Assembly (NCBI RefSeq): GCF_000025505.1
Contig: NC_013849.1
Coordinates: 1,920,001-1,952,000, forward strand
Source: Ferroglobus placidus DSM 10642
Lineage (GTDB): Archaea; Halobacteriota; Archaeoglobi; Archaeoglobales; Archaeoglobaceae
Direction of reading: 5' to 3'
Length of the DNA stretch: 32,000 nt
In this document: positions 1-32,000 of the stretch, in pieces
How the letters are laid out: each line of letters opens with the position of its first letter
Position numbering within the stretch: position 1 is the first letter of the stretch
The notes under the pieces: model-generated
Told to the model about the DNA's origin: nothing
Databases searched by the model: none
What the model saw: only the letters and a program-made list of their open reading frames with translations
Program-made: the position numbers and the translations under genes

Positions 1-1162
1 TGATATCCTTCACTCCCTTCCTTTCGCAAACTTCTATCAATTTTCTCAAAAGATCCTTGGCGTGAACATCCCTCGTTTTCCCGCAGAAGTTCGAGGCACA
101 GGCTATGGAGTTGTAGTATACTTGTCCTTCTCTTATCTCGAACGTCTTCTCAAGATCCCTCCTCAACTTTTCGACATCCTTAACATCCACAAACGTAACG
201 TTCTGCTGAGGAGTTAGCCTTACCTCTCCTTCTCCGTGCTTGTCAGCCATGTCGGCTATGAATTCAAGCTTTTCAGCGTTGAGAACTCCGCCTATAATAG
301 GCAGAGTGTAATAGTACAAGCCGTTAACCTGCTCGCCGCTTCCGTTGTGATCAGCATGTCTCAACTCAATTCCCTCAACTCTTTCAAGCTTCCCAATTTT
401 TTCCTCTATCACGCTTCTAAGCTTCTCGATCCCCCAAGAATTTACGAGATTTTTGAATCTCGCTTTCGCTTTGCTCTCTCTGCTCGAATGGTCTCTGTGA
501 ATTTCCACAACAGCCTTAACGAACTCGAAAACTTTCTCTTCCGGAACGAAAACACCGAGATTTTTAGCGAGAGTGGGTCCGGGATGGCTTGCCCCTATGC
601 TTCCTCCTACGAAGGGAACGAAACCTCTTCTCCCGTCGAGCTCGACTCCGTACATTCCGAGATCGTTTATTCCGAGCCTTACGCAATCTCCTCCGCATCC
701 GGTGAAAGCGATCTTGAACTTCCTCGGAAGATCTATGAACTCTGGATTTCCCGAGAAGAATTCCGTAAGCTCTTTTGCGTGCTTTGCAACGTCGAAATCG
801 GAAATTTTTCCGCTTAGAGGGCAAGAAACTATATTTCTTACGTCACCATAGCAAGCTCCGCTGAATCCCTGCCCGCAGAGATCGGTCGTGTAGCCGAGAC
901 TGTACAGCTCTTCAAAAATTTCCAAAGCTTTTTCGCTGTCTATCCAGTGGAGCTGAATATCCTGCCTGTCGGTTATTTCAGCGTAGCCTCTTCCGTACTT
1001 TCTCGAAAGCTTCGCTATCTCTCTAAGTTTGTCGCTCGTAATTTGCCCAGCCGGAATTTTTATCCTGAGAAAGTGCAATGATCCATTTCCGTTGTCTCTG
1101 CCCAAGGAGTACTTACCTATAAATTTCCCAATTTCGCCAAGCTCAATTTTGATCTCCATCAT
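1..1162 (-). CDS. Nitrite/sulfite reductase family hemoprotein (siroheme/4Fe-4S type). N-terminal ~387 codons; the C-terminus lies beyond the left edge, so it is absent from the ORF track.
   Basis: Hand translation from ATG at 1162..1160 is uninterrupted to position 1: MMEIKIELGEIGKFIGKYSLGRDNGNGSLHFLRIKIPAGQITSDKLREIAKLSRKYGRGYAEITDRQDIQLHWI... It carries two NIR/SIR ferredoxin-like half-domain signatures (LRIKIPAGQIT..ITDRQDIQL and LPIIGGVLNAEKL..RLTPQQNVTF) and Cys motifs TGCGGDC and CASNFCGK. Confidence 0.8.
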   Translation of the reverse strand, partial: MMEIKIELGEIGKFIGKYSLGRDNGNGSLHFLRIKIPAGQITSDKLREIAKLSRKYGRGYAEITDRQDIQLHWIDSEKALEIFEELYSLGYTTDLCGQGFSGACYGDVRNIVSCPLSGKISDFDVAKHAKELTEFFSGNPEFIDLPRKFKIAFTGCGGDCVRLGINDLGMYGVELDGRRGFVPFVGGSIGASHPGPTLAKNLGVFVPEEKVFEFVKAVVEIHRDHSSRESKAKARFKNLVNSWGIEKLRSVIEEKIGKLERVEGIELRHADHNGSGEQVNGLYYYTLPIIGGVLNAEKLEFIADMADKHGEGEVRLTPQQNVTFVDVKDVEKLRRDLEKTFEIREGQVYYNSIACASNFCGKTRDVHAKDLLRKLIEVCERKGVKDI

Positions 1163-1192
1163 TTGAAAGTTTTTTCAAATTACGATATATAA

Positions 1193-1209
1193 AGTTAACG
1201 GCGTTAACT
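1193..1209. promoter_or_regulatory. Perfect 7-bp inverted repeat AGTTAAC-GGC-GTTAACT abutting a TATA-like ATATATAAA (1185-1193) in the 93-bp divergent spacer
   Basis: Read directly from the sequence. It lies between the ATG of the reductase gene (1162, minus) and the start of the TauE gene (1259, plus). A second AT-rich box, TATTAATATCAT, follows at about 1209-1220. Confidence 0.4.
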
Positions 1210-1258
1210 ATTAATATCATAACGTATGAAGAAAATTAAAAGTAAACAGTGTTAAGTG

Positions 1259-2041
1259 ATGGGGATGGAGTTCGCTCTAATCGGCTTCGTCGTCGGTTTG
1301 CTTGTGGGATTAACAGGAATAGGCGGAGGAGCGCTGATGACGCCGGTGCTTCTTTTTCTCGGAATACCGATAGAGAAAGCGATAGGCACGGATTTGCTAT
1401 ACTCCTTCTCAGTTAAATCTTTCTCGTCCGCTTTGTATAAAAAAGGAAGGAGCGTTGATGGGACGTTGATAAAGTTAACATCCCCTTCCGGAATACTTGG
1501 AGTCTTCTTCGGCTATTTGCTGCTGAAAGCTGGTGTCGTTGATAGAAAAGTTCTCACCACGATTCTCGGAGCAACGCTCTTCTCAGTAGCTTTGCTAATG
1601 ATACTTTCAAGTGCGAGAAGGAGGTTCAAGACCGAATGTTTGATATGCGAAAGGTACTGCGAAAGATTTGAAGAAGGAAATGGGAAAAAGGCGATTATAG
1701 CAGTTATAGCCTTTTTAGTTGGGATTCTCGTCGAACTAACTTCCATTGGAAGCGGAACGCTGCTAACGTTTGCGATAATTTCTGTGACTAACCTAAAGCC
1801 GAACAAGATAGTGGGCTCGGATTTGATTACCTCCCTCTTCCTCACCGGAGTAGCTTCAGCTCTCCACGCAGACCTCGGAAATATAGATTTTGTTTTAGCG
1901 AGCCATTTAATTCCCTCCGGAATCCTCGGAGCCGCTATCGGCTATCAGCTGTCTAAGAAGTGCTCTCCGGAAATGTTGAAGTCTGCTATTTCAGCTTGCG
2001 TAGCAGTGGCTGCTCTTACCGTAATCTTTGGAAAGATGTGA
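1259..2041 (+). CDS. TauE/SafE (DUF81) family anion/sulfite exporter-like membrane protein
   Basis: The ORF track gives 1256..2041 (GTG 1256; ATG 1259 and 1265 are in frame). It has the Gly-rich N-terminal TM GLLVGLTGIGGGALMTPVL and two 4-TM halves. The central loop contains CLICERYCERF. Confidence 0.8.
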   Translation: MGMEFALIGFVVGLLVGLTGIGGGALMTPVLLFLGIPIEKAIGTDLLYSFSVKSFSSALYKKGRSVDGTLIKLTSPSGILGVFFGYLLLKAGVVDRKVLTTILGATLFSVALLMILSSARRRFKTECLICERYCERFEEGNGKKAIIAVIAFLVGILVELTSIGSGTLLTFAIISVTNLKPNKIVGSDLITSLFLTGVASALHADLGNIDFVLASHLIPSGILGAAIGYQLSKKCSPEMLKSAISACVAVAALTVIFGKM

Positions 2042-2143
2042 TAGCAAACATCGAAACGATATCGGATGAGGTCAATCAAACCAAAAAGTTTATAAACGCT
2101 GAAATCGATGGCTCGTGAACAAGAAATCCGGAGGTAGTTGGAT

Positions 2144-2401
2144 TTGGCGGAAATAACAGAAGTGAGAATATATAAAGCGAAAGGAAACGGCGTAGTTAAA
2201 GCCTACGCGTCTGTAAGTTTGGACAACGAGTTTGTCGTGAAGGGGATAAAAATTGTGGAAGGAGAGAGCGGGCTTTGGGTTAGCATGCCGAGTAGAAAGG
2301 CGAAGGATGGGAGCTATCAGGATATATTCCACCCAACAAGTAGAGAGGCGAGAGAGAAAATAGTAAGTGCGGTGTTAGAGGCTTACAAGAGCCAGATATA
2401 G
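2144..2401 (+). CDS. spoVG: SpoVG family nucleic-acid-binding protein
   Basis: ITEVRIYKAKGNGVVKAYASVSLDNEFVVKGIKIVEGESGLWVSMPSRKAKDGSYQDIFHPTSREAREKIVSAVLEAY matches the SpoVG pattern residue by residue (..IASITLD.EFVV.DI.V..G..G.FVAMPS....DG...DI.HP....R..I...V...Y). GGAGGT at 2130-2135 favours TTG 2144 over TTG 2138 as the start. Confidence 0.85.
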   Translation: MAEITEVRIYKAKGNGVVKAYASVSLDNEFVVKGIKIVEGESGLWVSMPSRKAKDGSYQDIFHPTSREAREKIVSAVLEAYKSQI

Positions 2402-2465
2402 CCGGTTTGCAAATTCTCTAAGATTTTTCGGTAAATTTTTAAAACTTTTATAGATTGTTTTTTTC

Positions 2466-2876
2466 ATGGAAGAAATTACGAGAATCGGCGTCAGTCTTCC
2501 GAAAAACCTCCTTGAAGAATTCGATAGCATCATAGGAAAGAGAGGATACTCCTCAAGAAGCGAGGCAATTAGAGATGCCATACGAAGCTACATAATCGAA
2601 TACAAGTGGCTCGAAAAGGAGGAGGGTGAAGCAGTTGGAGTTCTGAACGTCGTTTACGATCACGAAGTGAAAGGTGTCAGCGACACTCTCATCGACTTGC
2701 AGCACGAGTTTTCTGATATTATTCTCGCAAGCCTACACCTCCATCTTAAAAGAGATCTGTGCTTGGAAATGATAATTCTCAGGGGTGATATGAAGAGAAT
2801 AAAAGAGATCTCCGATAAAGTCTCCGCTGTGAAGGGAGTAAGGTTCGTGAAGTTTCTAACCGCCTTTAAGGAGTGA
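2466..2876 (+). CDS. nikR: Nickel-responsive regulator NikR (ribbon-helix-helix plus ACT-like metal domain)
   Basis: N-terminal [41 protein letters not shown]. The C-terminal domain has H-x-H-x5-C (HLHLKRDLC) plus YDHE and LQHE, at the positions of the E. coli H87/H89/C95 site. Confidence 0.85.
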
Positions 2877-3497
2877 TTTTCCGTACTTGCAAATCTCCAC
2901 CAACTTACACTCGTTACACTTCGGCTTTATTGGCTTACATATTGTCTGTCCGAAGCCTACCATAGCTTTGTTTACCCTTCTCCAGTACTTTTTCGGAACG
3001 ATCTTTTTCAGCTCCTCTTCCGTCTCTTCCGGAGTTTTCGTCTCAACCAATCCGAGCCTGTTCGAGATTCTGTGGACGTGGGTGTCTACTGCTATAGCTT
3101 CCTTTCCAAACGCTTCAGCCAAGACGACGTTAGCAACTTTTCTTCCAACTCCCGGGAGTTTAAGAAGGTCCTCAAGCTTGTCCGGAACTCTCGAATTGAA
3201 CTCCTTGACGAGAATCTCGCCGAGTTTTTTAAGCTTCTTAGCCTTTTCTCTGTAAAAACCTACACCTCTGATGAGTTTCTCAATCTCCTCGACTTTCATC
3301 CTCGCAAGATCTTCCGGAGTTTTCACGACCCTAAACAGCCTCTCTGAAGCTTCTATTGTCGCTTCGTCTCTCGTTCTCGTGCTTAAAATTGCCGAAACGA
3401 GAATTTTGAAGGGATCCCGCTCAGATTTCCAGAACACTGCAGCATTTCTCTTCTTCGCTTCGTTTTCCATTACATTTATAAGCCATTCCCAGTCCAC
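2856..3497 (-). CDS. nth: Endonuclease III (DNA glycosylase/AP lyase)
   Basis: HhH-GPD motif [16 protein letters not shown], followed by the C-terminal 4Fe-4S loop C-x6-C-x2-C-x5-C ([17 protein letters not shown]). Confidence 0.9.
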
Positions 3498-3566
3498 AGG
3501 ATAAAGTAAGATAACCTTTAAAAACTGTTTCCGAAAAACTATGGCATGCTTTTACGGTGATGTTAG

Positions 3567-4133
3567 ATGTACGCGAGGGTCAAAATTAGGGACACTGTCA
3601 GAGTTCCTCCAAACAGGCTCGGGGAGGATATGGAGGAGGTAATTAACGAACTTCTCTGGGAGCAGTTTGAGGGGAAGCTGGATAGGGAATACGGGATGAT
3701 CGTGGGTATAGAGAGCATAGAGGAAATAGGAGAGGGAAGAATAATTGAGGGAGATGGTGGAGTTTATTTCGATGTGATTTTCAACGCGATAACTTTCAAG
3801 CCCCTACTTCAGGAGGTTGTCGAAGGGGAAGTGGTGGAGATAGTTGAATTTGGAGCGTTTGTTTCGATAGGACCGATGGACGGCTTGCTCCACATGAGCC
3901 AGATAATGGACGACTACATCGTTTACGACGAGAAGAACAAGAGGTTAGTAGGGAAAGAAACGAAGAGGTCGCTTGAGGAGGGAGATGCCGTAAGGGTGAG
4001 AATAGTCGCTCTAAGCTTAAAGGAGAGGGACCCGTCGAAAAGCAAGATAGGTTTGACGATGCGCCAGCCATGGCTTGGGGCAATAAAATGGCTTGAGGAG
4101 GAGATCAAAAAGATTCTGGAGGAGAAGGCATGA
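3567..4133 (+). CDS. rpoE: DNA-directed RNA polymerase subunit E' (Rpo7), S1 domain
   Basis: Typical N-terminus MYARVKIRDTVRVPP and an S1 fold (GEVVEIVEFGAFVSIGPMDGLLH). Conserved position upstream of spt4. Confidence 0.9.
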   Translation: MYARVKIRDTVRVPPNRLGEDMEEVINELLWEQFEGKLDREYGMIVGIESIEEIGEGRIIEGDGGVYFDVIFNAITFKPLLQEVVEGEVVEIVEFGAFVSIGPMDGLLHMSQIMDDYIVYDEKNKRLVGKETKRSLEEGDAVRVRIVALSLKERDPSKSKIGLTMRQPWLGAIKWLEEEIKKILEEKA

Positions 4134-4318
4134 CGGAAGTGGCTTGTAAATCCTGCAAATACATCACGAGCGAAGCCACGGTCTGCAAAATCTGCGGAGG
4201 AAGGGATTTCACGAAAAACTGGTACGGATATTTAGTGGTGATAGACCCGGAAAAGAGCGAAATAGCGAAGAAGCTCGGAATTAAGTATCCGGGGAAGTAC
4301 GCTTTGACAGTGAGCTGA
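4130..4318 (+). CDS. spt4: Transcription elongation factor Spt4 / RNAP subunit E''
   Basis: 62 aa with a zinc ribbon, CKSC..x..CKIC. The ATGA overlap with rpoE' is the canonical gene pair. Confidence 0.85.
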   Translation: MTEVACKSCKYITSEATVCKICGGRDFTKNWYGYLVVIDPEKSEIAKKLGIKYPGKYALTVS

Positions 4319-4319
4319 A

Positions 4320-4892
4320 ATGCTGAGAATGCCGGAATCTCTAAGAAAAGATCTTCAAAAGCCTTACGGCAGAGTGTACAGAGGTAGAGGGGTTGAGCTG
4401 GTTAAGAGAATTGAAGAGTTAAGAAAAGCGAAGTACGTGGCTTGCATAGGAGATCTCGTAAGCCTATACTCGCTCCAAGCAGGATACAAGCCGGATATCG
4501 TCGTTCTGGACTATAAAACGGAGAGGGAAAAACTCGATGACGATTTTTCCTCGAAAATTTCAAAACTGCTTGAAGGCTACGAAAAAGTAGAGGCTGAAAA
4601 TCCCCAAAGCTGCATAAGCGAAGATCTGGTGGAAAAGTTGGTTGAAGCTGTCAGAAATCTCGGGAGGAGGAGAACTGCCGTGATCGTTAAGGGAGAGGAA
4701 GATTTGGCTACCCTCGTTTTAGCTGCTTTAATGCCTTCCGGCTCGATAATTCTCTACGGAATCCCTTCCGTTGGGATCGCTGCTTATGAGGTCGGTGAAA
4801 AAGTTCTAATACTCAACCTTCTCCAGAAGTTTGAAGCCGAAGAAAACGATAGGGTTATGAAAATGATCGAGGAGGTGTTGGAATGGAACTGA
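4320..4892 (+). CDS. DUF359 protein, GTP-dependent dephospho-CoA kinase family
   Basis: LRKDLQKPYG...ACIGDLVS...PDIVVLDYKTER pattern. It occupies the conserved slot between spt4 and S24e in archaeal genomes. Confidence 0.7.
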   Translation: MLRMPESLRKDLQKPYGRVYRGRGVELVKRIEELRKAKYVACIGDLVSLYSLQAGYKPDIVVLDYKTEREKLDDDFSSKISKLLEGYEKVEAENPQSCISEDLVEKLVEAVRNLGRRRTAVIVKGEEDLATLVLAALMPSGSIILYGIPSVGIAAYEVGEKVLILNLLQKFEAEENDRVMKMIEEVLEWN

Positions 4893-5181
4893 GAATAGAA
4901 AAGGAGAGATACAATCCGCTCCTTAAAAGGAGGGAAGTTTACTTTAGAGTAACATTCAACGGAGCCACGCCGAAGAGGAGCGAAGTTAGAGAAAAGCTTG
5001 CCGCTCTGCTCAACGCAAATTCGAACACAACAGTAATCGACTGGATGAGGAACGAATTTGGGAAGACTGAAGCTGTGGGTTACGCTAAAATCTACGACAG
5101 CGAAGAAGACATGAGAAGCATCGAAGAAGAGCACGTTTTGAGGAGGAACTTCGGAGGTAAGGAGGAAGAAGAGGGAGGTGA

Positions 5182-5185
<4 letters not shown>
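4883..5185 (+). CDS. rps24e: 30S ribosomal protein S24e
   Basis: [23 protein letters not shown]....[11 protein letters not shown] is the S24e signature. Confidence 0.9.
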
Positions 5186-6907
<1,722 letters not shown>

Positions 6908-6921
6908 AAAATATTATTTTC

Positions 6922-7746
6922 ATGGCAACCTACGTTTTCTTTCACAGAGAATTCGTGGGAAAAAATTGGCCAATAGTCGGAGACAGATACAGAGGTTTCG
7001 AAAGCTTGATCGAGGAATTTAAAAAGCTTGGAGCCGCAGTTTTTGAGCCAGAAGAAGTTGACGAAAATCTTTTGCTGAAAGTACACACGGAAAAGTTTCT
7101 GGAAGAGCAGAGCAAAAACTGGTACTACAGAGGAGCCAAGCTCACCGTAGGAGGAGTTGTGAAGGCTTGCGAGCTCGTGTGGAAGGAAAAAGGTAACGCG
7201 GTGGTTTTCTCCGTTGCTGCCGGACATCACGCTGGAAGAAATCACGCTTGGGGCGGTACTTATCTTAACTGCGCCGGAACGGCTTTGGTTAGACTCAGAG
7301 AGCTCGGATTGAGGAGAATCGCTTTGATAGACACAGACGCTCATCACGGAGACGGAGACAGAGACGTCCTCTTCGGAGATAGAAACGCTCTTCACATCTG
7401 CTTCTGCTGGAACAACATCGTCGAGGACGGAGGAACTAAGATCTGCGTTAGAGTGAGCGACGTCGATGGAGACGAGGAGTACCTTGAGAGAGTTTTAGAC
7501 ACCTTTGGCATTATAGAAAAATTCGAGCCGGAAATGATACTGCACTTCTTCGGACACGACACTCATAAATACGATTACGGTAGCCTGGGCTTAAGCGAGG
7601 AGTTCTTTCCGAAACTCGCTAAGGAGATTAAAAATTTGGCTGACGAGATCTGCGAGGGAAGATACGTTCTTATAGATGGTGGCGGAGCTAACAGAGAGGT
7701 AGGAATGAAAATCTGGAGAGAAATCGTAAAAATTCTTCTGAGTTAA
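6922..7746 (+). CDS. Short histone-deacetylase/acetylpolyamine-amidohydrolase fold protein (arginase-deacetylase superfamily)
   Basis: AAGHHAGR (His-His dyad), [11 protein letters not shown] (Asp/His zinc ligands) and [10 protein letters not shown] (third zinc Asp). The C-terminal motif reads DGGGAN instead of GGGY. Confidence 0.7.
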
Positions 7747-8714
7747 TCGTCTATCCTAAGATCTTTTAGGTAAACCCCTTCCCCTTCCTCAACGTAGCCT
7801 ACAATCTTACCGTCGTATCTTTTTTCGAGCTCTTTCGCATCATCTTCCGGCAAAATCAGCATGTATCCCATGCCCATGTTGAAAGTTCTGTACATCTCTT
7901 TTGTATCTATCTCCCCTAACCTCTGGAGGAACTCGAATATTTTTTGAGGTTTGAGGGGATTATCTATTACAAACTTCACATCTTTCAACCTTTTCAGATT
8001 TAACAAACCTCCACCGGTTATGTTTGCTATCCCGTGCACGTCGAACTTCTCTATAATTTCGAGGGTTTCCACGTAAATTCTCGTCGGCTTAAGAAGCTCT
8101 TCTCCTATCGTTCTATCCTCGAACTTGTCGAAGTAGCTTAAACCCGAAGATTCGATGAGTTTTCTTGCCAAAGTCAATCCGTTGCTGTGAATTCCGCTGC
8201 TCGGAAAAGCGTATATAACGTCTCCCTCAACGATTTTTTCTCCCGTTATTAGCTTCTTCACAACTCCTATAGCCGTTCCGGAGAGATCCCATCCTTTAAC
8301 GAAATCCAGTGTTGCCGTCTCTCCGCCAATCAAAGACATGTTTGCTATTTTACAACCTTCGTTCAGTCCTATCCCTATCTCCTCCATTATTTTTTCATCC
8401 GGGCTGTTGGTGGCTATGTAATCGACCATAGCTATCGGCTCAGCTCCCACAGCCATTAGATCGTTAGCGTTCATAGCTACGCAGTCGATTCCTATGGTTT
8501 TGAAATTCCTCATCGCCTCCGCAACTTTTATCTTCGTTCCAACGCCGTCGGTAGTTATCGCTAACAGAAACCCCACGTCGATGACGCTTGCGAAGTGATT
8601 CGTCAAAACGACCTTTCCGAAACCTTCCCTCCTGAATTTTAACGCGGAAACGAGACTCTTCACGGCTTTTTCTTCCTTTTTTATGTCAACTCCCGCCTCC
8701 GCGTAAGTTCTCAT
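7743..8714 (-). CDS. purM: Phosphoribosylformylglycinamidine cyclo-ligase (AIR synthetase)
   Basis: [15 protein letters not shown]... with the PurM N- and C-domain pattern (TDGVGTK, GGETA). Confidence 0.9.
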
Positions 8715-9928
8715 TCTCTCAACTCCCTCAGTTTTTCGTAAAGTTTAGGCAAAAATAGTCCGACATCTGTAACCACTCCGATGGCTTGAGCTGTTCCTCT
8801 GTCCATTAGCTTCGTCACGGTTGCCGGGTTTATGTCAACGCATATCGTTTTCACAGTTGATGGCAAAAGATTTCCTACAGCTATGCTGTGCAGAGTTGTC
8901 GCAAGCATTAAAACCATGTCTATCCCCCTCAAAGCCTCCTTCATAGCCTTCTTAGCTTTCATGACGTCGGTGATAACCTCGGGAAGGGGACCATCGTCTC
9001 TGATCGATCCGGCTAAGATGAAGGGGACGTTGTTCTTAACGCACTCGTACATTATTCCGTCCTTGACTATTCCGAGCTCAACAGCCCTTTTTATTCCTCC
9101 TACCGATATGATTTTGCTTATCGTGTACAAGTGGTGTCTGTTTCCTCCCGGCACGGGTCTGCCCGTGCGAAGGTCCATTCCGAGAGACGTGCCGAAGAGA
9201 GAAGCTTCGATGTCGTGAACTGCTAAAGCGTTTCCGGAAAGAAGTAAATCAACGTATCCGTCTCTTATCATCGCCGCAAGAGCTTCTCTCGCTCCGGTGT
9301 GGTTCACAGCCGGTCCGGCTACAACAGCAATTCTGCCACCTTTCTTTTTAAGCTCGATCATCTCCCTCGCTATTATCTCCGTTATTTCCTCGGTCGGTCT
9401 TTCTGAGGAAACGCTACCACCCATGAACTGGAACGGAGAGTATTTTCTCGGTCTCTCTGGAGGAACGACTTTAACTCCTTTTTCACCCACGACTATCTTG
9501 TCTCCCTTCTTCACCTCATCAATAGAGATGCAGACTGCTCTGTCGTCTCTTATCGCAATAACCCTGTCCATGCTAATGTCTTCTACTTCAATCCACCTCC
9601 CTTTGTAGAACACGTAGGTCGGGTGGTTTGTGGTGACGTAGAAGTTGTCCGGCAAAACTTTATCAGCCTCAGCCTCCTTCAATTCCACTTCCTCGGGCTT
9701 TATCTCCCTCGCTCCAAGTTTGTGAAGCTCCCTCAAAATCTTGTTTAGATGCTCCTCATCCTTTCCAGCTACGAAAAGCCGAGCGTAGCTGTGCTCTTCC
9801 TTTTTCCTTCCGACCCTAAACTCGAGTATTTCGAATTCCCCCTCTAAATCGAGGATCGTGTCGAGGGCTTTGCTCAGTATGAGCGAATCTATCAAATGCC
9901 CTTCAAACTCGACTTCCTTCCCTATCAT
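8711..9928 (-). CDS. LOR/SDH-type conserved-region protein (TIGR00300-like); possible archaeal-type ornithine cyclodeaminase
   Basis: N-terminal ACT-like module [32 protein letters not shown] and a C-terminal Rossmann-like half. Family recognition is from memory only. Confidence 0.55.
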
Positions 9929-10689
9929 CCGAGTACCTCCTCCAAGATTTTTTTCGAAGCAAGTATTCCATCTTCGTCCCGAAGCTCTAAGGTTAGGTAG
10001 CCTTTATAATTCTTTGGTATGAAAGCTTTGAAATCTACGCTCCCCTCTCCGAGGGGGAGGTGCTCGTCGTATTCCCCTCTATTGTCGTGGAGGTGTATGT
10101 TCGCTATCTTTTCTTCGTATTCCAAAAACAGCTCGTGCCCTTCTTTAACGTTGTAATGCCCTACGTCGAGAGTTATCTTGGCTTCGGTCTCCTCGAATAT
10201 TTCTCTGAGCTTCTTTTCTATCACTCCCCTAACGGATATCGTGTTCTCTATAGCCACGATTTCTTTGTCTGCCAAAAATCCTTTAAGCTCCTCGAGAGCT
10301 CTCTCGTTAGTTTTTTCGTACCACCCCTCTTTGAAAATAAATCCCCGGGAAGTTATGAATCCGGGATTCCATCCGAGGTGAATTGTTACTAGCGGCGAAT
10401 CTATCTCTTCGGCGAACTTCAAAGTTTTCTCAAGCTCCTCGTAACTCGCTTTCCTCATCACGCTGCTCACCGAAAGAAAGTTCGTGTAAACGGCCGAAGC
10501 GTGAATTATAATCTCTACGTCGTAGATCCCCTTCAACTCAAGCACAGTTGCGGAATTAAGATACTCGTAATGGTAGTACGGATGATCCATCAAAATCTCT
10601 ACGTGATCGAAATCGTTTTCTTTAGCGAACTTCAAAGCATCTTCGAGCTTCTGATCCACTCCCGGCTGAAAGCCAAGCATAACCATCAC
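9925..10689 (-). CDS. Xylose isomerase-like TIM-barrel protein (sugar-phosphate isomerase/epimerase or AP-endonuclease-2 family)
   Basis: Pattern of metal ligands spaced along a beta/alpha barrel (..HVEI.., ..IHLG.., ..IENT.., ..LDVGH.., ..HLHDN.., ..LELR..). Confidence 0.6.
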   Translation of the reverse strand: MMVMLGFQPGVDQKLEDALKFAKENDFDHVEILMDHPYYHYEYLNSATVLELKGIYDVEIIIHASAVYTNFLSVSSVMRKASYEELEKTLKFAEEIDSPLVTIHLGWNPGFITSRGFIFKEGWYEKTNERALEELKGFLADKEIVAIENTISVRGVIEKKLREIFEETEAKITLDVGHYNVKEGHELFLEYEEKIANIHLHDNRGEYDEHLPLGEGSVDFKAFIPKNYKGYLTLELRDEDGILASKKILEEVLG

Positions 10690-11558
10690 GGATAAACCAT
10701 CGTTCCTATCCCTTCCTTAGTAAACAGCTCAAGGAGAATGGCATGTTCTACTGATCCGTTTATTATGTGTCCCCTCTCCACTCCTCCCTTCAAAGCCTTT
10801 ATTATAGCTTCAGCTTTCGGAATCATTCCGCCGCTAAGCTCTCCTTTTTTAAGCATTTCTTCGAGCTCCTTCAAGCTTATCTTGGAAATTACCGAGTTCG
10901 GATCGTTAACATCCCTAAGTATCCCCGGGACGTCGGTGAGAATGATCAGCTTCTTAGCCTTCAACGCAGCAGCTATGTCTCCCGCAACCGTATCTGCGTT
11001 CATGTTGTAGATGTTCCCGTTCAAGTCGACAGCAACGGGAGAAACTACCGGAATAAAACCGTTATCGATGAGTATTTTCAAAATTTCGGGGTTAACTATT
11101 TCAGTCTCGCCTACGTAACCCAAATCCAACTCGACCTCGCTATCTCCGATCTTCTTCTTCACCTTCTTCTTTTTCGCAACAACAAGCAGTCCGTCCTTTC
11201 CGGACATACCAACTGCTTTTCCGCCGTTTTTTATGAAGAGGGAAACGATCTTGGAATTGATCTTCCCGTCGAGTACCATCTGAACGACTTCTATCGTCTC
11301 CTCATCCGTAACTCTCAGTCCGTCAACGAACTTCGGTTTTATCCCCAACCTCTCCATCTTCTCGCTTATCTCCGGACCGCCACCGTGAACGACGATCGGC
11401 TTAATACCGACGAAATACAGAAGGATGACATCTCTTACGGCACTCTCCAAAATTTTCTCGTTGACCATCGCGTGTCCGCCTATTTTGATGACCATTACTT
11501 TTCCGTGAAATTCTCTTATGTAAGGTAGAGCCTCAACGAGCGTCTTCACTTTTTCCAT
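10686..11558 (-). CDS. argB: Acetylglutamate kinase
   Basis: VIKIGGHAM, VVHGGGPEI and the NMNADTVAGDIAAAL motifs of the amino-acid kinase family, ArgB type. Confidence 0.9.
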   Translation of the reverse strand: MEKVKTLVEALPYIREFHGKVMVIKIGGHAMVNEKILESAVRDVILLYFVGIKPIVVHGGGPEISEKMERLGIKPKFVDGLRVTDEETIEVVQMVLDGKINSKIVSLFIKNGGKAVGMSGKDGLLVVAKKKKVKKKIGDSEVELDLGYVGETEIVNPEILKILIDNGFIPVVSPVAVDLNGNIYNMNADTVAGDIAAALKAKKLIILTDVPGILRDVNDPNSVISKISLKELEEMLKKGELSGGMIPKAEAIIKALKGGVERGHIINGSVEHAILLELFTKEGIGTMVYP

Positions 11559-11633
11559 GACTTAAAAAATCCCTCGGAGATATTTCTATCTTATGGAAAG
11601 TTTTAAGTTTAGTTAAGCAGTCTGTCTATTGGG

Positions 11634-11945
11634 ATGCAGGTACTCGTAGATACCTGCGTTGAAGAGTGTGATGAGATATACGTAGAAATTACGAGCAAAA
11701 TACCTCTCAAGGAGTTGATGCAGATCGTAAGAAAATACAGAGACAGAGACCTCTTCCTTAGAATTAACAGGAAGAAGAAAATGCTTGAATCGATAACCTT
11801 TTACGAAGGAAACGACGAGGAATGCATCTTCGTTCCAATTCCGAAGAGGTTTGCTGTTTTGGAGCCGGACGAACACTACTTTGAAGTAACTCTAAAAGCC
11901 AACATAGTCTTAGCTCTCAAGGGTGAAAAAGACTACCACAGATAA
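11634..11945 (+). CDS. Hypothetical protein, 103 aa, no family recognised
   Basis: Purine-rich, E/K-rich ORF on the same strand as the next gene and 3 nt upstream of it. The antisense 87-aa ORF has atypical composition. Confidence 0.5.
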   Translation: MQVLVDTCVEECDEIYVEITSKIPLKELMQIVRKYRDRDLFLRINRKKKMLESITFYEGNDEECIFVPIPKRFAVLEPDEHYFEVTLKANIVLALKGEKDYHR

Positions 11946-11948
11946 GCT

Positions 11949-12401
11949 ATGAAGGTGCCGTGGAAACGAGTCCACTCTTGGAAATGCTTAGCTTGCGGTA
12001 GCTGCTGCAAAGTTTACAAGCCGAGGTTGACTTTTTACGAGTATTTGAGACTGCCGAAGCAGTTCGTTGAGGAGAGGAGAGGGAGATACTACATAAGAAA
12101 GATCAACGGAAGGTGTCCCTTTCAATACGGAAACCTCTGCGCGATTCAGGAAAAGAAGCCGCTGTCTTGCAAGCTATTTCCTTTTTCGATTTACGAGAGG
12201 GGAGAAGATGACGCTCTCTTCGTCTACAAGGACGAAGAGTATTACGTTTACGTAGATACCTTCTGCAAGAACTTGAAGCTTGGAAAGCCCAGTAAGGAAT
12301 TTATCAACGCAATAATTGAGGCAATAAAAATTTATAGAGGAGAAAAAACGACTCCGGAGCTTATAACCTCAAGAAGAGCCCTTGGTACTTTCTTCTCTTA
12401 G
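11949..12401 (+). CDS. YkgJ/UPF0153 family cysteine-cluster (CxxCxxCC) protein
   Basis: CLACGSCC ... CPFQYGNLCAIQEKKPLSCKLFPF matches the CxxCxxCC ... CPFL...C.IY..RP..C..FPF pattern. Confidence 0.65.
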   Translation: MKVPWKRVHSWKCLACGSCCKVYKPRLTFYEYLRLPKQFVEERRGRYYIRKINGRCPFQYGNLCAIQEKKPLSCKLFPFSIYERGEDDALFVYKDEEYYVYVDTFCKNLKLGKPSKEFINAIIEAIKIYRGEKTTPELITSRRALGTFFS

Positions 12402-14108
12402 CACCCTCCTCAGTATCTTCCCCACGGCACTCTTCGGAAGCTCGTCTCGGAATTCGATTATTTTCGGAACTTTGTAAGCTGCAAGTCTCTCCCTGCAGAA
12501 CTGCTCTATCTCTTTCTCCGTAACCTTTCCTCTGTACTCGGGTTTAAGAACTACGAACGCTTTTACAGTTTCTCCCCTGTACTTGTCCGGAACGCCAACG
12601 ACAGCAGCCTCCAGAACTGCCGGGTGTTCGTAGAGAACTTCCTCAACCTCCCTCGGATAGATGTTGTACCCTCCGGCAATTATTACGTCCTTCTTCCTGT
12701 CCACTATGTAGAAGTAGCCGTCTTCGTCCATCTTCGCCATGTCCCCGGTTAGCAACCACCCATTCACGAGGGCTTTAGCTGTCTCCTCCTCCATTTTGTA
12801 GTATCCCTTCATCACCTGAGGACCTTTTATCGCAAGCTCTCCTACCTCTCCGACTGGCAAAATCCTTCCTTCATCGTCTATTACAACGGCGTAGGTGTCG
12901 GAAACGGGAATACCTATGCTACCTTCTTTGTTTAATCCGTAAACGGGGTTTACTATCGCGACCGGAGAAGTTTCGCTTAAGCCGTAGCCTTCAACAAGCT
13001 TTCCTCCGGTGATTCTTTCGAACTCTCTTTTGACCTCGATGGGAAGCGGAGCGGCACCGCTTATGCAAGCTCTTATGCTTGAGAGATCCCACTTTTCGAC
13101 TCCCGGATAGTTGTTTATAGCGTTGAAAAGCGTAGGGACTCCGCAGAATATCGTTATCCTGTGCTTCTCTATTGAATCGAGTATTCTCTTAATGTCTCTT
13201 GGATCCGGAATTAAAACTATCTTTGCTCCCAGAGCAATAGGCGTGTTCATGCTTGTGGTCATTCCGTAAACGTGGAAGTAAGGAAGCGCTCCGGCAAATA
13301 CGTCTTTTTCACTCAGATCCGGCAGCCACTCTTTAACTTGGTAAACGTTGGCGACGAGGTTAAAGTGCGTTAGCATCGCCGCTTTAGGTAAGCCGGTGGT
13401 TCCGCCGGTGTACTGAAAAACCGCTACATCTTCCTTCGGATCTACTTTTACAGCTCTATCGATAGGTTCGCTCCTTATAGCGTCTTTCCAAAAATCGAAG
13501 TCTCCCTTTAGCTCGACCTTTTCTTTTTTAAACTTGTAAAGAATGTTCAGAGGAAACTTTAGATAATCTTCCACTCTGCAAACGACTATCTTCTCGAGAA
13601 CCCCCTCCTCTTTCAGCTTTCTCAGTTTTGGATACGCATTCTCTATGCAAAATGCGATTTTTGCCTCGCTGTTTTCGGCTATGTGCCTAACTTCTCTCTC
13701 GGTGTAAAGGGGATTGCACTGGACAACAGTACCACCAGCTTTCAGCACGCCGAAATAAGCTATGACGTAATGAGGGGTGTTCGGCAAGTCGAGAATAATT
13801 TTATCTCCCTTCTTTACACCAATGCTTTTCAGATATCCAGCAATTCTTTCCGAAGCTTCTTTTAACTGCCGATAAGTTATTTCCTTACCTATGAAGTCCA
13901 ACGCAACCTTATCCGGGAATTTTTCGGCTGAGTTGTCGAGAAAATCGTAAAGCGGAATTTCCGGATACTCAAGGTTCGGTCTGACGCCTTTATCGTAGTG
14001 CTTTAACCAGATTCGATTTATTTCCTCCTCGCTAATTTCCGTTATCAGTTTTCCTTCAACTCCAAGCATATTTGAAAAATCTCTCCACGTCGTTATAAAT
14101 ATTTCCAC
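12369..14108 (-). CDS. AMP-forming acyl-CoA synthetase (long/medium-chain fatty-acid-CoA ligase type)
   Basis: AMP-binding signature YTGGTTGLPKAAMLTH, plus GYGLSE, TGDMAKMDEDGYFYIVDRKKD and a C-terminal PKSAVGKILRR. The true start may be ATG 14069 rather than GTG 14108. Confidence 0.9.
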   Translation of the reverse strand: MEIFITTWRDFSNMLGVEGKLITEISEEEINRIWLKHYDKGVRPNLEYPEIPLYDFLDNSAEKFPDKVALDFIGKEITYRQLKEASERIAGYLKSIGVKKGDKIILDLPNTPHYVIAYFGVLKAGGTVVQCNPLYTEREVRHIAENSEAKIAFCIENAYPKLRKLKEEGVLEKIVVCRVEDYLKFPLNILYKFKKEKVELKGDFDFWKDAIRSEPIDRAVKVDPKEDVAVFQYTGGTTGLPKAAMLTHFNLVANVYQVKEWLPDLSEKDVFAGALPYFHVYGMTTSMNTPIALGAKIVLIPDPRDIKRILDSIEKHRITIFCGVPTLFNAINNYPGVEKWDLSSIRACISGAAPLPIEVKREFERITGGKLVEGYGLSETSPVAIVNPVYGLNKEGSIGIPVSDTYAVVIDDEGRILPVGEVGELAIKGPQVMKGYYKMEEETAKALVNGWLLTGDMAKMDEDGYFYIVDRKKDVIIAGGYNIYPREVEEVLYEHPAVLEAAVVGVPDKYRGETVKAFVVLKPEYRGKVTEKEIEQFCRERLAAYKVPKIIEFRDELPKSAVGKILRRVLREESTKGSS

Positions 14109-14245
14109 GATTAATTCATAAAATTGTCACGATTTTTTCCGAAACCGCAATTTGAATTTAAAAAGCTTTCTGAGGAGATGCGAGATTCACAAACTCAAAC
14201 ATTCCGAAATCAATTCAACAAAAGCGCCAAATTCAAGTAGAAAAG

Positions 14246-14329
14246 TGCGGGGGGTGGGATTTGAACCCACGAACCCCTACGGGACCGGACCCTAAATCCG
14301 GCGCCTTTTCCTGACTCGGCAACCCCCGC
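14246..14329 (-). tRNA. tRNA-Leu, anticodon UAG, long variable arm, no intron, CCA not encoded
   Basis: The reverse complement reads GCGGGGGTTGCCGAGTCAGGAAAAGGCGCCGGATTTAGGGTCCGGTCCCGTAGGGGTTCGTGGGTTCAAATCCCACCCCCCGCA. It has a 7-bp acceptor stem, the anticodon stem CCGGA/TCCGG with loop TT-TAG-GG, and a T arm GTGGG-TTCAAAT-CCCAC. Confidence 0.92.
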
Positions 14330-14413
14330 AGCAAAAATTGTTGAGTTATAGGTCTTATGAACTTTGTGGTAAAACTCTTCCCTCAGAATTTTGAAACGCT
14401 CAGAGAAGAAAAT

Positions 14414-14833
14414 TTAGAGGTTTCTTTTGATCCACCTCTCTATTTCTCCCTTCGGATACGCTCCGATTATCTTATCCACCGGTTTTCCGTTCTTAAAGAA
14501 GATCAGCGTTGGTATTCCGGTTATTCCGTACCTCGCAGCTATTTGAGGATTTTCGTCGGTGTTGAGTTTAGCGAAAACAACTTTGCCAGCATACTCCTTT
14601 GCGAGCTGCTCTATTATCGGAGCTATCATTCTGCAAGGCATGCACCACTCAGCCCAGAAGTCGACGACGACGTTCTCGTACTTTTTAAGAATTTCGTCGA
14701 AATTGCTCGAGTTCACTTCTATCGGCTTATCCGGATACTTCTCTGCTTGTTTACCCTGATAACCTCCTTCTCCCGACATTTTTTTCATCAACTCCATTAG
14801 CTTCTTTTTCCTAATTTTTTCCAACTCGTCCAT
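14414..14833 (-). CDS. trx: Thioredoxin with about 35 aa of N-terminal helical extension; active site WCMPC
   Basis: VVVDFWAEWCMPCRMIAP...KLNTDENP..A.RYGI.GIPTLIFFKNG shows the thioredoxin fold. Confidence 0.9.
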   Translation of the reverse strand: MDELEKIRKKKLMELMKKMSGEGGYQGKQAEKYPDKPIEVNSSNFDEILKKYENVVVDFWAEWCMPCRMIAPIIEQLAKEYAGKVVFAKLNTDENPQIAARYGITGIPTLIFFKNGKPVDKIIGAYPKGEIERWIKRNL

Positions 14834-14852
14834 AATTTCGGGATTTATAGAT

Positions 14853-15809
14853 TTAACTATTATCGCTTACGCGGAAATGATCGTTCACAACAATAACCCC
14901 TTGTTCGCTGGCAACTTCGTAGAAGTCTTCCTCAGTTACGTTCAACCAATCAAACTTGTTGATTACTCCCTTTCTAACTATTCTGAATTTCTTCCCCCCC
15001 ATCTCGATCTTCTCCACGAACTTCGGAAGCTCTATTCTTAGCCTCCACTTAGCCACCTTTCTCGGCTGAACTTCCCTAATAGCCTCTTCAACGCTCTTTC
15101 CGTCGAGAACAACCTTCAAAACAATCTCCGCTATGTGGTTCAACCTGTCGGGAACGCCTATGACGTTTCCTCTCAAAAGAATCTTTTTAGATTCGAATTT
15201 TATACCAGCTCTTCTCAATTCTTCCCCAAGTTTGGAGGTTAACCCTTTTTTATTCCCCGACTTGTCAACAATCCCGCCTATAATGTAAACCTCCGCTTTC
15301 TCTCCTTTAAAAACGTCTTCAGCGTTCGGATCGAGAAGAATTATTTTCTTCTTATCCCTCAAAAAATCTTCAAGCTTATCCACGTGCGTAGCGTTTGTGT
15401 CGGTTTTCAAACCGGCTATAACGAGCCTTTCATCCCACATGTACTCTCTAACAACGTTGAGCGTCTCTTTAATCTGAATCACGAGGCTCTTGAACTCCTT
15501 TTCGCTGTGTAAATAATGATACCTGCAGTCTATCGCTATGTAAGGAAAATCCTCGGCTTTTTTCAGCAAGAGCTCTCTATCAATTATTCCTTCGCATTTG
15601 TCGAGAACGAACTTGCACTCATCGACTTCGTTTCCTTCGAGGTCGAACTTGTATTTCCCTTCTCCTTCGCATACGTTCATTTTCCCGTTAGCAATCATCA
15701 AAGCGGCGAATTGAAACGGATCGTACTTGAAAGCCTTGGCAGTTTTAAAAGAGATGCAATTAATCCCTCTCTTTCTCAGCTCCTCGACGAGCAAATCCTT
15801 GAGTCTCAC
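14853..15809 (-). CDS. Trm10-type SPOUT tRNA (purine-9 N1) methyltransferase, archaeal long form
   Basis: YIIGGIVDKSGNKKGLTSKLGEEL..AGIK....ILLRGNVIGVPDRLNHIAEIVLKVV resembles my recollection of the Thermococcus Trm10 SPOUT core. No search was run. Confidence 0.6.
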   Translation of the reverse strand: MRLKDLLVEELRKRGINCISFKTAKAFKYDPFQFAALMIANGKMNVCEGEGKYKFDLEGNEVDECKFVLDKCEGIIDRELLLKKAEDFPYIAIDCRYHYLHSEKEFKSLVIQIKETLNVVREYMWDERLVIAGLKTDTNATHVDKLEDFLRDKKKIILLDPNAEDVFKGEKAEVYIIGGIVDKSGNKKGLTSKLGEELRRAGIKFESKKILLRGNVIGVPDRLNHIAEIVLKVVLDGKSVEEAIREVQPRKVAKWRLRIELPKFVEKIEMGGKKFRIVRKGVINKFDWLNVTEEDFYEVASEQGVIVVNDHFRVSDNS

Positions 15810-15817
15810 AATCGAAT

Positions 15818-17260
15818 TTACTTTCGATATTTTAATGAATTGGAGTAAATTCCGAAGTTCAGTTCCTCATCTTGTACGTAATTTTTGCCTAATTGCAAAG
15901 CTATTTCCGCTTTTTTCAGCTCTCTGCCAAGATATGCCGCATGGTCAAGCCTGCTAACGAGGTTCTCTCTTAAAACTGTATCTACGATTTCTTTAGCATT
16001 CTCTCCTACAACGGTAAGCTTTTCGTGGGAGCAAACTATTTTTCCCTTCGAAATCCATATCCTAAAGTCTCCGAGGGGATCTCTAATGAATTTCTTGTTC
16101 TCCTCAGCTTTTAAGAAATCTTCTGGAAATTCTCCCTCGGGAAGTCTTCTCTTTTCTTTAAGCACGAGCAAGCTAAATCCAAGATCTTTCGGAGGTGTCT
16201 TTCTGAGTTTAGCTCCCTTCGTCATGTAAGTAGCGGTCTTCATCTCTTTCACGGCTCCCGCTGTTTTGTCGCTCGCTTCTGTAGTGAAGATCAAGGAAGC
16301 TCCAACTTCCTCGGCAATCTGAGCGAGAAGAGCATTTACTCCGACGCTGTCAGCATCTATTAGCTCGGTAACGTTTCCAGCTCCGAAGAGGAGGGGTGTT
16401 GCTGAGTCGAGCTCTCTGTATTTTTTGTATCTGAGAATTGACTCAACGATTCCCGGAAAATCGAGAATCGGATCCGCCACGACTTTCTCTGTTTTCGTCC
16501 TTACCAATTCCACGAGCTTTTTCAGCCTTCCGACGTTTCTATCGACGACGACTACAACCTCATCCCTTATAAATTCGAGAGCTTTGAGATTTTCTAAAGC
16601 TAAGCTCATAACCATGTCAGCTCCAGCCTCGATTCCGGCTTTTATGGCTCTTGTGCTAAATGTGTCAACGCTGACGACGTCGCATAGATCTTTCGCTACT
16701 TTAACAGCTCTCTTAACCTCCTCCGCCTCGAACTCGAGGGGAATTCCGAGGTCGATTATATCTGCTCCGCTTTCCAAGTAGTGCTCGATTTTTCTCGTGA
16801 GTTCTTCTCTACTAAGCCTCGTAGCGTCAACTACTTCAGCGACAACCTTCATTCTCGCGTTTCCTCCTATTTTTACCCCGTTCACCTCAAAGACGAAATC
16901 ATCTATTTCGTCAACAGCCTTCTTTACTTCTTCAGCCTTTATACTCTCTATAAGTCTACATGCGGGAATTTCGTGGGAGAATTCTATCTCTTCCACTCTC
17001 TCAATCACGTACTTCAAATCGTAGGCGTGAATCGGACCCAATCGAATCTTGACTCCCTTTTCCTCTTCCAGTTTCTTCCAGTCGTTTCCGGCTGTTAATC
17101 CCGGAACCAGCACGAGATCGTAATCGCTCAGATCGTAATTTCTGAGGTGAGACGGAGTTATGAAGGCTGCGATATCGATATCCACAACGAGAACATCGCA
17201 GTCGACGACTTTCCTAACCAAGCTCTCCGCAAGTTTGCCGGTTACGACGAGAACTTTCAT
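15818..17260 (-). CDS. Dihydropteroate-synthase-like (pterin-binding) protein with a C-terminal DUF4346-like domain
   Basis: Pterin-binding barrel cues (ESGADIIDLG, VSVDTF, GADMV). The C-terminal region reads DPLGDFRIWI...HAAYLGRELKKAEIAL. I moved the start from 17410 to ATG 17260 (MKVLVVTGK) because the upstream extension is antisense to the neighbouring gene's promoter and 5' end. Confidence 0.55.
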   Translation of the reverse strand: MKVLVVTGKLAESLVRKVVDCDVLVVDIDIAAFITPSHLRNYDLSDYDLVLVPGLTAGNDWKKLEEEKGVKIRLGPIHAYDLKYVIERVEEIEFSHEIPACRLIESIKAEEVKKAVDEIDDFVFEVNGVKIGGNARMKVVAEVVDATRLSREELTRKIEHYLESGADIIDLGIPLEFEAEEVKRAVKVAKDLCDVVSVDTFSTRAIKAGIEAGADMVMSLALENLKALEFIRDEVVVVVDRNVGRLKKLVELVRTKTEKVVADPILDFPGIVESILRYKKYRELDSATPLLFGAGNVTELIDADSVGVNALLAQIAEEVGASLIFTTEASDKTAGAVKEMKTATYMTKGAKLRKTPPKDLGFSLLVLKEKRRLPEGEFPEDFLKAEENKKFIRDPLGDFRIWISKGKIVCSHEKLTVVGENAKEIVDTVLRENLVSRLDHAAYLGRELKKAEIALQLGKNYVQDEELNFGIYSNSLKYRK

Positions 17261-17296
17261 AAGCTTTATTTTTGCTTGGAGAAGATAAATCATTCC
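17261..17296. promoter_or_regulatory. 36-bp head-to-head spacer with two AT-rich TATA-like boxes (CTTTATTTTT and AGATAAATCA) serving divergent, probably leaderless genes
   Basis: Each box lies about 25-30 nt upstream of the start codon on the opposite side (ATG 17260 on the minus strand, GTG 17297 on the plus strand). Confidence 0.35.
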
Positions 17297-17917
17297 GTGA
17301 TCGCTGAGCTTCACGTTCACTCCAACCACAGCGATGGAAGGGACAGCGTGAAGAAGCTGCTGGATAGAGCTTTGGAGATCGGAATAGAGGTAATTTCGAT
17401 AACTGACCACGACACTGTAAATGGGAGCTTAGAAGCTATCGAAATCGTGGAGGAGGAGCACTTACCTTTAAAAGTAATCCCCGGTTTCGAAGCTTCGACA
17501 ACCGAGGGACATTTGCTCGTTTACGGTGTGAGGAATGATTTCGACAAAGGCATCCCCTTCGAAGAGGCAGTGGAAAAGGTGAGAAAGCACGGAGGGGTTT
17601 GCTACGTTGCTCATCCCTTTCAGATAGAGAGAAAAGGAGCTTGGAGGATTGGAGCTCTTCGAAAAGCTGACGGAATTGAGGGCTTCAACTCTAAATATAT
17701 CATAGGTTTTTTCAATTTTCTAAGCCTGACGATCGCTAAAAAATTGAACAAGCCCGTTATAGCTGGAAGCGACGCTCATAGCGCCAAAGCCTTGGGTTAC
17801 GGAATAACGATTTTGAGGGGGGAGCCATTAAAAGCTTTGAAAAACGGAGATGTGAGCATTTCCGGGAAAAGAATGCCGTTGAAGGTTTGGCTTTCCGACT
17901 CACTTGGACTTTTTTAG
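17297..17917 (+). CDS. PHP-domain metal-dependent phosphoesterase
   Basis: From GTG 17297: (M)IAELHVHSNHSDG ... ISITDHD ... AHP ... GSDAH are the PHP motifs. The ORF-track start at 17147 adds an implausible 50-aa extension. Confidence 0.75.
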   Translation: MIAELHVHSNHSDGRDSVKKLLDRALEIGIEVISITDHDTVNGSLEAIEIVEEEHLPLKVIPGFEASTTEGHLLVYGVRNDFDKGIPFEEAVEKVRKHGGVCYVAHPFQIERKGAWRIGALRKADGIEGFNSKYIIGFFNFLSLTIAKKLNKPVIAGSDAHSAKALGYGITILRGEPLKALKNGDVSISGKRMPLKVWLSDSLGLF

Positions 17918-18125
17918 GAATAGAGAAATCTCGTAAACAGCCACTATCAAAACAGCCAAGTTTATCAAAGCCGTGTAAATAGGAACGAACTTGTAAACCC
18001 ACCCAGATCCTCACGAGTTCGTTCAGAGCGCTGTACAAATTCCACAAGGAAATTAAAAGAAAGACGACCGCTATAGATATGAAAACCTTTCTCAGCAAAT
18101 CCTCTAACTCGACCTTCTTCTCCAC
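17900..18125 (-). pseudogene. Small two-TM membrane protein (~74 aa) apparently split over two reading frames
   Basis: The frame from GTG 18125 gives MEKKVELEDLLRKVFISIAVVFLLISLWNLYSALNELVRIW and then degenerates into antisense junk of the PHP gene. The +1 frame opens at 18010 and reads GSGWVYKFVPIYTALINLAVLIVAVYEISLFLKKSK*, with its stop at 17900-17902. Confidence 0.35.
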
Positions 18126-18852
18126 AGCGCAACACCTCCAGATATTAAAAGTGCTAACAATTCGAAGCCAGGAGTTGCTTTCTTCTCGTATCGAATTTGA
18201 GTCGGCACGGGAGTTCTTACGAATTCAGTAATCTCGAACTTCACTTCCTTTTCCGTTTCATTCTTAGGAATTCTCTTCGTTGGAGAAAAGCTCAAAGGTT
18301 TACTCCAGATTTTTAGCAAAGAGCCGTTTCTCCAGAGTTCAAGTTTTACGAGGTAGTTGTAATCTTTCGGGAGTGTGAGATTTCCTTCAACGAGAGCTGT
18401 CTTACCACCTTCTATTTTAGCTTCTTTCCAGAATTCGTCTGCGAGAATGTTTGATTCGTACTGAACAGCTTTTACGTGAGCCAGAACCTCGTAATCTTTC
18501 AGAGCTTCCACGTAAAATCTTGCAAGAACGACTACTCTGCTATCATTAACTCCAAGAACCGCAAAATCGGCATCCTTCAAAACAACCTTCAGCTCCTTTT
18601 CTTTCGGCAGTATGCTGTCGAGTCCGGTAAGCTTGAACTCCCTTAGATCGAGGACGTCCCCGCCTTTGCTTACCGAGAGAACGACTCTGTAACTCTTATC
18701 CTTTTCGAGAGTTACGAAAACATTCTCCCTACCTTTTTCGCTTTTGACACTCTCACTCGAATTTCTTCCTTTGCAACGTCAGCGAAGAACGGAATGAGGA
18801 AAGCTACGAGAGTTATCGTTGCGAGGAACGCGATCAAAACTTTCCCGTTCAA
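18104..18852 (-). pseudogene. Secreted/surface protein with a PGF-CTERM archaeosortase sorting signal. The signal peptide and the mature part are in different frames.
   Basis: The C-terminus ATPGFELLALLISGGVALWRRRSS is PGF plus a TM helix plus a basic tail. The ORF frame stays open for 81 codons upstream of 18580 without any ATG/GTG/TTG. TTG 18852 opens (M)NGKVLIAFLATITLVAFLIPFFADVAKEEIRVRVSKAKKVGRMFS* in another frame. Confidence 0.7.
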
Positions 18853-18975
18853 AGTTAAATTAAAAATTTACTATTTAAAAATTTATCGATTTTCTAGAAT
18901 TTGAACGTTAGGTTAGCGGAAATTTTATACATCAGCAGAGGTTGAGTTTATTTACTTCTCCGCTTTAATCTATCC

Positions 18976-19599
18976 GTGCTCGGGTACTGCGAAAACTGCG
19001 GGTATTTCGAAGGAAGATGCGCATGCGGTAAAGGAAAAATTCTGCTCACTCAGGAGAAGAGAGAAGCGATCAGCAAGTTTTTAAGCGGAATTCTCAGGCA
19101 CTTTCCGGATTCGTTCGGCATCAGGCTCGATAAAAACGGTTTTGCCGATTTAGATGAAGTGATCAGAATCCTGAGGGAGAGGTACGGCGTTGGAAAGCGG
19201 GAAGTTGAAGCGATAGTTCTATTCGACAAAAAGGGAAGGTTTGAAATTAAGGACGGAAAGATAAGAGCTCGCTATGGACACAGCGTCAAGGTTGATTACA
19301 GATGGAGCGAAGAGGGGAAAATTCCAGAGAAGCTTTACCACGGAACGAAGCCCGAAAACGTAAAGAGCATTTTAAAGCTCGGTTTGCTTCCGATGAAGAG
19401 GAACGAGGTGCATTTGTCCGAAAGTATTGATGACGCGATAGAGGTTGGAAAGAGATACTGCAAAAATCCCGTCGTTCTTGAGATAGATGCGAAGAAGATG
19501 CTTGAGGACGGCTTCGAAATTAGAAAAAAAGGAAGAGTTTACACTACCGATTACGTCCCGAGCAAGTATATAAAGGTGGTGGAATGGAGAGGGAAATAA
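18976..19599 (+). CDS. kptA: RNA 2'-phosphotransferase Tpt1/KptA with an N-terminal 4-Cys extension
   Basis: ISKFLSGILRHFPDSFGIRLDKNGFADLDEV....RFEI.DGKIRARYGHS...LYHGT is the Tpt1 pattern. The N-terminus reads CENCGYFEGRCACG. Confidence 0.8.
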   Translation: MLGYCENCGYFEGRCACGKGKILLTQEKREAISKFLSGILRHFPDSFGIRLDKNGFADLDEVIRILRERYGVGKREVEAIVLFDKKGRFEIKDGKIRARYGHSVKVDYRWSEEGKIPEKLYHGTKPENVKSILKLGLLPMKRNEVHLSESIDDAIEVGKRYCKNPVVLEIDAKKMLEDGFEIRKKGRVYTTDYVPSKYIKVVEWRGK

Positions 19600-20489
19600 T
19601 CGATATTGCGAAGAGGATTTTCAAATTTGAGGAAGAAGACGCTGGCTTCTTTAAGTTTGGAGACGCTTATATTGTTATAGCGAACGACATGCTTTCGAGA
19701 TCTTTCGACTTTCCCTCAAAGCTTTTACCAAAACAAATCGGCTGGAAAGCCGTGACAGCAAGCGTAAGCGACCTGGCTGCTATGGGAGCGAAGCCCATTT
19801 ATTTCTCCTACTCACTCGGTTTAAGTAGAGAGGAGATTTCGTTCGTCGAGGATCTCATGAAGGGAATAAGAGAGGCTCTTGATTTCTACGGCATGAAATT
19901 TTTGTCCGGAGACACAAACGAATCTACTGAATTGGTTCTGGACAGCGTAGCCGTTGGTATTGCAAGAAACCTTCTTCTAAGAAGCAACGCTAAAGTAGGA
20001 GATGCAGTATGCGTTACGGGAGACCTCGGGAGGGCTTACTGCTCTCTACTATACTTGCTGGAAAAAGTGGAGGAAATTGAAGAGAAAATTCTCGAAAAGT
20101 TTTTAAAGCCGGTAGCGAGGGTTGACGAAGGATTAAAGCTCGCAAATATTGCGAATTCAGCCATAGACGTTAGCGACGGTTTGTCAAAGGAGTTGAATCT
20201 GCTCGCAAACTCAAGCGGAGTGATGATAAAGGTTTTCGAAGATAGAATTCCCATAAGAGAGGAGGTTCTGGAGTTTTGCACTTCTAACAACTTAAATCCG
20301 ATAGAGGTTGCGTTGAATTCCGGAGAGGAATACGAACTTCTCTTCACGGTAAGCAAGGACAAGCTTGAAGATCTGGATTTCGAGTTCAGCATCATTGGGG
20401 AAGTTTCTAAGGGAGAAGGAGTCTTCCTCGTTGGAAAAGAGAAAAAACCATTACTTCCTGCAGGATGGGAGCACTTCTCAAGCAAATAG
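19584..20489 (+). CDS. thiL: Thiamine-monophosphate kinase (AIR-synthase-related fold)
   Basis: EEDAGFF..GDAYIVIANDML....F......PKQIGWKAVTASVSDLAAMGAKP and a later SGDTN motif. Confidence 0.7.
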   Translation: MEREIIDIAKRIFKFEEEDAGFFKFGDAYIVIANDMLSRSFDFPSKLLPKQIGWKAVTASVSDLAAMGAKPIYFSYSLGLSREEISFVEDLMKGIREALDFYGMKFLSGDTNESTELVLDSVAVGIARNLLLRSNAKVGDAVCVTGDLGRAYCSLLYLLEKVEEIEEKILEKFLKPVARVDEGLKLANIANSAIDVSDGLSKELNLLANSSGVMIKVFEDRIPIREEVLEFCTSNNLNPIEVALNSGEEYELLFTVSKDKLEDLDFEFSIIGEVSKGEGVFLVGKEKKPLLPAGWEHFSSK

Positions 20490-20506
20490 CTTCGCCAAAT
20501 TAAAAC

Positions 20507-20522
20507 CGAAAATCTTTTATAT
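20507..20522 (+). promoter_or_regulatory. BRE/TATA-like element CGAAAAT-C-TTTTATAT
   Basis: It matches the archaeal BRE (cRnaAnt) plus an 8-bp TATA. The TATA centre is about 27 nt upstream of ATG 20546. Confidence 0.5.
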
Positions 20523-20545
20523 TGTTTTCGTGAACACTTTGCCGA

Positions 20546-20629
20546 ATGTTGGCAAGGTCTGATGGCAACTTAGCGTTTAGACACTTCTTCTGGTTTACGT
20601 TTAGCTTTAGCTATAGGTATAGCTTCTAA
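20546..20629 (+). promoter_or_regulatory. Candidate leader-peptide ORF, 27 codons: MLARSDGNLAFRHFFWFTFSFSYRYSF*
   Basis: Hand translation of atg ttg gca agg tct gat ggc aac tta gcg ttt aga cac ttc ttc tgg ttt acg ttt agc ttt agc tat agg tat agc ttc taa. There are 7 Phe, 1 Trp and 2 Tyr in the last 17 codons. It lies 89 nt upstream of the aro operon start. Confidence 0.4.
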
Positions 20630-20631
20630 AC
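20599..20631 (+). other. Imperfect 12-bp hairpin overlapping leader codons 18-27 and the stop
   Basis: GTTTAG(20599-20604)/CTAAAC(20626-20631) and AGCTAT(20609-20614)/ATAGCT(20619-20624), with loop AGGT and a 4x1 internal loop. A second GTTTAG at 20575-20580 could pair alternatively. Confidence 0.45.
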
Positions 20632-20718
20632 CTGCAAAAGTTTCTCGGGGGTGTTTCTGCTTTGTCAAACTCCCACTCCTCAAAAATATAAACTTCAAAA
20701 ATAAAAGAGGTGAATAAA

Positions 20719-21504
20719 ATGGTGGGGAAGAGGAGAAGGCTGAAAAAGATATTCAGAAACGATTTGAGCTTAGTGGTGCCAATGGATCACGGAATAACGA
20801 AACCAGAGGCTGGACTGGAGAAAATAGATTTCCTGCTCGAAAGGCTCGACGGCTTGGCAGACGCTTTCGTTTTGCACAAGGGAGTTGTGAAGCATTCGAA
20901 GTACGTTGAGGAGATGGAATCTGCTTTGATAGTTCACCTCTCAGCTTCTACATCACTCTCTCCAGATCCGAACGCGAAAACAATAGTAACGAGCGTAAAG
21001 AAGGCTGTAGAACTTGGGGCTGATGCTGTGAGTGTTCACATAAACGTCGGAAGCGAAACGGAAGAAAGGCAGCTTAAAGAGGTTGGGATGGTCGCCGAAG
21101 AGGCTGACGAATACGGAGTTCCTTTGCTCGTCATGAGCTACCCGAGGGGGAGAGGAGTGGATGAGAAGAAAGTCGAGAACGTCATGCACGCCGCAAGAGT
21201 AGCTTACGAGCTCGGGGCTGATATAATAAAGACGAACTACACCGGAAGCGCTGAGAGCTTCTCCAAAGTCGTTGAAATCGTGGATGTTCCTGTTTTAATA
21301 GCTGGAGGGAACAAAAAGAGCTTTGAAAGTTTCTTGATGGACGTAAGAAATGCGATAAGAGCCGGAGCTAAAGGAGTTGCCGCTGGAAGAAACGTCTTTC
21401 AGGCGGAAGATCCGAGAGGGGTTGTTATGGCTATTAAGTCGGCTTTCAAAGAGGCATTGATAGGTGTGGGAGATGAAGGAGCTTTGGCTGCTAAACAAAG
21501 GTGA
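20719..21504 (+). CDS. aroA': 2-amino-3,7-dideoxy-D-threo-hept-6-ulosonate (ADH) synthase, a class I aldolase (DhnA/FbaB) family member
   Basis: LKKIFRNDLSLVVPMDHGIT... and the Schiff-base region IIKTNYTG. It is directly followed by DHQ synthase II. SD GAGGTGA (20707-20713) favours ATG 20719 over GTG 20710. Confidence 0.7.
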   Translation: MVGKRRRLKKIFRNDLSLVVPMDHGITKPEAGLEKIDFLLERLDGLADAFVLHKGVVKHSKYVEEMESALIVHLSASTSLSPDPNAKTIVTSVKKAVELGADAVSVHINVGSETEERQLKEVGMVAEEADEYGVPLLVMSYPRGRGVDEKKVENVMHAARVAYELGADIIKTNYTGSAESFSKVVEIVDVPVLIAGGNKKSFESFLMDVRNAIRAGAKGVAAGRNVFQAEDPRGVVMAIKSAFKEALIGVGDEGALAAKQR

Positions 21505-22450
21505 AAAGTGGGAGGAAGTCAAAGAGAGCGTGAAAGATGCCATAGAACTCGGCTTTACCGGAGTTATCGTTAGAGAGGAATTTAAAGAACTTGCCGAAAA
21601 ACTCGGAAGGATTGAGGTTTCGTCGGAAGACATTTTTGAGGTAAAAGGAAAGAAGGACGAAGAAGAAGCTTTAAGAATTGCGGAAGAAAAAGGCAGGGTT
21701 TTTCTCGATTTCGAAAACTGGAAGATAATTCCGCTAGAAAACATCGTGGCTATGAGGAAAAAAGGGAAAGTCGTAGTTCTCGTGAAATCTCCGGAAGAGG
21801 CGAAGACAGTCCTGCATACTCTCGAAAAGGGTGCTGATGGAATAATCGTCGAAGCTTACGATAGAGAGAAGCTCGCCGAATTTGCAAACATTATGAGAGA
21901 GGGAGAGAAACTGAAACTCGTGGAGGCTGAAATTAAAAAGATCGTCCCACTCGGAGTTGGAGACAGAGTTTGCGTAGACACGATTACTTTGATGAGCAAA
22001 GGTGAGGGGATGCTCGTAGGAAATAAAGCCGAGTTTATGTTTCTCGTGGCAAGCGAGAGTGAGGAAAGCGAATACGTTTCCGCAAGACCCTTCAGAGTTA
22101 ACGCCGGAAGCGTGAACGCCTACATTAAAGTCGGCGAGAAGACCAAGTACCTCTCGGAGCTTAAAGCTGGGGACAAAGTGGAGATAGTCAGATTCGACGG
22201 GAATACGAGGGAAAGTTACGTCGGAAGGGTGAAGATAGAGAAGAGACCGATGATACTTATAGAGGCTGAAGCTAACGGCTTGAGGGGAAGCGTCATACTT
22301 CAGAACGCGGAAACGATAAAGCTTGTAGGGAAGGACGGAGAGCACTTGAGCGTTTCCGAGTTAAAGGAGGGAGACAAGGTTTTGGTGTGGATAGGCGAGA
22401 AAGCGAGACATTTTGGCGTTGCGGTGGAGGAGTTCATAGTTGAAAGGTAA
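21473..22450 (+). CDS. aroB': 3-dehydroquinate synthase II (archaeal type)
   Basis: MKELWLLNKGEKWEEVKESVKDAIELGFTGVIV... is typical of the DHQS-II family. It overlaps the upstream gene by 32 nt. Confidence 0.75.
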   Translation: MKELWLLNKGEKWEEVKESVKDAIELGFTGVIVREEFKELAEKLGRIEVSSEDIFEVKGKKDEEEALRIAEEKGRVFLDFENWKIIPLENIVAMRKKGKVVVLVKSPEEAKTVLHTLEKGADGIIVEAYDREKLAEFANIMREGEKLKLVEAEIKKIVPLGVGDRVCVDTITLMSKGEGMLVGNKAEFMFLVASESEESEYVSARPFRVNAGSVNAYIKVGEKTKYLSELKAGDKVEIVRFDGNTRESYVGRVKIEKRPMILIEAEANGLRGSVILQNAETIKLVGKDGEHLSVSELKEGDKVLVWIGEKARHFGVAVEEFIVER

Positions 22451-23054
22451 GGTGATTGCAACCGTAAAGAATTTCGCTGAGGTTTCAAAAGTTTTGAGAG
22501 TTGCAGACGGAGTTGAATTTCGCATCGACCTCTTCAGAAAACCTCCAGAGCCGAAGAGCGTTAGGATTGAAAAGATAAGCATAGTGACGATAAGAAAACC
22601 AGAAGACGGAGGAAAGTATTCTGGCGACGAAGAGGAGAGGTTGAAATTGCTCGAAAAATACAGTAAGTTCTGCGATTACGTCGATCTGGAATACTATCTG
22701 GCTGACGAGGTTTTCGAGAAAATGAGCTGCAAGGTAATCGAATCCTACCACAACTTCAGCGAAACACCCGATTACGAGTTTTTAAAAGGAATAGTCGAGA
22801 ACAGAAGGGGAGACATCGTAAAGATAGCCACCCTCGGAAAAAGTAAGAGGGACGTGGAGAAAATTGTGAAATTGCTCTGCGATTACGAAAACGTTGTGGC
22901 ATTTTTAATGGGCGAAGAGTTCGCTTTCACGAGAATTTTCTCTCTTTTCCTCGGCTCACCTTTCATCTACTGCGGAGTTGGAGAAAGCGTTGCCCCCGGG
23001 CAGTACGACGTTTTCAAAGCTGTAAAAATACTTAAGGGGCTGGGATACAGATGA
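22440..23054 (+). CDS. aroD: 3-dehydroquinate dehydratase, type I
   Basis: TTG start. GVEFRIDLF and the IVKIATLGKS (catalytic Lys region) pattern; about 200 aa. Confidence 0.75.
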   Translation: MKGKVIATVKNFAEVSKVLRVADGVEFRIDLFRKPPEPKSVRIEKISIVTIRKPEDGGKYSGDEEERLKLLEKYSKFCDYVDLEYYLADEVFEKMSCKVIESYHNFSETPDYEFLKGIVENRRGDIVKIATLGKSKRDVEKIVKLLCDYENVVAFLMGEEFAFTRIFSLFLGSPFIYCGVGESVAPGQYDVFKAVKILKGLGYR

Positions 23055-24964
23055 AGATCTGCATTTACGGAATGGGAGGAATGGGAAGTTTCTTCAAAAA
23101 CTTCTTCGAGAACAGGGGTTACTTCGTGAAGGGATACGATGTGGTTAAAGAAAAGAGCGAAATAAGATTGGAGGAGGTAAAGAACTTCGACGTAATTTTC
23201 CTGTGCGTTCCGATGGATAAAATAGAGGATGCCGTTAGCGAGATAAAAGAGACTGCTGACAAAAACGCTCTTTTGGTGGACATAGCTTCGGTAAAAAAGC
23301 CTTTCGTGAAAATTTACGAAAGTTCAGGATTTGAATGGATGAGCATTCATCCGATGTTCGGTCCGGATAGCGAGATCGGGCTTTCGAACGTGATAGTCGT
23401 AAGGTTGCCGAAAGATGAGAGGGCTGTAAGGATAGTGGAGGAGTTCAGGAAGAGCGGAGCAATTGTAAGCTTTCTAAGCTTGGAAGAGCACGATGAGGAG
23501 ATGGCGAAAATTCAAAGTACTTCGCACTTCCTCCTCCTCACCCTATCCTATTACCTGAGGGAGTGGTTCAACGAAGAGAAGCTGAAAATTCTCTCGCCAA
23601 TTTCCCTTACTTTGATAAAACTCGCATCGAGGATAATAAATCAGGACTGGAAGATGTACGAGTACATTCTCGAAAACGGAAGAGAAGTTAGGAAGGAGAT
23701 AATAAAAGCTGCCTCGGAAGTTGACAGATTTATCGAAGAGGGAAAGGTTCAGGAACTCTTCGATTACCTAAGAGGAGCGTTCAAAAACGGAAAAAACACG
23801 ACGATAATACTCGACAGTGCAAGAACGACTTTAACTCCGAACTCGCTGGAAGAGTTGAGAGGTTACATAAAAACGGTGGACTCTCTAATTTTGAGGCTGA
23901 TAGAAAAAAGGGTCGATGCCGGGAGAAGAATTGCGCTGGAAAAAATGAAGAGAAACGAGCCGATAGAGGTTTCGGAGGTGGAGTACTTCAAACTCAAGGA
24001 GCTGACGTCGAAAACTTCCCTCGATGCCGGAAGCGTAAGCAGTATTTTCGAGGAAATAATGAGCCTTACGAAGGCTGAAGAATACAAGGTGGCTGGAGTT
24101 GAGAAAAAAGTTGCTGTTCTCGGACCAGCGGGAAGCTTTTCTGAAGAAGCCGCTCTGAAACTCATAGATTCCAAGCTCCCGCTTATTTACTGTTCAAGCG
24201 TCGAAGAAATAGTGAAAGCTGTTGAAAGCGGAAAAGCCGACTTCGGGATTCTGCCGATAGAAAACTCGATAAACGGAACGGTGATACCTTCCCTCGACGC
24301 TCTTCTGAAGCACGACGTTGAGGTTTTTGCTGAAACGGAAGTTGAAGTCAATCTGAATTTGGCTGCTAAAAAGCTTATCGACCTCAAGGACGTTGAAGTC
24401 ATCTACTCCCACCCCCAAGCGGTTTCGCAATGCATGACGTTCATAAACAACTACTTACCCCACGCTGAGATAAGATACACAAGAAGCACGAGCGATGCTG
24501 TATCTCTTTTGGATGAGAAATCTGCTGCAATAGTTTCGGAAAATGCTGCAAAAATTTACAGGCTTCAAATACTGAGAAGAAGCATTCAGGATGCTAAGGA
24601 GAACGTTACGAGGTTTTACGTTGTGAGGAGGAGGGGAGGAGAGGTAAGGGGAAACGTTACAGCCCTTTTCTTCGGAGTGGAAGACAAGCCGGGAGCTCTC
24701 TTCAGCGTTCTTGAGATATTCAAGAGGAGAAACATAAATCTGAGGAAGCTTGAAAGTCGTCCCTCCGGAATTAAGCTCGGAGATTACATATTCTTCGTCG
24801 AAGCCGAAAAGAAGCTTGAGGAGGAAGAGCTGAAAGAGCTGAAGGAAAGGACGACGTTTTATAAAGTTGTTGGGGTGTTTGAAAAAATCGACCGACTTAA
24901 CGTTTTCATTTCGGAGCGAAAAGAATCGTCATCATCAGAAGACCGAAGAGCAAAAGAAGCATGA
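23051..24964 (+). CDS. tyrA-pheA: Trifunctional prephenate dehydrogenase (TyrA) - chorismate mutase (AroQ) - prephenate dehydratase (PheA plus ACT)
   Basis: N-terminal Rossmann MKICIYGMGGMGSFF, then the AroQ helix LEELRGYIKTVDSLILRLIEKRVDAGRRIA. This is followed by PDT (VAVLGPAGSFSEEAA...ENSINGTV) and ACT (ALFFGVEDKPGALFSVLEIFKRRNINL). A fusion of these three activities has been characterised biochemically in Archaeoglobus fulgidus. Confidence 0.85.
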   Translation: MKICIYGMGGMGSFFKNFFENRGYFVKGYDVVKEKSEIRLEEVKNFDVIFLCVPMDKIEDAVSEIKETADKNALLVDIASVKKPFVKIYESSGFEWMSIHPMFGPDSEIGLSNVIVVRLPKDERAVRIVEEFRKSGAIVSFLSLEEHDEEMAKIQSTSHFLLLTLSYYLREWFNEEKLKILSPISLTLIKLASRIINQDWKMYEYILENGREVRKEIIKAASEVDRFIEEGKVQELFDYLRGAFKNGKNTTIILDSARTTLTPNSLEELRGYIKTVDSLILRLIEKRVDAGRRIALEKMKRNEPIEVSEVEYFKLKELTSKTSLDAGSVSSIFEEIMSLTKAEEYKVAGVEKKVAVLGPAGSFSEEAALKLIDSKLPLIYCSSVEEIVKAVESGKADFGILPIENSINGTVIPSLDALLKHDVEVFAETEVEVNLNLAAKKLIDLKDVEVIYSHPQAVSQCMTFINNYLPHAEIRYTRSTSDAVSLLDEKSAAIVSENAAKIYRLQILRRSIQDAKENVTRFYVVRRRGGEVRGNVTALFFGVEDKPGALFSVLEIFKRRNINLRKLESRPSGIKLGDYIFFVEAEKKLEEEELKELKERTTFYKVVGVFEKIDRLNVFISERKESSSSEDRRAKEA

Positions 24965-25097
24965 AGATCATGAAGTTTCTCTGCCTTTTCCTCTCTTCCT
25001 CGTACTTTCTCTCACACCTATCGCTGCAAAAAATTTCTTCCGGCTCTATAGCCTTTCCGCAAACCACGCAGTGTCTGTGAGGAACAATGCCGGGCAT
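24906..25097 (-). CDS. DUF2116-like zinc-ribbon protein with a C-terminal TM helix
   Basis: CVVCGKAIEPEEIFCSDRC (C-x2-C...C-x3-C), then a basic linker and FMIFMLLLLFGLLMMTILF. Confidence 0.5.
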   Translation of the reverse strand: MPGIVPHRHCVVCGKAIEPEEIFCSDRCERKYEEERKRQRNFMIFMLLLLFGLLMMTILFAPK

Positions 25098-25120
25098 GGT
25101 TTTAAATCGACGTCGAATAT

Positions 25121-25709
25121 TTAAATTTTCTCTAAAATTTTCATAATTTCCTTCGAATCGACTTTGAGTCCCTCAAATGTTATTTCCTGCTTAACTTCAG
25201 CCGGGTACTCGAAGCAGATTTCCCTCTTTTCCCCCTTTCTTTCCACAAATATCGTGTTAGAAAATAGCTTCTGGAGTATTTTCTCCTCCTTTTTTGTGAC
25301 CGTATGAGAATTTATGACTGCCAAGGTGCAGCCGTTAACGGCTCTTATCTTAACTATAGTGTTGTGGAGAAACATGTACGTTTTTTCAAGCCCGTGGATC
25401 ATTAAAAGCTCCGGAATTATCGTAAAAATGAAAATTCCCGAGTCTTTTTCGAGGATCTTAGAAACTGCTATACTTACATCGTTAAGGTTCAGAAGGTTTA
25501 TAACATAAATACCCTCCTCCCACGGGCGGGTGGCTAATAAAACAACTTTTTCGGCAAGCTCATACTCTTCAATCAGCTTTCTAAGAAAAGAAATGTGCTC
25601 AGAAGCGATTATGAATATTTTACCTCTCAGTTCTTTGGCTATGGAGAGAGATAGAGATAACCCATCAGAAAAAAAAATCCGAAATTAGTAAGTAATCTGC
25701 GTTTTTCAT
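25121..25709 (-). pseudogene. RecA-superfamily (KaiC/FlaH/DUF835-like, degenerate Walker A) protein interrupted by a +1 frame change in a T9 (plus-strand A9) run
   Basis: ATG 25709 reads MKNADYLLISDFFF*. The listed 93-aa ORF frame is open 85 further codons upstream (FRIFFSDGLSLSLSIAKELRGKIFIIASEHISFLRKLIEEYELAEKVVLLATRPWEEGIYVINLLNLNDVSIAVSKILEKDSGIFIFTIIPELL-MIHG...) with no start codon. The two frames meet at A9, 25669-25677. Confidence 0.7.
25669..25677. repeat. A9/T9 homopolymer, the longest mononucleotide run I found in the window
   Basis: cccatcag-aaaaaaaaa-tccgaaatt. Other runs seen are 7 nt or shorter and sit in intact frames. Confidence 0.9.
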
Positions 25710-25751
25710 CACTCTAAATTTTACACTGCTTAACTTAATTATATTTTTGAT

Positions 25752-25994
25752 TTAATTTCCACCGGAAATAACCCTCAGGACTTTAACTTCTCCCTCTTCA
25801 ACTTTACTGTCGACGGGAATTGGAGAATCACCTTTGACAATAACGACTGTTTCGGGATTTATTCCAAGACTTTCGAGAACGTCGCTATAGGTTTTATCCC
25901 CCTCCACTTCAACGACCTTCTCTTTTTCGGGAAAACCTCCTAAGAATTTAAAAAGAATTTTAATCTTCTGGGAGGATTTCTTTTGCGACTTCAT
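25752..25994 (-). CDS. Beta-grasp ubiquitin-like protein of the MoaD/ThiS/SAMP family, C-terminus ...VISGG-N
   Basis: IKILFKFLGGFPEKEKVVEVEGDKTYSDVLESLGINPETVVIVKGDSPIPVDSKVEEGEVKVLRVISGGN. A strong SD, AAGGAGG (26001-26007), lies 6 nt before ATG 25994. Confidence 0.65.
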   Translation of the reverse strand: MKSQKKSSQKIKILFKFLGGFPEKEKVVEVEGDKTYSDVLESLGINPETVVIVKGDSPIPVDSKVEEGEVKVLRVISGGN

Positions 25995-26124
25995 GAATTT
26001 CCTCCTTGGCTTCCTCAGCTACTTTCTTCAAATCCTCCACGTTTTTCTTTAAAAGCTTCTCATCCTTCTCGCTCAGCTTCTTTTCGCCCTTTTTCTTGTA
26101 GCTGTCCCAGTCGAACCTCCTCAT
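25960..26124 (-). CDS. Unlisted 54-aa Lys/Glu-rich (coiled-coil-like) ORF
   Basis: The ORF from ATG 26124 reads MRRFDWDSYKKKGEKKLSEKDEKLLKKNVEDLKKVAEEAKEEIHEVAKEILPED*. It is below the 60-aa cut-off of the track, has the codon style of its neighbours, and overlaps the Ubl start by 35 nt. Confidence 0.35.
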   Translation of the reverse strand: MRRFDWDSYKKKGEKKLSEKDEKLLKKNVEDLKKVAEEAKEEIHEVAKEILPED

Positions 26125-26150
26125 ATTCGATCACTGAATAATTTTTTGTG

Positions 26151-26172
26151 AGAAGAAGTATAAATTTCTTCT
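26151..26172. other. 7-bp inverted repeat AGAAGAA-gtataaat-TTCTTCT just downstream of engB
   Basis: Read directly. On the minus strand the loop contains the TATA-like TTTATAC about 37 nt upstream of ATG 26124. Confidence 0.4.
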
Positions 26173-26187
26173 GCTCAAATTTTAAAA

Positions 26188-26766
26188 TCACTTTCTGAAA
26201 ACCCCCATGAGGTCGTGTCTGCCCATTTCCACGAGTTTGCTCTTTAACCACCTTCTAATTCCCTCCACCTCTCCTTTTTTTGCAGAAGTGGGAATTATCT
26301 CCCCTTTAATCCACTTCCTTATCTCCTCGATCACGCTTTCGTTTTCAACCTTGTCGAACTTGTTTGCCGCTACAACCGTTTCTATTCCCAGTTCCTTCAG
26401 AAAGTCGAACATTTCAACTTCAACCGGAATGTAGCCCCTTTTATCCCACCTCTCGGCTATTTCGCAAAAAGCTTTGGCATCTATAACCTCGACCGCGAGC
26501 TTTATTCTGTGAGCGTTCTCCTCTATATACCTCACGACGAAATCCTTTACCTTTTCAGAGAGATTTCTTCCCTTCCACACGTAACCAAATCCGGGTAAAT
26601 CTGTTACAAGCAGATCTCTGTACTGAAGATGATTGGGCTTTATCGTCGTCCCGGGCTTTTTTCCTCTCCTAACTTTAACGCCGAAGAGCTGATAAAAAAG
26701 GGTCGACTTGCCAACGTTGGAGCGCCCGGCAAAGATAATTTCTATGTTAACCCGGCCAGAGCCCAT
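26188..26766 (-). CDS. engB: GTP-binding protein EngB/YihA family
   Basis: G1 GRSNVGKSTL, G3 DLPGFG, G4 NKFD. Confidence 0.85.
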   Translation of the reverse strand: MGSGRVNIEIIFAGRSNVGKSTLFYQLFGVKVRRGKKPGTTIKPNHLQYRDLLVTDLPGFGYVWKGRNLSEKVKDFVVRYIEENAHRIKLAVEVIDAKAFCEIAERWDKRGYIPVEVEMFDFLKELGIETVVAANKFDKVENESVIEEIRKWIKGEIIPTSAKKGEVEGIRRWLKSKLVEMGRHDLMGVFRK

Positions 26767-26923
26767 AATATACGTTTAGAAATATCACAACAGCCCCAAT
26801 TACGAAGCCAAAAGCGATTACGCTCTTTGGACTAATCCTGATCTGCGTCTTCTCTTCTTCAAAATACCTCATTATTCCTGCCGAAGACATCAACGGCGGT
26901 GCTCTTTCCTTCTTCTTAGCCAT
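26747..26923 (-). CDS. secG: Preprotein translocase subunit Sec61beta (archaeal SecG), 58 aa
   Basis: MAKKKERAPPLMSSAGIMRYFEEEKTQIRISPKSVIAFGFVIGAVVIFLNVYYGLWPG shows the SSAGLMRYF signature and a tail-anchor TM. The 115-aa version in the track is an antisense-derived extension. Confidence 0.85.
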   Translation of the reverse strand: MAKKKERAPPLMSSAGIMRYFEEEKTQIRISPKSVIAFGFVIGAVVIFLNVYYGLWPG

Positions 26924-26962
26924 GTGAAAAATTTTTACGAAAGACAATTTAAACCTTTTCCC
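26924..26962. promoter_or_regulatory. 39-bp head-to-head spacer with crossing TATA-like boxes (AAAAATTTTTA and CAATTTAAACC)
   Basis: Each AT box lies about 25-30 nt upstream of the opposite start codon (ATG 26923 minus, ATG 26963 plus). Confidence 0.35.
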
Positions 26963-27916
26963 ATGAAATGCATTTTCGTCGAGAGCGGCGAGACAGGAGA
27001 GATAGTTTTCGAGGAAAACAGAATAGTTTTCGAGCCGAAGAAAGTTGAGCCGAGCTACGTTATTTTCAGAAGTTTCGTAAACGCTCACACTCATCTCGGA
27101 GATAGTGTAGCCAAAGATCCGGAAAGAACGAGTTTGGAGAAACTCGTAGGACCGGGAGGTTACAAGTTTAAGGTTTTAAGTTCTGCCAAGGAGGAAGAGA
27201 TCGTCGAAGAGATGAAAAGATCGATCGAGCTCGCTTATAAGAGCGGAGCAACCGAGGTCTTTGATTTTAGAGAAGGTGGTATTAAAGGATTCGAATTGCT
27301 GACGAGAGCTGATAGGAGAGGGATTGTAAGAGCTTTCACTCGACCGGGTAATTTGGAGGAGGCGGAGATTCTGAGCGAGAAGTCCTACGGATTCGGTTTC
27401 AGCAGCGTTAGGGATCACGATATAAGTTTTCTTGAGGAGTGCAGAGAGATAGCGAAGAAGAAGAAAATTCTCTTCGCAATACACGCTGGGGAGAAGGATA
27501 ACGAGGACGTCGAGGGAGCGATTGCCCTCGAGCCAGACATTCTCGTTCACATGAACATGGCTGAAAAAAGTTTGTTGAAAAAAGCGATGGATGAAGGAAT
27601 TATTATCGTCTCTTGTGCAAGATCTAACGCTTTTTTCGGGCTTTTAAACCTCGAAAATTTGAGAATTCTTTCAGAATACGATAACTGGATGATCGGAACC
27701 GACAACGTCATGATCTCAACACCCTCAATTCTCGACGAGTTCAAATTTCTCTCCTACTTCGTTCCAGAGGAGAAAATTTACAGAGCTGTCGCGAGAGGAA
27801 AAAGCTTTGTTGTGGCGAGAATGGATAAAATACACGGATCGAGAAACTATTTGAGGAGTTTGAAGAGATTAGAAAGCTGCGACATCGTGATGATAGCTGA
27901 AATTGAATTTGGATGA
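26963..27916 (+). CDS. Amidohydrolase superfamily protein (chlorohydrolase/deaminase-like)
   Basis: The metal ligands NAHTHLG, FAIHAGE, LVHMN and IGTDN appear in the canonical order. I moved the start to ATG 26963 (MKCIFVESG). Confidence 0.7.
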   Translation: MKCIFVESGETGEIVFEENRIVFEPKKVEPSYVIFRSFVNAHTHLGDSVAKDPERTSLEKLVGPGGYKFKVLSSAKEEEIVEEMKRSIELAYKSGATEVFDFREGGIKGFELLTRADRRGIVRAFTRPGNLEEAEILSEKSYGFGFSSVRDHDISFLEECREIAKKKKILFAIHAGEKDNEDVEGAIALEPDILVHMNMAEKSLLKKAMDEGIIIVSCARSNAFFGLLNLENLRILSEYDNWMIGTDNVMISTPSILDEFKFLSYFVPEEKIYRAVARGKSFVVARMDKIHGSRNYLRSLKRLESCDIVMIAEIEFG

Positions 27917-27953
27917 AAAACTTATATATTTTCAGACACTTCCCGCTATCGGT

Positions 27954-28790
27954 ATGAAAGCAAAGGACGTTATGACGGAAGATGTCATATTCATCGAGCT
28001 CCCCAACACGAGGGACAAGGTAATAGAACTCTTCAAAAAGCACGGAATCTCGGCTGTTCCGGTGGTTAAAGACGGAAAGCTCGTCGGAATTATTACAAGG
28101 AAGGATATACTGAGAAAGGTTGAAGAGGATCAGGTGGCTTTTCTCATGACTCCGAATCCCACGACAGTCACCCCCGACACAGATTTAAAAGAAGTGGCGA
28201 GGATATTGCTCGACACTCATTTCAGAAGGCTTCCCGTCGTGGAGAACGGAAAACTCGTCGGAATAATTACCGTAAGAGATATTATAGAGAAGATCAGCGA
28301 AATGGGGATAGATAAGCCGGTTAAAGATTTCGTAAATCCCAACGCCGTCTGCGTTTGGCAGGAAACGCCTTTAAACGTTGCCGGAGAAATTATGAGGCTT
28401 GCAAACGTTGAATTCTGTCCGGTTCTCGACGACAACGCTTCTATCGTCGGAGTCATAGATGAGAAAATTCTTTTGACGGAAACTCTGATAGAGGAGTTTC
28501 TCGAATCAACTCAGTACTCCTCTTCCAGCGACTTCGACGACGCTTGGAGCTGGGAATCGATAAGGGACTACAGCGTGAAGTATTTCGAGGTGAGCGTTTT
28601 AAAGCTTCCAAAGGAGCCAGCCAAGAAGTTTATGAAAAAGGCTGTATTCGTTTATCCTCAAACCTCCGTGAGCAAAGCTGCTAAGGAGATGGTGAGGAAC
28701 GATCTCGACTTCATTCCGGTGATAGATGCCAACGGAAGAGTTGTCGGAATTCTGCCAGACAAGAACCTTTTGAGAGTTCTCGTGGAATGA
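27954..28790 (+). CDS. Four-CBS-domain protein
   Basis: Four repeats of the CBS pattern (DVMTEDVIFIE..., ISAVPVV.DGKLVGIITRKDILR, RRLPVVENGKLVGIITVRDII, DFIPVIDANGRVVGILPDKNLLR). The TATA-like CTTATATATTTTC at 27921-27933 supports ATG 27954. Confidence 0.8.
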   Translation: MKAKDVMTEDVIFIELPNTRDKVIELFKKHGISAVPVVKDGKLVGIITRKDILRKVEEDQVAFLMTPNPTTVTPDTDLKEVARILLDTHFRRLPVVENGKLVGIITVRDIIEKISEMGIDKPVKDFVNPNAVCVWQETPLNVAGEIMRLANVEFCPVLDDNASIVGVIDEKILLTETLIEEFLESTQYSSSSDFDDAWSWESIRDYSVKYFEVSVLKLPKEPAKKFMKKAVFVYPQTSVSKAAKEMVRNDLDFIPVIDANGRVVGILPDKNLLRVLVE

Positions 28791-29410
28791 GAAGCAAGAG
28801 TGAAATCAGGGAAGAGGTTTGGAGGAAAATAGAGAAATTTTCCAAATTCCCTCCCCCAAGGGGTAGAATCCCAAACTTTGTTGGGGCTGAAAAAGCCTGC
28901 GAAAAGCTTAGAGAATTGAAAGAGTACAGAGAAGCGAAGGTCGTATTCGTCGCTCCGGATTCTCCTTTACTCAGGGCGAGGCAAATAGTTCTCGAAGACG
29001 GCAAGATCTTAGTCGTTCCAAAACCGAGATTTGCTGGAATAATAGTCGTGGACAAGAAGATAAATCCGACGATCTCCAACATGATGAAGTTTGGAAGGGA
29101 AGTTGACATAGAAGAATTAAAGATGATCGGTAAGGTGGACGTTTTCGTTCAGGGGTGCGTTGCGGTCGACTTAAACGGGAACAGGATAGGAAAGGGAACA
29201 GGATACGGGGACAGGGAATACCACTTTCTAAAGGAGAACGGTCTCATCGAAAATGCTCTCTACGCTGTAGTTTGCCACGAAATCCAAATTTACGAGGACT
29301 TCTCCCATTTAGCTGAAGAGCACGACGTTAAGTGCGACGTAATCTTAACTCCAGAAAGGATCCTCTGGACGAAAGAAGCTCTAAGACGTGGTAAATCACC
29401 TCGTCCTTAA
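28787..29410 (+). CDS. 5-formyltetrahydrofolate cyclo-ligase family protein
   Basis: KSEIREEVWRKI..., VFVAPDSP and GKGTGYGDREY (the GxGxGYYDR-like motif). Confidence 0.65.
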   Translation: MRSKSEIREEVWRKIEKFSKFPPPRGRIPNFVGAEKACEKLRELKEYREAKVVFVAPDSPLLRARQIVLEDGKILVVPKPRFAGIIVVDKKINPTISNMMKFGREVDIEELKMIGKVDVFVQGCVAVDLNGNRIGKGTGYGDREYHFLKENGLIENALYAVVCHEIQIYEDFSHLAEEHDVKCDVILTPERILWTKEALRRGKSPRP

Positions 29411-29942
29411 CTTCTTCCAAGCTTTTCGAAGCGTCGACAACTCTTATTTCCGGTCGCTTGATGGATAAGAAGATCTCCCGAACCTTTTTAAGGTATTCGA
29501 GCTCCTCGAAGGGCGTCAGCTTCTTCCTGTTTTTTATCCTTTTTAACGCAATCTCAGGCTCTACGTCGAGAATGATCGTCAAGTCCGGAACAGGAGCGAT
29601 GCTTTCGTTCACTTTCAGAATCTCCTCCGGATCTAAACCTCTCGCCCCTTGATATGCGACGCTCGAATAGTAGTATCTGTCCATTATAACCGAAATGCCC
29701 TTGTTCAAAGCGGGAAGGATGTTCTTCTCGACGTCCTCCTTTCTGTCGAGGATGAAGAGTTCGAGCTCTTTCTCTGGATCGAACCTTTTTTCAGACTCTT
29801 TTATAATTTTTCCGTACTTTCCCTCGGTCGGCTCCTTTAAGACTATCGCCGGAATTCCGAGTTTGAGAAGTTCTTCTCTTACGAAGTTCGCTATCGTCGT
29901 TTTTCCAGCACCGTCAATTCCCTCAACAGCTATCAGGTACAC
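29328..29942 (-). CDS. tmk: Thymidylate kinase
   Basis: P-loop AVEGIDGAGKTT, DRYYYSS (the DRY motif) and a lid region. Confidence 0.9.
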   Translation of the reverse strand: MYLIAVEGIDGAGKTTIANFVREELLKLGIPAIVLKEPTEGKYGKIIKESEKRFDPEKELELFILDRKEDVEKNILPALNKGISVIMDRYYYSSVAYQGARGLDPEEILKVNESIAPVPDLTIILDVEPEIALKRIKNRKKLTPFEELEYLKKVREIFLSIKRPEIRVVDASKSLEEVKDEVIYHVLELLSSRGSFLELRLRRT

Positions 29943-29979
29943 GAAAGCCAGAAATACTATCTCAAATATAACTTTTCCT

Positions 29980-30549
29980 ATGATCGAAGAAGCAATTAAA
30001 ATTGGAAAGAAGCTCGCTGCTTACGGGTTAATAGACGGTGCGAGCGGAAATTTGAGCTTTAGAAAAGGTGGAAAAATAGTAATAACGAAAACCGGAGTTG
30101 TTCTGGACGAGTTAACGGAAGAGGACTTCGTTGAAGTGGAAATCGGAAAGAAGGAGGATGAGGCTTCTTCGGATTTGTACGTGCACGAGAGAATTTACGA
30201 AGAAACCGACTATAAAGCTGTTCTCCACTGCCACGGAGTTTACGGAGTTACTCTCTCCTTATTCTTCGACGAGATAATCCCCTTAGATCTGGAAGGAAAA
30301 ATGTTTATTGGCAATCTTAAAATCGTTGAGGGAAGATTTGGCTCCCCCTCCTTAGCTGAGAAAATTGCGAAAAGTGTTAAAGAGAAGGGAATATGCTTGG
30401 TTAGAGGACACGGCATTTATGCAGCTGGCGAGAATTTTGACGAAGCTTTCAAACTTGCAAGCTATTTAGAGCATTCCTGCCAAATCCTCTTCAACTACGA
30501 GGTTTTCCGTAGAGTTCTTGCAAATCCTTACCACGCTTGTAGGCAGTGA
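29980..30549 (+). CDS. Class II aldolase/adducin N-terminal domain protein (FucA/MtnB-like)
   Basis: GASGNLSFR, H-x-H (LHCHGVY) and RGHGIYAAGENFDEAF. The first 95 aa of the listed ORF are antisense to tmk. Confidence 0.7.
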   Translation: MIEEAIKIGKKLAAYGLIDGASGNLSFRKGGKIVITKTGVVLDELTEEDFVEVEIGKKEDEASSDLYVHERIYEETDYKAVLHCHGVYGVTLSLFFDEIIPLDLEGKMFIGNLKIVEGRFGSPSLAEKIAKSVKEKGICLVRGHGIYAAGENFDEAFKLASYLEHSCQILFNYEVFRRVLANPYHACRQ

Positions 30550-30685
30550 GGGAAACGTAAACCCCAAGGAGGAATAATAAGACTGTTAAATACCACATTC
30601 CGAAAAGAAGAGGGAAAGGAGAAACCGCTACGAGCAGAATTCCGAGGAGAAACATTGAAATTATCGAAGCGAACTCCTCTCTCAT
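30491..30685 (-). CDS. Small two-TM membrane protein, 64 aa
   Basis: Two hydrophobic segments, IISMFLLGILLVAVSPFPLLF and WYLTVLLFLLGVYVSL. No family recognised. Confidence 0.4.
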   Translation of the reverse strand: MREEFASIISMFLLGILLVAVSPFPLLFGMWYLTVLLFLLGVYVSLTAYKRGKDLQELYGKPRS

Positions 30686-30736
30686 GCTTTACCCTCGGCA
30701 GAAGAAGTTATTAACCTTTTTATCGAATAGTAGGTC

Positions 30737-31858
30737 ATGAAGATCGTTCACATCTCAGACTTACACTTCGGAGAAGAGCTCGTGAGGAGTAAAGTTGAGA
30801 AGGCTATTAAGCAGATAAACGAAATCGAGCCGGATCTCGTTGTGGTCACTGGAGACTTAAGCTGCTGGGGAATTCACAGCGAATTGAGAGAGGCTTACGA
30901 AGCTCTTGAAAAATTAAAGAGCGATTACTTCGTAGTTCCCGGAAATCACGATGCGAGAAACAACGGAATTGAGTTCTTCGAACTCTACTTTGGCGAGAGG
31001 AAGAAAATTTACAAGGACAGCGAGGTAGTGATAATAGGAGTCGACAGCACCCAGCCGGACATAGACGACGGATACATAGGATTCGAGCAGAGGAGGTGGA
31101 TAGAGGAGAACTTCAGAAAGGATAGGATTAACGTGCTCGCTTTGCACCACCACATAGTTCCAATCCCGGACACCGGAAGAGAGAGAAACGTTCTGATAGA
31201 CGCTGGAGAGGTCGTTGAGATGCTGATAAACCTCGGGTTTGCGTTGGTTTTAGCCGGACACAGGCACATGCCCTACTCAATTAGATTGATGAGGACGCAC
31301 ATAATTCACGCGGGAAGCTTGGGTTCTTTCAAAATCCTCGGCATGCCTGATCACAACTACAACGTAATAGAGCTGAGCGAAGATTACGTGAGCTTGAAGC
31401 TGAAGTTCGTCGACTACGGAGAGATAGACGTCGGAAGATACCAGATAAAAACTGAAGCTCCAGAGTCCGTGGCTATCTACAGGAAAGTTGGAAGACCCAA
31501 AAGGGTTCTCTTCGTTAGCAAAGATGGAGATGCGAGAGTTCAAATGGCTGAGGCATTGTTCAACAAGCTCTCTCCATACAACATGCTCGCTGAAGGGGCT
31601 GGAGTTGATGAGGTGAGCGAAGAGGATAAGGTCGCCAGAGAGGTATTAAATGAGATCGGAGTCGAAATGATATGGAGGAAGAAGAAAATCGACGAGAGGG
31701 ATCTGAAGAACTTCGATTACGTTGTAGAATTCGATGAGCTTGGGTTGGGAGAGACGTGGAAAATCGAGGTTCCAAAAAGCAGAGAAGATTACAGAAGGGT
31801 GAGGGAAGAAATTAGAAGAAAAGTTAACGAGCTCATATCACAGCTCATCGCGATGTAG
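30737..31858 (+). CDS. Fusion protein: calcineurin-like metallophosphoesterase (aa 1-~250) plus a degenerate LMW-PTP/ArsC-like domain (aa ~254-373)
   Basis: MPE motifs are intact: SDLHFG, TGDL, GNHD, LHHH, AGHRH. The C-terminal VLFVSKDGDARVQMAEALF aligns with the LMW-PTP/ArsC P-loop VLFVCxGNxCRSxMAEAxF, with Cys replaced by Ser (codon 31517-31519). Confidence 0.7.
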   Translation: MKIVHISDLHFGEELVRSKVEKAIKQINEIEPDLVVVTGDLSCWGIHSELREAYEALEKLKSDYFVVPGNHDARNNGIEFFELYFGERKKIYKDSEVVIIGVDSTQPDIDDGYIGFEQRRWIEENFRKDRINVLALHHHIVPIPDTGRERNVLIDAGEVVEMLINLGFALVLAGHRHMPYSIRLMRTHIIHAGSLGSFKILGMPDHNYNVIELSEDYVSLKLKFVDYGEIDVGRYQIKTEAPESVAIYRKVGRPKRVLFVSKDGDARVQMAEALFNKLSPYNMLAEGAGVDEVSEEDKVAREVLNEIGVEMIWRKKKIDERDLKNFDYVVEFDELGLGETWKIEVPKSREDYRRVREEIRRKVNELISQLIAM

Positions 31859-31859
31859 C

Positions 31860-32000
31860 ATGAGAACTCTTTTAATCTTTTTGGTTGTTTTGGCGATAAT
31901 CTTCTCTGGATGCGTCGAAGAGAGAAAGAAGGTAGTGTGGGACGTAGATCACAAGCCGGTTTTTCCACCTTCTCATTACTCGAAGCTGATAAGCCAGTTT
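31860..32000 (+). CDS. Partial CDS with a signal peptide and lipobox-like FSGC; runs off the right edge
   Basis: ATG 31860 reads MRTLLIFLVVLAIIFSGCVEERKKVVWDVDHKPVFPPSHYSKLISQF..., open to the end of the window. Confidence 0.45.
   Translation, partial: MRTLLIFLVVLAIIFSGCVEERKKVVWDVDHKPVFPPSHYSKLISQF

Follow-up and report, generated by a model that had tools for sequence, protein, structure and literature searches.

A conserved reading frame rich in aromatic codons ahead of the aro operon of Archaeoglobi is a candidate ribosome-based sensor of amino-acid supply

We found that the aromatic amino-acid (aro) operon of Ferroglobus placidus DSM 10642 is preceded by a short open reading frame (ORF) whose last codons are densely packed with Phe, Tyr and Trp, and that an equivalent leader ORF is present in 32/32 non-identical Archaeoglobi loci in which aroA' is followed by aroB'. 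Judged by its composition, position and conservation, this leader is probably a ribosome-based sensor of Phe-, Tyr- and Trp-tRNA charging for the aro operon. As such it is a strong candidate to be the first amino-acid sensor of this kind described in archaea. All coordinates below refer to the window, the 32,000-nucleotide stretch that was analysed (contig NC_013849.1, positions 1,920,001 to 1,952,000). The leader and the operon, the latter assigned by NCBIfam matches and the former by translation of the window, are laid out as follows:

20546..20629, + strand: leader ORF, 27 codons plus TAA, MLARSDGNLAFRHFFWFTFSFSYRYSF followed by the stop
20546..20575, + strand: variable N-terminal half of the leader, codons 1-10, delimited by within-clade comparison
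20576..20626, + strand: aromatic codon tract, codons 11-27, up to the last sense codon
20719..24964, + strand: operon, with ADH synthase aroA' (20719-21504), DHQ synthase II aroB' (21464-22450), aroD (22440-23054) and a tyrA-chorismate mutase-pheA fusion (23051-24964)

The leader begins with the ATG at 20546, with thiL upstream and the aroA' operon downstream, and its last 17 codons (codons 11-27) specify 7 Phe, 2 Tyr and 1 Trp interspersed with Ser, Thr and Arg. This aromatic content is far above chance. Among the 494 window ORFs of at least 12 codons, the leader alone has 9 aromatic residues in its final 14, the runner-up having 6, and in a six-frame scan of 37,218 stop-free 14-residue windows a count of 9 was reached only by the leader ORF. 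The coordinates, translation and count of 7 Phe, 1 Trp and 2 Tyr given in a first-pass annotation of this DNA were all reproduced, as were its 89-nt spacer and the Shine-Dalgarno (SD) sequence GAGGTGA ahead of aroA', and its gene context (thiL, aroA', aroB', aroD, tyrA/CM/pheA) is supported by the NCBIfam matches. It had also called the thiL/aroA' interval the longest non-coding spacer in the window, which is incorrect, as the interval 18581-18975 (395 nt) is longer.

Across the 32 loci the leader ORF is 20-28 codons long, carries 6-10 aromatics in its last 14 residues, and has its ATG in the aromatic frame (32/32) and its stop immediately behind the tract. The ORF and its aromatic codons are thus kept in orthologous spacers, the comparison that the first-pass annotation had put forward. 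The same aromatic character arises from differing codon strings, for example FEFSFGFWFSC, FFFGYRFYFSFGFSW and FGFWFGFWWFSFSC; Met1 is the sole invariant position, and composition is otherwise what persists. Conforming leaders are found in the cultured species Geoglobus ahangari, A. veneficus and A. profundus, the single exception being A. sulfaticallidus, where the aromatic run is out of frame with the leader ATG. Furthermore, the leader appears to follow the operon: the gene upstream of it varies among loci, with thiL there only in the window's clade, the same aro gene order stands behind it in L001-L019 and L161-L164, and all 11 aroA' paralogs that have no aroB' behind them are without a leader ORF. 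Collectively, these comparisons indicate that the leader ORF belongs to the aro operon and is conserved as a reading frame. The peptides themselves are unannotated: a Pfam and NCBIfam profile search of 8 leaders returned 0 families at E values up to 10, and 10 leader peptides checked against 15 billion predicted proteins were all absent.

The two halves of the leader differ in how they change. Within clades, 41% of the codons differ in the head, with 35/27/37 changes at codon positions 1/2/3, and 13% in the tail, with 9/8/19 changes, so that the head appears to drift freely, as under neutrality, and the tail to be constrained. Leader length is constant inside every clade and frame-breaking indels are absent from the leader ORFs, unlike the spacers behind them, which vary by 1 nt in 4/7 clades. 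As far as aligned loci can tell, substitutions and indels are distributed as in a translated frame. F, Y and W make up 58% of the last 16 leader codons over the 32 loci, and their codon choice is the opposite of that in aroA' genes, with TTT and TAT favoured in the leader tails (TTT:TTC 132:56 vs 30:54 in aroA'; TAT:TAC 56:16 vs 34:79). There is also a nucleotide-level signature in the tract: Ser is encoded by AGC in 85% of cases across loci, and the conservation of the hexamer TTTAGC together with the AGC Ser codons goes beyond what constraint on the peptide alone would need. The copy number of this hexamer differs among near relatives, L082 being one unit short.

Two promoter-like elements are found in the thiL/aroA' interval:

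20507..20522, + strand: distal promoter P1, purine-rich BRE CGAAAAT and TATA box TTTTATAT, read from the sequence
20684..20692, + strand: proximal TATA-like AAATATAAA, probably no conserved promoter

We scored the promoter region in a sample of 21 related loci, and in 21/21 the leader ATG is preceded by TTTAWATA with 0-1 mismatch and a GAAA-type BRE, with a gap of 21-25 nt between TATA and ATG (23 nt in the window). All scored loci agree with the first-pass reading of CGAAAAT-C-TTTTATAT at 20507-20522 as a BRE/TATA in leaderless geometry. Because the ATG is located at the expected transcription start, 21-25 nt past the BRE/TATA, transcription presumably begins at the leader ATG and the mRNA would be leaderless. 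The leader is putatively translated, and leader and aro operon are presumed to be co-transcribed. An SD sequence ahead of the leader ATG is missing in most loci, a pattern that does not speak for SD-dependent initiation. The proximal element had been suggested as an independent operon promoter (P2) and was rejected: in relatives the best TATA match ahead of aroA' has 0-4 mismatches, a gap of 14-37 nt and no purine-rich BRE, and neither quality nor distance is kept. No Tar box (TGGACA-N8-TGTCCA) was found near 20400-20720 with up to 3 mismatches allowed.

The leader stop ends at 20629, and the 89-nt spacer from there to the aroA' ATG (20719) contains the following features:

20638..20666, + strand: U/G-rich, A-poor part of the spacer with three T3 runs, defined by composition
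20647..20653, + strand: SD-like heptamer GGGGGTG, 17 nt past the leader stop, identified by motif count
20662..20691, + strand: possible second short ORF of 9 codons from a TTG, with weak support in the window's clade
20670..20681, + strand: C-rich element CTCCCACTCCTC with two CUCC copies, complementary to SD-type sequences, kept in the window's clade
20707..20713, + strand: Shine-Dalgarno GAGGTGA of aroA', inside the nearly invariant block AAAAATAAAAGAGGTG

The composition of the U/G-rich part is shared by relatives, whose first 45 nt past the leader are 55-88% G+T (at least 70% in 24/32) and 4-22% A. In the window this part is stop-free in all three frames and contains the 9-mer AAGTTTCTC, whose only other copy, at 24973, is found 9 nt past the stop of the last gene of the operon. 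The SD-like motif is recurrent as well: [GA]G[AG]GGTG occurs at most 35 nt past the leader stop in 22/32 loci, where shuffled sequences averaged 0.26 and never exceeded 4, and a start codon follows it by 3-9 nt in 21 of these 22 loci (12.4 expected). In the window this start is the TTG of the possible second ORF, 8 nt past the heptamer. We rejected this ORF as a conserved coding unit: neither its frame nor its end is kept among loci, it is disrupted by 1-nt indels and by an early stop in L017, it is missing in L081, and its length is explained by the A-poor composition. The stretch between GGGGGTG and the C-rich element is itself variable, with an indel in the window's clade. A programmed frameshift into a frame spanning the spacer was likewise rejected. 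The +1 frame of the window is open from the tract until 1 nt short of the aroA' ATG, and the frame relation varies among loci, L006 and L009 being offset by a 1-nt indel and many loci closing at once.

Next we examined whether the region encodes an RNA switch. An imperfect hairpin had been described over the end of the leader:

20599..20631, + strand: imperfect hairpin over codons 18-27 and the stop, found by folding, probably incidental

This hairpin does exist (-8.7 kcal/mol at 37 C), and it is no better than expected, as 22/200 shuffles fold equally well (z = -1.3), and it is confined to the closest relatives. Taken with the second GTTTAG copy, proposed to compete for one of its arms, it proved neither significant against shuffles nor conserved across clades. 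Folds of the neighbourhood of the hairpin and of the whole spacer on both strands (z = -1.75 and -0.40 for the latter) are not significant, nor is a predicted GGGGGU/ACUCCC stem in the spacer; the other local structures compared with shuffles scored z = +0.27 and +0.38. No helix common to all clades was found in the cross-clade comparison, and the predicted minimum free energy of the whole 5' region at 75 C is only -4 kcal/mol. A scan of 20300-20900 gave no intrinsic terminator-like site, in agreement with the earlier remark that no oligo-T terminator lies behind the hairpin. T5-T6 runs are frequent at true gene ends of the window; the leader spacer tops out at T3. Against Rfam 15 the spacer has no match at gathering score, the only match at E values up to 10 being a spurious snoRNA (15.7 bits), and a tRNA scan of the spacer found nothing.

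Duplexes of the aromatic tract with the aroA' ribosome-binding site (RBS; z = +0.4) or with the SD-like motif (z = +0.45) are no better than shuffles; a pairing of tract and RBS as in mycobacteria is not favoured by these energies. We also compared in silico the openness of the aroA' SD with a ribosome placed in the tract or at the stop, and across 13 lineages found it very slightly more open with the ribosome in the tract, by +0.03 to +0.04 (p = 0.013-0.027), the direction that sequestration of the RBS would predict. An SD-sequestration switch gained little support, as ribosome masking shifts the predicted SD accessibility inconsistently and very little.

Outside the Archaeoglobi, a Phe-rich leaderless leader of unrelated sequence precedes the same aroA' gene in Methanomassiliicoccales, with a covarying stem inside the leader and, 1-2 nt past its stop, a conserved hairpin. 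Among 160 loci, no aromatic leader was found in Methanosarcina, Methanothrix, Hadarchaeota, Hydrothermarchaeota or ANME. No Trp-rich leader precedes the trp operon of a related MAG (L165); therefore, the aromatic leader is not part of a general system. Locus L166 was left out as too fragmented. A screen of the collected DNA for short ORFs rich in one amino acid returned only noise, and the window yielded no further biosynthetic operon preceded by a long leader. On balance, we lean slightly towards archaea possessing ribosome-mediated amino-acid attenuators, of which the Archaeoglobi would have a version without an RNA switch, based on termination or reloading, and the Methanomassiliicoccales an independent version based on hairpins.

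The following sequence of events would account for the arrangement, with the term attenuator used presumptively. Transcription from the BRE/TATA of P1 would begin at the leader ATG, and the leader would therefore be translated as a leaderless cistron once it has emerged. With ample aromatic aminoacyl-tRNAs, the ribosome would traverse the tract, terminate and depart; with scarce ones, it would be delayed on the 10 aromatic codons that reach up to the last sense codon. The delayed ribosome would then shield the leader's 3' end together with the first few nucleotides past the stop, and its position would determine whether the transcript gets to aroA' in translatable form. Tentatively, we prefer a hairpin-independent attenuation as the output step, a possible rather than a probable route. 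After normal termination of translation, the bare U/G-rich, A-poor spacer would be prone to premature termination of the transcript, via oligo-U or the factor aCPSF1/FttA, while a delayed ribosome, a second ribosome at the SD-like motif, or both, would cover RNA polymerase and permit read-in to aroA'. The ORF, its promoter geometry, its conservation as a frame, the aromatic tract, the SD-like motif and the tie to the operon are observed; that the leader is translated, that it senses tRNA charging, which way it regulates and the entire output step are predictions. Simple coupling models tend toward the wrong sign, that is, higher expression when amino acids are plentiful.

Other readings of the leader can be weighed against these data. 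The leader may be translated as a constitutive 5' cistron that senses nothing and loads ribosomes, thereby stabilising the transcript or boosting aroA' translation by coupling or re-initiation, with its aromatic content a by-product of the expansion of the T-rich hexamer TTTAGC. In bacteria, re-initiation after leader genes has reportedly been proposed to increase expression, and the leaderless geometry, the SD-like motif and start codon right behind the leader stop, the hexamer copy number that varies between close relatives and the failure of folding and duplex tests to detect an RNA switch would all suit such a cistron. We nevertheless consider it unlikely, since it explains neither why an aromatic tract is found in every lineage via differing strings that include TGG as well as TAT/TAC, nor the unrelated Phe-rich leader ahead of the same gene in Methanomassiliicoccales, nor the missing ORF at aroA' paralogs outside the operon. 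The hexamer could also be read as an untranslated element, (TTTAGC)n and nearby motifs binding a transcription factor or a U-rich-RNA-binding protein with the frame incidental, a view to which the strong nucleotide conservation of TTTAGCTTTAGCTAT, the AGC preference of Ser and the palindromic arrangements I2 and I5 in the window lend some weight. It is very unlikely given the fixed ATG-TATA distance, the ATG in the aromatic frame at every locus, the stop directly behind the tract, the lack of frame-breaking indels despite 1-nt indels in the spacer, and the bias of tail substitutions to position 3. Moreover, the palindrome AGCTAT-N4-ATAGCT, which the first-pass annotation had offered as an operator, is limited to the window's clade, a site 30-80 nt past the transcription start is atypical of an archaeal operator, and the promoter neighbourhood has no Tar box.

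If the frame is translated, its product could be a functional small aromatic peptide, for example membrane-active or enzyme-binding, that is merely co-expressed with the aro operon. Conservation as a translated frame and constraint on the C-terminal half would be expected of such a peptide, but only composition is conserved, with Met1 the sole invariant among 20-28 residues and an N-terminus in neutral drift; there is no family match, the alternating F-S-F-S tail forms no recognisable fold or transmembrane segment, and a sensor would be expected to show just the specific tie to aromatic biosynthesis that is seen in two orders. We give this reading a very small probability, a shade below that of the untranslated element. 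A classical attenuator of the bacterial type, with alternative hairpins and an intrinsic terminator, is the least probable of all. The hairpin over the stop, the stem predicted in the spacer and the conserved hairpins of the Methanomassiliicoccales version point in its direction, against which stand the missing terminator-like site and structures that are of shuffle stability and unconserved across clades. Cultured Archaeoglobi grow at about 75-90 C, and AU-rich stems would melt at growth temperatures; the minimum free energy predicted for the whole 5' region at 75 C is small.

A ribosome-based sensor, our preferred reading, would have consequences beyond this operon. In bacteria, leader-peptide attenuation is textbook knowledge and needs ribosomes trailing RNA polymerase; transcription-translation coupling has been observed in archaea, where factor-dependent polarity is attributed to FttA/aCPSF1. 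In the full-text literature, covered to a limited extent, no archaeal gene was described as leader-peptide regulated, and the papers retrieved with A. fulgidus locus tags were all unrelated. If true, this would be the first time that transcription-translation coupling is shown to serve regulation in archaea. With G. ahangari, A. veneficus and A. profundus, the leader would offer a concrete testable case in cultured species, and could reveal if, and by what means, archaeal ribosomes control transcription or the translation of downstream genes, and how a switch operates at 80-90 C, temperatures that destabilise AU-rich RNA helices. The leader also illustrates that short leaderless ORFs, never reported by gene callers, can be found through comparative genomics.

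Among known systems, the leader resembles E. coli pheL-pheA, pheM-pheST and trpL-trpEDCBA in being a short co-directional ORF directly ahead of an amino-acid operon, with the end-product codons gathered towards its 3' end and no constraint on the remainder of the peptide. It differs from these in its archaeal host, in its presumed leaderless rather than SD-dependent initiation, in the aromatic codons, which comprise all three aromatics and alternate with Ser/Gly instead of forming runs, and in that the GC hairpin with U-run terminator and the 1:2/2:3/3:4 helices of the E. coli attenuators were undetected in Archaeoglobi. A parallel for the output step may be E. coli tnaC (with Rho) and the pyrBI leader, in which the ribosome itself masks the termination element; what tnaC senses is free Trp, by way of the nascent peptide, rather than tRNA charging. 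As in those leaders, the regulatory codons of the archaeal one abut its end and a conserved element starts right past the stop, so that a ribosome there could, by analogy, block a termination factor or a termination signal. To our knowledge archaea lack Rho, and aCPSF1/FttA, or else intrinsic oligo-U termination, would be the candidate to take its place.

Leaderless leaders have precedents in bacteria. The polycysteine short ORFs of mycobacteria are leaderless and open a biosynthetic operon as its first cistron (Canestrari et al., bioRxiv 10.1101/834739), and like the archaeal leader they carry a tract of cognate codons at which pausing is proposed as the sensing step. Their effector is translational, with the stalled ribosome blocking a duplex that sequesters the downstream RBS (bioRxiv 10.1101/834739), whereas the Archaeoglobi tract is complementary to neither SD beyond shuffles and its masking barely alters SD accessibility. 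In Deinococcus deserti, leaderless leader peptides were predicted from sequence and transcription start sites (PMC4007540); here too the transcripts begin with AUG and the peptides, ahead of amino-acid biosynthesis or tRNA synthetase genes, are enriched in the cognate residue. That host, unlike ours, is bacterial, and its authors invoke a classical terminator/antiterminator.

The Archaeoglobi leader has no sequence relation to the leader families of Pfam and NCBIfam. In archaea, control of the same pathway is exerted by TrpY, a DNA-binding regulator of aromatic biosynthesis in Methanothermobacter. Tar (TK0271) of Thermococcus is likewise a DNA-binding regulator of aromatic biosynthesis (PMC6737238). 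Both bind upstream of or over the BRE/TATA, whereas the Archaeoglobi element is a reading frame past the putative transcription start.

We found that the spacer between thiL and the aro operon carries a short, putatively leaderless reading frame whose tail is packed with Phe, Tyr and Trp codons. The features of this spacer, in window coordinates, are as follows.

20489: 3′ end of thiL, from sequence reading
20507-20522, + strand: distal promoter P1, BRE/TATA reading CGAAAAT-C-TTTTATAT, from sequence reading
20546 (ATG) to 20627-20629 (TAA), + strand: leader ORF of 27 codons, translated as MLARSDGNLAFRHFFWFTFSFSYRYSF and stop
20647-20653, + strand: SD-like heptamer GGGGGTG
20707-20713, + strand: Shine-Dalgarno sequence (SD) of aroA′, GAGGTGA, from sequence reading
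20719, + strand: ATG of aroA′, 89 nt past the leader stop, from sequence reading

According to NCBIfam, the flanking genes encode thiamine-phosphate kinase (thiL), 2-amino-3,7-dideoxy-D-threo-hept-6-ulosonate (ADH) synthase (aroA′), 3-dehydroquinate synthase II (aroB′), type I dehydroquinase (aroD) and, at the end of the operon, a prephenate dehydrogenase-chorismate mutase-prephenate dehydratase fusion. The coordinates, leader translation and flanking genes of a first-pass annotation agree with the sequence and with NCBIfam; its description of this spacer as the longest non-coding one in the window does not hold, as a region of 395 nt (18581-18975) exceeds it. That region lies between a divergent pair, a DUF7490 gene (-) and an RNA 2′-phosphotransferase gene (+), and has no Rfam match.

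The leader ORF is no chance product of composition. The 32-kb window contains 494 ORFs of 12 codons or more, and no other one has 9 aromatic residues among its final 14 (the runner-up has 6); a score of 9 is reached once, by the leader, among 37,218 stop-free 14-residue windows in six frames. The sole other stretch with at least 7 of 14 aromatic residues, IFFFTFFFFATT (11134-11190, +), is an antisense frame within an amino-acid kinase gene (10686-11558, -) and thus most likely a composition artefact.

We compared the spacer with 160 loci gathered through the aroA′ protein, drawn in equal numbers (80 each) from species-representative genomes and metagenomes, and with additional loci from four cultured Archaeoglobi (Geoglobus ahangari, Archaeoglobus veneficus, A. 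profundus and A. sulfaticallidus). The nearest relative at the protein level is a Ferroglobus MAG (96% identity), which probably places the window in a Ferroglobus-like member of the Archaeoglobaceae. A blastn search with the spacer found the segment 20588-20629 again, some 80-140 nt 5′ of aroA′, in species whose AroA′ is only about 55% identical. The same short-ORF architecture was found 5′ of aroA′ in every Archaeoglobi locus whose upstream region was read. The aromatic ORF, conservation of which in orthologous spacers had been named as a check, is present in 32 non-identical versions. These leaders are 20-28 codons long, with the stop right behind a tail that has 6-10 aromatic residues in the last 14 (mean 8.6), as in the following examples, each closed by a stop.

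Locus L012: MHDIAKAEKLSRFYFGFSFGYWFSF
Locus L010: MPYKFAFNSFEFSFGFWFSC
Locus L011: MPANPVYRDLMNSFFFGYRFYFSFGFSW
Geoglobus ahangari: MPAHTSRYGYFGFFWFNFSFGFSF
Archaeoglobus veneficus: MELIHSNVGYNFGFWFGFWWFSFSC
A. profundus: MHKMKIPYNPWSFFFFSFSF

The promoter of the relatives consists of a purine-rich BRE and, behind it, a TATA box that departs from TTTAWATA at one position at most. The ATG follows the TATA box by 21-25 nt in the 21 loci scored, and the geometry can also be seen by eye in the upstream sequences, in line with the leaderless start first proposed for the window. The proximal TATA-like element (20684-20692), suggested earlier as a possible operon promoter, is not conserved as a promoter in relatives. 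This speaks for P1 as the promoter of the operon and for an mRNA that includes the SD-bearing 5′ region.

In a tblastn census, a leader was found wherever an aroA′ homologue is followed by aroB′, with the one exception of A. sulfaticallidus, and in none of 11 loci with aroA′ paralogs lacking aroB′ behind them, some of which lie within a trp operon. Outside the window's own clade the upstream neighbour is not thiL; the leader therefore travels with the operon and not with the spacer. In A. sulfaticallidus (L164:1340-1450) the aromatic run WFSFGYPFFY and its stop do not share the frame of the TATA-spaced ATG, since a GGG run has lost one G in comparison with L012; either the leader has decayed naturally or the assembly has a homopolymer error. 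Three Ferroglobus-like genomes (L020:86-2810, L102 and L119) have a second aroA′-like paralog, without leader, inside a trp operon ordered trpE-trpG-trpF-paralog-ACT domain protein. One Archaeoglobi clade (L008:3001-4602, L010:2573-4178, L093 and L094) has the leader, then two tandem aldolase-family paralogs, then aroB′; its leader-to-gene spacer measures just 34-41 nt and is rich in T (runs of T5, T4 and T4 in L010). We inspected one related trp operon, trpCDEGFBA of a MAG (L165:4425-4685), and found a TATA box close to trpC but no leader rich in Trp; the proposed mechanism therefore does not extend to aromatic operons of the group in general. Before this operon lies a minus-strand sequence that is tRNA-like by eye.

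Several independent features of the alignments say that the leader is kept as a reading frame rather than as a DNA or RNA motif. The repeated TTTAGC hexamer reads F-S in its first frame and L-A in its second and holds a TAG in its third; in all 32 loci it is the aromatic frame that the ATG picks, and the stop stands immediately past the tract. Leader lengths are identical inside each of seven clades, while in four of these clades the adjoining spacers vary by 1 nt, and the leader of the related locus L082 differs from that of the window by exactly one hexamer. Within clades, 41% of the codons differ in the N-terminal half, with 35/27/37 changes at positions 1/2/3, as in near-neutral drift; for the last 14 codons the figures are 13% and 9/8/19, consistent with purifying selection on codon meaning. 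Between clades, aromatic character is kept via other codons and residues, with F, Y and W interchanging and S, G, T, R, N or D between them. A direct repeat, TGTTGGCAA (20547-20555) and TGATGGCAA (20560-20568), lies in the variable N-terminal half and is lacking in other clades.

The Phe and Tyr codon preference of the leader tails is the inverse of that of the aroA′ genes (TTT:TTC 132:56 against 30:54; TAT:TAC 56:16 against 34:79). With archaeal tRNA sets, U-ending Phe and Tyr codons would be read via G:U wobble, and the tract would then respond more strongly to tRNA supply; alternatively, the preference may reflect the bias of AT-rich intergenic DNA. Furthermore, 85% of the leaders' Ser codons are AGC, and TTTAGCTTTAGCTAT is kept at the nucleotide level, a conservation that needs either recurrent hexamer slippage or an extra nucleic-acid constraint.

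A second lineage has a comparable arrangement. In seven Methanomassiliicoccales-type loci (L069:675-826, L070:2852-3003, L073:2845-3000, L079:2847-3000, L143:1054-1203, L147:267-408 and L158:1067-1203) a Phe-rich, predicted leaderless uORF precedes aroA′ (for example METMSRGTAIVFSFSAFRSFSFTF, MVNTSYGFDVGPSFFSFRSSAFIF and MRTQSCGRVIMTHFSFFHSFGF, each with its stop), and its sequence is unrelated to the Archaeoglobi leaders. RNAalifold gave a 10-bp stem within this uORF, with compensatory changes at two pairs, and an invariant 8-bp GC hairpin, GGCCUGCC/GG(C/U)AGGCC, 1-2 nt past the stop, behind which stands a short U-run (CAUUUU/CAUUUC); as modelled, this looks like a more bacterial type of attenuator. 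Among the 160 loci, the aromatic leader is absent in Methanosarcina, Methanothrix, Hadarchaeota, Hydrothermarchaeota and ANME. A conserved 44-aa ORF, MLVVYNSAGFRLKKNARIMQLLFYTL..EGYSGVYQNENTK, which is not aromatic-rich, lies about 100-250 nt upstream of aroA′ in more than 15 Methanosarcina loci (L024, L028, L029, L045, L051, L060-L066 and L110-L116), and three Hadarchaeota loci (L022, L041 and L048) share a small ORF, M-x-ITLRR-x-S-x-NL..., about 70-170 nt upstream. To judge from these sequences, aromatic-codon leaders before the first archaeal shikimate gene in two orders are a convergent placement of the kind that a sensor predicts. Neither a functional micropeptide nor a DNA operator would lead one to expect it. 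None of 8 leaders searched matched a Pfam or NCBIfam family, none of 10 sought was present in a collection of 15 billion proteins, and the annotations of three cultured genomes do not call the leaders as genes.

The region behind the stop is also conserved. An SD-like heptamer, [GA]G[AG]GGTG, lies 0-18 nt past the stop in 22 of the 32 Archaeoglobi loci (shuffles: mean 0.26, maximum 4), with near-matches in most of the other 10; in the short-spacer loci (L010 and A. profundus) the true aroA′ SD occupies its place. A start codon follows 3-9 nt past the heptamer in 21 of the 22 loci, against 12.4 expected. The roughly 45 nt behind the leader are 55-88% G+T (at least 70% in 24 of 32 loci) and 4-22% A, and being so poor in A they have no stop codon in any of the three frames, so that a ribosome starting behind the heptamer would reach the aroA′ start region in any frame. 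In most loci (window 20630-20718, L001-L019) the composition then switches sharply to about 35 nt with 43-63% A, the exceptions being the short-spacer loci L008, L010 and L163 and the L012 clade, where A makes up 31-34%. This A-rich block ends in a nearly invariant AAAAATAAAAG(A)GGTG, followed by the start codon. A second short ORF as a conserved frame was rejected: one nucleotide is inserted in L017, the start codon is lacking in L081, and the window version is just 9 codons.

Next we consider the output. The sensor part, a leaderless leader cistron whose translation rate would depend on Phe-, Tyr- and Trp-tRNA, is well supported by the comparisons. The hairpin at 20599-20631 proposed in the first-pass annotation does form in folding predictions (-8.7 kcal/mol, 37 °C); its significance did not stand, since 22 of 200 shuffles fold as well and wider contexts gave z = +0.27 and +0.38. 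Whole-spacer folding of either strand was no better than shuffles, no helix common to the clades was found, and a terminator scan of the leader region and spacer gave no terminator-like site, in line with the earlier remark that no oligo-T terminator follows the hairpin. Over the window, Rfam matched a tRNA elsewhere and, in the spacer, just a spurious 15.7-bit snoRNA, and ARAGORN found nothing except tRNA-Leu (14245-14329). In our judgement, an RNA switch too weak to model is improbable.

As a model of an RBS sequestration switch, a ribosome placed in the tract was compared with one at the stop; the shift in predicted accessibility of the aroA′ SD across 13 lineage groups is small and inconsistent (+0.03 at 37 °C, p = 0.027; +0.04 at 70 °C, p = 0.013), and pairing of the tract with the aroA′ RBS (z = +0.4) or with the SD-like heptamer (z = +0.45) does not stand out from shuffles. 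In the window, the +1 frame stays open from the tract up to 1 nt short of the aroA′ ATG, which made programmed frameshifting into a spacer-spanning frame attractive; it was rejected because the frame relation differs among close relatives. No single output model that we derived suits all spacer lengths with the right sign.

As the output we tentatively favour hairpin-independent attenuation; a purely translational output, by relay or occlusion, is in our judgement only slightly less probable. The aromatic codons reach the end of the leader, 23 of 32 loci having F, Y or W as the last sense codon, and a conserved element stands directly behind the stop in both lineages, so that a lingering ribosome would cover that junction and stay close to RNA polymerase. 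A ribosome that terminates and leaves would expose naked U/G-rich RNA to oligo-U or factor-dependent (aCPSF1/FttA) termination. A ribosome may be reloaded at the SD-like heptamer and would then escort the polymerase across the stop-free spacer into aroA′. T5-T6 runs are frequent at true gene ends in the window, and the leader spacer has three T3. The 9-mer AAGTTTCTC occurs twice in the 32-kb window (20638-20646 and 24973-24981, both +), each copy beginning 9 nt past a stop, that of the leader or of the last aro gene; on this post-hoc observation, it may be a shared termination-related signal.

TrpY is one DNA-binding regulator of the archaeal aromatic pathway. Another is Tar, which binds the box TGGACA-N8-TGTCCA (PMC6737238); no such box was found near P1. 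In the full-text literature searched, the coverage of which is incomplete, no account of a leader-peptide attenuator in archaea was found; a tool paper says in general that uORFs regulate archaeal genes, giving no example.

The leader-peptide attenuation principle itself is bacterial textbook knowledge. The closest systems include the bacterial pheL, pheM and trpL attenuators, the leaderless leader peptides predicted in Deinococcus (PMC4007540) and the polycysteine leaderless sORFs studied experimentally in mycobacteria (bioRxiv 10.1101/834739), while the output favoured here shares its logic, though not its parts, with tnaC/Rho and pyrBI. The leader shares the features of attenuators as a class, namely a short upstream ORF, enrichment of cognate codons and conservation, but has none of the hallmarks of the classical bacterial family: no intrinsic terminator, no alternative helices and no leader start led by an SD. 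Compared with the bacterial principle, the apparent novelties are the archaeal domain, the leaderless start and the seeming lack of an RNA switch.
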